The notes under the pieces are model-generated. The model had not been told where the DNA came from. It was given only the letters and a program-made list of their open reading frames with translations, and did no database searches. DNA of 64,000 bases from a virus (Duplodnaviria > Caudoviricetes). Made by a program: the position numbers and the translations under genes. This document shows, piece after piece, positions 1 through 64,000 of the stretch (within the stretch, counting starts at the first letter, position 1; each line of letters opens with the position of its first letter). The stretch spans positions 1 through 64,000 of IMG/VR virus record IMGVR_UViG_3300030100_000603; one strand, 5' to 3'.

Positions 1-230
1 TGTTTCCTGTACTCTAATACTTTATCGTAATTCTCTTGTTTGTATTTTTTACTTTTTATTAAATCACAAGGCAAACACGTCCCATTGACAACATATCTCA
101 AGCTAACATGACCACGTTTACAAGGCTTACCCGTAAAATACCTATCTAAACCAAGCTCTTTAGCCTCTTTCTTTGAAACAATATCCCTGAGAACACCATC
201 ATCATCATATGCTTGCTGTTTATCTTTCAT
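1..230 (-). CDS. Partial Zn-ribbon homing-endonuclease-like gene (N-terminus; runs off window start)
   Basis: Not in ORF track. Hand translation from ATG at 230: MKDKQQAYDDDGVLRDIVSKKEAKELGLDRYFTGKPCKRGHVSLRYVVNGTCLPC..., same YFTGKPCKxGH...CxxC module as 28150, 34651, 47621, 60246. Confidence 0.75.
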   Translation of the reverse strand, partial: MKDKQQAYDDDGVLRDIVSKKEAKELGLDRYFTGKPCKRGHVSLRYVVNGTCLPCDLIKSKKYKQENYDKVLEYRK

Positions 231-586
231 GCTTGCTGCTCCTCGTCATATGCTTCCAACAGAAACCCCACGGCAGCAAAAGCCGGGAGCGTGGGATTCA
301 CACGAAACTCTTCATTAGCATTTTTGAAACCAGTGTGGTCCTGATACCATTCTTTGCTCAATCCAAACTTTCTCAAGAACCTGTTGGTGTGCTTGGAACC
401 ACAAGGTTCATGCTTGTTAGGCATACGGTAGCCATACTTGCTGGCCAGGTCACGCCAATGGCTGTGGTCATCCCATTCCAGCTTCAGGTTTGCTTCAGCC
501 CAGATTCGCTTCTCTTCACGCTTCTCGGCACCTTTCAGGCGGAGTTCTTCACGTTCAGCAGCAGTGATGGTCGAGAGGTAAGCCAT
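227..586 (-). CDS. Hypothetical phage protein
   Basis: 119-aa ORF, SD AGGA upstream, downstream of leftward promoter 644-672. Confidence 0.7.
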   Translation of the reverse strand: MAYLSTITAAEREELRLKGAEKREEKRIWAEANLKLEWDDHSHWRDLASKYGYRMPNKHEPCGSKHTNRFLRKFGLSKEWYQDHTGFKNANEEFRVNPTLPAFAAVGFLLEAYDEEQQA

Positions 587-643
587 GATTGATTCCTTTT
601 CGGTAGTTTTACAATGGTTTTGTACTTCGTTTTCGATGATCTC

Positions 644-672
644 AGTATAGGCGGTAGGGTAGGGTGGGTCAA
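644..672 (-). promoter_or_regulatory. Sigma70-like promoter (17-bp spacer)
   Basis: TTGACC-N17-TATACT on minus strand. Confidence 0.7.
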
Positions 673-758
673 GTCCTTTTTGAAGATTTTTTACTCTAAA
701 AAGGCATATTTCTTTCTACCACCTTCTGCTGTACCACCATGCCCTGAATTATATGGAC

Positions 759-931
759 AGAATATTCTATACATAGATTATGATAAGAATATAATGTCTA
801 AATAAGAATAACATTGATAAGAATATCTATAACTAGAAATATCTAGTCTAGATATTCTAGACATAATTAATATATAGAATATATTATATAATAATATACT
901 TAGGGTACACCAATATGTATGTCCATGTCAA
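759..931. repeat. AT-rich iteron element A (imperfect direct repeat of 57311-57487); candidate replication origin
   Basis: AGAATATTCT palindrome, repeated (T)AAGAATA units, TCTAGTCTAGATATTCTAGA, ending TAGGGTACA-N-TGTCAA; collinear with copy B. Confidence 0.8.
902..931 (-). promoter_or_regulatory. Sigma70-like promoter firing into AT-rich element A
   Basis: TTGACA-N18-TACCCT; same arrangement at 57458-57487. Confidence 0.6.
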
Positions 932-980
932 TACCTCAGATAAGAAAAATTTCACAGGGGTTTCCTGTCTTTCCCTGTCC

Positions 981-1010
981 ACTCTATACCTGTCGTGTCC
1001 TTCCTGTCAA
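981..1010 (-). promoter_or_regulatory. Sigma70-like promoter
   Basis: TTGACA-N18-TAGAGT with A-tract upstream. Confidence 0.55.
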
Positions 1011-1044
1011 GTTTTTTCTGTCAGAAATTTTGTTCATTCTTTCC

Positions 1045-1074
1045 TTGACATCTACTGCCATGATGGCGTAGACT
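1045..1074 (+). promoter_or_regulatory. Sigma70-like early promoter
   Basis: TTGACA-N18-TAGACT, 35 nt before first rightward gene. Confidence 0.75.
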
Positions 1075-1109
1075 ACAAGAACACTCCGAACAGAAAGAGG
1101 TGACAGAAA

Positions 1110-1403
1110 ATGACCACACAGATTAACGAAGCAGTTATGAACCTTCTATTAGACCTTAGTAGCATTGACTTTACTGACGGATTCGAGGATACTGTGCCTC
1201 AACGTGTCAGGAATTGTATCGCACAATACGATCAATTCATGGCTAGAAACTTCTGGTCGTTATCCTGCTGCGGAATGTATCGCCAGATGTTAGAGGAAAT
1301 TTTTGATGGCGATGAGGAACTTATGGAAATTTATCTTGACGTAAAGGAATATGCACGAGAGAATGGTTTTAGAATGCCTGATTGGGGTACACGAGGAACT
1401 TAA
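1110..1403 (+). CDS. Hypothetical early protein
   Basis: 97 aa, SD GAGG. Confidence 0.7.
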   Translation: MTTQINEAVMNLLLDLSSIDFTDGFEDTVPQRVRNCIAQYDQFMARNFWSLSCCGMYRQMLEEIFDGDEELMEIYLDVKEYARENGFRMPDWGTRGT

Positions 1404-1404
1404 C

Positions 1405-1485
1405 ATGTTAGAGAAACCTTATTTTTACATCGCTCTTGCAATTGGATCAGCCTTCTGGTATTGTCTGTACCTGTTGATATTTTAA
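1405..1485 (+). CDS. Small hydrophobic peptide (26 aa)
   Basis: MLEKPYFYIALAIGSAFWYCLYLLIF; SD GAGG, fills gap between genes. Confidence 0.5.
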   Translation: MLEKPYFYIALAIGSAFWYCLYLLIF

Positions 1486-1514
1486 CGAAGCTGAAAAACT
1501 TGATGAGGTGTGAA

Positions 1515-1994
1515 ATGACCAACATTAACTTCTACTCTAGATATCAGATGAAGCGTATGATCGAAGCTGGTGAACTTGATCCTGAGCGTGATGTGGTCAT
1601 CAGCATCAATGATACGCCACAAGAATACAAGGAAATGTTTGAACTACTCACGACCCTGTACGATGCGGACAACAAACCCGAGGCATGGCAGAATTATACT
1701 TGCCTGATGTTCAACGATGATGAAGGCGACTTCAGTGAACTACAGGCCAGGGTGATTAAGACTTTCGTCGATAACCATGGTGTCAAGAAGAATTATCACA
1801 TTCACTGTTTCGCTGGTGTCAGTCGGTCTGGTGCTGTTGCCAAGTGGATTAACGAATACTACGACCAATGTATAATGTACTTGGATGACTACATGGGTTA
1901 TAATAGACATGTGTTCAACGAACTACACAAGCTGTCAGGAACATCACTTCTGGCGTATTATGAACAACTTGAGAAGCAGGGCCGAATGATGTAA
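1515..1994 (+). CDS. Tyrosine/dual-specificity phosphatase-like protein
   Basis: CX5R loop HCFAGVSRSG; start moved to ATG 1515 after SD GAGGTG. Confidence 0.75.
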   Translation: MTNINFYSRYQMKRMIEAGELDPERDVVISINDTPQEYKEMFELLTTLYDADNKPEAWQNYTCLMFNDDEGDFSELQARVIKTFVDNHGVKKNYHIHCFAGVSRSGAVAKWINEYYDQCIMYLDDYMGYNRHVFNELHKLSGTSLLAYYEQLEKQGRMM

Positions 1995-2056
1995 TGTTCT
2001 GGATAATGCTTGCAGTAGTCGTTGGGTTCATTCTTGGATTAATTGCGGGGGATTAA
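1994..2056 (+). CDS. Small membrane peptide (20 aa)
   Basis: MFWIMLAVVVGFILGLIAGD; TAATG coupling. Confidence 0.5.
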   Translation: MFWIMLAVVVGFILGLIAGD

Positions 2057-2058
2057 GT

Positions 2059-2292
2059 ATGAAAACTTTTGATATTGATATGGATGGCTCTATGCGTTAT
2101 TGCGGAGATGCTGGTGATTGGGTCAGGGTAGAAGTTGCAAGAGAACTTTATGAGAAATTGAAATATTCAGTAGATATTCTGCAAGGGATTTTAGAAGACC
2201 CTGGAGTTATTAATGTTTTCAAATGTCATTATGACCATCAGGATGTGTATGAGATGATTAAAGCTATTGAGAATGCTGAAGAAGAGGATTGA
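2059..2292 (+). CDS. Hypothetical protein
   Basis: 77 aa, operon context. Confidence 0.65.
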   Translation: MKTFDIDMDGSMRYCGDAGDWVRVEVARELYEKLKYSVDILQGILEDPGVINVFKCHYDHQDVYEMIKAIENAEEED

Positions 2293-2298
2293 CCCAAG

Positions 2299-2484
2299 AT
2301 GAAACCCAAGTATATAATCTATAATGTTCCTGATGAGGAATACTACAAAGAATTCATGAGGGGAGTAACACTTGACAGGGATGAGGCATACAGGTACACT
2401 GAAAATGAGATCATGATGGCATTGGAGATATATCCTGACTGGCTGAATAACTGTCGAATCACTCAGGAATGGGGAGAGACATGA
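2299..2484 (+). CDS. Hypothetical protein
   Basis: 61 aa, SD GAGG. Confidence 0.65.
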   Translation: MKPKYIIYNVPDEEYYKEFMRGVTLDRDEAYRYTENEIMMALEIYPDWLNNCRITQEWGET

Positions 2485-2549
2485 CTTTCACATGGGTAGT
2501 AATAGCAGCGTTCATTGGATTTATTATCGGAATGTTTCTGGGGGCTTGA
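2481..2549 (+). CDS. Small membrane peptide (22 aa)
   Basis: MTFTWVVIAAFIGFIIGMFLGA; ATGA coupling, resembles 1994-2056. Confidence 0.5.
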   Translation: MTFTWVVIAAFIGFIIGMFLGA

Positions 2550-2550
2550 A

Positions 2551-2754
2551 ATGACTAAACTTTATCTTGCACATGATGTGAAAGATGGTGTAGAATCACT
2601 GTTCATGGTCAAAGGTAACCGGATGTGTGTATCAACTTACTTTGGATATAATGATAGCTGGTTGGACAAGAGCAAGATGGTTTTTGAGCATTGGTGTGAC
2701 GAAGATTTGGATTGGTTACGTATGCTTAATAAAAAACTGATTTGGGAGAAATAA
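2551..2754 (+). CDS. Hypothetical protein
   Basis: ATG 2551 (MTKLYLAHD...). Confidence 0.6.
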   Translation: MTKLYLAHDVKDGVESLFMVKGNRMCVSTYFGYNDSWLDKSKMVFEHWCDEDLDWLRMLNKKLIWEK

Positions 2755-2755
2755 G

Positions 2756-2971
2756 ATGACTAAAGTATATGCGGTATCAACTGTTGATCTTTATGATGGT
2801 CAGATTGAAGCGGGTGTTCTTTACCCTGTGGTTTACGAGGAAGATGGACTTTTTCTCATCGAGGATATTTCTGAAGAGATTGATGAAATTCTAGGCATCT
2901 GGGGATCATCATGCGCTCATCAAGTTTATGAAAGTGGTGGTCTTGGTGAATGGAAACGGGTGGAGATTTAA
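2756..2971 (+). CDS. Hypothetical protein
   Basis: 71 aa, SD GGAG. Confidence 0.6.
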   Translation: MTKVYAVSTVDLYDGQIEAGVLYPVVYEEDGLFLIEDISEEIDEILGIWGSSCAHQVYESGGLGEWKRVEI

Positions 2972-2973
2972 CA

Positions 2974-3549
2974 ATGGGTGATAAGCACTGGTATGATCAC
3001 GTCCTGATGCTTGAGGATGTGTATAACGGGACAGGTAGTTCTGTAGATGAAACTGAAGCTGATGAACTTGACGATAGGACCATCCGAGCGAGGATCAAAA
3101 GCTTTCTGGATTTGATTGCCTGGTCTGAAGGGACAAGTACGATTCGTGCATCAGATGATGGGTACAATGTAATTGTGGGTGGTGGTCTTTTCCATGATTA
3201 TTCCGATCATCCTCGAAAACTTGTCGATATTCCTCGATATGGTATTAAAAGTACGGCAGCAGGTAGGTATCAGATTCTTGAGAGGTATTGGGATCACTAC
3301 GCGAAGCAGCTAAACTTGAAGGATTTCACCCCAAGGAATCAAGACAAGTATGCAATGAATATGTTCCGAGAAGTGGGTTGCGTCAAGGATATCGAAGATG
3401 GTAGAATTGAGAAAGCAATTGTGAAATGTTCATCACGTTGGGCATCCTTCCCTGGTGCCGGTTATGGTCAGAGAGAAGTCGAAATGAAGAAAATGCTTGA
3501 CAAATTTGATGACCTGATGCAAGATAACCTAAAGGGTTGGGAGGTGTGA
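2974..3549 (+). CDS. Lambda-R-type lysozyme/endolysin with acidic N-terminal extension
   Basis: FLDLIAWSEGT...GYNVIVGG..F..YSDHP...STAAGRYQIL...QDKYA...WASFPG.GYGQ motifs. Confidence 0.85.
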   Translation: MGDKHWYDHVLMLEDVYNGTGSSVDETEADELDDRTIRARIKSFLDLIAWSEGTSTIRASDDGYNVIVGGGLFHDYSDHPRKLVDIPRYGIKSTAAGRYQILERYWDHYAKQLNLKDFTPRNQDKYAMNMFREVGCVKDIEDGRIEKAIVKCSSRWASFPGAGYGQREVEMKKMLDKFDDLMQDNLKGWEV

Positions 3550-3550
3550 G

Positions 3551-3991
3551 ATGATTACATTCAGTGATGACCAGTTGTACGACATTGACAACGAGCTTGC
3601 ACGATATATTACTGCTGCTCTGAAACAGTTTCTTGCGAAGATGAAGGACTTGAATGAGACATGTGGTATTTTCACAGTACCCAACGACTTTTATCCAGCC
3701 AACGTCTTTGAACTGACGAGAGAAGAGTACGAAGAGGTTGATAAGAAAGCTGCAAAGGAATGGTTCAAAACAATCGAAAAGATGATTGTTGGGTTTGATG
3801 TTGATGCTGCACCGGATGCTGCTGATTACGACTTTGGTGTAGACTTTGGTAGTAGGAATGATGATGGCAGGTTTGCTGTAAGGAATGAGGAAGAGTTCAA
3901 CCGCTACAAGAGGGACATGACTGAGTACGAGTACGCTGCACAAGATGGGCGTCTGCTCTTTGCTAAATACTTCACTTCACTTTGGATTTAA
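3551..3991 (+). CDS. Hypothetical phage protein
   Basis: 146 aa, coupled to neighbours. Confidence 0.7.
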   Translation: MITFSDDQLYDIDNELARYITAALKQFLAKMKDLNETCGIFTVPNDFYPANVFELTREEYEEVDKKAAKEWFKTIEKMIVGFDVDAAPDAADYDFGVDFGSRNDDGRFAVRNEEEFNRYKRDMTEYEYAAQDGRLLFAKYFTSLWI

Positions 3992-4004
3992 TGAGGAAAA
4001 TATC

Positions 4005-4658
4005 ATGAAGAAGACTGTAATTGCTCTTAGTATTGCTGGTATGACCCTGGTCGGAATTTCTCAGGCACAAGCCACTGGTAACAACTTTGGCCCATGTACT
4101 CGTGTGAATGACCATTTCTTCTGTCCGCAAATGGAAGGACCGCAGGGACCACAAGGGGAAGTTGGGCCTCAAGGTCCGCAGGGAGAAACTGGCCCACAAG
4201 GTCCGCAGGGTGAAACAGGCCCACAAGGTATTCCTGGTCAAGATGGTGAGCGTGGTCCCCAAGGTGAGACAGGACCACAAGGCCCGAAAGGTGAAAAGGG
4301 TGACCGTGGTCTGCAAGGTGAAACAGGCCCAAAAGGCGATAAGGGTGATAAAGGTGATCCTGGTCCGAAAGGTGAGAAAGGGGATCGCGGTGAAGACGGT
4401 AAGGATGGTGTAGCCAATCAAGAAGATATCGACGCAGCCGTTGCAGCAGCTATCGCCAGTGGTTCACACCAATACTACCTTGGTGATGACGCACCGCTTC
4501 AAATGAGTGTCACTGGCAGCCACTATAGCGGTCAGAATGCCATCTCAGTCGGTATCGGTGGACGTGCACACAAGAATGTCTTCCTTCACGGTAACGTCAC
4601 ACAGGGTACTGGTGGGCATACTTCTGCATCGGTTGGTGTGACCATTCCGCTACAGTAA
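4005..4658 (+). CDS. Secreted collagen-repeat protein with YadA-like C-terminal anchor (trimeric autotransporter-like)
   Basis: Signal peptide MKKTVIALSIAG...AQA; ~31 G-X-Y triplets; coiled AAVAAAIA then four beta-strand-like segments (GSHYSGQNAISVGIG...SASVGVTIPL). Confidence 0.7.
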   Translation: MKKTVIALSIAGMTLVGISQAQATGNNFGPCTRVNDHFFCPQMEGPQGPQGEVGPQGPQGETGPQGPQGETGPQGIPGQDGERGPQGETGPQGPKGEKGDRGLQGETGPKGDKGDKGDPGPKGEKGDRGEDGKDGVANQEDIDAAVAAAIASGSHQYYLGDDAPLQMSVTGSHYSGQNAISVGIGGRAHKNVFLHGNVTQGTGGHTSASVGVTIPLQ

Positions 4659-4673
4659 GTTACAAATAAAGGA

Positions 4674-4703
4674 TTGACTCAGGACCAAGGATGGTCGTAT
4701 ACT
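4674..4703 (+). promoter_or_regulatory. Sigma70-like promoter
   Basis: TTGACT-N18-TATACT. Confidence 0.75.
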
Positions 4704-4742
4704 GTCAAGACAGACACAAGGAAGGAAGAAGGAGATGCACTG

Positions 4743-5489
4743 ATGGCGAAAAAAACTAAGTTCGACACCAAAGAGGAAACTATGGAAGCTGCTCGTGAAC
4801 TTGGGAATAAGAAAAAATTTACCATTCATGACCTTTATGCACTACAGCCAAAAAGTCTTAATCAAGAAAAGTTCATGGATATTTACAAAAGCGGAAAACC
4901 TGTGATTCATTGTAGTGGTGTAAGTGGTTCAGGAAAAACTGCTCTAGCTTTTTACATGGCACTCACGGAGGTTCTGGACGAGTCTAGTGAATTTGATAAA
5001 ATTGTGATGGTTCGTTCTGCCGTGGAAACTCGTAAGATGGGGTTTCTTCCCGGATCGCTTGATGAAAAGGCTGAAGCATATGAAGCACCCTACAGGTCTT
5101 TCACACAACAGTTCATCAAGTACAACAATGCTTATGATAACCTGAAAGCATTGGGTTATTACGAATTTCTTACTACTAGTTACCTGCGGGGTGCCACATT
5201 TGACAATTGTGTAGTTATTTGTGAGGAATTTCAAAACTTAGATTACTCTGAACTACATACTGTAATGACCAGGGTTGGCATCAATAGCCGAATCATTTTT
5301 ACTGGTGACAACCGGCAAGATGATCTAAAGCGACAACGGGAAAAATCCGGTTTTGAAAAATTTAAGAAAGTTTTGCAAGCGATGCCTGAGCACATGGTAG
5401 GATTTGTTGAATATCAGTTGACTGATGTTGTAAGGTCAGGTGTGGTGAGGGAGTTTCTTGAAGCGGATTATAAATTTGGAGAGGATTGA
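4743..5489 (+). CDS. phoH: PhoH-family ATPase
   Basis: GVSGSGKT Walker A, RSAVETRKMGFLPG, LRGATFDN, EEFQN, GDNRQDD motifs. Confidence 0.9.
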   Translation: MAKKTKFDTKEETMEAARELGNKKKFTIHDLYALQPKSLNQEKFMDIYKSGKPVIHCSGVSGSGKTALAFYMALTEVLDESSEFDKIVMVRSAVETRKMGFLPGSLDEKAEAYEAPYRSFTQQFIKYNNAYDNLKALGYYEFLTTSYLRGATFDNCVVICEEFQNLDYSELHTVMTRVGINSRIIFTGDNRQDDLKRQREKSGFEKFKKVLQAMPEHMVGFVEYQLTDVVRSGVVREFLEADYKFGED

Positions 5490-6173
5490 ATGCCAGCTAG
5501 GATAGAGTATCAAAAAGGTCATAAATTTGAAGGAACAAGATTGACGTTTCTCAAAGATTGGGGTAAAGTTGGTAACAGGAGAGTATTTTTGGGTGTATGT
5601 GATTGTGGTAACTTCACAATTAAGCCCATTAACCCAGTTAAGCATGGTTCGGTGAGGTCTTGCGGGTGTTTGCTGTCAGAAACGGTTACTGAAAGAAACA
5701 AAAGTTATAGTGTTCATGGGTGTTATAACAAGAGTGGTATGAATTCATATCGACATATGATTTCTAGATGTTATAATGAGGAAGACCCAGATTACTACAA
5801 CTACGGAGCATTGGGTGTAAAAGTTTGTGACAGATGGTTAGAACCCGACGGGAAAGGGGTGATTAATTTTTTTGAGGACATGGGTGAAAAACCAGACGGT
5901 TACTCTCTTGACAGAATTGATACATACGGTGATTATCATGCTGATAATTGTAAATGGTCAAATATTTATGACCAAGCATACAATAAGAAAGCAAGACCTG
6001 GGAACAAGACAGGTAAAACTGGTGTAATGAAACACAGAGATGGTGGTTATATTGCACACATTGGAGTAAATGGTGAGAAAATTTACCTTGGATGGTTTAC
6101 AAATTATGAAGAAGCTGTTATAGTTAGGGAAGAAGCAGAAATGAAGTATCGGGGTAAAATTTTAAAACATTAA
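5490..6173 (+). CDS. HNH/AP2-type homing endonuclease-like protein
   Basis: CDCGN..SCGC, MISRC, GVKVCDRW, SLDRID..GDY..DNCKW, C-terminal AP2-like YLGWF. Confidence 0.8.
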   Translation: MPARIEYQKGHKFEGTRLTFLKDWGKVGNRRVFLGVCDCGNFTIKPINPVKHGSVRSCGCLLSETVTERNKSYSVHGCYNKSGMNSYRHMISRCYNEEDPDYYNYGALGVKVCDRWLEPDGKGVINFFEDMGEKPDGYSLDRIDTYGDYHADNCKWSNIYDQAYNKKARPGNKTGKTGVMKHRDGGYIAHIGVNGEKIYLGWFTNYEEAVIVREEAEMKYRGKILKH

Positions 6174-6186
6174 CTGTGAGGTTATC

Positions 6187-8028
6187 ATGAAAACCACGGT
6201 AGAAAAACGTGAAGCTGGTCATTACATTGGTGGTTTTGGTTGTTTTGACTGCGGCGGTAGTGATCCACTAGCTATCTATCGGCAGGTTGATGGGTCATAT
6301 ACCGGGTATTGCTTTTCCAACTGTGATGAGGATAAGAAGTACAAGAGTTCAGAAGAGATTGAAGATAACTTTGATACTTCTGATTTTGAAAAGTACAAGG
6401 CACGGACTGCTGCTGAACCTATCACTGATGAACAGCGAGAGGAAATTGAAAGTAACGAAACTCGTGGCTGGCGCGAACGTAAGATCACCCGAGCGACTTC
6501 CGAAGCATATGGTGTCTATACGAAGTTTGCTGATGACGGTAGTGTTATCAATCGCTACTACCCTGTCACTGAGAACAAGGAACTGGTTGGATATCATGTC
6601 CGAAACGACAAGCTGAAACAGGCGAAGAAGAAAGACAAATCCATTAAGGGTGCACCTTTCTACAACGTCGGCAAGGTTAAGCTTGAGTGTGAACTGTTCG
6701 GACAGTCATTGTTCTCGAAAGGTGGTAAGTTCATCGTTATCACTGGTGGCTGTGAAGATGCGATGGCTGTCTACCAGACGTTGAAGACTGACAAGTATGA
6801 GACAGCGTGTGTTAGTCCGGTAGTTGGTGAGGGTAGCGCAGTACAGCAGGTTCAGAATAACTTTCAGTATGTGAACAGCTTCGAGAAAGTTATTCTGATG
6901 ATGGATAATGACGAAGTTGGTAAGAAGGCAGCACTGGCAATCAGTAAGCTGTTTGGTTTCGGCAAGGTGGTTATTGCCGACCTCACTTACAAAGACCCTT
7001 GCGAATACCTTCAGCATACTGGTGGTGCTGCAAAGCTCAGGAAAGCGTTCTGGGAAGCGATGCCGAAAAGACCATCACAGGTATTGACGGTAGCCGATAT
7101 CTTCGAGAAGGCGATGAAACTGCCCGAGATGGGTCTTTCTATGCCCTGGCCGAGTGCTACTGAGGCTACGCTTGGGATTCGCCGTGGTGAGATTCACATT
7201 GTCGGTGCTGCACCAAAGATCGGTAAGACGGAACACCAGCATCAGTTGATTAAGCACATGACTGATGTACATGGGGAAGTTGTTGGTGTAATGTCATTGG
7301 AAGAAAATCCTGTGAAGACCTTGAAGAAGGTTGCAGGTAAATACGCCAAGAAGCAATTCACCAAACCGCCTCAGATTGGTGGGTATACGTTGGAAGAGAT
7401 GGAACAGGCATTCAAACTGCTTGACCATAAGATGGAATTCTACTCTTCTGATGGTGTCCGTGATTACATGGAGATTCTTGATACAGTACGGTATTGGGCA
7501 TCAAAAGGTATTTGGTTTTTCATCCTTGACCCGCTGACCGCACTTGTGGCAGAATACTCAGCAAGTGAAGCAAACGACATTCTCAACAACTTTATGAGTA
7601 AGGCTGCATCATTGTGTATGGAATTGGGTGTGACATTCTTCATGTACAGTCACGTTAACCCTGTGAAGTCCGGTACTCCCCATGACCAAGGTGGTGATGT
7701 ACTTTCCTCACAATTCACCGGCAGTCGTGCGATGGAGAAGTGGGCACATTACGGATGGGGTATCCAGCGTGATCGTACTGAGAAGGATGAGAAGCTTCGT
7801 AATACTGCTCGCGTGACACTTCTGTTTGACCGTGAGTTCGGTGAGTATTGCGAATACTACGCCTTTTATGATAAGGTACACAATGATTGGAGTGAGTGTG
7901 ACAATCCCAACCCTGAAACGAACGATGAAATCCTGTTCGATGATGGTGGGGTGAGTGAGGATGAAGACGTTTCAATGGATAACTTTCATGAAGACACATG
8001 GGACTTTAGGAAACCAGAGGAAGCATGA
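6187..8028 (+). CDS. Primase-helicase (T7 gp4-like)
   Basis: N-terminal Cys Zn module, TOPRIM EDAM and DND, helicase GAAPKIGKT, ILDPLT, SQFTGSRA. Confidence 0.9.
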   Translation: MKTTVEKREAGHYIGGFGCFDCGGSDPLAIYRQVDGSYTGYCFSNCDEDKKYKSSEEIEDNFDTSDFEKYKARTAAEPITDEQREEIESNETRGWRERKITRATSEAYGVYTKFADDGSVINRYYPVTENKELVGYHVRNDKLKQAKKKDKSIKGAPFYNVGKVKLECELFGQSLFSKGGKFIVITGGCEDAMAVYQTLKTDKYETACVSPVVGEGSAVQQVQNNFQYVNSFEKVILMMDNDEVGKKAALAISKLFGFGKVVIADLTYKDPCEYLQHTGGAAKLRKAFWEAMPKRPSQVLTVADIFEKAMKLPEMGLSMPWPSATEATLGIRRGEIHIVGAAPKIGKTEHQHQLIKHMTDVHGEVVGVMSLEENPVKTLKKVAGKYAKKQFTKPPQIGGYTLEEMEQAFKLLDHKMEFYSSDGVRDYMEILDTVRYWASKGIWFFILDPLTALVAEYSASEANDILNNFMSKAASLCMELGVTFFMYSHVNPVKSGTPHDQGGDVLSSQFTGSRAMEKWAHYGWGIQRDRTEKDEKLRNTARVTLLFDREFGEYCEYYAFYDKVHNDWSECDNPNPETNDEILFDDGGVSEDEDVSMDNFHEDTWDFRKPEEA

Positions 8029-9629
8029 TGGATTGGGTTTTTGATGCGGAAACTTTTCCAAACATATTCACCTTAGCAATCGGGTCAGTTGATAAGAGGG
8101 AGGCATATGTATTCGAAATAAGTGATCGCCGCGATGATTCTAAATCCATGCGTAAGTTCCTTGGTAGGCTTCATCGCAACAATGATCGGATGATTGGGTT
8201 CAACAATATTGGGTTCGATTGGCCTGTCCTGAATTTCTTTCTCAGAAATCGAGGGTGTAGTTCTTGGGAGATTTACGATTTTGCAATGGAAGTGTTGAAG
8301 ACGAGTGATACAGACAAATTTAAATATGTTATTCCTAACCACAAGGCTCTGATTTATCAAATTGACCTGTATCGCATCCACCACTTCGACAACAAGGCTC
8401 GTGCAACTTCACTGAAGATGCTTGAATTCAACATGCGTTCACCCAACATTGAGGATTTGCCTTTTGCTCCAGGTACGAAGTTGACTCATGCTGAGAAGGA
8501 TACACTCGTTACTTACAACAAGCATGATGTGAAGGAAACGTTTGCCTTCTATCGAGAAACACTTGACGCGATTCGATTCCGTGAAGAACTTTCGAAGAAG
8601 TATAAGCGTGACTTCATCAACCATAATGATACTAAAATCGGTAAGGATTACTTCGTTATGGAGCTTGAGAAGGCAATGCCGGGTAGTTGCTACAGACAGT
8701 TGCCCGGTGGTGGTCGAAAGATCAACCAGACGAAGAGGGAGTACATTGACCTTGATGATGTAATCTTTCCGTATGTCCGGTTTGAGCGTCCAGAGTTTCA
8801 GGAAGTATTGAACTGGATCAGGCGTCAACGTATTACAGAAACGAAGGGTGTCTTCACTAACATTCCTGAACATGAACTTGGTGAACTGGCTCAGTATGCG
8901 AATCTTCTGACTAAGAAGAAGAAGTTTAAGGGTGAGCCGACACAAGAGGAACTTGATGAATTCTACAGGGAACACCCGAAAGGTTGGGTTGAAGAGAAGT
9001 TATTGAAGAGTGGTAAGACCAGTTATTATGCAATGTGGCGAGTTGGTAGTCTGAATACTGTTGTTGATGGGTTTCAATATGACTTTGGTACAGGGGGTAT
9101 TCATGGTGCAGTAACGAACACAATTCTGGAAACTGACGATGACTATGTTGTAGAAACATGGGATGTCAGTTCATATTACCCAAACCTAGCCATTGTAAAT
9201 AGGGTCTATCCTGAGCATTTGGGGGAAAAATTCTGTGATATTTACCGTGATGTTTACTTGGAACGTAAGAAATACCCTAAAGGAACACCGGAAAACGCCG
9301 TTATGAAGCTGGCGCTCAATGGTACGTATGGAGCATCGAACGACAAATTCAGCCCATTTTTTGATCCAAAGTTCACCATGGCAATCACGATCAATGGTCA
9401 GTTGTCCCTGTGTATGCTGGCTGAAAAATTGATTGAAATTGACGGTTTGAGAATTGTCATGGTGAATACTGATGGGTTGGAATTTGTCGTACCAAGAGAA
9501 AGCCAGGAAAAAGCTCATCAGGTTTGCCATGAGTGGGAGGAACTTACTGGTTTAGAACTTGAGGGAGGTGTTTATAAAAAGTTGTGCATAAGAGACGTAA
9601 ATAATTACTTAGGAATTTTGGAGGAATAA
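8025..9629 (+). CDS. DNA polymerase, family-B-type, N-terminal part (exonuclease + palm/fingers)
   Basis: ExoI DAETF, ExoII FNNIGFD, ExoIII YNKHD; pol motifs DVSSYYP, KLALNGTYG, NTDG; ends RDVNNYLGILEE. Confidence 0.85.
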   Translation: MMDWVFDAETFPNIFTLAIGSVDKREAYVFEISDRRDDSKSMRKFLGRLHRNNDRMIGFNNIGFDWPVLNFFLRNRGCSSWEIYDFAMEVLKTSDTDKFKYVIPNHKALIYQIDLYRIHHFDNKARATSLKMLEFNMRSPNIEDLPFAPGTKLTHAEKDTLVTYNKHDVKETFAFYRETLDAIRFREELSKKYKRDFINHNDTKIGKDYFVMELEKAMPGSCYRQLPGGGRKINQTKREYIDLDDVIFPYVRFERPEFQEVLNWIRRQRITETKGVFTNIPEHELGELAQYANLLTKKKKFKGEPTQEELDEFYREHPKGWVEEKLLKSGKTSYYAMWRVGSLNTVVDGFQYDFGTGGIHGAVTNTILETDDDYVVETWDVSSYYPNLAIVNRVYPEHLGEKFCDIYRDVYLERKKYPKGTPENAVMKLALNGTYGASNDKFSPFFDPKFTMAITINGQLSLCMLAEKLIEIDGLRIVMVNTDGLEFVVPRESQEKAHQVCHEWEELTGLELEGGVYKKLCIRDVNNYLGILEE

Positions 9630-9630
9630 C

Positions 9631-10146
9631 ATGTATTCTATTTTTAACCACAGGTTGAGATATGACTGTGAAACAGGGAAGTTTTACTGGAAAATCCCTC
9701 CAAGGAATAGTCCAAAATCTTTAGGTGAAGAGGCTGGAAGCTTTGTTGGAAATGGTTACGGTGTAATTTGCATTGACAACAAGAGGTATTCATCACATAA
9801 GGTTGTATGGTGTCTCTATTACAAGGAATGGCCGGATTTTCACATTGACCATATAAATGGGTTGAAAAATGACAATAGAATATGTAACCTTAGAAAATCA
9901 ACACCTAGAGAAAATATGAGAAACAGGGGTTTGAATAATAACAATACTTCTGGTTATTCTGGAATTCAGAAATCCCGTAAAAAATGGAGAGTAAGAATAA
10001 GAGTTGATGGAAAGCTTATGGACTTTGGTTCATTTGAGTCAATAGACGAGGCTATAAAAATCAGGGATGAAAAGTATCTCGAACTAGGGTTCAGTTGCTC
10101 ACACGGTAAGAGAAATAGTTGGGGTAATAATGAAGATAAAACGTAA
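9631..10146 (+). CDS. HNH/AP2 endonuclease inserted in DNA polymerase
   Basis: IDHINGLKNDNRICNLR HNH motif, C-terminal AP2-like domain. Confidence 0.9.
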   Translation: MYSIFNHRLRYDCETGKFYWKIPPRNSPKSLGEEAGSFVGNGYGVICIDNKRYSSHKVVWCLYYKEWPDFHIDHINGLKNDNRICNLRKSTPRENMRNRGLNNNNTSGYSGIQKSRKKWRVRIRVDGKLMDFGSFESIDEAIKIRDEKYLELGFSCSHGKRNSWGNNEDKT

Positions 10147-10573
10147 AGGTGCTTATGAATATGAAAACCTTGACTGGAATAAAAATCATTCTGCACTTGT
10201 AATTCAGAAAGCTGCTGAACATGCATTGGTATATGGTGGTGATGTTGAGGAATTCATTCGTAACCATGATGATAAGTTTGATTTCATGTTGCGAACACGT
10301 GTCCCACGCTCATCAAGGCTTGTGTCAGTGGATGAAGATGGTGTAGAATATCCCGAACAGAACATTTGTCGGTACTACATCAGTGACAAGGGTAAGAAGT
10401 TGGTGAAGATCATGCCACCGCTGCCCGGTAAGGACACTGAGCGGCATATCGGTATCGACACAGATTGGCTCGTGCAGACATGTAACGACATTTCTAAGTT
10501 CGATTGGGATATCAATTATGACTACTACATCAGTGAGGCAAAAAAGTTGGTTGACCCCCTTATTGGGGGTTGA
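10130..10573 (+). CDS. DNA polymerase C-terminal (thumb-region) part
   Basis: Begins MKIKRKGAYEY, ends DINYDYYISEAKKL typical of PolB C-termini; own ATG with GGGGT upstream. Confidence 0.8.
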   Translation: MKIKRKGAYEYENLDWNKNHSALVIQKAAEHALVYGGDVEEFIRNHDDKFDFMLRTRVPRSSRLVSVDEDGVEYPEQNICRYYISDKGKKLVKIMPPLPGKDTERHIGIDTDWLVQTCNDISKFDWDINYDYYISEAKKLVDPLIGG

Positions 10574-10599
10574 CACCAGACCGAAACCTGGGCTACCAT
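10570..10599 (+). promoter_or_regulatory. Sigma70-like promoter
   Basis: TTGACA-N18-TACCAT. Confidence 0.7.
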
Positions 10600-10627
10600 G
10601 TATATACACCAACGAGAGGAGGGCAAG

Positions 10628-10783
10628 ATGACAGAGGACACAATCACCATTTCAAAGGAACACTATGAGGAACTTATGGGCGATGCGTTTAAACTAGAAT
10701 GTCTTGAGTGTGCTGGGGTTGATAACTGGCCGGGTTATTATGAGGCTATGCGGATGTACTTTGCTGAGAAAGGTGAGGATTAA
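10628..10783 (+). CDS. Small hypothetical phage protein
   Basis: MTEDTITISKEHYEEL...LECAGVDNWPGY; SD GGAGG. Confidence 0.7.
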   Translation: MTEDTITISKEHYEELMGDAFKLECLECAGVDNWPGYYEAMRMYFAEKGED

Positions 10784-10785
10784 TT

Positions 10786-10968
10786 ATGACTAACTATGTT
10801 GTCTATGTGGATTGGGAAGGATATTCTCGTGGGGTTGCTGCTTACGAGATTGAAGCAGAAAATGAAGAAGAAGCACGAGAGCTTTACCTTGAAGGTAAGC
10901 TTCTACACAGTGATGTTGTTCGTGACGATACTGAATCACAAGTATATAAAATCAAGGAAATTATATAA
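10786..10968 (+). CDS. Hypothetical protein
   Basis: 60 aa, SD GAGG. Confidence 0.65.
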   Translation: MTNYVVYVDWEGYSRGVAAYEIEAENEEEARELYLEGKLLHSDVVRDDTESQVYKIKEII

Positions 10969-11180
10969 TGGAAATTGATATTCGAGGAAACGTGCCTGAT
11001 CGAATTACAGCAATCAAGTTTGCGGATAAGGATTACGGAGATTATGACTTTTATATTAGACCTGGGTATAATGGTTATATTATCATCTGTGACCAAGATG
11101 GCGACGAGGCGGGTTTCCACTGGGAATCCATTGATGATCTAATCAAAGCACTTCAAAAAGCCAAGGAGATTTGGTCATGA
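10968..11180 (+). CDS. Hypothetical protein
   Basis: 70 aa, TAATG coupling. Confidence 0.65.
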   Translation: MEIDIRGNVPDRITAIKFADKDYGDYDFYIRPGYNGYIIICDQDGDEAGFHWESIDDLIKALQKAKEIWS

Positions 11181-11479
11181 GTAAGAAAGTAATCCTGAAC
11201 ATTGAGTCAGTGAAGGCAGCAGCACAATATCTTGCTGAGAACAATCACTTTATCAATCGCTCAGAGGACAGGTGGGAAAAGGAAATTTATAAAAAAATCG
11301 CTAGACATGTAACTGAAGAAGATGTACAATGGGTAATGACTGGTGGACTTACACTGATCTTCAGTAACGTAGGTGATGAGTTCATCGAAGTAGAAGTTCT
11401 TGTATCACCCAGCTTTGGTGTTTATTCTTTCGTCGAAGCTGATATTCTTGATGAAAAACTGGTTGTCAACCTGGGGTAA
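11177..11479 (+). CDS. Hypothetical protein
   Basis: ATGA coupling, SD GGAG. Confidence 0.65.
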   Translation: MSKKVILNIESVKAAAQYLAENNHFINRSEDRWEKEIYKKIARHVTEEDVQWVMTGGLTLIFSNVGDEFIEVEVLVSPSFGVYSFVEADILDEKLVVNLG

Positions 11480-11489
11480 GGAAAGACTA

Positions 11490-11651
11490 ATGTTTGATTA
11501 CGATGATGAAGTTGGTGGATTCGAAAAGATCAAGAAGAATCCTAACAAGAAGACCCGTCAGGATTCAAAGCGTATCCCGAAGGATCAACGTAAACAGATT
11601 AAGAAGGAACGAAAGCAACAAAAAATGTATCAAAGTCTATTGACAGAATGA
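11490..11651 (+). CDS. Small basic protein
   Basis: MFDYDDEVGGFEKIKK..., Lys/Arg-rich, SD AAGGA. Confidence 0.55.
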   Translation: MFDYDDEVGGFEKIKKNPNKKTRQDSKRIPKDQRKQIKKERKQQKMYQSLLTE

Positions 11652-11669
11652 TGCGAGGTGGACTATAAT
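11640..11669 (+). promoter_or_regulatory. Sigma70-like promoter (consensus hexamers)
   Basis: TTGACA-N18-TATAAT upstream of ssb. Confidence 0.8.
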
Positions 11670-11820
11670 GAAAATCACATTCAGGGAGAGGGTGGGAAAT
11701 GTAGAGACTGAACACATTCTTGAAGGAACGTTTGAAGAAGTAATTGCAGCATACATCGACATTAGTGAATTTAAATCTGAAAAGTGGGGTATTGAGAATG
11801 AGCAAGCGTCAGAAGACTGA
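11668..11820 (+). CDS. Small hypothetical protein (50 aa)
   Basis: MKITFRERVGNVETEHILEGTFEEV...; SD GAGGTG. Confidence 0.45.
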   Translation: MKITFRERVGNVETEHILEGTFEEVIAAYIDISEFKSEKWGIENEQASED

Positions 11821-12493
11821 AGTTGTCCTGAAGAAAGAAGGCAAGAACGAGTTCCTGTATTTCAAGAACGTCCCGGTGTTCTTCGCATCGGTACTGGCAC
11901 CGAAACTGAATCCGCTGAAGGATCAGAAGGAATTCGCCCTGACTGTCTTCGTGGACGATGAGGCACAGGAAAAACTCGAACTTCCTGTTGACGAAGGTGG
12001 TGTTGCCATCAACAAGGAACTGAAGAAGGTGGGTAAGGATCGCAATAAGAAGAAGAAGATCAAGTATCCGCTGAAGAAACAGCTTCCTGAAGATAGTAAG
12101 TTTGATGGGTACGACATTGTAGATGGTCTTTATGGTGTCAACCTGACCCTTGGTGAGAAGACCAAATCTGGTAAGAAAGCGTTCCTGAAAGTGGTTGACA
12201 AGGACGGGAAGAATTGGCCGAAGGATAAGCTGATTGGTAACGGTAGTACCCTGCATGTCAAGTGCTTTGGGTATCGCAACCAGGATGACCAGCTTGTTGT
12301 CTTCCCCAACCTGATTGTTGTTGTCGATCACGTTGAGTACGAAGGCGCTGGCGGTACTCAGGAAGACGATGTGCTTGGAATCACCGTTGACTATACCGAA
12401 GAGTTTGAGTCTCGGGAAGAGCAGGAGCCTAAGAACGAAGCTGACGTTTTTGATGAAGTCGAAGAGGAAGAAGAAGACACTGGCACCTACTAA
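11798..12493 (+). CDS. Single-stranded DNA-binding protein (T7 gp2.5-like)
   Basis: Replication context, IGNGS motif, long acidic tail ending in aromatic Y. Confidence 0.7.
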   Translation: MSKRQKTEVVLKKEGKNEFLYFKNVPVFFASVLAPKLNPLKDQKEFALTVFVDDEAQEKLELPVDEGGVAINKELKKVGKDRNKKKKIKYPLKKQLPEDSKFDGYDIVDGLYGVNLTLGEKTKSGKKAFLKVVDKDGKNWPKDKLIGNGSTLHVKCFGYRNQDDQLVVFPNLIVVVDHVEYEGAGGTQEDDVLGITVDYTEEFESREEQEPKNEADVFDEVEEEEEDTGTY

Positions 12494-12505
12494 GGTCTAG
12501 TAAAG

Positions 12506-12537
12506 AAGGGGCGGCGTAAAAACCGCCCTTTATTTTT
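12506..12537 (+). terminator. Rho-independent terminator
   Basis: AAGGGGCGG-loop-CCGCCCTTT then ATTTTT. Confidence 0.8.
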
Positions 12538-12551
12538 CTCAGGAGATTGTG

Positions 12552-12767
12552 ATGTATACGACTAAGCGATACACCATCTATAATCATCGAACTGGTGAAT
12601 GGTACGCTGGATCAGGGGCATGGTTTAACATGTTTGATATGGCGAAACTTTACAGGAAAGTTGGTTTCGCAAAGAGTGGTCTGAGTCAACCAGGGCTAGG
12701 TCGGGATAGGGAAGACTGTTCAATTTACAACGTTCGCATTGAACTTGGTGATAAGGTGGAGGAATAA
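12552..12767 (+). CDS. Hypothetical protein
   Basis: SD AGGAG. Confidence 0.65.
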   Translation: MYTTKRYTIYNHRTGEWYAGSGAWFNMFDMAKLYRKVGFAKSGLSQPGLGRDREDCSIYNVRIELGDKVEE

Positions 12768-12768
12768 C

Positions 12769-13023
12769 ATGCTTGAGTTTATCTACTTTGGTGGTATCGT
12801 CATTGGCGCACTGATGATTTGCTACCAGACATACCACGCGATGGGTGTTCTTAGTTCAACAAAGTCATTCATCTTCCTGTTACTTGAGGCGGTTAAGGAC
12901 TGTGTGAAGCTGATGGTTTGGCCTGTTAGTCTTACCGTTTGTATTCTTCAGATTCCTTTCGGTCAAGCGGTAGTGGAAGACATGACGAATGCGCTAGAGG
13001 ACAATTATGACGAAGATTCCTGA
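12769..13023 (+). CDS. Membrane protein
   Basis: Hydrophobic segments, SD GGAGG. Confidence 0.6.
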   Translation: MLEFIYFGGIVIGALMICYQTYHAMGVLSSTKSFIFLLLEAVKDCVKLMVWPVSLTVCILQIPFGQAVVEDMTNALEDNYDEDS

Positions 13024-13924
13024 TGAATTCGATATCTGCTTCATTGATTGTGACCTGATTAAGTATCGAGCATCCTTTGCAGCAGAGAAGACAGAATGGT
13101 TGCTCTATGACAATGATGAGGAACTGGTCAGGGCGTTTTACTCAGCGAAAGAAGCGGACGATTACGTTGACAACTTGTGGATGATGCTTGACATTGACAC
13201 GAGTGGTTATCACAGGGAAGAGAAGGTTACAATCAAGAAGAAGGTACATGCGATTGCAGCCTGTGACCATATCATTGAACTAATCAAGCGCAAGTGTCCT
13301 GCGAAAGAGTACCGGCTTTATCTGACAGGGAATGATACCTACCGACCCCATATCGCTACACTACATAAGTATAAGGGTAATCGTGATGGAATGCGAAAAC
13401 CTACTTATCTTCAAGATGTGACGGATCATATCATTGAATTCCATGACGCAACTGTTGTAGACTACATTGAGGCAGATGATACACTCACTGTTGGTCTTAC
13501 TTGGTGTCGAAAGAAAGGATTACTTGGTGTAGTTGCCAACTTGGATAAGGATATCAAACAGGTAGAAGGATGGCATTACGATTGGGGCAAGGACAAGTAC
13601 GAATACGTTACTGCCCGAGAAGGTATTCTTCATACTTACTGTCAGGCGATTGCTGGTGATGCTGTAGACAACTACAAAGGTATCCCCGGAATTGGCATGA
13701 AGAAAGCAATGAAATTGATCCAAGATTGCGAGACAGAACGGGAGATGTATGAGACTGCGGTAGAAGCCTATCGAGAGTATTTCGGTGAAGAATACCATTA
13801 CAAATCATGGGACGGGAAGGACATGGTGAAGACACCCCAGGAGCTTTTCCTTGAGAACATGAACCTAGCATTCATGCAGAGGAAGAAGGGTGAATTCTAC
13901 CAGATTCCACATAAGGAGAAGTGA
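13007..13924 (+). CDS. 5'-3' exonuclease (T7 gp6/FEN-like)
   Basis: IDCD, LTG...R, YKGNR, EADD, DKD, GDAVDNYKGIPGIGMKKA. Confidence 0.88.
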   Translation: MTKIPDEFDICFIDCDLIKYRASFAAEKTEWLLYDNDEELVRAFYSAKEADDYVDNLWMMLDIDTSGYHREEKVTIKKKVHAIAACDHIIELIKRKCPAKEYRLYLTGNDTYRPHIATLHKYKGNRDGMRKPTYLQDVTDHIIEFHDATVVDYIEADDTLTVGLTWCRKKGLLGVVANLDKDIKQVEGWHYDWGKDKYEYVTAREGILHTYCQAIAGDAVDNYKGIPGIGMKKAMKLIQDCETEREMYETAVEAYREYFGEEYHYKSWDGKDMVKTPQELFLENMNLAFMQRKKGEFYQIPHKEK

Positions 13925-13926
13925 AT

Positions 13927-14361
13927 ATGGCACGACGTAAACAAGGGAGATATTTTCGAGAGAAACCTAAAGCATTGAAGGGTACACCCTATGACTCATT
14001 CGTTGAAAAGAATCTTCATGAAGGACCATTGAGTGGTTGCCAATTCCATCCAGAGAAGGTGCACTATGTATCGAAGCATACTTACGAACCTGACTTCTCT
14101 TATCGGGACAGTGATGGCTTGGAATGGTTGATTGAGGCAAAGTCAATCTTTCAGGACGGCAAGGAAGCCGGTAAGTATAAATGGGTCAGAGAGTCTTTAC
14201 AGGAAGATCAAATCTTGGTATTCTGTCTTGAGAAACCAGATCAACCTATCTACTGGTCAGCCAAACGAAAGGATGGTACGAAGCAAACGATGGCTGAGTG
14301 GTGTGAGCGGAATGGTTTCATGTGGTTTACAGCAGATACCATCTGGCGAATCTTGAATTAA
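13927..14361 (+). CDS. Endonuclease / Holliday junction resolvase (T7 endonuclease I-like)
   Basis: YDSFVE, YEPDF, IEAK PD-(D/E)xK motif, TMAEWCERNGF. Confidence 0.75.
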   Translation: MARRKQGRYFREKPKALKGTPYDSFVEKNLHEGPLSGCQFHPEKVHYVSKHTYEPDFSYRDSDGLEWLIEAKSIFQDGKEAGKYKWVRESLQEDQILVFCLEKPDQPIYWSAKRKDGTKQTMAEWCERNGFMWFTADTIWRILN

Positions 14362-14370
14362 GGGTTGACA

Positions 14371-14637
14371 ATGGGTAATCGACGTTACAAACTAGTTACC
14401 AGGTATGGGTTGACAGAAGACGTTTACAACAGTATACTCAAGGGGCAAGACTACAAATGTAAAATTTGTGGTAAATCCCATACTGAAGATAACAAACTCC
14501 ATGTCGATCATCATGAAAAATACGGAAGGGATTGTATCGCAGGGTTGCTTTGTGGTCTTTGTAATAGTATGATTGCACATGCAAGACACGATAAAGAAAC
14601 ACTGAAAAAAGCTATTGACTACCTGGAGAATATCTGA
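14371..14637 (+). CDS. Endonuclease VII-like HNH protein
   Basis: YGLT, CKIC, LHVDH, GLLCGLCN, AIDYL. Confidence 0.8.
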   Translation: MGNRRYKLVTRYGLTEDVYNSILKGQDYKCKICGKSHTEDNKLHVDHHEKYGRDCIAGLLCGLCNSMIAHARHDKETLKKAIDYLENI

Positions 14638-14638
14638 G

Positions 14639-14836
14639 ATGAGTAAAGAAACTATTGTAACTAAAGACACCAGAATTGGTATTTTGGGATGGATGTTTCT
14701 AATCTTCATGACACTGAAACTGACAGGTCATATCACATGGTCATGGTGGTTGATTACTGCACCACTTTGGGGGCCGATTCTAGTGGCACTGTTAATCGTC
14801 TTTTTCATTTTTATTCTAACATTGGTGTTTGATTAA
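14639..14836 (+). CDS. Small membrane protein
   Basis: FLIFMTLKLTGHITWSWWLITAPLWGP hydrophobic helices. Confidence 0.7.
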   Translation: MSKETIVTKDTRIGILGWMFLIFMTLKLTGHITWSWWLITAPLWGPILVALLIVFFIFILTLVFD

Positions 14837-15060
14837 TGATTACAGTGAATCAGATGATTGAGATTCTTCAAGAATCCGTAAGAGATGATCCGTCAGTTGG
14901 TGAACTACCACTGTATGTTTATGCTGACCAAGGACAAGTGAACATACAGGCAAGTGAACCATCCTACGCTTTTGTGCATGATTACGATTACTACATTGAA
15001 GACTTTGAAGCAGATAAAAGCGAAGAATACCCTAAAGAAATCATTATTATTGGAGACTGA
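14836..15060 (+). CDS. Hypothetical protein
   Basis: 74 aa, TAATG coupling. Confidence 0.65.
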   Translation: MITVNQMIEILQESVRDDPSVGELPLYVYADQGQVNIQASEPSYAFVHDYDYYIEDFEADKSEEYPKEIIIIGD

Positions 15061-15063
15061 TGC

Positions 15064-15582
15064 ATGAAAGAATTTATTGACAAGACTTACGACTTCAACA
15101 AGTACGGCAACACACCTGTAGATGATTCATGCGACAATCTGAATCAAGCGTTTGGTATCATTCAATCAGAAGTCGAAGAGTTGAGTAGTAACCTGTTCAA
15201 TTATCGTTACATTGACCAAACTGATTGTGAGAAGACTAAACGACGACTGAAGGCAGCGATGGCTGATGATGTGTCTGACATTATCGTAACGGCAGTTGGT
15301 TTTGCCTATCGAATGGGTCTTGACAAATACCAAATGGATGCTATACTCCATGTGGTTGCAGACGCAAACCTTGCGAAGTTTCCAGAGACACTTGAGGATG
15401 CACTAGCATCAGTAGAGAAATATGAAAACGACGACCGATATGAAAATGTTTCGTACACACAAATCGCGGATGATCGTTTTGTGGTACATGGCAGCCCGAA
15501 AGGCACGAATGGGTACAAGATTCTGAAGGACCATGAATGGACTGACCCTCACAATAAATTGGAGATGATTGTCAATGATTGA
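15064..15582 (+). CDS. MazG-like nucleotide pyrophosphohydrolase
   Basis: IQSEVEEL ... ADDVSDIIVTAVG ... VADANLAK acidic all-alpha motif; nucleotide-metabolism context. Confidence 0.6.
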   Translation: MKEFIDKTYDFNKYGNTPVDDSCDNLNQAFGIIQSEVEELSSNLFNYRYIDQTDCEKTKRRLKAAMADDVSDIIVTAVGFAYRMGLDKYQMDAILHVVADANLAKFPETLEDALASVEKYENDDRYENVSYTQIADDRFVVHGSPKGTNGYKILKDHEWTDPHNKLEMIVND

Positions 15583-16543
15583 AGGAAAGGGCGGTATCAG
15601 CGCGAAAATCATCAAGGACAGTATGAGTAGTGTCAATGGTAAACGAATCACTACTTTTGAACTGGTTTATCCCAGGTTTATTCACGGTGAGTTTATGACG
15701 CACCGAATGTTCAGTCGGAACGCTGCATCATCTAGGGCAATTCCCATCAAAAAAGTTATCGAAAACATTGATGAGAATACAGCAATGCCTATCCATTGGG
15801 GTGCAGCACAAAAGGGAATGCAGGCGGAAAATGAATGTAATAACCCTGTAGTTGATTGGTACAGTGACAATGCGTTGAGTCGTGAAGCAATCTGGAATGG
15901 TGCGAAAGATAATGCTGTGATGGTTGCTGAGGAATTCGATAAGGCTGGATATCACAAACAGATTGTCAATCGTCTACTCGAACCATTTCAATTCATCAAG
16001 GTGGTGTGTACCGCTACTGAATTTGACAACTGGTTCTGGCTGCGTGACCATGAGGATGCACAACCTGAAATTGCTGAACTGGCACGATGCATGTCTGTCG
16101 CAATGGAACAGTCATTCATTGACATTCTTGATCCTGGTCAATGGCATCTTCCTTATGTCTCATCCATGAGCGATGCTGAAGGAAATATTGATTATTACAT
16201 TGACATGAACGGTGAGACTGTTAGACTGTCACTAGATGAAGCACTGAAGGTATCAGCCAGTTGTTGCGCTCAGATTTCATATAGACTTTTGGATAATTCA
16301 CTTGACAAAGCACTGAAGATTTATGATATGCTTGTGACATCTGAACCTGTCCATGCGAGTCCGTTTGAACATCAGGCTACGCCAATCAGTTATGACGAGG
16401 AATGTAAATACGACAAGACATGGTGGAATGGTTGGCAAGAAGGTATCACGCACCAAGATAAAGATGGTAACTTCTGGTCAGGGAATTTCAACGGATGGAT
16501 TCAGTACCGACAACTGATTCCGAACAACGCAAAAACTGGTTGA
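15575..16543 (+). CDS. thyX: FAD-dependent thymidylate synthase
   Basis: THRMFSRNAASSRA, KQIVNRLLEPF, DHEDAQPEI, HASPFEH. Confidence 0.88.
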   Translation: MIEGKGGISAKIIKDSMSSVNGKRITTFELVYPRFIHGEFMTHRMFSRNAASSRAIPIKKVIENIDENTAMPIHWGAAQKGMQAENECNNPVVDWYSDNALSREAIWNGAKDNAVMVAEEFDKAGYHKQIVNRLLEPFQFIKVVCTATEFDNWFWLRDHEDAQPEIAELARCMSVAMEQSFIDILDPGQWHLPYVSSMSDAEGNIDYYIDMNGETVRLSLDEALKVSASCCAQISYRLLDNSLDKALKIYDMLVTSEPVHASPFEHQATPISYDEECKYDKTWWNGWQEGITHQDKDGNFWSGNFNGWIQYRQLIPNNAKTG

Positions 16544-16569
16544 CACGAGAAGTAATCGTCGGTTAAACT
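16540..16569 (+). promoter_or_regulatory. Sigma70-like promoter
   Basis: TTGACA-N18-TAAACT upstream of RNR. Confidence 0.7.
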
Positions 16570-16649
16570 ATTCTGGTAACATAGAATAAGTAGTGAAGGG
16601 GTCGTTAATCGGCCCCACATTTTCAGAAATTAATAGGAGAGAATATTTA

Positions 16650-18878
16650 ATGGAAAACGTTGGTGTTATTGGTAAAGAAATGATGTCCGAATCTAAGTTC
16701 TACACTGGTTATTCTCGCTGGATTGACGAGAAGAATCGTTATGAAACTTGGGATGAATCAGTTAAGCGTGTAATGGACATGCACCGTGAAATGTTCCAAG
16801 AGGTAATGACACCGGAGCTTGAGGAAATGATTTCCTTTGCTGAAAAACAATATAAAAAGAAAACGGTTCTTGGGGCACAGCGAGCATTGCAATTTGGTGG
16901 ACCTCAGATTTTCAAACATATGGCCCGAATGTTTAACTGTGTTTCTGGTCATGTGAGTCGTCCTGAGTTCTTTCAGGAATGCATGTATCTTCTTCTTTGT
17001 GGTTGTGGTGTAGGTTTTAGTGTTCAGAATCAGCATATTGACCAACTACCTAAACTGAAACAGCGTCACCCGAAACGTTCCAAAGTATTTGTTATTCCTG
17101 ATAGCATCGAGGGTTGGTCTGATGCTTACGGTGTGCTTATTTCAAGTTATCTTGAGGAAGATGCACCCTTCCCTGAATATCAAGGTTGCCATGTTGCATT
17201 TGATTTCAGTAAGATTCGACCCAAAGGTGCCTACATCAGTGGTGGGTTCAAGGCACCTGGTCCTGACGGCCTTCAGCAATCTCTGAACAAGTGTGAGAAA
17301 CTTCTTGAAAATGCTGTAAGTAAGAGCAAGCAACCTGTAAAATTCAAGTCAATTGATGCTTATGATTTTGTAATGTTTATGGCGGATGCTGTTCTGTCTG
17401 GTGGTGTACGTCGTAGTGCTACTATCTGCATGTTCAGCAAAGACGATGAAGAAATGCTTAATGCTAAGACTGGTAGCTGGTTCATTGATAACCCGCAACG
17501 TGGTCGTTCAAACAATTCAGTGATGCTCAAGCGAGATGAAGTTACTCGTGAAGAATGGGCTCACATTATGAAAAGTGTTAAGCAAGTTGGTGAACCGGGT
17601 TTCATCTTCACAAGTAATCTGGAACATACTTATAATCCTTGTGTAGAAATTGGTAAACTTCCAGTAACCATTGACGGTATTCCCGGTTTCCAAGGTTGTA
17701 ACCTTTGTGAAATTAATGGTTCAGCATGCAATACGAAAGAAGATTTCGAAGATGCTTGTAAGGCAGCAGCTATTATTGGTACACTACAGGCAGCATATAC
17801 TGATTTCCGTTATCTGTCGGATGCTACTAAGCGAATCTTTGAGCAGGAAGCGTTGATTGGTGTATCTATCACTGGTTGGATGAACAATCCTGAAGTGTTG
17901 TTTGACAAACAGAACATGATTGATGGGGCGCAACTTGTAAGGAAGATTAATCGTGAAGTAGCAGAAATGATCGGTATTAACCCTGCTGCCCGAACTACTT
18001 GTGTTAAGCCTTCAGGCAACGCATCTGTTCTTCTTGGTACTGCATCAGGGATTCATGGTGAACATGCTCCGATGTATTTCCGTAACGTTCAAATGAATGA
18101 GCAGGATGAAGTTCTGGAATTGATTCAACGTGAGAATCCGTCCATGGTTGAAACTTCTGTCTGGTCTAATACGGGTACTGACAAGGTTGTTAGTTTCCCG
18201 GTTGTTAGCCCAGAAGGTTCAATCTATAAGGACGATCTGCTTGGTGTAAAACAACTTGAATATGTGAAATTGGCACAACAATATTGGGTTGAATACGGTA
18301 CTGATGTTGATCTTTGTGTTGATCCAGCATTGCGCCATAACGTATCCAATACCATCACTGTTGATGATTGGGATGAGGTTGAGGAATATATCTATGAGAA
18401 CCGTGAATGGTTCGCCGGTATTTCCCTTCTGAGTGCATTTGGTGATAAGGGATACCCCCAAGCACCTTTCACACAGGTATTCACCGCAGAAGATAATTTG
18501 AAGCGGTATGGTGATGCTTCCATGTTTGCTTCTGGATTGATTGTGGATGGTCTTCATGCCTTCAATCAGAACCTTTGGACAGCATGTGACACTGTGAACG
18601 GATGGGGTGAAAAACTTGACCCTGAGAAGTCTTCTGACCTTCTTAAGCGTGATTGGGTACGTCGTGCCAAGAAGTTTGCTGACAACTATTTTGATGGGGA
18701 TATTATTGAGATGACTAATTGCTTGAAGGATTGCTTCAACTTCCATAAATGGAAGACAATTGAACGTCAAATTAAGCCAATCAATTTTGCGAAGCAAATG
18801 GAGGAACGTTCGTATACTGAAATTGATACTATGGGTGCAATGGCATGTTCTGGTGGGGCATGTGAGATCAACTTTTAA
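16650..18878 (+). CDS. Ribonucleotide reductase catalytic subunit (class I alpha vs class II unresolved)
   Basis: FNC, GGVRRSA, NPCVEI, GCNLCEI, TTCVKPSGN, YPQAP, C-terminal CSGGAC. Confidence 0.9.
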   Translation: MENVGVIGKEMMSESKFYTGYSRWIDEKNRYETWDESVKRVMDMHREMFQEVMTPELEEMISFAEKQYKKKTVLGAQRALQFGGPQIFKHMARMFNCVSGHVSRPEFFQECMYLLLCGCGVGFSVQNQHIDQLPKLKQRHPKRSKVFVIPDSIEGWSDAYGVLISSYLEEDAPFPEYQGCHVAFDFSKIRPKGAYISGGFKAPGPDGLQQSLNKCEKLLENAVSKSKQPVKFKSIDAYDFVMFMADAVLSGGVRRSATICMFSKDDEEMLNAKTGSWFIDNPQRGRSNNSVMLKRDEVTREEWAHIMKSVKQVGEPGFIFTSNLEHTYNPCVEIGKLPVTIDGIPGFQGCNLCEINGSACNTKEDFEDACKAAAIIGTLQAAYTDFRYLSDATKRIFEQEALIGVSITGWMNNPEVLFDKQNMIDGAQLVRKINREVAEMIGINPAARTTCVKPSGNASVLLGTASGIHGEHAPMYFRNVQMNEQDEVLELIQRENPSMVETSVWSNTGTDKVVSFPVVSPEGSIYKDDLLGVKQLEYVKLAQQYWVEYGTDVDLCVDPALRHNVSNTITVDDWDEVEEYIYENREWFAGISLLSAFGDKGYPQAPFTQVFTAEDNLKRYGDASMFASGLIVDGLHAFNQNLWTACDTVNGWGEKLDPEKSSDLLKRDWVRRAKKFADNYFDGDIIEMTNCLKDCFNFHKWKTIERQIKPINFAKQMEERSYTEIDTMGAMACSGGACEINF

Positions 18879-19184
18879 ATGACACCATGCGTTAAACTCT
18901 GCAACCTTCGCAAAGGGATTTGTGAGGGTTGTTATAGAACAGTCGATGAAATAATCAAGTGGAAGGATACGGGTATGGAAGATCGAATGAGGATCATGAA
19001 ACAACTACAGCGTCAGTGGTCAACACATGATTGTCCTAGTTGTAACCGACCAACTTACTGTGCGATGAATGATGGTAAATCTTCAAACACTTGCTGGTGT
19101 ATGACGTTAGAGAAAACGTACAATCCAGATATTGATGTTGATAATTGTCTTTGTAGAGAGTGTCTGACTAAGGAGGTCAAATGA
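18879..19184 (+). CDS. Cys-rich protein: DUF1289-like N-terminus plus CWC-type Cys-rich C-terminus
   Basis: TPCVKLC...ICEGCYRTVDEIIKW; CPSC...C...CWC...CLCRECL (13 Cys). Confidence 0.6.
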   Translation: MTPCVKLCNLRKGICEGCYRTVDEIIKWKDTGMEDRMRIMKQLQRQWSTHDCPSCNRPTYCAMNDGKSSNTCWCMTLEKTYNPDIDVDNCLCRECLTKEVK

Positions 19185-19513
19185 GCAAACCAACATTTAA
19201 TCCGTTTGCGGATAAGAGAGATAATGGTGTTTGGTTAACGATTACAGATGATGACGATGATCAAGAAGACGTAGTAAAGAAGCCAAACCACTACCAACTT
19301 CTACCCGACTATGAAGTAAAGGATGTGAATAAGGCTCTGCTAGATAAGATTCAAGAGAGTGGTTACGATATTACTCTTTATGAGGCAGGTTGGTTCCAGC
19401 AATCAATGCAATACTTTCTAAGATTCTACGCCAAAAATGGCCTAGAGGACTTGGAAAAAGGAATTGAGACAATGCAGTTTGTTGTTGATTCAATGAAAGA
19501 ACGTAAACTCTAG
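19181..19513 (+). CDS. DUF3310-like protein
   Basis: DVVKKPNHYQ ... KY-like YFLRF..KNGLEDLEK. Confidence 0.6.
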   Translation: MSKPTFNPFADKRDNGVWLTITDDDDDQEDVVKKPNHYQLLPDYEVKDVNKALLDKIQESGYDITLYEAGWFQQSMQYFLRFYAKNGLEDLEKGIETMQFVVDSMKERKL

Positions 19514-19517
19514 ACAT

Positions 19518-19558
19518 AAAAATACCCCGTCCAGTTAATTCTGGCGGGGTTTTATTTT
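19518..19558. terminator. Bidirectional intrinsic terminator between convergent modules
   Basis: AAAAATACCCCGTCCAG-TTAATT-CTGGCGGGGTTTTATTTT. Confidence 0.85.
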
Positions 19559-19565
19559 GCCTATA

Positions 19566-19847
19566 TTATTCTTGTGTTTCTTCTTCTTTGTTATTGCTTT
19601 CTTCTTGTTTCCAGAAGCGTAATGCACTCAGTTGATTGTTGCATTGATCCAACGCGGCAGATTGTATTTGTATTACTTCACCGATGGTCGCTTCTGCTGG
19701 TTTGTCAGGGTAGCATTCCTCAGTCAAATAATCAGGCGGATACTGATAAGAATACACGGTTTCTGTGACTGTTTTCGTGAATGGACACCCGACCAGTAGG
19801 GTATATAGGGGTAGGACGAGTAACCACTTTTTATTGGAAAATTTCAT
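19566..19847 (-). CDS. Outer-membrane spanin (Rz1-like lipoprotein)
   Basis: Lipobox LLVGC, Pro-rich segment, LDQCNNQLSALR; overlaps i-spanin end. Confidence 0.8.
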   Translation of the reverse strand: MKFSNKKWLLVLPLYTLLVGCPFTKTVTETVYSYQYPPDYLTEECYPDKPAEATIGEVIQIQSAALDQCNNQLSALRFWKQEESNNKEEETQE

Positions 19848-20178
19848 TGAGAACGTCCTCCGGTAGCTTCCGGTCCAGACATTGTTGTAGGTCTTCTTCC
19901 GTCTGGCTTAGCATCCTGACCAATCTTTGTTGTCTTTGTCTTGACTCTTCTTGACCACTCAGGTATTCTTCAATGGTGCGTTCCTGTATCTCAGCACGCT
20001 CTTTGAATTCTTCTACTGAGGATTCTAGCTGAATGATCTTTTCATCTTGACGAATGAGTGATTCTGTCAGGTTCTTATTCTCACTGTACAGGTTGAAGAC
20101 ATACCAACCAGCGCCAGCAATAATGGCGATAAGAATTACTCCAATAATCATCTTAGGTGTTTTTAGTAGTCCCCACAT
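19831..20178 (-). CDS. Inner-membrane spanin (Rz-like)
   Basis: N-terminal TM, coiled coil, C-terminal QCL..LP. Confidence 0.8.
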   Translation of the reverse strand: MWGLLKTPKMIIGVILIAIIAGAGWYVFNLYSENKNLTESLIRQDEKIIQLESSVEEFKERAEIQERTIEEYLSGQEESRQRQQRLVRMLSQTEEDLQQCLDRKLPEDVLNEIFQ

Positions 20179-20183
20179 TGTTG

Positions 20184-20447
20184 TTACCTCTCATCTGGGC
20201 GCTCTACACCCTTCACCTTGTCTAAGTAATCCTGCAAGGAGCTACCGGCGTAGTACGCACTAACAATCCCTGTAGAAATTGTATATGAAAAACTTACGAT
20301 TACACCCAAGGAAGGAAACACTGTGGGAAACATTATTGCAATTCCAATCCATAGAAACGTTTGAACAATCACCCAAATGAGGGCAATATAGGCATGTCTC
20401 CGACGATGTTTCCAATGGGTATACGGATCAGGATGGGTCATTGTCAT
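20184..20447 (-). CDS. Holin candidate (2 TM)
   Basis: Basic patch KHRRRH then two TM segments, adjacent to spanins. Confidence 0.5.
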   Translation of the reverse strand: MTMTHPDPYTHWKHRRRHAYIALIWVIVQTFLWIGIAIMFPTVFPSLGVIVSFSYTISTGIVSAYYAGSSLQDYLDKVKGVERPDER

Positions 20448-20661
20448 TTACATTCTCCCATTCGTCGTTCTTCAACCAGGGGAACTGGTCTGTGAACTTA
20501 TCTTCTCTTGTCAACGCAAACCAGAACAACCGAAGATGGTTTATCCTATTTGACTTATCTGCTGGTGGTTGCTTACCCCTGATGAAGATGTGATAGATTA
20601 CCAGAAAACCAATCAACGAAGGAAGGATCATTAGACCAAGTAGTGTGTACAGTAGGATCAT
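20428..20661 (-). CDS. Single-TM membrane protein
   Basis: N-terminal hydrophobic helix; lysis cluster. Confidence 0.6.
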   Translation of the reverse strand: MILLYTLLGLMILPSLIGFLVIYHIFIRGKQPPADKSNRINHLRLFWFALTREDKFTDQFPWLKNDEWENVNDNDPS

Positions 20662-20666
20662 CTCAT

Positions 20667-21158
20667 TCACCAAAATGGGTCAATTAAATAGTCAATCTTG
20701 ACGTAATCAACACCAGTGTTGGGGTCATGAATCCCTGCTGAACTGTGATGGACATATTCGATTCTCCATACATCATGGAAATCAAGACCAACACCTAACC
20801 GGAAATTAGTATCTCCAACAAGAGTATGCCCAGAGTTAGCTGACACACCAAGTTTAAAATAAGGATCAATCCCATAAATCCCCCACGATGGTTCTGTAAT
20901 ATAAGATACAGAGTACATCACTTCGTTATCTTGATATCCTCGTTTTGTATCACCAGCTTCCATTAAGGAAACTTCAAAGTCCCAATTGTTATGGATATAA
21001 CCAACTTCACCAACTTTTAGATGTGAATTGATTACTGTCTTACCCACACCAATATGGAACTGATTTTCGGTTGCATTGGCTTTCATGGAATACCCTGCCG
21101 CAATCAGCAGGGCAACGAATACTCCAACACCAATGGCTGTCTTGGATATTTTACGCAT
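20667..21158 (-). CDS. PagL-like lipid A deacylase / acyloxyacyl hydrolase beta-barrel
   Basis: Signal peptide from ATG 21158; NFRLGVGLDF...EYVHHSSAGIHDPNTGVD matches PagL HxSNAG...PNxGxE/D; aromatic C-terminus. Confidence 0.7.
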   Translation of the reverse strand: MRKISKTAIGVGVFVALLIAAGYSMKANATENQFHIGVGKTVINSHLKVGEVGYIHNNWDFEVSLMEAGDTKRGYQDNEVMYSVSYITEPSWGIYGIDPYFKLGVSANSGHTLVGDTNFRLGVGLDFHDVWRIEYVHHSSAGIHDPNTGVDYVKIDYLIDPFW

Positions 21159-21162
21159 GGTA

Positions 21163-21465
21163 TCATGCCTCGATATCTTTAGCCTGTGTGAACAGATCAT
21201 CAAGCTGTTCATCGGTGAGACCAAGATCATTAGCCAACGCAAGGACAGTAGGACTATTGCGCTTGAATGTAGTAGCATACTCCCATGCATCTTTAACAGT
21301 CTGGTCAGTGTTTGGATCATTCATCAGGGTTTCCACTTGGTCACGAAGGCCGGCAGAGTTGAGTGCAGCCCGTGCCTGGAAAGCAGATACCTGAGCGAAC
21401 TCCCTCCAATTAACAAGACGTTCTGCTTCAATTTCCTGTTTAGTTTTAAAATTTACATTTGCCAT
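21163..21465 (-). CDS. Tail-fibre-associated protein
   Basis: QARAAL...AWEYATTFKRNSP...LGLTDEQLDDLF; follows fibre genes. Confidence 0.6.
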   Translation of the reverse strand: MANVNFKTKQEIEAERLVNWREFAQVSAFQARAALNSAGLRDQVETLMNDPNTDQTVKDAWEYATTFKRNSPTVLALANDLGLTDEQLDDLFTQAKDIEA

Positions 21466-21827
21466 TATGCATACTCCTTGCCTTGACGGGTGAGAGCCCA
21501 TGCTTTACCGGCGAAGTTTTTAGTACGGTCCATCTTCACATGGATTTCATCAGGATCATATTCACTGGCATCAAATTCACCAGACTCTTCCCAATGACCG
21601 GGACCGACCTGTTGACAAAGCGTAAGTTTCAGTGTACCATCCACACGTTCAGCATTACGAATAGCAGGGACACCATTCACAGGATCAGCACCAGTGAACT
21701 TTGCACCATCGGGCATACCACTAAAGTCGTATTCTTCAGTGACACCATCTTTGTGTGCAGTAACGACTTCACCATTGAACTCATAGAAGTCAGGGGATTG
21801 ACCAGTTGCGAGAATGTTGATTTTCAT
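21465..21827 (-). CDS. Tail-fibre-associated protein
   Basis: 120 aa directly after fibre gene. Confidence 0.55.
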   Translation of the reverse strand: MKINILATGQSPDFYEFNGEVVTAHKDGVTEEYDFSGMPDGAKFTGADPVNGVPAIRNAERVDGTLKLTLCQQVGPGHWEESGEFDASEYDPDEIHVKMDRTKNFAGKAWALTRQGKEYA

Positions 21828-21845
21828 GTGTGATTACTCCTGAAT

Positions 21846-23576
21846 TTATTTCCACTTACCGAATACGAATACATCGGATTGAATGTTAACTGTAAGGCCC
21901 GAAATACCGCCTTCCTGAATCCAAATCCAATTTAGATTAACTGATGTTGTATTTTTTCCAGAAACTTTCATAACGATGGCTGAATCAGGATTCGCACTTT
22001 GAACACTACCCAAAACAGAATAACCCCCGGTAAAAGCGATTGGGAAGGTCCAATTTTGAGGTTGGGATGTGCCTGTACCCAAAGATGAATTATAACAAAC
22101 TTGGGAACCATCTGCGAGCCTTGTCCACCCACCATCACTATTACTGCCACTTTCAACAATAGGATCACCACCAACAGAAGGCATCCCGGCAAAGTCAGGC
22201 CCACCATTAGAATTAATTGGGTAGCTGTCAACCGCATTCCAAGAATCACCATCGTAAATTTTAAGTTTATTGTCAGCAGTTGACCAAAAGAGAGCGCCCA
22301 CCATAAGAGGGTTGCCGTCGTTATCTAAGCTGGGGTCAGAACTCTTGCTTCCGAGGTATCTATCATCAAATTGATCATACAGCGCAAATGTGTTACTTTC
22401 ACTTGTAGCGGCATCATTCGCGCTGTTCGCAGCATTAGTCTCACTTGTGGAGGCGTTTCCTGCTGAAATGGCGGACTGATTTGCATGGTACTTGGCTGAA
22501 TAACCAACACCATCCACTGTACTGCCAAGTTTAGTGGCCCAATCCTCAGAAAGATCAGCACTTGAAGAGGCATTATTTTCACTAGTGGCAGCATTGCTTG
22601 CGCTTGTAGCAGCCGCAGAAGCGGAGTTAGCTGCATTGGTTTCGGATGTAGAAGCAGCACTGGCACTGTTAGCGGCACTAGTTTCACTATCAGCAGCATT
22701 ACTAGCAGATGTTGCAGCAGCGTTTTCTGAACCAAGAGCATTATTAGCAGATGTTGCAGCATTCGCTTCACTGGTTGCAGCATTGTTCTCAGAAGTCTCA
22801 GCAGCACTCTCAGACAAGGCAGCAGCAGTAGCACTGGCATCAGCATTCTGTGCAAATGTATCTGCCTCAGAAGCTTTATTAGAGGCTACGTTGGCGTTGA
22901 AGGATGCAGTATCAGCGAAACCACTAGCAGTTTGAGAGTAGTATTTAGCGGAGTATTCACTACCATCAACCGTATCAGATGTTTTAATTGCCCAATCTTG
23001 AGATGTAGAAGCACTAGTTGCTGAACTGGAAGCAGAGGATGCCGCAGCTTGAGCATGGTACTTGGCAGAGTATTCACTACCATCAACGGTATCACCAAGC
23101 TTAATTGCCCAATCTTCTGCCAGTTGGGCATTTACCTGAGTCTGTTGAACGGCAGTACTGACCTCACCACCGATTTCCTGTGAAAGACCCCAGACGATAG
23201 TACCACTAGCAAAAGTGTCACCAAGAGTAATGGTATTTGTACCATCAACAGTGAAGTTGAAGTAACGATAAGCACCACTGCCCTCATCAATGTATACAGA
23301 AATACCAGAGGTCTGAACGCTGTTGAATGTTACATTTGTTTGATTTGAACCAAGTGTTACTGATTCACTGATTGGTGCCAATGTACCAGCAGTAATCTGA
23401 GACTGAAGGTTAGCAATAGCGGTCGCAGCAGTGGGTACAGGACCGTTATCCGTATTAACAAATGTTTCTTCAGGGCCATTTACAATATTAAACAGAAGAT
23501 CGGATGCACCCTCCGCTTTTGTTGACGCAGCATCGGCCCTGGACGCAGCATCATTCAATACATCAATATATGACAT
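21846..23576 (-). CDS. Long tail fibre
   Basis: Ala/Ser/Asn coiled-coil repeats, three WAxK..TVDG..YSAKY repeats, beta-rich C-terminal tip. Confidence 0.8.
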   Translation of the reverse strand: MSYIDVLNDAASRADAASTKAEGASDLLFNIVNGPEETFVNTDNGPVPTAATAIANLQSQITAGTLAPISESVTLGSNQTNVTFNSVQTSGISVYIDEGSGAYRYFNFTVDGTNTITLGDTFASGTIVWGLSQEIGGEVSTAVQQTQVNAQLAEDWAIKLGDTVDGSEYSAKYHAQAAASSASSSATSASTSQDWAIKTSDTVDGSEYSAKYYSQTASGFADTASFNANVASNKASEADTFAQNADASATAAALSESAAETSENNAATSEANAATSANNALGSENAAATSASNAADSETSAANSASAASTSETNAANSASAAATSASNAATSENNASSSADLSEDWATKLGSTVDGVGYSAKYHANQSAISAGNASTSETNAANSANDAATSESNTFALYDQFDDRYLGSKSSDPSLDNDGNPLMVGALFWSTADNKLKIYDGDSWNAVDSYPINSNGGPDFAGMPSVGGDPIVESGSNSDGGWTRLADGSQVCYNSSLGTGTSQPQNWTFPIAFTGGYSVLGSVQSANPDSAIVMKVSGKNTTSVNLNWIWIQEGGISGLTVNIQSDVFVFGKWK

Positions 23577-23580
23577 GGTT

Positions 23581-23901
23581 TCACCTTACTTTAAGTTGGT
23601 TTTCCAATTCACTCACACGATCCTCAAGACTTTCAACTCTTTCATCTTGACGCAACTGATAACGTGTCAAATCTTTTTGAATAACGGAGTATTTACTGTT
23701 TATCTGATACATCAAATCTTTTCGCTGGTCAGAAAGTTCTTGTTCTATATCTTCTTGCCACAACCTTCTTTCTTCTTGATATGTTACGGCGGTGTATGTC
23801 TTAGCGAATGAACTGATGAAATATACCCCAATCAGGAACAGAGTTAGGACAGCTAGTGCCCTCATTTTATCCCCATGCCTTCTAAATCTGTTCATATCCA
23901 C
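23581..23901 (-). CDS. TM + coiled-coil protein
   Basis: N-terminal TM, heptad-rich C-terminus. Confidence 0.6.
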   Translation of the reverse strand: MDMNRFRRHGDKMRALAVLTLFLIGVYFISSFAKTYTAVTYQEERRLWQEDIEQELSDQRKDLMYQINSKYSVIQKDLTRYQLRQDERVESLEDRVSELENQLKVR

Positions 23902-23908
23902 CCCTTCG

Positions 23909-24265
23909 TTAATCGTCGGGACTTGTGGGGTTCCTTCTTACAACGTTATCCCTTACGTATGACCTGAACTCCTTTGTATCTTCCACAAGAATAGTTAATT
24001 GTCTGCTGATTTCTCGCTGCTGTGATTCTAGAGATTGAATTCGTACATCAATGTAGTCCATGACATTTTGAATTTGAGCATCCAAACGTTCTTGTGAAAC
24101 TGATGTAGACTTCACCTCATAAATCTTATCCCTATTGTAATCAATCTGGGATTGAAGACCTTTCCCCACGAAGGCCCCAACCCCAAGGAAGATTGTCACA
24201 ATAATACCACCGACAGCAATTACCCATTGCCGATTGTGGTCAGCGAGTGCGCTGTTATGTGCCAT
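23909..24265 (-). CDS. TM + coiled-coil protein
   Basis: WVIAVGGIIVTIFLGVGAFVG helix then coiled coil. Confidence 0.6.
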   Translation of the reverse strand: MAHNSALADHNRQWVIAVGGIIVTIFLGVGAFVGKGLQSQIDYNRDKIYEVKSTSVSQERLDAQIQNVMDYIDVRIQSLESQQREISRQLTILVEDTKEFRSYVRDNVVRRNPTSPDD

Positions 24266-24280
24266 ATCATCCTCCAACTA

Positions 24281-25573
24281 TTACGAAGTCCTGTACCAAA
24301 TAGGTGCAACAAACACAGGATGAATGTTATTGTGATAACCATTGCCACCACGATTCTGAACATTTACACTGTGAGTATGGTTGTTCTCAAAATCAGTTTG
24401 GAAGTTGTGAGTGTGGTAACCTGCGTTATTGATATTAAGTCCGTGGCTATGGTTGCCCCTTTCTCGCATGGAGTTATCACCATCAACGTCACCAAAACCC
24501 TGATTTGCCCCACCAGCAGCAACACGTAGGGGACCGCCTTGAGTATCACTGTATACACGAACAGGGTGAGTGTGAGCGCCAGCAGTATTGGTATTACCAC
24601 TGTGACTGTGAGCACCGGCACCATAAGTAGTACCATTGTGTCTGTGTCCACCAGCACCACCAGTAGTAGCAGGGTGATCGTGTGCAGGCATTTCATTGAC
24701 TGTTAATTGATGGGTATATTCACCCTCAGAATTACCAGCAACAAAACTACGGTTAGTACCATTCGGGTCAGTGTAACTACCATCACCAATGATTGAACGA
24801 CCAGTAACCTTTGTCCAAGTACCGAAACCAAGACCACCACTACCGATAGAATTACCGGGGTTGGTCGGGCGCATGATGATACTGCCGACAGGGAACAGGA
24901 TTTGGAATACACCAGAAAGTGATTCGGGAGTCAACGCTCTATCATCACGAGTACCCTGTGCTGCCTCAGCCTGAGTAGCCAATTCCACAAGACCAGATTG
25001 GTCAGTAGTAGCAGTACGGAACTGAAGTGTAGCAGGAGAAATAGCAGTATTTGTAGATGTACCAGCCGATACCTCAGCCTGAGTAGCCATCTTAACAATA
25101 CCTTCAGCACTCTGAGTTGCCTTCTTATTATGTAGAGTAGAGGCAGTAATTGCTAGATCAGTACGAGTACCTTCGTTTGCTTCATTCTGAGTAGCAAGTT
25201 CAACAGTACCCCTCGCCTGAGTAGTAGCCTGACGATTACCCTCGTATACTTCCCAGAAGTTCACATTACCAGCAGAAGGGTCTTTGTTAGTATGTGTCTG
25301 AATACAACGATAGATTCGATTATCAGTCGCCTGTACATAAGACTTGAATGCCTGATATTCAGTCATCGCATCCCACTCAGGAATACCCAACTGGTTGTAG
25401 TAGGCAAGACCCTGGTGAAGTTTATTCATTGACCAGTTTTCATACTGGTAAGGAGGTTTTACCTGTGTCCACCCTGTTTGGATATAAGAGTCTAGGGGCT
25501 TCTCAATATCTGTCCCCAATGCAGATGTAGCCCAAATCGTATTTACCGAATTTGGTTTAGTATATTTTGCCAT
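24281..25573 (-). CDS. Tail fibre with ATQ repeats, collar and HxH needle
   Basis: GxVELATQxEA repeats, FPVGSI collar, HQLTVNEMPAHDH plus six further HxH motifs. Confidence 0.85.
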   Translation of the reverse strand: MAKYTKPNSVNTIWATSALGTDIEKPLDSYIQTGWTQVKPPYQYENWSMNKLHQGLAYYNQLGIPEWDAMTEYQAFKSYVQATDNRIYRCIQTHTNKDPSAGNVNFWEVYEGNRQATTQARGTVELATQNEANEGTRTDLAITASTLHNKKATQSAEGIVKMATQAEVSAGTSTNTAISPATLQFRTATTDQSGLVELATQAEAAQGTRDDRALTPESLSGVFQILFPVGSIIMRPTNPGNSIGSGGLGFGTWTKVTGRSIIGDGSYTDPNGTNRSFVAGNSEGEYTHQLTVNEMPAHDHPATTGGAGGHRHNGTTYGAGAHSHSGNTNTAGAHTHPVRVYSDTQGGPLRVAAGGANQGFGDVDGDNSMRERGNHSHGLNINNAGYHTHNFQTDFENNHTHSVNVQNRGGNGYHNNIHPVFVAPIWYRTS

Positions 25574-25589
25574 TTAAACACCCATTTGT

Positions 25590-26321
25590 TTAGAGATTCA
25601 GGAAGATGGTATTCGCTGTAGCGTACAGATTGTTGGATGCAACAACCCATGTCTCAACAGCTTCAAACGTCGGTGTCACCTGTTCATTGATATACTCAAT
25701 ACGAACACCAGCAGGTTTAGGCAGAAGACGGTCAGCAACCTGAGTTTCATCAAGACCGGGGAATACCGTTTGGTCAGGATCATTCCAATCACGACCAAGA
25801 CTCAGTGTGAATACAGCAGGTTCATTCTCATCCGTACCACCCTCGAAGAATTCCACTCGAACAGGTTCAAAGATGGACTGTACCGCACGAATGATTTCTT
25901 CAGGGTTTGTCCCTGCGTTATTCTGTACGATTTTGGCTTTAAGGAAGGTCTTGAACAGACCATCAGACAAACCAATTACGCCCGATTCAGGATCAAATAA
26001 GGAGTAATAAAGACCACCTTGACCGTTATCGACAGAACCAAACGGCTTAGCACCGGGATCATCAGAGAAACCAAAGAAACCAGTAGCAGCAATGTCCACA
26101 AGTTCCCTTGGTTGACCAATGATATTACCGATGTTATCAAGTTGAACACCAGATGATTCATCAATATCCTTGATTTTCTCAATGTTGATGAAGGTATCTT
26201 CTAGTTCTTGGTTACCCTCAAGCCATACAGTGAGAAGTTGTTCAATGTGTGGTTTGTCTTTAAACTGTTCAGTAACCCTTTCCTTCGCCTGTTCAACGTA
26301 ATTGATATTGTCAAGATTCAT
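25590..26321 (-). CDS. Baseplate wedge protein (gpI/DUF2612-like)
   Basis: GVQLDNIGNIIG, LKAKIVQN, LLPKPAGV; after J-like gene. Confidence 0.8.
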   Translation of the reverse strand: MNLDNINYVEQAKERVTEQFKDKPHIEQLLTVWLEGNQELEDTFINIEKIKDIDESSGVQLDNIGNIIGQPRELVDIAATGFFGFSDDPGAKPFGSVDNGQGGLYYSLFDPESGVIGLSDGLFKTFLKAKIVQNNAGTNPEEIIRAVQSIFEPVRVEFFEGGTDENEPAVFTLSLGRDWNDPDQTVFPGLDETQVADRLLPKPAGVRIEYINEQVTPTFEAVETWVVASNNLYATANTIFLNL

Positions 26322-26332
26322 TTCATCACCTA

Positions 26333-27763
26333 TTAGTTGACAGTAACGTTGAGGTTACCACGAGTAAAGTTTGCAATCTCATCGTATGCAATAACAATGT
26401 TTGAAGTAGCAGCAGGGGAACTAGATGTATCAATAAACAATGAGTCAATCTGGAAACCATACGCTGCATTGTTGATAGGTGTATACAGACGAGAATAGAT
26501 TACATCATCACCAACACCATAATTACTTGTGAAATATGCATCCAAGGTATCAGCAATCAATTCTTCGATGTTACCCGGAACAGTCTGGTTCTCAAAAGCT
26601 GATACAGTCACATCAATGTAAATATCAATTGGTTGTGGACGAGAGAAACTGATATCATGAGGAAGACCCTGTGAATCAATTACACCAATAGTAGTATTAC
26701 CGAATGATTCAATACCTGCTGGTTTTACCTGCCAGATAACATCAGCGATTGTACTTGAAGAACCACCAAGGACTACAGCACTGAATGATTTAGCAGGAAG
26801 GCCCAATGCGTCAACACCATTCGTCACATTCTCATAGACGTTAACCTCAGTGACACCTTCTACACCAAGAATGTTACTGAACAACGCATCAATCGTACCA
26901 CGAGCATTCAACTCTTTTGACTGACTGAAACGAAGTCTAAGTTCCTCATCTGTTTCCCTGAATCGACCAGGATTAGCAGCCAGAGGGTTAATGACTTCAT
27001 CCCAACCAGTAACGGGAGATGCTACAACATTAAGTGTTTCTGCTGGTTGTTCAACCGGACCTACTACCGTACATTCTGCACTGACAAGTTTTGACACACG
27101 TTGGAATGAGAGGTTACCAGTACCCAACACCACATCACGACGGAAGAAGATATCAACCCATTCAATATCAATCTGAACATCGTTGATAACTGTTGCGTTG
27201 AAATCACTAGAAGTCGTATTGATTTCTGATACCAGAGCAGCCGCAATGTCTGCCCTTGTCTCACCAGTACCCGTAGTATGACTGAAGGAATCAGCACCAA
27301 TAGTAATTGTATATTCGGTAGAATCAACAGCAGAGATTACTTCAATGACGATGCCTGAGCAATCATCTTCAGTCAGAGCAACGTTCTCAGTAGTCTGAAA
27401 CCTATTTGCTGTGAAAGTAGAATCTACAAAAGACTCTTCGGGAATAACAGTATTGTATGCACCAGATGCCAGAAGATCAACAGTGGAAGGTGATGCCTCA
27501 AAACGAGTAAGACCCGCATAGGCAACTACCCGATCAAGTGATACCCCTGTAGCAAGTGATGGATTAAATGAGTTGTATACTGCCTCAGCCAATTCCCAAA
27601 GATCAGCTTCAGAGGCAGAGGCAATTCGGATAGCGCGACCCAGAACATCATTTTCGGTAGTAGCAGCATTGGTTCCGAAAAAGTTTCTTGCGCTTGTGAT
27701 TCGGTCGTTGATAACCTCGTTTAGACGTTTGATTTCAAGACCGTTAGAAGTCAATCCTGCCAT
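26333..27763 (-). CDS. Baseplate J-like protein
   Basis: ATGVSLD, GRFRETDEELR, KPAGIE, YSRLY. Confidence 0.85.
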   Translation of the reverse strand: MAGLTSNGLEIKRLNEVINDRITSARNFFGTNAATTENDVLGRAIRIASASEADLWELAEAVYNSFNPSLATGVSLDRVVAYAGLTRFEASPSTVDLLASGAYNTVIPEESFVDSTFTANRFQTTENVALTEDDCSGIVIEVISAVDSTEYTITIGADSFSHTTGTGETRADIAAALVSEINTTSSDFNATVINDVQIDIEWVDIFFRRDVVLGTGNLSFQRVSKLVSAECTVVGPVEQPAETLNVVASPVTGWDEVINPLAANPGRFRETDEELRLRFSQSKELNARGTIDALFSNILGVEGVTEVNVYENVTNGVDALGLPAKSFSAVVLGGSSSTIADVIWQVKPAGIESFGNTTIGVIDSQGLPHDISFSRPQPIDIYIDVTVSAFENQTVPGNIEELIADTLDAYFTSNYGVGDDVIYSRLYTPINNAAYGFQIDSLFIDTSSSPAATSNIVIAYDEIANFTRGNLNVTVN

Positions 27764-27778
27764 GTGATTACCCTTTGC

Positions 27779-28144
27779 TTAAAGTTCAATTTCAATAGGA
27801 ATTGGTTCATCATCACTTGTGGAATTAACAACAAAAGAAATAGTCATTCGTCTGTTCCGGCTGTCCAGATTGGACTCATATGAACGAAGACTTACTACTT
27901 CAGGTTCTTCCGTAATGGCTCTTTGGAAGATAATATCAATGGTTTCTTTTGCTGCATTCTTTCCAAGGATTCGTTGATACCAAGGGATACCCAAGTTCTG
28001 ATCGAGGAACCACTCACCTTGGAAGGTCAACAGTTTCACCTTCAAACGTTGAGCGAGTGATTCATCCTCAGTAAGTGTCAACTTGAAATCCCCATTCACC
28101 AATTCCAGATCATGTGTGGACGAGTCAAGTCTAAGATCAGGCAT
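27779..28144 (-). CDS. Baseplate wedge/sheath initiator (gp25/Mu gp46-like)
   Basis: QRLKVKLLTFQGEWFLDQNLGIPW. Confidence 0.8.
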   Translation of the reverse strand: MPDLRLDSSTHDLELVNGDFKLTLTEDESLAQRLKVKLLTFQGEWFLDQNLGIPWYQRILGKNAAKETIDIIFQRAITEEPEVVSLRSYESNLDSRNRRMTISFVVNSTSDDEPIPIEIEL

Positions 28145-28149
28145 ATCTA

Positions 28150-28734
28150 TTAGCTCCACAAATATTCTGTAATTACAAATTGATCCAGAAGTTTATTAGA
28201 CTTTGATTTATTTTCTTCGGCAGGTAAAACTTGTAAGTTATACCAAACATGAAGACCGCTTACATTCTTTCCCCGTAATGGGATAATGTGGTCAACCTCG
28301 TAAGGTGTACCACTTGTAATTGTCATCTCACTTGAGTATTGATATATTCTCTCGATGAGATAATTATTCCTTTCCCCAAGTTCACCTGAAAGTTTTAATG
28401 TGCGTTTTTCTTTGTCTAACTTATATCGCACACTATAAAGAAGCACTTTATGCTTATTTTTACTTCTCCATATTCGACCGTTCTCTTTCACCCGATCTTT
28501 ATTTTCCTGATACCATTTTCTGAAGTAATCTAAGTTTTCATAATAATATTGCTTAGAATATCCTTTTTCAACTTGTCGTTTTGAAGATTCGTTATCACAC
28601 ATTACACAATAACGATTCTTGGTTCTTCTTTTATAAATGTGACCATTTTTACATGGTTTGTTTGTGAAATAAAATTCAGAACCTCTTTTCATTGCTTCTG
28701 AATAACTTTTCGGTAAATCCTTAAATTCATCCAT
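28150..28734 (-). CDS. Zn-ribbon HNH endonuclease
   Basis: [15 protein letters not shown]; [23 protein letters not shown]. Confidence 0.88.
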
Positions 28735-28749
28735 ATTTTATAACCTCTG

Positions 28750-28818
28750 TCTAGGTTGAAATAAAAAGCACCTAGATGATGAGACAGCATCACCAAGGGA
28801 GCTACCCTGTTCGGTGCT
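28750..28818 (-). ncRNA. Structured leader motif A upstream of HNH gene
   Basis: AGCACC/GGTGCT closing stem enclosing AGGG-TAGCT-CCCT and GTGATG/CATCAT hairpins, then U-tract; homologous to 48234-48300. Confidence 0.6.
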
Positions 28819-28831
28819 AAAAAGTTACCTA

Positions 28832-29668
28832 TTAGTTCGGGGAAGAAGTAGTACCACCAGAGTCACCATCATGAGTGTGGTTGACGAGTGAAACACCACT
28901 AGCAACAACATCACTATCAGAAGTAACATTGCCTGTAATACTAAAGTCACCAGTAATACTTGCAGTAGAACCACCAGCAGTACCGCTACCAATCATACCA
29001 GAGGTATAAGTGAATGTACCCTGAACAAGCATATCACCAGTAACAGTGGTACTTGGTGAATCAATAGTAGTGCTACTTGATGCATTGATTTCTGCGGTAG
29101 AAGTATTCACAACAGATTCTTGACAGTTCACTTCAACCTTGTTTCCTGGTGCATTGATGATTACATCACCACCCTTGGTAAGCCTTACCTCACATTCAGC
29201 AGAAGTACCAATGTTATGAGACATTACGGTATCATCTGTACTGTGTGACAAGGAACGCTTGGATGGGTTATTCACAGCATCAGGGAAACCAAACAGACCG
29301 GGAATCGCCATAGCATCCTTACGAGAAAACTTGGACAAGTCAGTAGGTCGGTGAGGTTCTTTTACACCCAATTTGAACTGTGAAATAGATCGTTGTGAAA
29401 AAATACACAGAACAGTATCACCAACGTTCACCGGGAAACTGAACTGTGAAGTAGAACTACCTGGAAAGATAAGTGGAACACTCAACACCACAGGATGAGA
29501 AAGTGTCTGGTCATCAGGTTTAACCCTGTCAACAAGTAACTGTACATCTACCCTTTGTTCAGGAAGAGAGACAACACTCTGTACAACAGCAGGCATTGCA
29601 GTAAACATTTGCCTTGCTGCATTCCCCACGTATTGTTTAATTAGTCCTTCAAGTCCGATATTCTCCAT
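28832..29668 (-). CDS. Baseplate spike (gpV/gp138-like)
   Basis: FPVNVGDTVLCIFSQR, beta-helix repeats, C-terminal HTH metal tip. Confidence 0.85.
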   Translation of the reverse strand: MENIGLEGLIKQYVGNAARQMFTAMPAVVQSVVSLPEQRVDVQLLVDRVKPDDQTLSHPVVLSVPLIFPGSSTSQFSFPVNVGDTVLCIFSQRSISQFKLGVKEPHRPTDLSKFSRKDAMAIPGLFGFPDAVNNPSKRSLSHSTDDTVMSHNIGTSAECEVRLTKGGDVIINAPGNKVEVNCQESVVNTSTAEINASSSTTIDSPSTTVTGDMLVQGTFTYTSGMIGSGTAGGSTASITGDFSITGNVTSDSDVVASGVSLVNHTHDGDSGGTTSSPN

Positions 29669-29671
29669 TTG

Positions 29672-30583
29672 TTAGACCTCGTTAGCATTCAGTTTGGAGC
29701 AATGACAGAGGGCTTCCCATTTATTACCGCGCCAATCACCAGTATATTCAACACTATTAACCCGAAAGACTCCCTCGATGGAAGAACCTTTAAGGGACAC
29801 GGCAGACCCAGGTTGAATAAGAGGATTGATTAATGACCTGAACTTTACACCCTTCTTTCTTGTCGTATCGTCCTTCAGCTTCTTTCCGTCAGCACTAGCG
29901 AACGTAGGTTCACCAAGTAAGCCGCTCGATGGGGAAATAACAAAAGCACGTTGAACAGAGTTGGGTGATTCATATTTGTTCGGATCATTGACGTAAAGAC
30001 GTTGACCATCAATGCGGTAATTAAAGTCGAAGTCCCTAGCCATCTCACTGAGAATTGATTTCACATCACCTTCAACCGGATAACCAAAGTCAAAAGGACG
30101 ATCAATATTGGTACTGTTGAATGAGGCACGAGTGATGGTGTTGGACTGACCAATCAGAAAGTTGATTACTTGTCGTGGTGTAGTCTTAGCAGGGAAAGTC
30201 TTTGAAATGGATGGTTGATATACAAGATAGTCAGCAGGAACAGCTTGAATTGTTGTACGTCTATCTTCCCTTGAGCTACCATCATCCGTTTCAACCTCAG
30301 AAATCATTCCCCTGAAAAGAATCTTGTTGTTATTGTTATACCCAACCTTCAGGATGATTGCCATTGAATCTTGCTGAATGTAGTTTATAGAATCTTCTGA
30401 AAGATTTACAAGATCAATTTTACAGGTGTTACTTTCTTCTTTATTGTCAATATGTTTTTTGATCTTGAAAGTCATCTGCAACCCTGTACTTGCAGCCTCA
30501 TCCCCAATTATCTGTAAACCCTTTCCAGAGTTGGGGGAACCAATGATTAGTTCATATGTTCTTCGAAATTGTAAATCTTCCAT
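29672..30583 (-). CDS. Baseplate hub protein
   Basis: LKVGY..ILFRG, SGLLGEP, SLINPLIQPG; position before spike. Confidence 0.75.
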   Translation of the reverse strand: MEDLQFRRTYELIIGSPNSGKGLQIIGDEAASTGLQMTFKIKKHIDNKEESNTCKIDLVNLSEDSINYIQQDSMAIILKVGYNNNNKILFRGMISEVETDDGSSREDRRTTIQAVPADYLVYQPSISKTFPAKTTPRQVINFLIGQSNTITRASFNSTNIDRPFDFGYPVEGDVKSILSEMARDFDFNYRIDGQRLYVNDPNKYESPNSVQRAFVISPSSGLLGEPTFASADGKKLKDDTTRKKGVKFRSLINPLIQPGSAVSLKGSSIEGVFRVNSVEYTGDWRGNKWEALCHCSKLNANEV

Positions 30584-30586
30584 TGG

Positions 30587-30937
30587 TTATACCCCTTGAA
30601 TCGTTTCCAATCCCTCACTATCTAAGTAAATCAACTGATGGGTTAGATCAAGCCTTCTTGGGTTTGGGATTGATGAATTAGAAAAACTTGCTTCTTCTAT
30701 TGGTAGAAGTATAAAAGTACCTTCAGGTGAAACAAGTGAATACTGACCAAGTAGATCAAATAGTGGAACAAGTTGAATACCCCTGATGATGAATGTTTCC
30801 TCAGCATCGGAGATATCCATAAGGTAACCCTCAGAACGAGAAGAGTAACGAAATGTCAGATTATATTCAGCACCAGACAAGTCAATACTATATGAGTAGT
30901 AGGGGTTATTATACAGTGGACATTTTACAACAGCCAT
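30587..30937 (-). CDS. Baseplate/virion structural protein
   Basis: Position between tube initiator and hub. Confidence 0.65.
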   Translation of the reverse strand: MAVVKCPLYNNPYYSYSIDLSGAEYNLTFRYSSRSEGYLMDISDAEETFIIRGIQLVPLFDLLGQYSLVSPEGTFILLPIEEASFSNSSIPNPRRLDLTHQLIYLDSEGLETIQGV

Positions 30938-30938
30938 G

Positions 30939-31760
30939 TTAATTCCCCCCGTTAACGAATGATGATTGACCAGTTATCAATGCTCCAACTTCCCTTACAA
31001 TATCACCAGCAACACCACCGGCAATACTCTCAATTGCCCTCTCATCCCTTTCCCTGTCTGTCTGATCCCCTTGTTCCGTTTTCGCAGCAGCGGAATCAGC
31101 AACTTCTTCAGCAGGTTGGGTACTTTGACGAGAACCACTAATCTGAACATCTACCTCTTTGATTGTGACAAAACGTACTTGTCGGAATGTCAGGTTTGCA
31201 ATAAATGAATCGCCAGTATCTACTTCTTCTGTATCTTCTAAACGTTCAAGAATACAGTTTTCAATAAGGCGAGTGGATGCACTCCTACCAGTCGAAGTGT
31301 CGTAATCATAGTCAAGAATGGTTACTAATTCTGACTTATCCCAGGCATCATAAAGCCTGTCTCTTGCAATCTCATGTGTGTACCCACGGAATGGATCAAC
31401 AGAAATGCTTGAGAAAGAAGGACTACTAATGAACTGCTGAATACTTCCCGGTAGCTTACTGAGCAGATCAGAAGGGGCATCAATAACTGCCCCATTGACT
31501 GGTTGATTGTAAGCACGAGTTACCGCACCCTCGCTACCAGAAAGAATCTGCGGTGAACGAGTGTACGGATTATGGAAGTCAGCGGCACTAATAATAGCCC
31601 TCATGGAAAATACAGGATTCTGTTTTGACACATGATCCGTAATTCGACTTGATGCATCTACAGGATGACTAGAGACACTACTTGAACGGGATTTACTATA
31701 AGAAGTAACCGCATCCAAGTACATCACATCATCGTTTTCAAACAGTAGAGCTAAAGCCAT
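30939..31760 (-). CDS. Tail tube initiator / baseplate protein
   Basis: SSHPVD...ITDH, FRQVRFV; follows tape measure. Confidence 0.7.
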   Translation of the reverse strand: MALALLFENDDVMYLDAVTSYSKSRSSSVSSHPVDASSRITDHVSKQNPVFSMRAIISAADFHNPYTRSPQILSGSEGAVTRAYNQPVNGAVIDAPSDLLSKLPGSIQQFISSPSFSSISVDPFRGYTHEIARDRLYDAWDKSELVTILDYDYDTSTGRSASTRLIENCILERLEDTEEVDTGDSFIANLTFRQVRFVTIKEVDVQISGSRQSTQPAEEVADSAAAKTEQGDQTDRERDERAIESIAGGVAGDIVREVGALITGQSSFVNGGN

Positions 31761-31772
31761 AATATTTACCTT

Positions 31773-33995
31773 TTACTTTTCAGTTACGGGATCACTTGCA
31801 CTAGCAGGACGAATAAGTTGTTCGTTGATTACCCGAATAACTTCATCCGAAATTTCAGTAGCATTGTTTCCAGTAATATTGAAAGTTGCTGTAAAGTTGT
31901 TCTGAGTCGGTGCCCTGTTCAACCAAGAATCGAAATGGTTAAACCCTCGTTTCGTACTTTCAATTGGTTGAATATCAGGTTTCTCAGCACCAGTCAACAT
32001 ATCCCAACCTTTCGCTAAATCACCCGGAATACGTGAAAGTTTATCCATGAATGATGGTTCATCACCACCCAAGTTCATGTCTTTCATTCGTTGACCAACA
32101 CCGATACCAGTATCAACCATGGGGTTATTGATCGCATCAGTTACCAACGCACCAACAGCGAAACCAGCGAGTGCAGTAGAACCCACTGCCAATCCAGCGC
32201 CAGCGAGTGCGCCAGAGGTTAGGCCAGTCCTAGCTGCACCACCACCAGCAGCAGCGGCTCCACCGGCAGCACCACCAGCCGCGACACCACCTTTGATGAG
32301 GTTCTTTATGCCACGCAGTCTGGTCAGAACCGTTAAGAGTACAGCAGCAGCACTACCAAGGGTGATAACCCATTCTTCCCAAGACAGGTTTCCTTCCTCA
32401 AGGTATTTGGTAACACCAGAAATCAGGGCAGGAAGAGCAACAAAGAAGACAAGGAGTTTACGACCCCATTTCCACAAGGAAGCGAAAAGACCAACCCAGA
32501 GTTGTAACTTTTCAATATTTCCTTCTGATTCATCAACGAACTCACTTACCTTTCGTCCCATGAAACCAAGTGCTTCACCCAATGCACGCAGAGGATAGAT
32601 CAAGACTTGAGAACTATCACCGAGGAATTTAAACAACCCTTCGGACGTTTTGAAGAATTCACTGAATACATTAATCAGAATCCTGATATTACGATCAAAA
32701 CCCGATTCATTGAATACAGCGTTTGCCTTATAGAGATTAGTACGGAAACGACCAATTGCCGCACCAGTAGAGTTTACAGCAGCTTCGAGCGCACCACCGG
32801 CTTCGGCTGTCTTCAGAAGTTCAGCGGCAAATACCGGAAGGAATTCTTCTGATGCAAGCTTACCCTCTTCCATTGCTTTAAACAGTGATTGGGTAGTTGC
32901 ATCCTGAGTGATACCAAGTTGATGAGCAGCACGAGCAGCAGCCTGCATACTACCGGGCAGACGTTCACCAAGCTGGTTCTTCAATTCCTCAGCCATCACG
33001 GTGCCCTTGTTCATAATCTGCGTTACAGCAGTGAACACACCTTGAGTATCAGCAGCGGAGAGGTTAAGTACCCTCGCCTGAGCAGAAACACCTTCAAAGA
33101 TATCCCTTACACCCTGACCTTCAACTGAAGTACCTTTGGCAGCAGCAGCAAGACCAGTAAAGGATTTACCAAGATCACCAACAAATACACCCATCCGATC
33201 AGACAGGTTCATCAGGTATTCCATTTCCTTACCGGCTTGTTCAACACTCCCTGTAGCAGCCGTTAAACCCTGCTCCATGGCGATGAAGCTCTGGTAAGCC
33301 ATTACCGATTGAGCAGCAGCGAAACCACCAGCCAGAGCACCAAGACCAACGTCAGAGTGAAGGGCAGAGATGATACCGTGAGTACCCTTCTGTCTTGGAT
33401 CAGCACCACCCGCATACGGACCAGTTCTAGCCTGTCCTGTTCTACCAGCACCAGCAGTTGCGGTCTGCGCGGACTGAATGCGTCGATATTCACGGTAAAT
33501 ACCTTCAAGAATCCGTCTGCGTTCTTCAAGGGTGATGTTACCTGCCCTGTATTGCCTATTCACGTAAGAAGCGTTTGTACGCAATTCTTTCAACTGGAAG
33601 TTGCGCTTATCAAACATCTTCTCAACACGAAGAAGTTGTTGCTTATTCTTATTATATGCGGCTGTTTCAATCTTGCTGATTTGTTGTGTTACACGCTTCC
33701 TTGCTTCACCATATTCTTCAGCGGAAATCCTATTCTGAAACATTGCCCCATCAAGACGCCTCAAATCCTTTCTCATCTGCTCAAGTGAAGGTCTTACCTT
33801 TGAGTAGTTGGATTTGATTTCCTTAAATAATGCGCTCTGCTTCTTTCTGGTCCTGTCAGTAGCACCAGAGATACCTTCCTTAGAATCAATCTTTTTCTTT
33901 ACAGATTTAAGATCATTCTCGAATGCCTTCAACCCGGTTCTATCAACTTTAAAACCGAGGGATGCAAACAATTTTGCAATTGGACTTTCTGCCAT
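31773..33995 (-). CDS. Tape measure protein
   Basis: 740 aa helical; QIMNKGTVMAEELKNQLGERLPG tape-measure motif. Confidence 0.9.
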   Translation of the reverse strand: MAESPIAKLFASLGFKVDRTGLKAFENDLKSVKKKIDSKEGISGATDRTRKKQSALFKEIKSNYSKVRPSLEQMRKDLRRLDGAMFQNRISAEEYGEARKRVTQQISKIETAAYNKNKQQLLRVEKMFDKRNFQLKELRTNASYVNRQYRAGNITLEERRRILEGIYREYRRIQSAQTATAGAGRTGQARTGPYAGGADPRQKGTHGIISALHSDVGLGALAGGFAAAQSVMAYQSFIAMEQGLTAATGSVEQAGKEMEYLMNLSDRMGVFVGDLGKSFTGLAAAAKGTSVEGQGVRDIFEGVSAQARVLNLSAADTQGVFTAVTQIMNKGTVMAEELKNQLGERLPGSMQAAARAAHQLGITQDATTQSLFKAMEEGKLASEEFLPVFAAELLKTAEAGGALEAAVNSTGAAIGRFRTNLYKANAVFNESGFDRNIRILINVFSEFFKTSEGLFKFLGDSSQVLIYPLRALGEALGFMGRKVSEFVDESEGNIEKLQLWVGLFASLWKWGRKLLVFFVALPALISGVTKYLEEGNLSWEEWVITLGSAAAVLLTVLTRLRGIKNLIKGGVAAGGAAGGAAAAGGGAARTGLTSGALAGAGLAVGSTALAGFAVGALVTDAINNPMVDTGIGVGQRMKDMNLGGDEPSFMDKLSRIPGDLAKGWDMLTGAEKPDIQPIESTKRGFNHFDSWLNRAPTQNNFTATFNITGNNATEISDEVIRVINEQLIRPASASDPVTEK

Positions 33996-34000
33996 AATTA

Positions 34001-34304
34001 TTACCTACCATTTAGTTTGTTTTGCTGTTCGGCATCCTTATGTGCAGCAGATTCTAGGTCTGTTTCAATATCAATAATCTCTATTAGATCGTAAGCATCT
34101 TCAACCGAATAATCACGATCTAACTCAATCAAAGATGCCTTACCCTTTGAAACAATCAGGTATATCTCTGGTTCTATCTGCGAATTCTCTTCGTAATTTC
34201 TCCAAACATTCATTGAATGCCGTTGAGCATTCTGAGAGGAACTATTACCCTCCCCGGCAGATTCGTTTACTTGTCCTCGTCTGTACCGGGGAGTTCGGAA
34301 AAAA
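34001..34304 (-). CDS. Tail chaperone extension (probable -1 frameshift product)
   Basis: -1 frame open from just before T6 run (34299-34304) to 34001; no SD before internal ATG 34213. Confidence 0.5.
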
Positions 34305-34638
34305 TGTCTGCGAAGTTGAATTCAATGATTTCCCAGAGAAGCCGAAACAGTGTGCTGTAGTTTCTACTAAAATACTTATCGTAATCTACAGCATATTTAT
34401 TTACAGTAGTTTCAGAAAGAAGTTCTTCAATAGTTTTATCGTCTAGTTCATCCAGATTTTCCGCTACAACAGACAAAACATCAGCGAATGTTACATTCTC
34501 TTGACCACTGTACATTGTCCCGAGAGCAGGAAGAACGATTTTAGCAACTTTCTTGCCAAGTTTAATCCCCTTCCTGGCACCAAACGAAGTAATGATAAAA
34601 GTATCGCCGTTGATCTCTACAGTCTTCTGTTCACGCAT
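34267..34638 (-). CDS. Tail assembly chaperone
   Basis: Position between tube genes and tape measure. Confidence 0.75.
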   Translation of the reverse strand: MREQKTVEINGDTFIITSFGARKGIKLGKKVAKIVLPALGTMYSGQENVTFADVLSVVAENLDELDDKTIEELLSETTVNKYAVDYDKYFSRNYSTLFRLLWEIIEFNFADIFSELPGTDEDK

Positions 34639-34650
34639 ATTACACCCCAC

Positions 34651-35364
34651 TTATTTTAAAAATTTTCCGTATAGATTGATCTTGGAAGGGTAATCCTTCA
34701 AGTACTCCTCCAAAGTTTTTTCTAATTTATCCCTATTATCTTCTTTGTACATAGGGATAAGATTTCCCAAAGAATTAATTTCTCTAACACTTGTTATTCC
34801 AAACTCTTCCATTCTAGAGATTGGTGTTGCATGGTCAATTTCCCAAACTTCTCCGTAGTTATCCCACGACATTCCATCTAAAAAATTATCCTCCAAGTGT
34901 TCTCTAAGCATATCTCGATCATACCCAAGTAACTCACAGGTGGGACTATTTTTACTTACACCTAACTCATTCAACGCCCTTCTGAGCATTGACCTGCTAA
35001 TACGCCTGATTCGATAATTTACATCGTGATTGTAACGATGTTTGTAGATTTCTCTGGCACGTTTCCTTTTTTGTGGTTTGTAGCTCTCCACCTTGTCCCG
35101 ATTATTTTCACGCCACTTCTTAAAATAGTCAGGATTCCTCTCTCTCCATTCTTTCCTAATTTTAAGCATTGAGTCTCTGTTTCTCTGATAATACTCGGCC
35201 CGGCTTTCTTTAGAATAATTATTTTCACAGACCGAGCACTTACCAGTTGTTGTTCTCCTTTTAGCGATGTGACCATGTTTACATGATACTCCCGTGTAAT
35301 ACCATTTCGAGTTCACGGCTTTCGCCTCTTTGCGGGAATTAGGCAGATTGTCATATTGTTCCAT
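34651..35364 (-). CDS. Zn-ribbon HNH-like endonuclease
   Basis: YYTGVSCKHGH..CSVC; LLGY..HLE..F..GMSWDNYG..WEIDH. Confidence 0.82.
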   Translation of the reverse strand: MEQYDNLPNSRKEAKAVNSKWYYTGVSCKHGHIAKRRTTTGKCSVCENNYSKESRAEYYQRNRDSMLKIRKEWRERNPDYFKKWRENNRDKVESYKPQKRKRAREIYKHRYNHDVNYRIRRISRSMLRRALNELGVSKNSPTCELLGYDRDMLREHLEDNFLDGMSWDNYGEVWEIDHATPISRMEEFGITSVREINSLGNLIPMYKEDNRDKLEKTLEEYLKDYPSKINLYGKFLK

Positions 35365-35391
35365 TCCGTTCTCCTTTTGATGTGGAATTCC

Positions 35392-35421
35392 ATCTTACCA
35401 CAAAACAATGAAACAAGTCAA
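35392..35421 (-). promoter_or_regulatory. Sigma70-like promoter of inserted endonuclease
   Basis: TTGACT-N18-TAAGAT, SD AAGGAG downstream. Confidence 0.7.
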
Positions 35422-35427
35422 GTATGA

Positions 35428-35898
35428 TTAAAAAATATTTAGATTATCCAGAATGTCAAAGGGACTTCTTTCGTTACCACCAACTTCATATGTTGTAATG
35501 AATTCAAAGTTGATAGTCCATTCCCGAGGTGTTGTCGATGCAGCACCGTAGGAAAGATTTGGTGTGGACGCAAGATAAGCATTACCAAATTGAAGAGAAG
35601 TCTGACCTCCAACATCACGAATAGTCAGAAGAAGATGACCCGTCTGATTAACGTCATCCTGATATGCAAGTTCACTCAAAAGATCATTCTGATTGGATGT
35701 TTGCATCAGGGAGAATGTAACACTACCAGAACGATCCCTTGTTCTAACCCGAGTATGTTTACCCCTAATTCCTCTCACCTGCATGAAGTTGGGACTGTTC
35801 TTATTGATATTTATAAATGTCCCATTCGCAAAATCAGTAATGAGATAATCATTGATACTGAATACAATATCTTTAGGGGAGAATGTTGCTAGTTTCAT
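35428..35898 (-). CDS. Tail tube-like protein (paralogue 3)
   Basis: TFSPKD start, L.QTS.SN.L, REW motif shared with 35900 and 36474. Confidence 0.7.
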   Translation of the reverse strand: MKLATFSPKDIVFSINDYLITDFANGTFININKNSPNFMQVRGIRGKHTRVRTRDRSGSVTFSLMQTSNQNDLLSELAYQDDVNQTGHLLLTIRDVGGQTSLQFGNAYLASTPNLSYGAASTTPREWTINFEFITTYEVGGNERSPFDILDNLNIF

Positions 35899-35899
35899 A

Positions 35900-36409
35900 T
35901 TAGATCACCCCAAGATTATTTCCGAATTGAGAAAGGAGAGAGGCAAGCTGTGCAATCTGAACTTCACCTTCAGATGTACCCACACCGTTACCACCGATAC
36001 CGAAGACCATTTCAGTACATTTTATTGACCAAGTTCGGTCTTGGTGGGTATTGGAGTAGGAAGCACTAGGGGGAGATTCAATCCAACAGGAGGCAGCAAA
36101 AAAGATTGAGTTTCCTGATGAATCTTTGACGAATACCGGGAAGGCTGCTGATCGTGTCACATCATCAATCGCAGAAAGGGCATTCAGAACAGTATTGGAA
36201 GGACTAGTTTGTGAAAGAGTGATTTCCAACGTGTAAGTTGCATCAGAGATGTGTGTTCGTTCAACACCACCCGTAGCACCCTTTTGCGTGGAATATAGCG
36301 CAGCATCTTTTGTTATACTTACGATTGACCCAGGTGAGAAACCTGCAATCTCATAAAGAGAAGCAATAGACACTGTTACTTCAGAGGGTGCATATGTCTG
36401 AGGTAACAT
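35900..36409 (-). CDS. Tail tube-like protein (paralogue 2)
   Basis: TYAPSEV, LSQTSPSN, VKDSSG, RTWSI. Confidence 0.7.
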   Translation of the reverse strand: MLPQTYAPSEVTVSIASLYEIAGFSPGSIVSITKDAALYSTQKGATGGVERTHISDATYTLEITLSQTSPSNTVLNALSAIDDVTRSAAFPVFVKDSSGNSIFFAASCWIESPPSASYSNTHQDRTWSIKCTEMVFGIGGNGVGTSEGEVQIAQLASLLSQFGNNLGVI

Positions 36410-36429
36410 TAGCGTAACCTCCTTTGTTC

Positions 36430-36456
36430 AAAAGTAAGGGCGGCGTTGCACCGCCC
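36430..36456 (-). terminator. Intrinsic terminator after major tube gene
   Basis: GGGCGG-TGCAACG-CCGCCC-TTACTTTT. Confidence 0.7.
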
Positions 36457-36473
36457 AAACATATCAGCCGATG

Positions 36474-36992
36474 TTACTGAGGCTGCCATTGTGCATCAAT
36501 ATTCCCACCAAGAGCTTCATAATTGCTCGCCTCATCAGGAGTGAATCTGCTATTGCCCCCGATTACATATTGCGGCTTCGGAAGATGAATAGCCCATTCA
36601 CGACCTTCCAGAGTACCACCACCAGAGAAACTAACAGTAGGTTCTGTACCGATATAAGCGCAACGCTCACTCAGAAGAGTAGTACCGGAAGAATCTTTGA
36701 CGAGAATATTGAAAGTACCATCAAACGTCTGACGATCAAGTTGAAGTAGACGATGAAGGATATCATTGGAATGAGAGGTTTGAGAAAGGGAAACAGTCAT
36801 ATTGAACGCACTAACAGGGTTCATCACACGGTAGGCTTCACCACGAGCACCATAAGACGGGGTAACTCGCTCAGCGAACGGTTCAATAGAAACAAATGTC
36901 CCTTCAACAAAGCCGGTGAGCACATGAGTCATTTCATCATTGGAAATGATAACGTCAAGTGCATCAGGCGAAAAAGTACCAACGCAAGACAT
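36474..36992 (-). CDS. Major tail tube protein
   Basis: Follows sheath; TFSPDA, LSQTSHSN, VKDSSG, REWAI. Confidence 0.75.
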   Translation of the reverse strand: MSCVGTFSPDALDVIISNDEMTHVLTGFVEGTFVSIEPFAERVTPSYGARGEAYRVMNPVSAFNMTVSLSQTSHSNDILHRLLQLDRQTFDGTFNILVKDSSGTTLLSERCAYIGTEPTVSFSGGGTLEGREWAIHLPKPQYVIGGNSRFTPDEASNYEALGGNIDAQWQPQ

Positions 36993-37058
36993 AATGTTTA
37001 ACTCCTAAATATTTGGAAGAGAGGTTTGGTGGCCCAATCAAGGACCACCTTATCTGGT

Positions 37059-38366
37059 TTAAATAGTGACGCGACCTTGAATACCAACAAAGTGTACAGC
37101 GCCAGCAAGAACACCAGTAAACTGAAACCCTTCTGCCACACGATTAGCACGCAGGTTAGGATCAAGAGTACGCGGGTTCGGGACAGTAACAGTAAAGCTG
37201 TCAAGACCACCAACAGCAACACCTTCCTGAAGAACTTCACGCATCCGAGATTCAATAATTGCGAAACCAGCAGCAGTATAAGGAATCTTCTCAGCGTTAA
37301 ACAGGGTCAGAGCAATACGCTCACGCATCCGAGCCTCAACCCAATCTGCGAAACGAATCACATCAAGGAATTCAGCATTAGTCATGCGACCTTCACGCAG
37401 GATATTCCGACCACCAACACGCTCGTAAGTGTTGTAACCTTTACCGTAATCAAACTGAGTACCTTTCAGGGTAAGAGACTGAGTGGTAGACAGGTTTGAA
37501 ACAGTAACGCCAGAAACAGTCTTGAACTTCCAAGTAGTGCTACCGGGGTCTTTCGGTGCCTGAAGACCAACAAATGCAGCTTCAGGATATTCGGTCGGGT
37601 CTTCAGCGTAGATAACCATTGTACGAGCAGCATCTTTCGCTTGCAGAACACTACCGATATCACCAGTCTCTTGAGCGTCCAGAGCATCACTACCATTATA
37701 GGAAGTAATGTACACACGATTCTCAGCTTCGACCACATCAGACAATGCTTCAATGTCAGAAGCGGAGTGAGAATACATGGTCACAAAGTAGAAGTCATCA
37801 TCGGCATCTTTGATGTTGCCATAAGAATCAACGATAGATTCAGTATTCTCAGTATCAGTGATTTCAGCACTGTTAGAATAAGTGAAGTCATTCGGGTCTT
37901 GGGGAATAACTTGGAAAGTACCATCACTGTTATCAATAAAAGTACCGGCTGCACCAGCATTGGTAAACTCTGCTTCCAGAAGATCAACGATGGACTGAGC
38001 AGTAGCACCAGTACCAGAAGTAACGGAAACCAGAGTATCATCAATGGTGATGCTGTAGACTGTAGAATCAATTACTGTACCGATTTCAAAATCAACAGAG
38101 GAAGTACCAGTCTTATGATTACCGATCTTCATGAAAGTCGGTGAAATCTGTTGACCGAATACACGCAAGGCTGCGATATATTCAGGGTCGGTATCAGAGA
38201 AGTCTTCCAGAACGGCATCAGCACTAGTATAAGTACGGACATATTCGTTGTCAGAGAAGACACCAGTGGTACTACCAATAAAGAGGGGAGTACCGAAACC
38301 TTGACGAGTAACACCGCGAGTTTCACGCGAAATGTTAATCTCGATAATTTCTTTAAGGTCTGCCAT
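37059..38366 (-). CDS. Tail sheath protein (DUF3383-like)
   Basis: PGSTTWKFKTVSGV, FLDVIRFADW, KIPYT, LAGAVHFV. Confidence 0.88.
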   Translation of the reverse strand: MADLKEIIEINISRETRGVTRQGFGTPLFIGSTTGVFSDNEYVRTYTSADAVLEDFSDTDPEYIAALRVFGQQISPTFMKIGNHKTGTSSVDFEIGTVIDSTVYSITIDDTLVSVTSGTGATAQSIVDLLEAEFTNAGAAGTFIDNSDGTFQVIPQDPNDFTYSNSAEITDTENTESIVDSYGNIKDADDDFYFVTMYSHSASDIEALSDVVEAENRVYITSYNGSDALDAQETGDIGSVLQAKDAARTMVIYAEDPTEYPEAAFVGLQAPKDPGSTTWKFKTVSGVTVSNLSTTQSLTLKGTQFDYGKGYNTYERVGGRNILREGRMTNAEFLDVIRFADWVEARMRERIALTLFNAEKIPYTAAGFAIIESRMREVLQEGVAVGGLDSFTVTVPNPRTLDPNLRANRVAEGFQFTGVLAGAVHFVGIQGRVTI

Positions 38367-38396
38367 GTATTTGCTCCATTAGGTTAGGATTTGGGT

Positions 38397-38942
38397 TTAA
38401 GGAGAATAATCACTTGCTGAAACTGTTTCATCTTCTGTAAGGATAACATTGCCATCGAGGTCAACATATTCACCCTCATAAGAAACAGTATCAAACCAGT
38501 CAACATCACGGACGAATTCATATCCGACCAGCATGTTAATGTCAAAAGAAGCCTTTTGGATATAACCAGTATCCCTTAGTTCAGGCAACCTTCGAACATT
38601 TGTAATATCAAGAATACTGATACAATTAAATGTATAAAGTTCTTCTTGGGTTGATTTTAGTTGTAATACTGATTGTGCTTCAAAAGCATTATCATAACAA
38701 CTATCACCATAGAAACGCAGGGTAGCGGTTATGTAATAATCTTGCTGGATTCGTTCTTTGAAATCCGCACCTGACTTGTAACTATTGTACTTGTTTCGAT
38801 TAACCTTGTTGAATGTCAATAGACCAAATACGCCATAATCACCAGTTGGTTCAGGACCACCTTGATGCTCTAGAATGACTGGAATGTTGAAGTAATCATT
38901 CATTGTGACCAGGATGGCATCTTCAATGTTCTGTAGAAACAT
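38397..38942 (-). CDS. Tail completion/terminator protein
   Basis: Position before sheath; neck-type ORF. Confidence 0.65.
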   Translation of the reverse strand: MFLQNIEDAILVTMNDYFNIPVILEHQGGPEPTGDYGVFGLLTFNKVNRNKYNSYKSGADFKERIQQDYYITATLRFYGDSCYDNAFEAQSVLQLKSTQEELYTFNCISILDITNVRRLPELRDTGYIQKASFDINMLVGYEFVRDVDWFDTVSYEGEYVDLDGNVILTEDETVSASDYSP

Positions 38943-39712
38943 TAGCTAGTACCTCCTGCACCCTGCTCTTCTCGAACAATTCCAGAAAGAGATCGTTGAA
39001 TAAAACCTTGACTTAAACCTAGAATCTTAGCAACTTGCCTTTTTGAAAAACTACTATTTAGATACAGGTTTAATGCTTCTGTTCTTTTCTCATTAATAAG
39101 ACCTGATTTATCATTCAGGTGAGGGCAGACATAATCAAAAATCCCATTCCCATGAAGAATCCATTGTCGAATTGTCCCAGAATGAAAAGTTGAGAATTCT
39201 CCCATTTCTGAAATTTGAACACTATCAAGCCCCCGATAATGATAAAGCAACTTCGCCTGCTTCACTAACTCTGGATCAGCCCAACCGTGTTCGTCTGTCA
39301 TGCGTGAGCGATACTGGTTTACCCTTTCTCCACTCCAAACATCACGAATGCTAACTGATTCTCCATTTTCAATTTTGAAATTAGTAAGAGTTCCACCATC
39401 ACATTTTCTACCATGAAGATGAATCAAACGTAGTTCTTCTTCTAAACAATCTTGTTCTGAAGTCGTAGTGTACTCAATACTAACAGAAATCTTGTCACCA
39501 GAATGCAGAATCTTATTTATTTTATAAAACTTATAAGGGTTACTTTTTCTGCTGGACTCTTCACAATGGTCATAGAAATGATGACGCCACCTGTCACCCT
39601 TACCTTTCCCCACATAAAATGGAACACCATTATGAGAAAGAACATAAACATAGTAAAGACCCCGCAAGTCTTTATCTGAGAAATTCTTTTCAACTTTATC
39701 TTCTACACTCAT
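38942..39712 (-). CDS. GIY-YIG endonuclease
   Basis: YYVYVL...PFYVGKGKGDRW..H; C-terminus VREEQGAGGTS identical to upstream gene. Confidence 0.85.
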   Translation of the reverse strand: MSVEDKVEKNFSDKDLRGLYYVYVLSHNGVPFYVGKGKGDRWRHHFYDHCEESSRKSNPYKFYKINKILHSGDKISVSIEYTTTSEQDCLEEELRLIHLHGRKCDGGTLTNFKIENGESVSIRDVWSGERVNQYRSRMTDEHGWADPELVKQAKLLYHYRGLDSVQISEMGEFSTFHSGTIRQWILHGNGIFDYVCPHLNDKSGLINEKRTEALNLYLNSSFSKRQVAKILGLSQGFIQRSLSGIVREEQGAGGTS

Positions 39713-40095
39713 GATGTTCCCCCAGCGCCTTGTTCCTCTCTGACGCAGATATACTCATTGTGGTTGAGAGGACCCATATGGTAGGATTTCTTACGATGAA
39801 CCTCGAACAAGAAACCATCAATCAATACCTTGTCTGGTGTCCGGTCAGTGTATTCTTGAAGTGTAATCAGTTCAGCATTTGACAGAAACAACCTCACATC
39901 TTTTGATCGGAATGCTTCATCCAACATGACAATTTCATCAGCGCCAGAAGGTTGATCGTGTCCGATGACTTCGAAGGCAGGTTCTTCTGCACCTTCTACC
40001 CAACGACCATTCACATAACTACCAGCCGTAACCCTGGTGACTGTATACTTTCTTCGCCCCACAAGAGCAAGGGGCATATTTGAGATTCGAGCCAT
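39709..40095 (-). CDS. Head closure/stopper protein
   Basis: YTVTRVTAGSYVNGRWVEG, PDKVLIDG; neck cluster. Confidence 0.7.
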   Translation of the reverse strand: MARISNMPLALVGRRKYTVTRVTAGSYVNGRWVEGAEEPAFEVIGHDQPSGADEIVMLDEAFRSKDVRLFLSNAELITLQEYTDRTPDKVLIDGFLFEVHRKKSYHMGPLNHNEYICVREEQGAGGTS

Positions 40096-40108
40096 TTACA
40101 CCCCTCCC

Positions 40109-40573
40109 TTATGTGATTTGATATTCAACATTCTGTACAAGTTCACCAGTCCAGACATAAGGCATAGCATGACCTTTGATTGCCTTCGTCACCTTCGAGT
40201 TCTGTCTATTCATCGAACCATCCGAGAACCAGCTAACCATCGTATCAGTATACAATGCTTTAAGGTATTCACCGGACGCTTTATGAACATTGTAAGGATT
40301 ACCCATGCCGTACACTAGACGCTGCATTTCATCCTTAATTTCATACTCAAATGCTTTGTGTGAAGTAATCAATCCAGCAATCATATCACGGAATGCTGGT
40401 CTTGGGGGAATCTTGTCAGTACCATCCTCAAGCATCCAAGCAAGTTCAGCGTAAGACATTTCAGCAGTAGAATGTTCACCACTAAGGAAACCCCACTCAA
40501 CATGTTTGGATTCCAGCTTGGTCAAATCCTTTTCAAGATCACGCAGACCGCTTAAATCCAATACAGCTTTCAT
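40109..40573 (-). CDS. Neck protein
   Basis: LEDGT..IPPRPAF, TKAIKG..P.VWTGEL. Confidence 0.7.
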   Translation of the reverse strand: MKAVLDLSGLRDLEKDLTKLESKHVEWGFLSGEHSTAEMSYAELAWMLEDGTDKIPPRPAFRDMIAGLITSHKAFEYEIKDEMQRLVYGMGNPYNVHKASGEYLKALYTDTMVSWFSDGSMNRQNSKVTKAIKGHAMPYVWTGELVQNVEYQIT

Positions 40574-41028
40574 AGGTCACTTTCCCAGTTACCAAAGAAT
40601 CCATCATTACTGTCAGGAAATACACGACCATGACGGAAGTGATATTGGTCAATACTGTCATCTTTCCGGTTGCGATCAATGTCACCTTTATCTACACCAC
40701 CGAAATAAGGTTTAGCCGGAGAGTTACGACGAATCTCATTCTCAAGTTCACCGATGGCAAGTTTCAGTGATTCAGCAGAAGGACCATAGACTTCAACTTG
40801 ACCAGCACGTTCCCTTGAAGGACCACGAAAGATTTCTTGAAGACGTTGACGTAGAATCTTCAATGCAACCTTGTTCAGATCATTTTCTGTAGGTGTCCCC
40901 TGAATCTGGTTGATAAAGTAGTTCAACTCTTCATCTTGGTACAAGGCATATTCTTCTACCTTGTCATTCAGTTTAAATCGGAGATATTGCAGGGGAACAG
41001 TCAAATCTCCTGTATATGTAAAACTCAT
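40570..41028 (-). CDS. Head-tail adaptor
   Basis: FTYTGD..LRFKLND..LYQDEEL; PYFGG. Confidence 0.75.
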   Translation of the reverse strand: MSFTYTGDLTVPLQYLRFKLNDKVEEYALYQDEELNYFINQIQGTPTENDLNKVALKILRQRLQEIFRGPSRERAGQVEVYGPSAESLKLAIGELENEIRRNSPAKPYFGGVDKGDIDRNRKDDSIDQYHFRHGRVFPDSNDGFFGNWESDL

Positions 41029-41044
41029 TCAATATCTCCTGTGA

Positions 41045-42037
41045 TTAAGGTGTGATAATTAATGATTCAGCAAGTGTAAGATCATCACCACGAAGATTTT
41101 CTTCAATGTAGATTGCACCATGGAATTCACCCTCAGCTTCCCATCCATCAGAATCATAACCTAACAGATAAGCACCGTTAGTAATGAATGTACCACTCAG
41201 TTGCAATCTTTGGAAAGTAATCTTGTTGTGGTTTTCCAGCACAGACCAGTTACCATCACGAGTGGTTGGTACAGCAAATACCGGAACCATGGAACCGCCG
41301 TCCTTCACTCGTAAGTCTTCGTAAGTAGCATTCGCATTAATGGTCGTACTAGATGATCCTTCAAGTGATACGAACAGGAACGATGTATTTGCATCTTGAG
41401 CACCAAGAAGAATACTATTGTCCGTCCCTTGTTCAGTAAAACCAAGGATATATGTTGCTGTAGAACCTGTAATAGCATTAGGTGGTATATTCATGCGGGC
41501 AGTACCGCCAACAGGAAATTGCAAGTAATCCCTACCATTCACCCGCCTATAGATCGGACGACGGGAATTATCAGGTTGTGTCGCATGATTACCATTTGGT
41601 GAAATATCACGCATGAATCCTACAGGCTGGTTATCCATTGTCACAGGGATTGTGGCAGCAGCATCCTGATAAAGATTCTGTTGACCTAACACATACGGTT
41701 TCGGAATGTAGGCAAACCCTTCTGGATTCTTTCGTGTAACAACAGCAAGATCATCATAGAGTGACTTAACAAAACACATGAATGAAATGTCAGTTGCATT
41801 CTCTACAACAATCCTTGCGGTTGAACCTGGGAAAAGTTGAATACCAAACGATCCAGTAGTGGTGAATGTCAATTCTGGATAAGACACCCATTGTTCATTA
41901 GGCATCCGAACCTGAACCTTAACATTACCACTACCGAAGTCGCCCCATACATAGAGCCTAATGGTTTCTTCTTCCGATGTGATAGGTCCAATTACATTAC
42001 TTGTGACATTGGAAACATTAGACTCAGAGATTTGCAT
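41045..42037 (-). CDS. Virion accessory protein: WGxFG domain fused to LamG/lectin-like domain
   Basis: N-terminal ~90 aa paralogous to 43240 and 43537; remainder paralogous to 42436 (YIPKP.VLGQQ.LYQDAA). Confidence 0.6.
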   Translation of the reverse strand: MQISESNVSNVTSNVIGPITSEEETIRLYVWGDFGSGNVKVQVRMPNEQWVSYPELTFTTTGSFGIQLFPGSTARIVVENATDISFMCFVKSLYDDLAVVTRKNPEGFAYIPKPYVLGQQNLYQDAAATIPVTMDNQPVGFMRDISPNGNHATQPDNSRRPIYRRVNGRDYLQFPVGGTARMNIPPNAITGSTATYILGFTEQGTDNSILLGAQDANTSFLFVSLEGSSSTTINANATYEDLRVKDGGSMVPVFAVPTTRDGNWSVLENHNKITFQRLQLSGTFITNGAYLLGYDSDGWEAEGEFHGAIYIEENLRGDDLTLAESLIITP

Positions 42038-42040
42038 GGT

Positions 42041-42439
42041 TTATATCTCCATTTCAACTTGCATAGGCTCAAGACCAAGTTGTGCAATATGATCCTGAGC
42101 AGACTCCAACCGATCACCAAGTATTACCGCAATCTTATCTGGCGATGCTTCACCTTGATTGATTGACAGTAATACTTGTGCGCGGGTTGCTGCTTCCAAA
42201 TCCATATTGGGAGAATGATTTGGGGCAGTTAATGGTTGTCCAGCCATCTGCGCAAAGATTGGTTTTGCGACAGTAGAGGCGACTGCGTACAGGTTGCCGC
42301 TGGCGTCCTGGTAGTGGGCCGTGCCGAAGGTCTGGTCGTCGGCACTGGATTCCCCGAGACATAGGGCGATCTGGTTGGCGTCGGGGATATGGGATTCGGG
42401 GACGGCGATGGTTGCTCTTTGCTGATAGTCGGTGGTCAT
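42041..42439 (-). CDS. Hypothetical virion-associated protein
   Basis: 132 aa, ATGA-coupled; N-terminal half high GC. Confidence 0.65.
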   Translation of the reverse strand: MTTDYQQRATIAVPESHIPDANQIALCLGESSADDQTFGTAHYQDASGNLYAVASTVAKPIFAQMAGQPLTAPNHSPNMDLEAATRAQVLLSINQGEASPDKIAVILGDRLESAQDHIAQLGLEPMQVEMEI

Positions 42440-43224
42440 AGCGTGACTCCTGCGAGTTTGGCGAGGTAGGCTTCCGTGTCCGATAACACGCTCGAACCGA
42501 AACCGCCTTCCCTGTAAGCGATCCCGTATATGTTATTGGTAAAGTTGATACTCTTAGTACCACCTGTCGCGCCGATCACCAGTCCGTCCAGCGCAGCCGA
42601 TCCGACGGAGCCGTCTGACTGGACGCCATCCACGCGCAGATATGACTCGCCGGTATTAGCTAATGCTGTAGCAACGGCATTAGTATTCAGCACATATCCA
42701 CTGTTAGCGATGCCACCGGTACCAACATAGAAACGTAGCCCAGAAACTGTGGCAATAGAGCCGTCATTATTACCTGTTGCCCCGTCCAGCAAGAACCTTG
42801 TGCCCGACGGCTCATTGAACGCTATCGACAATCCGTAGGGTTGCGGTAGAAAGAGGGATGCCGCGATCATGTAATCATCTACCCCATCACCTTCCAACCA
42901 ATGCCGCACTCCATCCGTGCGATACAGCGGGCGGGCGGCGCTAGTGGACTGGCTGGCGTGGTTGTCATTGCCGCTCACATCCAGCATCAACCCCGCCGGG
43001 TCACCGTCCGCCACTACCGGCACCGTCCCGGCAGCATCCTGATAGAGCACCTGCTGGCCGAGCACCTGGGGCTTCGGGATGTACATGGCCCCGGCCTCGC
43101 CGTTGCCGAACAAAGCTTCAATCAACGGTTCTAGTTCACCGTAAAGAGCACCACCATGATAAACGGCATTCAATGCTTTTGCGAGTGGTGAATAAGCTGG
43201 TCTTGAAACACTTCCTGTAATCAT
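42436..43224 (-). CDS. Virion accessory protein with LamG/lectin-like domain
   Basis: LDVSGNDNHASQ..ARP, DGVDDYM, LRVDG, LVIG beta-sandwich pattern. Confidence 0.6.
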   Translation of the reverse strand: MITGSVSRPAYSPLAKALNAVYHGGALYGELEPLIEALFGNGEAGAMYIPKPQVLGQQVLYQDAAGTVPVVADGDPAGLMLDVSGNDNHASQSTSAARPLYRTDGVRHWLEGDGVDDYMIAASLFLPQPYGLSIAFNEPSGTRFLLDGATGNNDGSIATVSGLRFYVGTGGIANSGYVLNTNAVATALANTGESYLRVDGVQSDGSVGSAALDGLVIGATGGTKSINFTNNIYGIAYREGGFGSSVLSDTEAYLAKLAGVTL

Positions 43225-43239
43225 TTATTCATCCCCACA

Positions 43240-43515
43240 TTAATCTGTAACATAATAACTAACATCTGTCGCACCAATTACAATCAACCGGACGTTTGCA
43301 CCAGAAAATACTTTAACCGTTTGTGCAGCCGGTGATGTAAATAGAAGTTCAGGAAAAGCAGTCCATGTACCATCAGGCATTTGGATTTCAACCTGAATCT
43401 CACCGCTACCAAAAGTACCCCAAAGATATAAGCGAACTTCTTCGCCACCACCTGAACCAATGGGGCCTAATACTGAGCTTGTTTCACTTGTGACATTATA
43501 TCCTGAAATAGCCAT
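43240..43515 (-). CDS. Small WGxFG-domain protein
   Basis: LWGTFGSG..MPDGTW..FPEL.FT. Confidence 0.7.
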   Translation of the reverse strand: MAISGYNVTSETSSVLGPIGSGGGEEVRLYLWGTFGSGEIQVEIQMPDGTWTAFPELLFTSPAAQTVKVFSGANVRLIVIGATDVSYYVTD

Positions 43516-43536
43516 TAATGACCCCTTGATTCTTTA

Positions 43537-43830
43537 TCAGTTATCAACAAATACATTCACGGAAGTTGTATCAGTTACAACAACACGAACAACTGCACCA
43601 TTAAAGAGTGATATTTCCTGTGCGGTATTACCTGTGAATGTGAGGTCAGGAAAACTTACCCAACTATCATCGGGCATCCTGACTTCAATCTTTACGTCTC
43701 CACCACCAAAATCACCCCACACGAGAAATTTAATACTCGGAGGATAATAGTCGGTGGATGCTCGCTTACCAATTGGTCCGATGGCAGAACTAGTGTAGCT
43801 GCTCTGACCTGTTACATACAAAAGTGACAT
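43537..43830 (-). CDS. Small WGxFG-domain protein
   Basis: VWGDFGGG..MPDDSW..FPDL.FT. Confidence 0.7.
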   Translation of the reverse strand: MSLLYVTGQSSYTSSAIGPIGKRASTDYYPPSIKFLVWGDFGGGDVKIEVRMPDDSWVSFPDLTFTGNTAQEISLFNGAVVRVVVTDTTSVNVFVDN

Positions 43831-43845
43831 TGTTAATCATTCTCC

Positions 43846-43914
43846 CTATTGACTTTCATCATAACCGGGATATTGTGTAAATCCGGGTTCTCTAACTTGG
43901 AATGGGTTATGCAT
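43846..43914 (-). CDS. Micro-ORF (22 aa)
   Basis: MHNPFQVREPGFTQYPGYDESQ fills intergenic gap. Confidence 0.3.
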   Translation of the reverse strand: MHNPFQVREPGFTQYPGYDESQ

Positions 43915-43917
43915 ATC

Positions 43918-44131
43918 TTAATTACCGTTAGGTGCAATCGGACCCTCATACACACTCAAGAAGTACAATACTTCACCAGAAACAGAACCATTGTTTATAA
44001 ATCTAGCCAAGATGGTTGCGTTTGGAGGAATGATCTTCTCGAAACCACTCGACGCAAAGGCACCAACTGTTCTGTTACCCGAACCTTCCTGACAAGGTAT
44101 CCATTGCCCTTCGTTTCCAAAAGTCAGTCAT
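43918..44131 (-). pseudogene. Frameshifted ~70-aa gene
   Basis: SD AAGGA + ATG ACT GAC TTTT; deleting one T gives MTDFGNEGQWIPCQEGSGNRTVGAFASSGFEKIIPPNATIL...N*. Confidence 0.45.
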
Positions 44132-44151
44132 AACTGTTTCCTTTACATAAT

Positions 44152-44189
44152 AAAAAAGGCAAGCGGTCGTGGGGGAACCATTGCTTGCC
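44152..44189 (-). terminator. Intrinsic terminator after capsid operon
   Basis: GGCAAGC...GCTTGCC-TTTTTT. Confidence 0.8.
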
Positions 44190-44219
44190 AGAAACTAGTA
44201 AGACCCCACATTTTAGAAA

Positions 44220-44573
44220 TTAAATATCGGTAGGCTCATCAGTGTGAGATGTTTGAGGTGAAGGTGTTGCGGGCTTCTTCTTTTTACGACCACGTTTACT
44301 AGAAGTAGAAGTGGTGGGGGTAGTAGAAGAAGTTTCAGTTTTTGCAGAAGTAGATGTACTAAATTCTTCTTTCTTGGCTGGTGTCGAAACCTCTGAAACA
44401 GTTTCTTCTTGCTTAATTCGTCCTGCTACAAAGTGACGAAAAAGAGCTTTTGTCTTACCAACTTTAGTACGGGGAGCGTAAACGTCACCTTCGACATATT
44501 TACGCCCACCCTCATGAAAAGTTTTGGTAACACGGAACTGTTTAGAGGGATCAAAGTTCTTATGTAGAGCCAT
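44220..44573 (-). CDS. Small protein after capsid gene with Ser/Thr/Lys-rich tail
   Basis: 117 aa, strong SD. Confidence 0.7.
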   Translation of the reverse strand: MALHKNFDPSKQFRVTKTFHEGGRKYVEGDVYAPRTKVGKTKALFRHFVAGRIKQEETVSEVSTPAKKEEFSTSTSAKTETSSTTPTTSTSSKRGRKKKKPATPSPQTSHTDEPTDI

Positions 44574-44591
44574 TTAATCCCTCCTTATTTA

Positions 44592-45596
44592 TCAGCTAGA
44601 AGAAATAACTGAATGCCAGTAGGTGCCGAGAGTATCGGACACAACTTTCATGTCGTAAGAAGTAGCAACCTCAAGGTAAGTACCACCACCTTCACGCATA
44701 GTACGCTCTTCACGACGAACAGCAGTACCACCAAAGCCAGACAGGTAGTTCCAGCTAAAGATATAGCCGGGAGAAGCTGTCATCAGGCCGGGGCTGGACG
44801 GACGATACGCCAGGAACGCTTCGTTCTGGAAGATGTAGCTCGGAGTAGCAGCAGCACCTTCGTTGGCGGTATTCTCGACGGCATCCAGAACCACAACGCT
44901 GTCCACTTCGAACAGGGCGGCAAGGTGCTGACGAGACAGACGAGCCGGTTCACTACCAGCGATGTAGATGATACGCTCGATCAGAGCAGGATGCTCGACC
45001 AGAACGCTAAACACATCACGAGAGATAGCGAAGATGTTCGGACGCTGACCATAGTTGGCAACAGCCAGAGCATCAGCGGAAGCACGAACGTCACCAATCG
45101 GATCAGAGTTGGTGTAGTCGTCCCACTGAATAAACTGAGCGCCAGTCGGGTTGGAAGCAACACCTTGCTTGTCCACAGCCCAAACACCAGTCTTCATGTA
45201 GTTGGACTTGAACTGCTTCTCACGATGGATCAGAGCGTGTTGGGTCAGCATCATTGTGCTGTCACGCAGAAGATCAAACGGAGCAGTGGCGTTAGCCATA
45301 GCAGCCGGACCAATGATGGTAGCTTCTTTGTAAGTCTCGCAGAAGTAAGAGTCTTCCCCTTTACCCCAGCCAGCCAGCGGAGCCGGAGAACCGTCAGCGG
45401 TAGCACGCATTTCGGTCTTGTTGAAGTCACCGCTGTTGTAAGTGACATACTTGCCAGCTTGCAGGTTAACGGGTACAGTCGGGAACATCTGACCAGCAAC
45501 AAACACGCTCGGATCATTCAGTTGCAGAATCGAGATGTTAGTGAGGCGCTGGTCCGCATCAAGAATTTGATACTGAGTCGGTTGAGAAATAGGCAT
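44592..45596 (-). CDS. Major capsid protein
   Basis: 334 aa after decoration gene; WDDYTNSDPIGDV, PN...SRDVF..L..HP, lambda-E-like pattern; strongly biased codons. Confidence 0.88.
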   Translation of the reverse strand: MPISQPTQYQILDADQRLTNISILQLNDPSVFVAGQMFPTVPVNLQAGKYVTYNSGDFNKTEMRATADGSPAPLAGWGKGEDSYFCETYKEATIIGPAAMANATAPFDLLRDSTMMLTQHALIHREKQFKSNYMKTGVWAVDKQGVASNPTGAQFIQWDDYTNSDPIGDVRASADALAVANYGQRPNIFAISRDVFSVLVEHPALIERIIYIAGSEPARLSRQHLAALFEVDSVVVLDAVENTANEGAAATPSYIFQNEAFLAYRPSSPGLMTASPGYIFSWNYLSGFGGTAVRREERTMREGGGTYLEVATSYDMKVVSDTLGTYWHSVISSS

Positions 45597-45630
45597 ATCT
45601 ATTAGCTCCTAATTAAATTAATAAGATGGA

Positions 45631-46011
45631 TTAACTAGCGGCGTAGCTATCAGCACCGTAGAAGTACATGGTGAAGATTTCGCCTTGAGCGCCAGCTTCA
45701 GTGATTGCCTTACCAACCACGATATCGGAAGTGGTAGCAGTAACGAATTGACCGTTAGCATCCACAGCAATTTCATCACCAGCAGTAACGGAATCACCGG
45801 CAGAAGCCTTGGTGACACCCTTCAGGACCAGACGAACGGAAATGCCAGCGGGCGCATCAGTATGAACCACGGCATCAATACGGCCACCAGCAGAACCAGC
45901 AAGATCAACAGACTCACCAGTAAGGATAGCACCCTTGAACAGATCACCAGTGAAATCGCTGGCAGCAATAGCCTGACCGAAATCAACTTGAGAAATAGTG
46001 TTATAAGCCAT
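45631..46011 (-). CDS. Head decoration/cement protein
   Basis: AGDSVTAGDEIAVDANGQFVTA..VVGKAITEA. Confidence 0.8.
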   Translation of the reverse strand: MAYNTISQVDFGQAIAASDFTGDLFKGAILTGESVDLAGSAGGRIDAVVHTDAPAGISVRLVLKGVTKASAGDSVTAGDEIAVDANGQFVTATTSDIVVGKAITEAGAQGEIFTMYFYGADSYAAS

Positions 46012-46058
46012 TATGTATAACTCCTAATTGGATTAAAAAGTATTAAATGAAGTACCGA

Positions 46059-47159
46059 TTAGAAGCGGTATTCTTCAGCGAACAGTTCAGGCTGCTCACG
46101 CTGGACAATATCCAGAGCCTTCAGATAGTCCACGGAATGGGCTTCTTTGGCTTTCTCGATAGCGGCATCCAGCTTGGAACCGGAAGGTTGATCGTCGGTC
46201 TTAGCTTTACCGATTTCTTCCAGCATATCACCCTTGGTAGCGGTATCACGATAGGCTTCGAAAGCCTTAACGAGAGCTTCACAACCCTCAGTTTCTTCAG
46301 CAATACGCAGAGCCTTGGCGAGTTCTTCAGCCGGATTCTCTTCGGTAACGACCAGGGTATGTTCCTTGGCCTTAGCGAGATAATGCTCTTCCTTACGACG
46401 CTCTTCAGCAGCCTTCAGGACAGCAACAGTCTCGTTCACTTCTTTGAAAGACTTCTCAAGATCGGCCTTTTCCTGCTTAGCTTTTTCAGCATCTTCTTTG
46501 GCCTTTTCAAGCTCAGCCAGTTGCTCACGAGCTTTTTCCAGTTCAATCTCGACTTCGCTCTTCTGGATATCAGCTTCTTTAGTCATTTGAGTTTCCTCTT
46601 GTTTAACGTTAGTTTCATCTTCAGTATTTACTTCCCCACCTTTCTCTACTGAAGATGAGGAACCTTTAGGGGTTTCCCCCAAAGACTTTTCAACAAAGTA
46701 TTTTTCATCAAAGCTGTTGAAGTTCTCAATGAATTCTTCAGCCTGACGGATACGTTCTTCACGACCAGTTTCATCACTATTTGAATCAATGCTGGTTACT
46801 TTATCCATATTACTTTGGACCATTTCACGGAAGGAAGTAATATCGTCTTCCACTTCGTAAATGTCTTCGTAACTGTAACCAAGCATCCCGGCGATAGTTT
46901 CAGCAGCGTCAATATCGACGTAAAGATAACGGGTAAGAAATTCCATCAGCGGAAGTTTCAGGTTGACATTTACAGCCTTTTGAATTTCTTCGTCGGGGGC
47001 ATGGTCAGTAACACCGTTGGTTGCTTTGGTAATCAAAGTGGTATGTTGATTAGCGGCGCCCCCAACGGAAGGTCCAACCAACGCACAATGAGAACCGTTA
47101 TAATCAAAATCGAATTTTTTAATTCGACGCTTGGCTTTAACTTCTTGTGGTTTTGTCAT
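46059..47159 (-). CDS. Scaffold-containing head protein
   Basis: N-terminal HCALVG..GGAAN domain, acidic coiled-coil C-terminal half. Confidence 0.7.
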   Translation of the reverse strand: MTKPQEVKAKRRIKKFDFDYNGSHCALVGPSVGGAANQHTTLITKATNGVTDHAPDEEIQKAVNVNLKLPLMEFLTRYLYVDIDAAETIAGMLGYSYEDIYEVEDDITSFREMVQSNMDKVTSIDSNSDETGREERIRQAEEFIENFNSFDEKYFVEKSLGETPKGSSSSVEKGGEVNTEDETNVKQEETQMTKEADIQKSEVEIELEKAREQLAELEKAKEDAEKAKQEKADLEKSFKEVNETVAVLKAAEERRKEEHYLAKAKEHTLVVTEENPAEELAKALRIAEETEGCEALVKAFEAYRDTATKGDMLEEIGKAKTDDQPSGSKLDAAIEKAKEAHSVDYLKALDIVQREQPELFAEEYRF

Positions 47160-47617
47160 AGGTCTTCCACCTGTCCTCTACACCCAATGCTTACACCGTT
47201 TATTTCACCAGACTTAACCATTTCCCAAAGTTTATCTGATGCCTCATCACCTTCTGGGAAGTGCCACCACTGTAACCATGTACCTTTCTTAATGTGGCGT
47301 CCGTCTTCTGTTTTAAAGTCAGACGGTGAAATAAAAGACTGCACAATCTTGGCATTTTCTGTTTCAACTTTATGAAACAGGTTTGCTTTCATTGAGTGTT
47401 GATTAAAAGAAATACATGCCTTCTCAATCTCATCGGCAGTATACGTATCACCATGAGCATCAGTGGTTGAATCACCATCTTGTGGTTCTAACACAACAAA
47501 CATGGCCATACGTTGTTCTGTATCAACAGCTTTGGTTACCTCAGTCTCTTGGGAAGATGGTCCACCAAAATGTTTTTCTACCAGTTCTATAATACTTTGT
47601 GTAAAGTTTTCAGTCAT
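47156..47617 (-). CDS. XkdF-like prohead protease
   Basis: DAHGD, ANLFHK, GTWL, LWEMVKSGEINGVSIG. Confidence 0.85.
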   Translation of the reverse strand: MTENFTQSIIELVEKHFGGPSSQETEVTKAVDTEQRMAMFVVLEPQDGDSTTDAHGDTYTADEIEKACISFNQHSMKANLFHKVETENAKIVQSFISPSDFKTEDGRHIKKGTWLQWWHFPEGDEASDKLWEMVKSGEINGVSIGCRGQVEDL

Positions 47618-47620
47618 GTG

Positions 47621-48223
47621 TCATAACCCCAAATAGTATTCAGTGAATGGTTCAAACTTATTATGTTTACTATAATTAACCCTAGCCGGTAATATCTGAA
47701 GATTCTGTGGTGCATGTAACCCACACACCTTATCATTATTTAAAGGAATTATGTGGTCTACATTCACTTTAGTATCCAAGGGGTCATCAGAAACCACACA
47801 CTGTTCCAGCTTAACTTCGAGCATTTTCGCCTCTAAGAATATCTCATTAATTTCTTCACTGAATACCGGGTGCGAAGATGCCTTTTTGAGAAACCGTCTT
47901 TTACTTTCATTAGCTGCTTTTTGTGCTCTCCGTGCTGCTAGTTTTTCACCACCAATATCATAAAGCTCTTTGCGATGCTTCTTTACATATTCCGCCCTTT
48001 TAACCTTACTTTCAGGAGTATTGCGCCTAGCCCTTTCTTTGGCATTTCTAGCTTCACGGAATTCATTATCAGACATTGCATCCAAATATTGCAATCTCTT
48101 ACATTCTACACAAGTACCATTATTAGTGTATCTGGGTGAAAAATGTCCATCCCGGCAAGGTTTACCAGTAAAATACTTTTTAGCACCTAATTTTATTGCG
48201 TCTTTTCTACTAATAATATCCAT
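47621..48223 (-). CDS. Zn-ribbon HNH endonuclease
   Basis: YFTGKPCRDGH..CVEC; NVDHIIPL..KVCGLHAPQNLQ. Confidence 0.88.
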   Translation of the reverse strand: MDIISRKDAIKLGAKKYFTGKPCRDGHFSPRYTNNGTCVECKRLQYLDAMSDNEFREARNAKERARRNTPESKVKRAEYVKKHRKELYDIGGEKLAARRAQKAANESKRRFLKKASSHPVFSEEINEIFLEAKMLEVKLEQCVVSDDPLDTKVNVDHIIPLNNDKVCGLHAPQNLQILPARVNYSKHNKFEPFTEYYLGL

Positions 48224-48233
48224 ACAACCCCCA

Positions 48234-48300
48234 TCTAGGTTAAATAGATGAACCTAGTTTATGAGATGGCATGAACAGGGGAGCTACCCTTTTCGGTTCA
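48234..48300 (-). ncRNA. Structured leader motif B upstream of HNH gene
   Basis: TGAACC/GGTTCA stem enclosing GGG-TAGCT-CCC and ATG/CAT hairpins; homologous to 28750-28818. Confidence 0.6.
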
Positions 48301-48305
48301 AACTT

Positions 48306-49133
48306 TTAAACACGCTTTACAATTCTCACAGACGAACGACAACTGTGTAACGGTGGGAATGCTGGTGGGTAAGGTCTACCATTTGGAAACACACCACCAA
48401 TTTCCGCAGTGGTTAAATGCGAAGACAGGCAAACATCAGTAGTATTACCATCCACCACACTAACCCAAAGCTTAACATACTGTGATGGATCAAGTTGCCC
48501 ATCATTTACAGCAGCAGTCCACGCGATTTCTTTTGAGCCTTCAACAACCTCAGTACCAACCAGATTGGCAAACAATCTAATACGCCATTCAACAAGACGA
48601 TCAATTCGTGATTGAACCTGTCTTTCAATTGACGCTTGGGAAGTACCACTTGCTCTCATGGCATCTTCCATATTCAAGATTGTTTGTAAGTGGTTTGGGG
48701 TTAAACCGTAATAACGTTTGAATGCATCAAACAGTTGTTTATCAGTCCAACCCTTTTCCTGAGCAACCTGTTGAAGTTTTACCCACATTCGTTCATTGGT
48801 ATCCATGATCTCATCAATGTTATCTTGGAATACTTGCCGAACGAATGCTTGTAGTCGCGGGCTTGTCTGATCGAACAGTATGTCACCGAGGGAGAGTTCA
48901 CGTTTAGTTCGATCCAAGCCCGTCTGCAAAGCGGTAGAAGAAATATCGTAAAGGAAGGGCATTACCCTAGAAACTTCAGACCTAAAACGATCCTGCACAG
49001 TCTGGAATGATTGCCTTGTAAAGTTTTCGATTCGAGGTGCCTGCACAAAGGCCAAAGCCAAAAGTGCAAGCAATTCTTCCTCAACCGAATCTTCAAGTTC
49101 ATTCTCTTCACTAAAAGGAGAAGGTTCGGCCAT
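48306..49133 (-). CDS. Head morphogenesis protein (Mu gpF/SPP1 gp7-like)
   Basis: KLWVSVVDGNTTDVC, PPLHSCR; after portal. Confidence 0.75.
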   Translation of the reverse strand: MAEPSPFSEENELEDSVEEELLALLALAFVQAPRIENFTRQSFQTVQDRFRSEVSRVMPFLYDISSTALQTGLDRTKRELSLGDILFDQTSPRLQAFVRQVFQDNIDEIMDTNERMWVKLQQVAQEKGWTDKQLFDAFKRYYGLTPNHLQTILNMEDAMRASGTSQASIERQVQSRIDRLVEWRIRLFANLVGTEVVEGSKEIAWTAAVNDGQLDPSQYVKLWVSVVDGNTTDVCLSSHLTTAEIGGVFPNGRPYPPAFPPLHSCRSSVRIVKRV

Positions 49134-49146
49134 TGTCACTCCCCCA

Positions 49147-50601
49147 TTATGTGTCAGGAATTAAGTTGAAAGATTTGGTGAAAGTGTTTTCATTTTCACC
49201 CTCACCGTTACCTTCCTCATTAGTCGTTTCATCCATTGGATTTTGGACAGAGAACATTTCACTTCGCTGTCTCGCCCTTTGCATTACAGAATCTTCACCA
49301 GAGGCTTTAAGTTCATCGAAGCCAGCAAGTCCACGCAGATCATTCTCAATACCATCATCAGGAGTAATGAAACCAGCCTCAGATGCTTTCTTGAGGAAGT
49401 CAGCCAGATCGGGCAGATGTGCTTTCTCGATCCCACTGTGAACCATCTTTGGAGTTTTGGTCGGGTCTTTACCGTTCAGTTCGAACAGAAGAGGAATAGC
49501 CTTCTCATTGAACTGGTCAGCGATGGTATCCAAATAACTCTCAATTGCAATCTTGAAGATGTCAGCTTTTGTGGATGCGAGAGAGTAACTACCTACAGAC
49601 TGACCACCAACCAGAAGAACATCAGCACAAATTGATTGCAGGATACGTCGATCATATCTTTCAATCACAGGTCCGGTTTGAACTTGCCTGGCACCAGATG
49701 AACTCAAAAGTTCAATATCATAAACCTTGTCACCAGTACCAGCTTCACCCCAAACGTTACTTGGGAGCATTACGAACGCCTGTTCATTACGCTTAACCAT
49801 TGAACCCATGCGTTCAAGATAAGACCTTAACGCCTTTTCACTCTCATCAGCATCATCGCGCAAAATCTCGTCTGGAACCCTCAACACAGGGATACCACTA
49901 AGATCACGTTCAACACCAATCGCTTCCTGAATCTCAATGTTCTTTCTCAGGTAGTACGAACGATACGCTGAACGAAGTACGGAAAGACCGCGAGGGTTAT
50001 CCTTGTATGCGTTTGTACGGAACAACAGGAAACGATCTTCAGGAATCCAAACGTCAATACCGTTGTACGGATCATGCTGACGAATTCTTTCCAGATCACC
50101 CCTTGGTGTAATATCCCAATCCTCAATCGTATCTTGTGAGCGAATCGGGAACTTGCGCCAACCGTACATACCATCTTGATATTTCGAACGATAACGCTTA
50201 TCTTTAACTAGACCTTGACGCTTCTTGTAAACAATCTCATGGACACTAAAGCCATAAGTAAGAAACGAAAGGATATCTGTGAGGACTTCGCTGAATGGTT
50301 TATCAAGATCACCTAGACATTCTTCAACGAAGCGAGCATCCTCTGCTGCGCTGGCAGGCTTATTCGGACCAGAGTATTCTTCAACTTTCCAACGAGATGA
50401 ACGGATAAACTGTCGAATGGCGAACAATGCGCCAGCAATCAACGAATCACTTTCCATCTCTTTAAAAACTTTGACGCAACGGGGCCATTGAAGATCACGA
50501 ATGATTGTTTCTTCGGAAATGTCTCCGCCGCTATGTCTCAGCCCTGTACCACCAAGTTCAGCAAGGGTTCTTTTCATTGACGAGTTTTCAGGTGTTGCCA
50601 T
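49147..50601 (-). CDS. Portal protein
   Basis: 484 aa after terL; NPRGLSVLRSAY, ERDLSGIP, GSYSLA. Confidence 0.88.
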   Translation of the reverse strand: MATPENSSMKRTLAELGGTGLRHSGGDISEETIIRDLQWPRCVKVFKEMESDSLIAGALFAIRQFIRSSRWKVEEYSGPNKPASAAEDARFVEECLGDLDKPFSEVLTDILSFLTYGFSVHEIVYKKRQGLVKDKRYRSKYQDGMYGWRKFPIRSQDTIEDWDITPRGDLERIRQHDPYNGIDVWIPEDRFLLFRTNAYKDNPRGLSVLRSAYRSYYLRKNIEIQEAIGVERDLSGIPVLRVPDEILRDDADESEKALRSYLERMGSMVKRNEQAFVMLPSNVWGEAGTGDKVYDIELLSSSGARQVQTGPVIERYDRRILQSICADVLLVGGQSVGSYSLASTKADIFKIAIESYLDTIADQFNEKAIPLLFELNGKDPTKTPKMVHSGIEKAHLPDLADFLKKASEAGFITPDDGIENDLRGLAGFDELKASGEDSVMQRARQRSEMFSVQNPMDETTNEEGNGEGENENTFTKSFNLIPDT

Positions 50602-50675
50602 ATAAACCCCTTAAATTTGCTGTATTAGACTTATTGGTGATTGACAAGGAATTATCTTCTTTATTTCTATGCAGT

Positions 50676-50705
50676 AGAATAACAGCATTAGTAATCCCTT
50701 GTCAA
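50676..50705 (-). promoter_or_regulatory. Sigma70-like promoter upstream of portal
   Basis: TTGACA-N18-TATTCT. Confidence 0.6.
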
Positions 50706-50725
50706 CACTTATTGTAAATATTTCT

Positions 50726-52360
50726 TTACATGTTCCAAATATTAGTCCCTTGCATGGCACCCATATTCAATTTGAAGTCAGTTGGTGCGATTTGACCCAA
50801 TGAAAGATTATTGAAAGCATCACTTGTGGCGTCACACTGGTCATCGTGTCCAGTACCATCACCAACGAAGTTTTCGAGTTCTTTGCAGTAATCCTCATTC
50901 CAGTCGCCACGAACGATCTTGATAAGACCTGCTTCTGCGGCAGCACTGAATGGTTCAAAACGTTCCAACTTAGATTTAGTCGTCTTACACTTCTTGAATT
51001 TGTAACCCACAAGGTTCTTAGCGTGATCCTCAAAGACAGCCTTACCTGCACCACCAGCATCCAATGGGATACCGACTGTACACTTGGGACCATCTTGTTC
51101 AGCCTTCTTACGCATCATTTTCTTTACGCCAGAAGGACGTTTACGATCACGAATAGAATGCATTACATAATAATACCCGTCTGTTCCCAAGCGAATCTTT
51201 ACCCCTGCTGTGTAGTCAGGATCAGGATTAACCTCGGAAGGTTCGGTTGATGCTGTATCCCATGCACGCATCTCAGCTTTAGGTGGTGGAACATCTTTGA
51301 TATCGACAAATTCACACCAATCACGATGGAAATAACTACCGGCGTTAGCCTTGACATTCCATGAACCGTAGAGCAGTGCTTCACGGTCGATACGTGAGAG
51401 TGATTTCAGGTTTGCTTCGTATGCAGGGTCAATCTTCTTGTTGTCCTTCACGGTCGCATTGATGAACGTAAAAGACTTGGGCATTGCATCCTTACCCCAA
51501 ATACTCTCAGCTTCCTCTCTGGAATTGTACCAGTGAGTATCCTCACCACGACGGACAAACCAACGAAGAACACCACAGCGTTCCTCAATTGGGAAACCTT
51601 CGTCGTCAATCCACCAGTCTACAAGTGTTCGTACCCATCCTTCAGAAGTCGGGTTACAAGTAGCTCGGATATACGGACGGACACCCGTACCAGAACGGTT
51701 ACGAGAAAGCATGTACCAGAACATCTTTTCAGTGAAACCAGTCAACTCATCGAAGATAATCAATGGCACCTGTGAACCTTTGTAGTTCTCCAAGTCCTTC
51801 TCAAGTTCGATACCAGCAAACTGTACACGACTACCGCTGTTCTGGAAGTTCCACTTCATGACACCATCGTAAGATTCAGCGTCGGGAAAGTTATTAAAAA
51901 TGTTGAATGATTCGTCCCAAGGACCGCCAGGGTGGCGTAGCTCGGCTTTAGTACGACGGAAGAAAATCGTATAGAAATTCGGTACGTCTTTATGCCTCAG
52001 ACACTCAAGCAGAAGAGCGAAGGTCTTACCACTACCAGCACCTCCCGGTGCATGTTACGATGATCGCTACTCATCTCTCTTGTTTCCAAGAGTGTCGGAC
52101 TATATCTTATTGGTAATAACCAATCCCCCCGTTTCGACTCCGCTTGGAGCCTACAATTAGTCTCTGCACGTTCAAAACCCGACACAAAGGCCGGGTTAAG
52201 CTTCGCTCAGGATTGCCTTATCTTTCGACTTAGGTTTCCCTGAATTAGAGGGGTTTTAGTACGGCAGAGGATTTTTACCGTACAAACAAATGTCAGCCTG
52301 TGTTTCTAGGAACATGGACTGTTTACCAGGCTGAGGTTCCAACCTTTCATATCTAGCCAT
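50726..52360 (-). CDS. terL: Terminase large subunit, join(52277..52360, 50726..52045), 467 aa
   Basis: Exon 1 MARYERLEPQPGKQ...ICLYG (28 codons) + exon 2 GGAGSGKT restores Walker A in frame; Walker B IIFDE; nuclease AWD, DDQCD. Confidence 0.9.
52046..52276 (-). ncRNA. ORF-less group I intron (231 nt, IA-like)
   Basis: P1 UACGGU/GCCGUA with U.G at 5' splice site; P10 CCUCU/GGAGG; core AAUUCAGGGAAACC, AAUCCUGAGCGAAG, CAGAGACUA, AAGAUAUAGUCC; P9 GAAA hairpin; terminal G. Confidence 0.93.
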
Positions 52361-52880
52361 AAGAAATCACCTTATCCTTCCTCATATCCCTTGTAAAACC
52401 ACTAAGGGAAGACAATTTCCTACCAGAAAGAATCTCACTGATGTAATCCGACCTTCGGATATCAAGAGATAAATAATCACAAATCTCTTTGCAACTAAAT
52501 CCACAATGGTACATCTCATACATCTTGTGGAAGTCCTGATATGTTAGGTTCACAAGAGTCTTGGTTTTCATAAGACCCGTTTTGTACGCATGATGCATAT
52601 TAAGTGTTCCAGTAACATACTCAAGATTGTCTTTGGCGTTATTGAGTTTATTCCCGTCGATATGGTTTACTTGGCAACCCTCGGGTTTCTCACCATGAAA
52701 ACACTCAGCAATGAGAGTGTGAACCCGAACACTTCTGCGACGAACACCATCACTGAGAATAATTTCACGATAACCGTCCCATGTGACTTTTCCAGCAAGA
52801 ACATTACCGCGTTTACCGATTATATCACCATTCTCACAGGCAAAATAACCGGGATAGTCTGCAATCTCAACCTTACTCAT
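52353..52880 (-). CDS. NUMOD4-type HNH endonuclease
   Basis: YPGYF...G.I, RVHTLIAECF, VNHIDGNKLNNAKDNLEYV; start ATG 52880. Confidence 0.88.
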   Translation of the reverse strand: MSKVEIADYPGYFACENGDIIGKRGNVLAGKVTWDGYREIILSDGVRRRSVRVHTLIAECFHGEKPEGCQVNHIDGNKLNNAKDNLEYVTGTLNMHHAYKTGLMKTKTLVNLTYQDFHKMYEMYHCGFSCKEICDYLSLDIRRSDYISEILSGRKLSSLSGFTRDMRKDKVISYG

Positions 52881-53790
52881 CCTTCCTCCCATTGTCAGGC
52901 AAGAACACCCCGTTCTCTTCATCGTACTCACCAGCTTCACGATCAACTGCTTCCAGTTCATCAGGTTCAGTATAATGGGATTGGAAGTATTTGTCAAGTT
53001 CATCTTGTGACTGGTGTGTAACAACCTTGTCACCAAGTTCTCTTGAATTACTCGGAAGCGTAACGTGAACAACAGGAAGGGATTGACGTTCTTTCTGTTT
53101 TTCCATTGCGAGGGGATCAATCGGCTTTGGTTTCGCGTAGGAATACGAGGCATAAATTTCCAATGCTTTAAGACGTTGTGCGTTAGTTATTGGTTGCTTC
53201 GTATTGAGCTTATTCTCATCACCCTGAGCCCAGGCAATAAGTTGTTCAGCAGGATTGAAGTTCAGACGTTTGGCGGCACGCTCGACATTCTCCATACGCT
53301 TCTTTCGTGCGGCTTTAGCGTTGGCGGATGCTTTCTTGGCGTATTCTTTGTCCTGAAGGCTGGGGTTACCCTGTGGGCGACCAGTAAGGCGGGATATACA
53401 TGAGACAGCTTTGAACTTACGGGACCAGTACGCTTGATACGTTCGGATCAGCTTATTTGTATCAGGGTCACGTTCACCACTTGGAAGTTTCTCTACAACA
53501 AGCCAAGCGTGTTCGGTAGGATGCTTGAACAGATTACGTCTTTCGAATTGAATACCCTTCTTGAGTTTCCACTTCTCAGCAATCTGTTTGATTGTATCTT
53601 CTGGATCAAACTTGAACGGAAGAAGAGAACCGTCTACAATGTTGGGGTCCATAATATCTTCGTTCCAATACAGACCACTTGTTTCCGAAACACATAGATA
53701 TTGGACAGGCCAATCACCTTCCGGCCCGAGCCATTCAATGAAAAAACTATCAATATCTACGTATTCAATGTGTTTATCTTTGTTTGCCAT
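52873..53790 (-). CDS. Probable terminase small subunit
   Basis: Position upstream of terL; GRPQG, helical core, acidic C-terminus. Confidence 0.55.
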   Translation of the reverse strand: MANKDKHIEYVDIDSFFIEWLGPEGDWPVQYLCVSETSGLYWNEDIMDPNIVDGSLLPFKFDPEDTIKQIAEKWKLKKGIQFERRNLFKHPTEHAWLVVEKLPSGERDPDTNKLIRTYQAYWSRKFKAVSCISRLTGRPQGNPSLQDKEYAKKASANAKAARKKRMENVERAAKRLNFNPAEQLIAWAQGDENKLNTKQPITNAQRLKALEIYASYSYAKPKPIDPLAMEKQKERQSLPVVHVTLPSNSRELGDKVVTHQSQDELDKYFQSHYTEPDELEAVDREAGEYDEENGVFLPDNGRKDE

Positions 53791-53830
53791 AAATTACACC
53801 ATGAAAAATAAAAGGGGATAAAACAGGAAA

Positions 53831-53887
53831 TGACGGCTTGTTACCGTGATGTTGGGGATACATCAGCACGCAACAAAGAAACCGTCA
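53831..53887 (-). promoter_or_regulatory. Long hairpin upstream of terS
   Basis: UGACGG..UGUUGC..UGAUGU-loop-ACAUCA..GUAACA..CCGUCA followed by U-rich run. Confidence 0.5.
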
Positions 53888-54032
53888 CAGAATAGGGCAG
53901 GAGGGGATTAGTTTACTTTTGTTCGTAAAAGTGTACCGAGAGGTCACTTTGGAGGGAATTTTTAAACCAGTGCATAAGAACCACCAGTAATCCAAGCCAG
54001 GAAAAGGACAGGAGACTACCAGTGGTATAACC

Positions 54033-54122
54033 TTACATGACAAATGGCATCATCCAAAGAGAACCAAATGTCACAAGTTGAACGTAATACTGAAGCATAA
54101 CCAGGAAACTTACTTGATCCAT
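54033..54122 (-). CDS. Small hydrophobic peptide (29 aa)
   Basis: MDQVSFLVMLQYYVQLVTFGSLWMMPFVM; SD AAGGAG, TAATG coupling. Confidence 0.45.
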   Translation of the reverse strand: MDQVSFLVMLQYYVQLVTFGSLWMMPFVM

Positions 54123-54223
54123 TACTTGATCTCCTTTTGGGTCGAGGTTTTAGACCCAACCTCTCGCCATTCGGTTTCGCTTTTACGTTTCCAATATGCT
54201 TTAACGATTGTACCGGATTTCAT
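54122..54223 (-). CDS. Small basic peptide (33 aa)
   Basis: MKSGTIVKAYWKRKSETEWREVGSKTSTQKEIK; SD GAGGA. Confidence 0.5.
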   Translation of the reverse strand: MKSGTIVKAYWKRKSETEWREVGSKTSTQKEIK

Positions 54224-54225
54224 AA

Positions 54226-54375
54226 TTATTTCCTCAACAGTGGGAACTTAAAGACCTTAAAGTATCGTTTAGGCGGATTAACGACATTATATTGATTGAC
54301 CTTGAAGCTAAATGTGTTCGGACCAATCATCAAATGCCGGATACCGAATCGAATGTTAATCCAAAGATTACTCAT
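54226..54375 (-). CDS. Small protein (49 aa)
   Basis: MSNLWINIRFGIRHLMIG...; coupled spacing. Confidence 0.5.
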   Translation of the reverse strand: MSNLWINIRFGIRHLMIGPNTFSFKVNQYNVVNPPKRYFKVFKFPLLRK

Positions 54376-54405
54376 CGCAGGTTACCCTTACCATCGTACT
54401 TAAAT

Positions 54406-55119
54406 TCATTCTAAATCCTCCGAAGGTTTAATCATTCCATAATATTTAATCTCGGCTTCCTCCCGCAATGAAACCGCAACTAGGTATTCCGTACTTGACC
54501 CAAGATGTTTTGTTTCTCCTTCATATTGACAATATGCCGAGTAAACAGGCTTACCATCTTTTCTGTAATGAGAGATGTAAACACCTGTACGACTACTAGT
54601 ATTAGTTTTATGCCTTCTAGTGTTATATGCTTGAATAACCCGATCTGACCAAATGCAGTTTTCAGGGGCATAATCACCATTAACATCTAATCGTTCAAGG
54701 GTATATTGCTCTGGCCTTTCTCCCATGTCAAAAATAAAATTCCGCAACCCCTTTTCTCCATCCAACCATCTATCACAAACTTTAATTCCTCTCCCACCAT
54801 AATCCTTATAGGCTATATCCGTCTTAGTGTAACATCTGCGAATCATAGACTTATATGATGTGTAAGCCCTCATCTTGGAAAGACGATGGGTTGAAAATTT
54901 TTCCCTAACAGTTTTCCGATGAAAACAGCCGCACGATTTTGTATAGCAAGATTTCCAAGATTCAATCATTACTTCACAAATGTTCCCACAAACACAAGAA
55001 AAGAAAGCCTTTCTGCGTAACCTACCAGAAGGATTGGTGTGTGGACGAGTCTCCATTAAAAAAGTCAACCATGAACCATAAATGGTTTCACCAAACTCAT
55101 AAGTCTTTTTAGCAGGCAT
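54406..55119 (-). CDS. HNH/AP2-type homing endonuclease-like protein
   Basis: CVCGN..SCGC, SMIRRC, GGRGIKVCDRW, TLERLD..GDY.PENC.W, AP2-like tail; paralogue of 5490 and 58023. Confidence 0.82.
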   Translation of the reverse strand: MPAKKTYEFGETIYGSWLTFLMETRPHTNPSGRLRRKAFFSCVCGNICEVMIESWKSCYTKSCGCFHRKTVREKFSTHRLSKMRAYTSYKSMIRRCYTKTDIAYKDYGGRGIKVCDRWLDGEKGLRNFIFDMGERPEQYTLERLDVNGDYAPENCIWSDRVIQAYNTRRHKTNTSSRTGVYISHYRKDGKPVYSAYCQYEGETKHLGSSTEYLVAVSLREEAEIKYYGMIKPSEDLE

Positions 55120-55120
55120 C

Positions 55121-55354
55121 TTATTCTCTCAGTTTTCCATTAGAAAAATACTTATTGTCGTAACCGTAGAACTTATCATGTGCCTTCTTGATCTTAGCAA
55201 GTGCGTACTCAAGATTCAACAGAGGCATACCCTTGTCAGAAGCCATCGCGTTATACATCTCGACATAACCACGACAGGTATCATGTTTCTCTTTCAGGTT
55301 GCCAAAATAACTAACCGGAATCTGTTTACCATTTGCGTCAACAATATAATCCAT
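55121..55354 (-). CDS. Hypothetical protein
   Basis: 77 aa, coupled. Confidence 0.65.
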   Translation of the reverse strand: MDYIVDANGKQIPVSYFGNLKEKHDTCRGYVEMYNAMASDKGMPLLNLEYALAKIKKAHDKFYGYDNKYFSNGKLRE

Positions 55355-55581
55355 TATTCCTCATCCTCATAAACTTTATGGGTCGCAAGAAACACAATGT
55401 TCTGTACAGGAAATGAAATCACATCAATGTCTTCTTCCATGTTCTCATTCGGAACAAGTGACAGGAAGTTATCATCAAGGTGAACACTCAGACTTTCAAA
55501 CTGGAACATTTCCCCACTGGTTACCCGTACTGAAACATCAATGTGTTTGACCGGACGTTCTTGATTCGCTTGTTCTTCCAT
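55354..55581 (-). CDS. Hypothetical protein
   Basis: 75 aa, SD GGAGG. Confidence 0.65.
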   Translation of the reverse strand: MEEQANQERPVKHIDVSVRVTSGEMFQFESLSVHLDDNFLSLVPNENMEEDIDVISFPVQNIVFLATHKVYEDEE

Positions 55582-55584
55582 GTC

Positions 55585-55806
55585 TTATTCCTCCATGAGC
55601 TTACGTTTGTCTTTCGCAAGTTTATTCAGTTCGCGGCAAGTAGCTTTTACCTGACGATAAATTTCATCAATGTCCTTAACGGTTACTTCAGGATTTGCAA
55701 TTGCGTAGTGCTCGATATAATTACCAAGATCACTACACTGTTCCTCAAGTAGCTCGATAAGCGGTTGCGCCTGATCTCTCAGTTCGACCATCTGCTGTTC
55801 GTTCAT
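55585..55806 (-). CDS. Hypothetical coiled protein
   Basis: 73 aa, SD GAGG, after promoter. Confidence 0.65.
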   Translation of the reverse strand: MNEQQMVELRDQAQPLIELLEEQCSDLGNYIEHYAIANPEVTVKDIDEIYRQVKATCRELNKLAKDKRKLMEE

Positions 55807-55837
55807 TTCGTTTCCTCTCCCTCTTCGAGTATGCAGT

Positions 55838-55867
55838 AGTTTAACAGTATCTAACTAACTATGTCAA
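55838..55867 (-). promoter_or_regulatory. Sigma70-like promoter
   Basis: TTGACA-N18-TAAACT with A-tract. Confidence 0.75.
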
Positions 55868-55881
55868 GTCTTTTTCCATAG

Positions 55882-56160
55882 TCACCACCACCCACCGTCT
55901 TTATCAATTTTTACAACGCTATCTAAGTCAAAAATATCTTCCTCTGGTTGACCAAGATAGACTCGGTACATTTCATCACGAACATACGCATTGTCCCGAT
56001 CTACAATTTGCTGCTGTTTTGACCTATTTGCTTCACGGTTACATTCCATACACAACCCGATGCCTTGGTAATAAGCATTAAGAACAATGTCACATGCTTG
56101 ACATCTTGTGTAAAACCCACTTACCCTACCATTCCCAATTCCAGTATACCCCTTAGCCAT
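55882..56160 (-). CDS. Small Zn-finger protein
   Basis: MAKGYTG...RCQAC...LCMEC; SD GAGG. Confidence 0.65.
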   Translation of the reverse strand: MAKGYTGIGNGRVSGFYTRCQACDIVLNAYYQGIGLCMECNREANRSKQQQIVDRDNAYVRDEMYRVYLGQPEEDIFDLDSVVKIDKDGGWW

Positions 56161-56797
56161 TTTCCACCTCATATATTTCCATAATTGAATCAAATGAATT
56201 ACTCTTTGATAAATTTTCATCAGCAGGTATAATCTGCAAGTTCCAAGGTACATGCAGACCTGTAACATTCTCACCGTTGATCGGTACAATGTGATCGACC
56301 TCAACATCATGACCACCTTTTCTCAAATCACGAGATTTTTTATAAATCTCTCGTAACTCTTTTCTAAAAAGACCATAAACCTTTTTCTGATCTCTTACCC
56401 GAATGTCCCTGTAGTTCCCACCAAGTAAACCATAACGTTTTTTCCGCAATTCTTTAATATAGGCTTTTCTTACGTCATCATGATTATAATAATATTTAGT
56501 ATGTAACTTGCTCGCCTCTTTTACATACTCCTTGTTCTTCCTGAGAAAACCTGTAGGAATTATTTCCTTTTCGGGTGCTTTGATCCTAGGACCACAAGAA
56601 GACTCCCTACCCGTTAAATCTAAACTCTTGGTAAAATTAAAAACTTCTTCATGGGTAACAGTTGTTTCTAGAGATTCCAAGTAACACTCATTGCAAACAA
56701 CACCAACAAAATCTAAGTCCTGTTTACACTTATTAAATTCCTTGAGTGACCCCTCATAGTAACACCACTCACACTCAGTACCATTCGTCCTCATCAT
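56153..56797 (-). CDS. HNH endonuclease
   Basis: EVDHIVPINGENVTGLHVPWNLQ; start uncertain. Confidence 0.8.
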   Translation of the reverse strand: MMRTNGTECEWCYYEGSLKEFNKCKQDLDFVGVVCNECYLESLETTVTHEEVFNFTKSLDLTGRESSCGPRIKAPEKEIIPTGFLRKNKEYVKEASKLHTKYYYNHDDVRKAYIKELRKKRYGLLGGNYRDIRVRDQKKVYGLFRKELREIYKKSRDLRKGGHDVEVDHIVPINGENVTGLHVPWNLQIIPADENLSKSNSFDSIMEIYEVENG

Positions 56798-57164
56798 CTT
56801 CATCCTCATCGTCCGTATTGATTTCTACACCCCCAATGTTGAAGTATCCACAATGGTAGTCGATTGTAAAGTCTTCGCTGAAGACAGCAATGTTACCATG
56901 TTCCAAACCAGTCTTGTCTTCAACCGCACCAACAGGTACAATTCCAATCAAGCCAGCATCAACAGGGTAGTTGTTGTCAAAGTTGTCAAAGTAGATACCA
57001 TCACCGAATGCGGTGCTACCTACCCAACAGGTGAACCCCTTGTATTGGAATTCATTATCATCCACCTCATACATCAGGTCAAGAAAACCCATCCAGTTGT
57101 CGTCATGGATGACATAGCAGGGATCACCGATGTAGTACGTCCCAGCCTTCATTCTGATAGCCAT
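56775..57164 (-). CDS. Hypothetical phage protein
   Basis: GTYYIGDPCYV...VDAGLIG; SD GGAGG. Confidence 0.7.
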   Translation of the reverse strand: MAIRMKAGTYYIGDPCYVIHDDNWMGFLDLMYEVDDNEFQYKGFTCWVGSTAFGDGIYFDNFDNNYPVDAGLIGIVPVGAVEDKTGLEHGNIAVFSEDFTIDYHCGYFNIGGVEINTDDEDEDDEDEWY

Positions 57165-57194
57165 GTAAACCTCCGTTTCGTTGTTGATGTCTCC

Positions 57195-57224
57195 ACTATA
57201 AGCGAGGTTGACCCTCTGTGTCAA
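57195..57224 (-). promoter_or_regulatory. Sigma70-like promoter
   Basis: TTGACA-N18-TATAGT. Confidence 0.75.
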
Positions 57225-57246
57225 GACTTTTTCTCATCTAAATTTC

Positions 57247-57276
57247 TTGACAGGTGGGACCAGGGTGGTCTATGCT
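57247..57276 (+). promoter_or_regulatory. Sigma70-like promoter pointing into element B
   Basis: TTGACA-N18-TATGCT; no ORF downstream. Confidence 0.6.
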
Positions 57277-57310
57277 TCATCCATCGGTCACGACAGAGAA
57301 GTTCTTACCT

Positions 57311-57487
57311 AGAATATTCTTAATATAGATTATGTCTAGAATATAATGTCTATAACAAGAATAACATTGATAAGAATATCTAAGATAAGAAATAATCTAG
57401 TCTAGATATTCTAGATAAGATATTATAGTAATATATATATATTATAATAATATAATTAGGGTACAACAAGAATGGGCTTCCTGTCAA
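57311..57487. repeat. AT-rich iteron element B (copy of 759-931); candidate replication origin
   Basis: Same AGAATATTCT, AAGAATA units, TCTAGTCTAGATATTCTAGA, TAGGGTACA-N-TGTCAA. Confidence 0.8.
57458..57487 (-). promoter_or_regulatory. Sigma70-like promoter firing into element B
   Basis: TTGACA-N18-TACCCT. Confidence 0.6.
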
Positions 57488-57511
57488 GGGTTGATACTAG
57501 AAAAATTTTTA

Positions 57512-57541
57512 TTGACACGGACAGGAAGGTTGAGGTATGAT
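57512..57541 (+). promoter_or_regulatory. Sigma70-like early promoter
   Basis: TTGACA-N18-TATGAT with A/T-tract UP element. Confidence 0.8.
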
Positions 57542-57570
57542 GACCTTATCACAACAGACAGGAGGACAGG

Positions 57571-57798
57571 ATGAATCATCAACAACAGGAATTCACAAGG
57601 CAGTTACAAAAACTTAACAGAATGTACCTTGACGAGATGGAACATGTTCTGTTAACCTTATATCATCTTCACAACAATGATGTATTAACCCTTGATGATA
57701 TTCAAGACATAGGAGAAAGATTTAATCTAGATATTGAACTAAAGTATACTAACATTATTGAGACATTACCTGTTGACACTGACGAAGAGGATGACTAA
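57571..57798 (+). CDS. Hypothetical early protein
   Basis: SD GGAGG. Confidence 0.7.
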   Translation: MNHQQQEFTRQLQKLNRMYLDEMEHVLLTLYHLHNNDVLTLDDIQDIGERFNLDIELKYTNIIETLPVDTDEEDD

Positions 57799-57799
57799 G

Positions 57800-58030
57800 A
57801 TGGCTACTGTACACCAAGGAATGAATAACACTCTGTTGGGTCGTATCTTGACTGATGAGGAATTCACTGTAAGAATCCACCATGTCACAAAGCTGATTAA
57901 ACAAGGGTTTCCTGTTAGATATTACCGGGACAAGTTTGGGAGGTTGCGCGTGTACCGGAATGGTGAGTGGTGGGTTTTAGATGATCTTGCGAAAGTGGAA
58001 CCAATTTATGATTGGAGGAAAAATGACTAA
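57800..58030 (+). CDS. Hypothetical early protein
   Basis: ATG 57800, SD GAGG. Confidence 0.65.
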   Translation: MATVHQGMNNTLLGRILTDEEFTVRIHHVTKLIKQGFPVRYYRDKFGRLRVYRNGEWWVLDDLAKVEPIYDWRKND

Positions 58031-58673
58031 GAAAATTGAATATAGATTTGGTGAAAACATTAATCCAGACAGTTTGTTGAGTTATCTTTTTGATGATGTG
58101 GAGAAGAAGGGTGAACGACGGGCATTTTTCCTGTGTGAGTGTGGGAATATTAAATCCATATTTGTTAGTTTAGTGAAAATAGGTAATACAAAAAGTTGCG
58201 GTTGCTATCACAAAGAAAAAGTTTCCAGACATGGGAATTCTCAAAAAAGATCATATAAAGTATGGAAGGGTATGATATACCGAGGTCAAGGAAGATCAGG
58301 AAGAGAATTTTATTTTGACAAAGGGGTGAAAGTTTGCGATGAATGGTTGCATCCTGAAGATGGGTATGATAACTTTGTATCTGATATGGGTGAACCAAGG
58401 GATAATGAAACAATCGAACGCATTGACAGAAATGGCAACTATTGCAAAGAGAATTGTAAATGGGCAAAAATATCAGAACAGCTTTACAATAGGGATTCCC
58501 CAAGGAACACATCTGGAAAGGTTGGTGTGAGTTTCCACAAAAAGTCGAAAAAATGGGCTGCCATTATAAATAAAGAAGGGGTAAAGTACAACCTTGGTTA
58601 CTTTACCAATTATGATGATGCTGTAAAAGCTAGGCTAAATGCAGAATTGAAATATTATGGGAGGAACTGTTGA
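58023..58673 (+). CDS. HNH/AP2-type homing endonuclease-like protein
   Basis: CECGN..SCGC, GVKVCDEW, TIERID..GNY..ENCKW, YNLGYF. Confidence 0.82.
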   Translation: MTKKIEYRFGENINPDSLLSYLFDDVEKKGERRAFFLCECGNIKSIFVSLVKIGNTKSCGCYHKEKVSRHGNSQKRSYKVWKGMIYRGQGRSGREFYFDKGVKVCDEWLHPEDGYDNFVSDMGEPRDNETIERIDRNGNYCKENCKWAKISEQLYNRDSPRNTSGKVGVSFHKKSKKWAAIINKEGVKYNLGYFTNYDDAVKARLNAELKYYGRNC

Positions 58674-58674
58674 C

Positions 58675-58770
58675 ATGAGACTGCTGATGTGTTTTATTAA
58701 ACACTACTGGCTGGAAGTGGTTGGGTTTGGAACGTTTTTCTCTGTATACATTGCGAAGGTATTTTTATGA
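58675..58770 (+). CDS. Small membrane peptide (31 aa)
   Basis: MRLLMCFIKHYWLEVVGFGTFFSVYIAKVFL; SD GGAGG. Confidence 0.5.
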   Translation: MRLLMCFIKHYWLEVVGFGTFFSVYIAKVFL

Positions 58771-58943
58771 GTAACATTCGGGTATATGTTTATGGGTTTG
58801 GTGAGGTTAAGGAATTCCTGCACACCTTCTTGGATCGAGAAGAGGCAAGGAAGTATTGTCGGACACACAAGAAGCTTTTCCCTGATCGCTTCGACTGCTA
58901 CCTGATCGGGGATCATCAGTCAAATCTTTGGGAGATTGCATGA
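58767..58943 (+). CDS. Hypothetical protein (58 aa)
   Basis: ATGA-coupled at both ends. Confidence 0.55.
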   Translation: MSNIRVYVYGFGEVKEFLHTFLDREEARKYCRTHKKLFPDRFDCYLIGDHQSNLWEIA

Positions 58944-59197
58944 GCATTGAAGAAGAACGCGAAGAGATCATGCTGGATATGTTGTACGGGCCGCCCATCA
59001 TTTACGTCGTGATGGTAACTTATCATGATGATTCTACCAGGTGTTTCGTGTTTAGCACTGAAGAGAACATGGTAGCCTTCATTCAGATTGTCGAGGAAAC
59101 TGGTGAAGAAAACAATGTAGTTAAGTACGCATACTTCCAATCGCTGCTTGATCTGATGTATGATTTTGAATATGAAATGTATGGTGTGGAGCATTGA
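58940..59197 (+). CDS. Hypothetical protein
   Basis: MSIEEERE..., coupled. Confidence 0.6.
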   Translation: MSIEEEREEIMLDMLYGPPIIYVVMVTYHDDSTRCFVFSTEENMVAFIQIVEETGEENNVVKYAYFQSLLDLMYDFEYEMYGVEH

Positions 59198-59198
59198 T

Positions 59199-59378
59199 AT
59201 GAAAACCGATAAAGAAATTGTTGACTCAATCTACAAACTTCTGTGCCATTCACTGGTGGAAGATGTACCAAGTAAGAAAAAAGAATTTGACGGACCATTC
59301 GCTGAGGGGTATATTACCTGCATGGAGACAACAGCAAGGTTCTTCCTGAAATACATTGATGAACAACGGGGTGAGTGA
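59199..59378 (+). CDS. Hypothetical protein
   Basis: SD GGAG. Confidence 0.6.
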   Translation: MKTDKEIVDSIYKLLCHSLVEDVPSKKKEFDGPFAEGYITCMETTARFFLKYIDEQRGE

Positions 59379-59379
59379 C

Positions 59380-59652
59380 ATGAAATATCCTGATAAAATT
59401 TACCGCAAGCTTGAGATTGTTGAAAAGGAGATTCATGGGGAAACATTTTACGGTTGTGTTGAGCATAAATCTTTCTTGGGTTTACGTCGGAAAAAGATGG
59501 TGAGAATTCATCAAAATATCTTCAACAAAAACCTTGGACATTTTTCTTATGATGGTGTAAGGTGGGTGGACAGTAAGAAATGTGTTGAGGACTGTATTGA
59601 CACTGTACATAGGGTTGCAGAGTTACGTTTTAAAAGAAAGGTGACAAAATGA
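59380..59652 (+). CDS. Hypothetical protein
   Basis: Operon context. Confidence 0.6.
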   Translation: MKYPDKIYRKLEIVEKEIHGETFYGCVEHKSFLGLRRKKMVRIHQNIFNKNLGHFSYDGVRWVDSKKCVEDCIDTVHRVAELRFKRKVTK

Positions 59653-59855
59653 CGGATCGTAAAAAGTTCAAGATTATGTATCCAGAAGATTATTGGGATA
59701 AGACTAAGGCAGGAAAACCCTATCTACCTAACAATGCAATGGTCGTCATGAACGGTGGTGGTGTATTCTTTCAGATTGATGACCCTAATGGATATGACCG
59801 ATGCATTCGAAAGCTAAGTAGTATTCTACCAAAGTATGATGTAATCTGGAAATGA
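59649..59855 (+). CDS. Hypothetical protein
   Basis: ATGA-type coupling. Confidence 0.6.
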   Translation: MTDRKKFKIMYPEDYWDKTKAGKPYLPNNAMVVMNGGGVFFQIDDPNGYDRCIRKLSSILPKYDVIWK

Positions 59856-59866
59856 GGTGATTAGCT

Positions 59867-60052
59867 ATGGCTGACTTTACCATGTGTAATAACTACGCTT
59901 GTCCTGTGAGGGGTTCATGCCACAGATATATTGCTATTCCCTCTGGAATGCAATCGTATGGTTGCTTTGTGTGGGATGGGAAATGTGAATACTATATTCC
60001 ACTTTGGTCTGAGACTGACACGAAAGAGATTGACAGGGAGAACATGAAATGA
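59867..60052 (+). CDS. Small Cys-rich protein
   Basis: MADFTMC...CPVRGSCHRY...CEYY. Confidence 0.65.
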   Translation: MADFTMCNNYACPVRGSCHRYIAIPSGMQSYGCFVWDGKCEYYIPLWSETDTKEIDRENMK

Positions 60053-60249
60053 AAATCTTCGAAGTGATTGACGATGTGTATACTGTGTATGTCACCCGGT
60101 CAGAGAGCAAGGCGGCTCAGTGGTGGGAAAACGTAGGGAAAAATGGTTGGATTACTGAATCTGAGATGGACGTGTACCTTGGTACTGACTGGCACCAGCA
60201 AAAGATTTGGGAAGACCTAAACGCATTTAAAGAGGCATATGGTCTATGA
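60049..60249 (+). CDS. Hypothetical protein
   Basis: 66 aa, coupled. Confidence 0.6.
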   Translation: MKIFEVIDDVYTVYVTRSESKAAQWWENVGKNGWITESEMDVYLGTDWHQQKIWEDLNAFKEAYGL

Positions 60250-60915
60250 AAATATCTACTAGAAAAGAAGCTATTGAAAACGGGGATGTGAAATATTTCA
60301 CAGGAAAACCTTGTAAACGTGGTCATGTCTCCGAAAGATATACGAGCACATACCAATGTTGCGAATGTCATACTAGAAAGGAAAAATTAATGTATGAAAA
60401 AAAAGTGGAAACAAGAAAACCGTAAACATCTTTCTGAGTATGATAAAAAGTGGAGACAAGAAAATATCGAGCATCATAGAGGGGTGGTTAGGGAGTGGCA
60501 CAGGAGGAAGTACAAAGAAGATTCTGATTATAAAATTGCAAAAACAGTAAGAAATATGTTTGGTAGAATTCTCCAATTAACAAAAGAACAAAAACATGAA
60601 TCCACATTTTCTGTTTTGGGTTATTCTGTTGATGAATTTAAAACCAATATTGAAAGTAAAATGTTGAGTGGTATGACATGGGAGAATCATGGATCAGTAT
60701 GGCAAATTGACCACATTTATCCTGTGTCCCGTTATATACGAGATGGGGTTAATGATCCTACTATCATCAATAGGCTTTCAAACTTAATACCAATGTATTC
60801 GGAGGACAACTTGAATAAATGGGATAAAACCTTGGAAGAGTTTCTTGACGAAAACCCTGATCTGTATTATCGTTATGGAAACCATGTTGAACAAAAAAAG
60901 GAATATGAGCTATGA
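60246..60915 (+). pseudogene. Zn-ribbon HNH-like endonuclease interrupted by frameshift at A8 run
   Basis: 60246-60425 encodes YFTGKPCKRGH..CCEC; 60394-60915 encodes nuclease part paralogous to 34651; frames offset by +1 at 60397-60404. Confidence 0.7.
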
Positions 60916-61115
60916 AAAAACGTTACACCAGCGACAAGAATCATCACTACCTGACCTTCGGTAAGCACAAGGTAGCTATTATTCGAAAAGATTCTAAGCG
61001 CCGAACAAAAGGTGATGAGAAAGAACTGGACAGACACATGGATGATGTACTACAATTAAGGAACAGTGAGATCGGACACAAGGTTCACAAAGGGGGGTTA
61101 ATATGCCAAAGATGA
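60912..61115 (+). CDS. Small basic protein
   Basis: 67 aa, coupled. Confidence 0.55.
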   Translation: MKKRYTSDKNHHYLTFGKHKVAIIRKDSKRRTKGDEKELDRHMDDVLQLRNSEIGHKVHKGGLICQR

Positions 61116-61315
61116 TATTTCCTAAACCAGCAGGACATCATTATGAGAAAACCACATGGGCGTTATCTTTTGCCTGTAGTGTGGTCGCTGTAAGACGAGA
61201 CATTGATTTCACAGAGATGTACGAATTGGCCTATACATACGTTGACAATCTGCCAAATCTTGTGAGACAATGCCCAAAGAATGTAGCAGAGGCTTACTTG
61301 GAGGGTACACCATGA
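61103..61315 (+). CDS. Hypothetical protein
   Basis: 70 aa. Confidence 0.6.
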   Translation: MPKMIFPKPAGHHYEKTTWALSFACSVVAVRRDIDFTEMYELAYTYVDNLPNLVRQCPKNVAEAYLEGTP

Positions 61316-61503
61316 AGAAAGGCATCATTGAATGGGTTACACAGTTTACACCTTTAGTCTTATCTATTATACTTTTGTCTATGGGCGTTGCGCTAATTCA
61401 TTCGGTAATCGCATCAGGAATAGTTGTAGTTCTTTACGCAATAGGTTATACTGCATGGGTAGTGGTATTCCTTGCAATCTTGATTGGATCATTCAAAAAC
61501 TAA
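61312..61503 (+). CDS. Two-TM membrane protein
   Basis: Hydrophobic, SD GGAGG. Confidence 0.6.
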   Translation: MKKGIIEWVTQFTPLVLSIILLSMGVALIHSVIASGIVVVLYAIGYTAWVVVFLAILIGSFKN

Positions 61504-61532
61504 GGGAAAGGACTTGCTAAAGGAGAAGAGTG

Positions 61533-62054
61533 ATGAGCGTCTACGTAATCAGTGATACACACTTTGGTCATGAAAATATGCTGAAGTACAGACCTCAATT
61601 TGAGTCAATGGAAGAACACGATTGGGTTATTGCTCACAATATCATGCATGTTTGTGGAAAGAAGGACACATTGTATATTCTGGGTGATGTTGTTCTTTCA
61701 TCAGCAGGAAGGCCACACCTTGAGCGTATCGCCAGTCACGTTGAATACCTTCACATTGTACTTGGTAATCACGACCAGGAACGCAAGGGTTCACCGACGC
61801 TGGCTGAGTACAACGAGGTTTGTAAGGGTGTGTACGGAATGAAGAAGTATAAAAGTGTGTGGTTTACTCATGCACCCATTCATCCGGTAGAACTTCGCGG
61901 AAAGTATAACGTACACGGTCATGTACATGATAACAGTATTGACGACCCGCGTTATTTTAATGTAAGCTGTGAAGCAATTGGTTACAAACCGATCAATATG
62001 GTAGATGTGATTGAACAACTGAAGGAACGAAACAATGATGAAGGCATACGTTGA
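61533..62054 (+). CDS. Metallophosphoesterase (calcineurin-like)
   Basis: SDTHFGH, LGD, LGNHD, THAP, NVHGHVH. Confidence 0.88.
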   Translation: MSVYVISDTHFGHENMLKYRPQFESMEEHDWVIAHNIMHVCGKKDTLYILGDVVLSSAGRPHLERIASHVEYLHIVLGNHDQERKGSPTLAEYNEVCKGVYGMKKYKSVWFTHAPIHPVELRGKYNVHGHVHDNSIDDPRYFNVSCEAIGYKPINMVDVIEQLKERNNDEGIR

Positions 62055-62223
62055 TCTTGAGGGTAAAATCCCTGCAAAACATGGTGACAGAGTAGCACTG
62101 GTCATTTTTGAGGATAGTGAATACCCGTTGATTCAGGAAGAGGTATCTAAACGACCGATTTACCGCGATCATCCTTATCCTTGTGTTGAGTTAAACACCC
62201 CACAGGAGGGAATGGAACAATGA
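62035..62223 (+). CDS. Hypothetical protein
   Basis: 62 aa. Confidence 0.55.
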   Translation: MMKAYVDLEGKIPAKHGDRVALVIFEDSEYPLIQEEVSKRPIYRDHPYPCVELNTPQEGMEQ

Positions 62224-62492
62224 TTAAGACATACTACTTCCTCGATGATACATGGTCATTCAGTAATGGTTGTAGCTGTTGTGAACCACTGGAAATGCCA
62301 TGTTATAATATCGACACAGATGAACACCCTGACTTCTCATTGTGGTATGGATCAGCAGCATCATTCGAAGAGTGTTGTGAACAGGTGTTAATGCATGAGG
62401 GCATCCTGTCTGAAGATAGCACTATAGACTTTAGTAGTAAGGCACTGAAGGAACTTCTTGTGAAGAATGATCTAAGGGTGGTGATTATATGA
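62220..62492 (+). CDS. Hypothetical protein
   Basis: GCSCCEP motif, SD GGAGG. Confidence 0.65.
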   Translation: MIKTYYFLDDTWSFSNGCSCCEPLEMPCYNIDTDEHPDFSLWYGSAASFEECCEQVLMHEGILSEDSTIDFSSKALKELLVKNDLRVVII

Positions 62493-62575
62493 TGATGCGA
62501 TATGTTGTATGGTCAGCAATCGTTGTAATCTTCTATCTGGTCTTACTTAAAATTGTTGTGGAGAACATCGGATGA
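62489..62575 (+). CDS. Small membrane peptide (28 aa)
   Basis: MMMRYVVWSAIVVIFYLVLLKIVVENIG; ATGA coupled. Confidence 0.5.
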   Translation: MMMRYVVWSAIVVIFYLVLLKIVVENIG

Positions 62576-62748
62576 TATATGCAGACACAGACAGTATTGG
62601 TTACCACGAAGACGAGAATGGTATTGTAACAGTATTCATCAAAGGGTCAACAGATGATAAAGATGATCCAGAAGGGGAGATATTATTTGTTGTACATGAG
62701 TTCTGGTTGCCCGCTATCCAAGAAACAATTCAGGAGATATTGCAGTGA
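62572..62748 (+). CDS. Hypothetical protein (58 aa)
   Basis: MIYADTDSIGYHED...; SD GGAG. Confidence 0.55.
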   Translation: MIYADTDSIGYHEDENGIVTVFIKGSTDDKDDPEGEILFVVHEFWLPAIQETIQEILQ

Positions 62749-62978
62749 TTAAAATTATGCTTGAAATATTATTCAGGGTGTTCTTGTTAATATCAACACC
62801 TTTTGCCTTGATGGAAATATTTGTCTATGCAGTGATTGCATTCTTCAAGGAGTTCCGGTATCGTGTAGTGATTGAATACCGATTCCTTCGGGATCATATG
62901 AAGTATGGTATTTGGGCAGATGAGAAGCTTCGGAAGAAGTACCTTGAAGAAGTCAAGAAATATGGAGGTGAAGAATGA
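62745..62978 (+). CDS. Membrane-anchored hypothetical protein
   Basis: N-terminal hydrophobic helix. Confidence 0.55.
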   Translation: MIKIMLEILFRVFLLISTPFALMEIFVYAVIAFFKEFRYRVVIEYRFLRDHMKYGIWADEKLRKKYLEEVKKYGGEE

Positions 62979-63199
62979 AACTGTTTAAAGTGCTTTCAAA
63001 TGATGATGCTGTACATGGGTTTCAACTGTTACGTACAAAAAACAGGTCACTCATTGATGTATATTGGGTGAAGCTGACGTACACAGAACCGAGGTTTGGA
63101 ATGACACTGAGCTTTGATGCGGATTCACCTGTATTCGTGGCCCTGACAATCTGGAAGTTCGACCTGTATATCACACTGTTTGAGAGGCAGATTGACTGA
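62975..63199 (+). CDS. Hypothetical protein
   Basis: SD GGAGG. Confidence 0.6.
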   Translation: MKLFKVLSNDDAVHGFQLLRTKNRSLIDVYWVKLTYTEPRFGMTLSFDADSPVFVALTIWKFDLYITLFERQID

Positions 63200-63432
63200 T
63201 GAAATACTACAAATTTATCTATCCAGATGAGCAGGGACTACTGGTTGAAGAAGTCCTATCCGAACAGGATATCCTCGATTTCTACTGGGAATATTGGTAC
63301 GAAAAGATGGTCAGGAAGGGGCTCAGAGATAAGATCAGTATTCACCATTGCATTGATGACTTTGTTGTAGTAAATTGGGCATGGGAAGTAGACGTAGATG
63401 ACTACACTGATGAAAGGGAGAAGATAAAATGA
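63199..63432 (+). CDS. Hypothetical protein
   Basis: EVLSEQDILDFYWEYW...CIDDFVVVNWA. Confidence 0.65.
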   Translation: MKYYKFIYPDEQGLLVEEVLSEQDILDFYWEYWYEKMVRKGLRDKISIHHCIDDFVVVNWAWEVDVDDYTDEREKIK

Positions 63433-63659
63433 TCTACTGTCCGATGTGTGATGAAGAATGTGACTATATGGATTCAGTGTACAGCATTGAAGATTACCAT
63501 GACCCATACACAGGAGATACCAGATTTTATGTGGATGAAACCCCAATGTGTGAAGATTGCATGATGGATTCATATATGGGAGGATGGTCCTACGTCACCT
63601 GGGATGAAGCACAAGAGAAACTTGAGAAGATCAGGGAGAAGATAAATGGCTTATCGTGA
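63429..63659 (+). CDS. Small CxxC protein
   Basis: CPMC...CEDC. Confidence 0.6.
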   Translation: MIYCPMCDEECDYMDSVYSIEDYHDPYTGDTRFYVDETPMCEDCMMDSYMGGWSYVTWDEAQEKLEKIREKINGLS

Positions 63660-63855
63660 TTATATCTGCTGTGCAGAGTGTGGTGTAAAGATTATTTATG
63701 ATGGGTATAATGATTCCCGAGATGCACTTGAAGAGATATGGGGTGATCCTGATGCAGCAGATTATACAGTAGAGATGCATTGCCCAGATTGTGTGGGTAA
63801 TATGAAAAGAGAGATACGAGAATATCGTTACAGGCTGGAAAAATTAGAATGTTAA
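63646..63855 (+). CDS. Small CxxC protein
   Basis: CAEC...CPDC. Confidence 0.6.
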   Translation: MAYRDYICCAECGVKIIYDGYNDSRDALEEIWGDPDAADYTVEMHCPDCVGNMKREIREYRYRLEKLEC

Positions 63856-63869
63856 CAGGAGGGGTTTGA

Positions 63870-64000
63870 ATGATTATTGAGATTGCACTAGTCGTATCAA
63901 CACTGACAAACATTGCATTGGGGTATACACTTTGGAAGGTAGAGAAGAACAACAATAAATTGATTATGGAGAACTTACGACTGATCGGTGAGAGGAATGA
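63870..64000 (+). CDS. Partial membrane-anchored protein (runs off window)
   Basis: MIIEIALVVSTLTNIALGYTLWK...; SD GGAGG. Confidence 0.5.
   Translation, partial: MIIEIALVVSTLTNIALGYTLWKVEKNNNKLIMENLRLIGERN

Follow-up and report, generated by a model that had tools for sequence, protein, structure and literature searches.

The window analysed here is a 64,000-nt (64-kb) stretch of DNA that forms part of the 77-kb genome of an uncultured marine phage. It holds two genes for Zn-ribbon HNH-type homing endonucleases, both on the minus strand. Both lie in clusters of structural genes: the neighbours of the 194-aa ORF are a baseplate spike gene of gpV type (28832-29668) and a gpW-like gene, those of the 200-aa ORF a head-morphogenesis gene (48306-49139) and an XkdF-type prohead protease gene (47156-47617). 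Each is preceded by a copy of the same structured leader, whose parts are as follows (P, helix; J, junction strand; L, loop; R1, covariance model built from 56 relatives).

28150-28734, minus strand: 194-aa Zn-ribbon HNH-type homing endonuclease gene
28732-28818, minus strand: leader copy 1, from the P1 5' strand to the AUG of the HNH gene (from the sequence and R1)
28767-28818, minus strand: copy 1 three-way junction (from the sequence, minimum-energy fold and covariation), with P1 AGCACC/GGUGCU, J1/2 GAACA, J2/3 UUG, P3 GUGAUG/CAUCAU and J3/1 CUA
28797-28807, minus strand: copy 1 P2, GGG-UAGCU-CCC
28782-28787, minus strand: copy 1 loop L3, CUGUCU, fully complementary to L4
28742-28757, minus strand: copy 1 hairpin P4, AACCU-(AGACAG)-AGGUU, with loop L4 at 28747-28752
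47621-48223, minus strand: 200-aa Zn-ribbon HNH-type homing endonuclease gene
48221-48300, minus strand: leader copy 2, from the P1 5' strand to the AUG (from the sequence and R1)
48249-48300, minus strand: copy 2 three-way junction (from the sequence and covariation), with P1 UGAACC/GGUUCA, J1/2 GAAAA, J2/3 CUG, P3 UUCAUG/CAUAAA (one C-A mismatch) and J3/1 CUA
48279-48289, minus strand: copy 2 P2, GGG-UAGCU-CCC
48264-48269, minus strand: copy 2 loop L3, CCAUCU, complementary to L4
48226-48241, minus strand: copy 2 hairpin P4, AACCU-(AGAUGG)-GGGUU, containing the Shine-Dalgarno sequence, with loop L4 at 48231-48236

The two ORFs are paralogues (32% identity, BLASTP E 3e-22) and, as a first-pass annotation of this DNA had it, belong to the same subfamily: both match PHROG 1035 ('endonuclease VII', E 1e-17 and 8e-16), and both proteins have an N-terminal CxxGH...CxxC ribbon and a C-terminal VDHIIPL...N...N..K motif, of which the D-H, N and N positions are kept in relatives. 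Pfam, NCBIfam and PDB sequence searches gave no significant match for either, the AF2 model of the window HNH is of low confidence (pLDDT 67) and its Foldseek matches to HNH domains are hints below significance, so the label 'HNH-type' rests on the PHROG match and the motif, the other searches adding nothing significant. No leader was found at the other nuclease genes of the same phage. One of these is an HNH_3 endonuclease ORF, without a leader copy, in the region of a group I intron (Rfam RF00028, 81 bits; 52076-52304, minus strand) at the terminase large-subunit gene; the ORFs around this intron lie at 50726-51859 and 52353-53153, and the downstream one matches Terminase_6N from profile position 74 only. 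A 237-aa ORF with cysteine pairs (54406-55119, minus strand) resembles a mobile nuclease by eye, and has neither a Pfam match nor a leader.

How similar are the two leaders? R1 matches copy 1 at 28765-28820 with 59.2 bits and copy 2 at 48247-48302 with 64.5 bits (all filters off), and the third-best match in the 64-kb window reaches only 9.8 bits; the proposal of a conserved, covarying structured RNA leader in front of two HNH genes is borne out. The element had been drawn too short, as in both copies it reaches the start codon (28732-28818 and 48221-48300), and no further copy occurs in the remainder of the 77-kb genome. At about 85 nt each the copies are about 79% identical, against 32% identity of the two HNH proteins. 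Their closing stems differ by genuine compensatory changes (AGCACC/GGUGCU versus UGAACC/GGUUCA), which had already been noticed, and the loop-loop pairing covaries as well, with CUGUCU:AGACAG in copy 1 and CCAUCU:AGAUGG in copy 2. The minimum-energy fold of copy 1 contains the same three helices as the family model (P1, P2 and P3), and the minimum-energy folds of the window copies beat shuffles only modestly (z -1.0 to -1.9, a score in which loop-loop pairing cannot be counted). A sigma-70 promoter scan and a terminator scan found nothing at either leader. An intrinsic terminator was considered and rejected: the consensus scan has none at either copy, and a U run follows copy 1 only. ARAGORN called no tRNA in the window. 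A near-identity search of the flanks against cultured phages gave no match, and the sequencing runs with this DNA are marine metagenome DNA only, with no RNA run listed.

To find relatives, viral contigs were scanned with an exact pattern of the conserved core, which gave 11 loci of the same architecture, all upstream of ORFs. A looser seed gave at least 120 matches and an exact 19-mer in metagenome contigs at least 119; a filter for the full architecture left 124 distinct instances among the matches listed, from viral and metagenome contigs together. The seeds for these instances are exact and lie within J1/2-P2, and invariance there is therefore partly by construction. Scans in which the P2 stem or the P2 loop was freed returned almost only GGG/UAGCU/CCC again, plus two variants: with the stem free, all loci new to that scan were chance matches, and with the loop free there was a single true variant (L195). 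Other phage contigs hold three to four leader copies apiece. Among 185,579 bacterial and archaeal species genomes, 17 pattern matches and one strong model match, on a small MAG contig, were found, so the motif is essentially viral. A BLAST search of 50,697 phage records yielded a canonical copy in a cultured coliphage, Escherichia phage EP_H11 (74 bits; OP688485.1, about 22495-22573), and a variant leader in the uncultured podovirus genome MW202701.1. Leader-bearing phages come from marine, freshwater, sludge and enteric sources.

Has this RNA been described before? At the gathering threshold over the whole window, Rfam 15 gave no match other than the group I intron, and at E up to 10 over 28700-28850 it gave chance matches only (best E 0.31), int-alpA (RF02996) not being among them; cmscan thus assigns the leader to no known family. 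A literature search by keywords and by literal sequence found no description of the motif, the literal matches being unrelated primers. The leader family is widespread in phages, absent from Rfam 15 and without a description that we could find in the literature; it may already be among the 8,495 unnamed candidates that an IMG/VR catalogue listed in 2023. A second leader type was seen at four loci (L017:9842-9903, minus; L098:4394-4441, minus; L046:2564-2620, plus; L105:10769-10824, minus). It has GAAUA-GGGUAGCUCCC in common, with GAAAAG or AACAA as J2/3, a longer P3 loop and another J3/1; by eye, the P3 loop matches a downstream purine-rich stretch, not always the one next to the AUG.

The family fold has five helices: P1, P2 and P3, which form the three-way junction, the Shine-Dalgarno hairpin P4, and a loop-loop helix between L3 and L4. 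Read from 5' to 3', it consists of P1 (4-9 bp), J1/2 GAAAA, P2 GGG-UAGCU-CCC, J2/3 CUG, P3 (5-8 bp) with a loop L3 of 6-7 nt, J3/1 CUA or AUA, the P1 3' strand, a short linker, P4 (3-6 bp) with its loop L4, 7-8 nt and the AUG. Four of the five helices covary strongly (P1, P3, P4 and the kissing helix L3-L4), so the covariation suspected from two copies holds in a larger alignment. In the core alignment P1 and P3 together are 94.4% paired, compared with 40-52% when the partners are slid by one to three columns, and double-sided changes occur at 11 of 11 P1 and P3 pairs; the three pairs of P2 are invariant. When P4 and the loop-loop helix are included as a pseudoknot, in the alignment to the start codon, 89.8% is paired versus 38-52% with slid partners, with double changes at five of the six kissing-helix pairs and all five P4 pairs. 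A structure-blind ranking by mutual information puts 13 proposed pairs in places 1-13. G-U pairs are frequent (for example, 16 U-G at the P4 closing pair), which makes the fold RNA-level and strand-specific. The sequences are akin, and shuffle controls therefore overstate significance; the slid-partner controls and the many independent double changes in the aligned sequences argue that the structure is real.

The 14th place in the ranking belongs to nucleotide 4 of J1/2 and nucleotide 1 of J2/3, the latter just after P2 (A:C 34, G:C 6, U:G 3 and C:U 2). The two probably make a non-canonical contact within the junction, the A that precedes P2 being bulged out. These positions are columns 14 and 27 of alignment A4 (28809/28796 and 48291/48278 in the window), and their covariation is seen also between close relatives. 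Around 20 junction and loop nucleotides are near-invariant while helix sequences vary freely, an invariance that comes in part from the retrieval seeds. In the P2 loop UAGCU (28800-28804 and 48282-48286, minus strand) there is a self-complementary AGCU, and the one clear P2 variant, GGG-AGUAAUUA-CCC of MW202701.1 (L240:1513-1526), also has a palindrome, UAAUUA; such palindromes hint at RNA-RNA dimerisation or a symmetric partner. The first-pass annotation had called both the UAGCU loop and an xxTCT-CAT stretch invariant. UAGCU is indeed near-invariant; the agreement in xxTCT-CAT is a coincidence of two copies, because it belongs to the P3 loop, which has 70 variants in 124 instances among the matches listed and covaries with L4.

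Could the leader be an attenuator, in which the P1 3' strand closes the junction at one time and binds a downstream ACCUAG at another? The CUAGGU of that strand is complementary to ACCUAG in both window copies, and the centroid fold of copy 1 shows the CUAGGU-ACCUAG pairing. Over 45 distinct leaders, however, the alternative is 54.9% paired versus 52.7% in shuffled ones (as high a value came up in 43 of 500 shuffles), and it scores 0.110 for covariation where shuffles score 0.098. What pairing is left over stems from the conserved CUAG and the anti-Shine-Dalgarno CU, and the linker is just 2-3 nt long in most members. An attenuator of this kind is highly unlikely, and two mutually exclusive folds are not supported across the family, there being no extra covariation. 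The ACCTAG that had been taken for a competitor of P1 is instead the 5' strand of the Shine-Dalgarno hairpin AACCU...AGGUU together with the start of its loop.

What, then, does L3 pair with? The entire loop is complementary to a downstream stretch in 113 of the 124 distinct instances among the matches listed, in which L3 takes 70 different sequences. The mean match is 6.08 nt, as compared with 4.16 nt when loops are set against other leaders, and it ends 7-8 nt upstream of the start codon in 80 of 109 (7 nt from L4 to the AUG in copy 2 of the window). At the start of L3, one or two nucleotides (CC or CU) are paired to the leading G's of GGAG/GAGG, and the rest of the Shine-Dalgarno sequence is the P4 3' strand, paired to a pyrimidine-rich anti-Shine-Dalgarno strand; in copy 1 the Shine-Dalgarno purines run across the 3' end of the loop and the 3' strand of P4. 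P4 alone is weak (mean -1.2 kcal/mol), and the L3-L4 duplex contributes about -6 kcal/mol. Since P4 is weak on its own, occlusion of the ribosome-binding site would depend on the junction presenting L3. The T4 late promoter TATAAATA occurs internally in 0 of the 124 leaders among the matches listed. Linker and P4 5' strand together are mostly 5-8 nt long, usually too short for a promoter, with a linker of 2-3 nt in most members.

We propose that the leader is a cis-acting 5' UTR RNA that belongs to a mobile cassette of free-standing homing endonuclease genes. Its compact three-way junction would hold out L3 so that all 6-7 loop nucleotides can pair with L4, and the ribosome-binding site would be locked in two helices together, L3-L4 and P4. 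As a result, translation of a potentially harmful nuclease would be kept low or conditional. The leader is probably a portable translational brake, or possibly a switch, on homing endonuclease genes, and repression of translation is its most likely effect, judging from the position of the Shine-Dalgarno sequence inside the structure. There is precedent in homing endonucleases of the T4 family, which are under RNA structures that sequester the ribosome-binding site (PMC2988022; PMC2677866). The first-pass annotation had offered translational control and a nuclease-bound RNA as roles. Translational control is the most plausible of these, because the Shine-Dalgarno sequence lies within the structure; the bound RNA is addressed below.

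Which genes follow the leader? Of 104 distinct downstream ORFs, among the matches listed, every Pfam match is to a homing-endonuclease domain: Endonuclease_7 and HNH_3 (11 ORFs each), GIY-YIG (six), PDDEXK_5 (five), HNH_2 (four), HNH and NUMOD3 (three each), and LAGLIDADG and DUF559 (one each). Most ORFs that Pfam does not recognise have a PHROG match to homing endonucleases. In length the ORFs range from about 120 to 300 aa, RuvC and IscB features are lacking, and at least four nuclease folds are represented: HNH/His-Me, GIY-YIG, LAGLIDADG and PD-(D/E)XK. Conversely, 80 sampled loci of window-HNH relatives found by protein alone had no leader at E up to 1. The association is one-directional: each ORF with a recognised domain behind the leader is a homing endonuclease, and the HNH family does not imply the leader. 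A tie to this HNH subfamily, as first suggested, does not hold, since GIY-YIG, LAGLIDADG, PD-(D/E)XK and several His-Me nucleases share the leader and 0 of the 80 sampled relatives have it; the leader co-occurs with homing endonucleases of several folds rather than with one HNH family. In EP_H11 the ORF behind the leader encodes 303 aa (L239:1571-2482, plus strand; OP688485.1 22571-23482). It has no Pfam or PHROG family match and, from its position behind the leader, may be an unclassified homing endonuclease.

These genes bear directly on whether the RNA might be a cofactor or guide bound by the nuclease, in the style of HEARO or the IscB omegaRNA. The leader does adjoin HNH genes, and its variable loop can in principle be read as a programmable segment. 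Yet the same leader stands before four unrelated nuclease folds, the variable loop has its partner in its own mRNA, 7-8 nt upstream of the AUG, the ORFs lack RuvC and IscB features, Rfam gives no HEARO match, and the leader is missing from all 80 sampled relatives of the window HNH. With one leader serving unrelated folds, with its variable parts paired to one another and without an Rfam match, a nuclease-bound RNA is extremely improbable.

Leader and nuclease come and go together. In a relative whose head-morphogenesis gene is 51% identical (L252), the stop codon of that gene lies directly against the protease start codon, and both leader and nuclease are lacking between the flanking genes; as these genes abut there, leader copy 2 of the window and its gene amount to a 688-nt insert. 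Likewise, the 97% identity between EP_H11 and phage IME392 ends 5 nt before P1, and EP_H11 has the leader plus the 303-aa ORF (1052 nt) in place of 183 nt of IME392. The cassette is thus absent as a block in L252 and IME392, in agreement with the mobile nuclease and RNA module that had been postulated. At the site of copy 2, three related phages carry the same leader subtype in front of unrelated ORFs, with similarity stopping at the start codon: a Zn-ribbon HNH in the window, an N-terminal HNH in L005 and LAGLIDADG in L007. With one subtype before unrelated genes at the same site, the leader is a reusable front end for nuclease ORFs.

Is the leader then simply a landing pad at the DNA level, a short conserved stretch through which nuclease cassettes are swapped by recombination? 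Three unrelated nuclease ORFs behind the same leader at one site, with similarity ending at the start codon, are what such a pad would leave behind, and the PeSLs are a precedent (PMC2839356, PMC4122927). Selection, however, is on base pairing and not on sequence, as the compensatory changes and the abundance of G-U pairs show; no more than about 19 nt in a row are invariant, and pairing to the ribosome-binding site is left unaccounted for. There is little chance that this is the function, and cassette exchange might instead be an added advantage.

The leader starts 1-15 nt past an upstream stop codon, or 1-4 nt past a tRNA gene. Leader-nuclease cassettes are often found inside phage tRNA arrays: the leader starts 1-4 nt after the 3' end of a called tRNA in L003, L004 and L013, and the leaders of L011 and L029, judged by eye, come after a tRNA-like 3' end without an ARAGORN call. 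That the leader itself is a tRNA or tRNA-like was considered and rejected; in other phages it adjoins tRNA genes and is not itself called as a tRNA by ARAGORN. A -10-like hexamer (TAgTATAAT, TGgTATAAC) lies 6-9 nt before P1 in L036, L076, L087, L089 and the L016 group, and MW202701.1 has a full TTGACA-18-TATAAC upstream (L240:1463-1492). Cassettes with such upstream elements seem to bring their own promoter, and in this subset the entire leader would be transcribed, as the elements lie upstream of P1.

A start so close to the preceding gene, be it a stop codon 1-15 nt or a tRNA gene 1-4 nt away, also fits a processing element, either a self-cleaving ribozyme or a nuclease entry site, that would detach the nuclease mRNA from the operon or tRNA array and so insulate essential neighbouring genes from it. 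Small junction ribozymes have similar conservation patterns. The leader junction strands do not fit the hammerhead core, as we take it to be, in length or sequence, and a hammerhead-like reading was dropped. The seg genes of T4 are cut by RNase E (PMC2988022). Against processing, there is no Rfam ribozyme match, the covarying pairing to the ribosome-binding site is left unexplained, and in the subset with an apparent -10 element 6-9 nt before P1 the RNA would start there already. We regard a processing element as very unlikely.

The translational brake leaves one feature of the family to be accounted for. A plain hairpin would suffice for constant repression, and a brake alone therefore leaves the near-invariance of junction and P2 loop unexplained. 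Might the GAAAA/CUG/CUA junction and the P2 loop be the binding site of a small molecule, or of a host or phage factor shared by many hosts? Such binding would stabilise or release the L3-L4 lock and time nuclease synthesis, which would refine the brake and is compatible with it. Both a conserved aptamer-like core and a captured ribosome-binding site, as in riboswitches, are present, the retrieval seeds lying in that core. A near-invariant core beside freely varying helices is aptamer-like conservation, P4 alone is too weak to block ribosomes, which makes occlusion hang on the tertiary fold, and the covariation of J1/2 nucleotide 4 with J2/3 nucleotide 1 indicates a defined junction core. On the other hand, there is no candidate ligand and no match to an Rfam riboswitch, a single kind of expression platform is seen, the hosts are so diverse (from coliphage to marine, freshwater and sludge phages) that the factor must be near-universal, and the invariance of the core is partly owed to how instances were retrieved. 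A conditional switch is therefore rather unlikely. Put more broadly, that junction and P2 loop sense something (some metabolite, a signal of the infection state or a universal host factor) or make up a catalytic core is a guess with the odds against it. If true, it would mean a new riboswitch or ribozyme class that times selfish nuclease expression in many phage lineages, possibly with RNA-RNA dimerisation through the AGCU of the P2 loop.

No selfish genes are commoner in virulent phages than those for homing endonucleases, and to our knowledge the way in which their expression is kept from doing harm is understood only for a handful of T4-family genes, each with a hairpin of its own. The leader is a single portable, conserved RNA module for at least four unrelated nuclease folds, and thus a defined object with which to study how homing endonucleases are throttled, with coliphage EP_H11 in E. 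coli as a cultured system. It is also a compact natural fold of three-way junction and kissing loops for RNA structural work, and a marker for unannotated nuclease genes such as the 303-aa ORF of EP_H11. Should the conserved core sense something, the leader would be a new regulatory RNA class.

How does the leader compare with known systems? In the SAM-II/V and preQ1-II/III riboswitches a pseudoknot or docked helix hides the Shine-Dalgarno sequence. The leader resembles them in having a conserved junction core, free helices and a ribosome-binding site caught by tertiary pairing; unlike in these riboswitches, the capturing strand is a freely varying loop and not part of a binding pocket, and no Rfam riboswitch matches. 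HEARO, a large RNA, binds to IscB and directs the cutting of DNA. Like HEARO and the IscB omegaRNA, the leader is an RNA that adjoins HNH-containing genes of mobile elements, but it measures about 85 nt, extends over the ribosome-binding site, stands before unrelated folds and lacks an Rfam match. The catalogue of structured RNAs from IMG/VR draws on the same data source and includes cis-regulatory candidates up to 25 nt from the start codon; its main text makes no mention of endonuclease leaders (PMC10690425). The PeSL cassettes of T4-type phages combine promoter and terminator stem-loops and work at the level of DNA and transcription (PMC2839356, PMC4122927). As with the PeSLs, a short conserved regulatory motif flanks shuffled genes and accompanies modular exchange, whereas the leader conserves an RNA tertiary fold across the translation start.

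Hairpins that sequester the ribosome-binding site are found at I-TevI, I-TevII, I-TevIII, segB, mobE of Aeh1 and the 'fractured gene' endonucleases; these T-even-type hairpins bury a Shine-Dalgarno sequence that lies about 8 nt upstream of the AUG, presumably to restrain a protein that is harmful or disruptive (PMC2988022; PMC2677866). The leader structure likewise includes the Shine-Dalgarno sequence of a mobile nuclease gene. The T-even hairpins are simple, gene-specific and bypassed by a late promoter, TATAAATA, inside or beside the hairpin, whereas the leader has no such internal promoter (0 of 124 among the matches listed) and is one conserved family over four nuclease folds, built as a three-way junction with a loop-loop lock.
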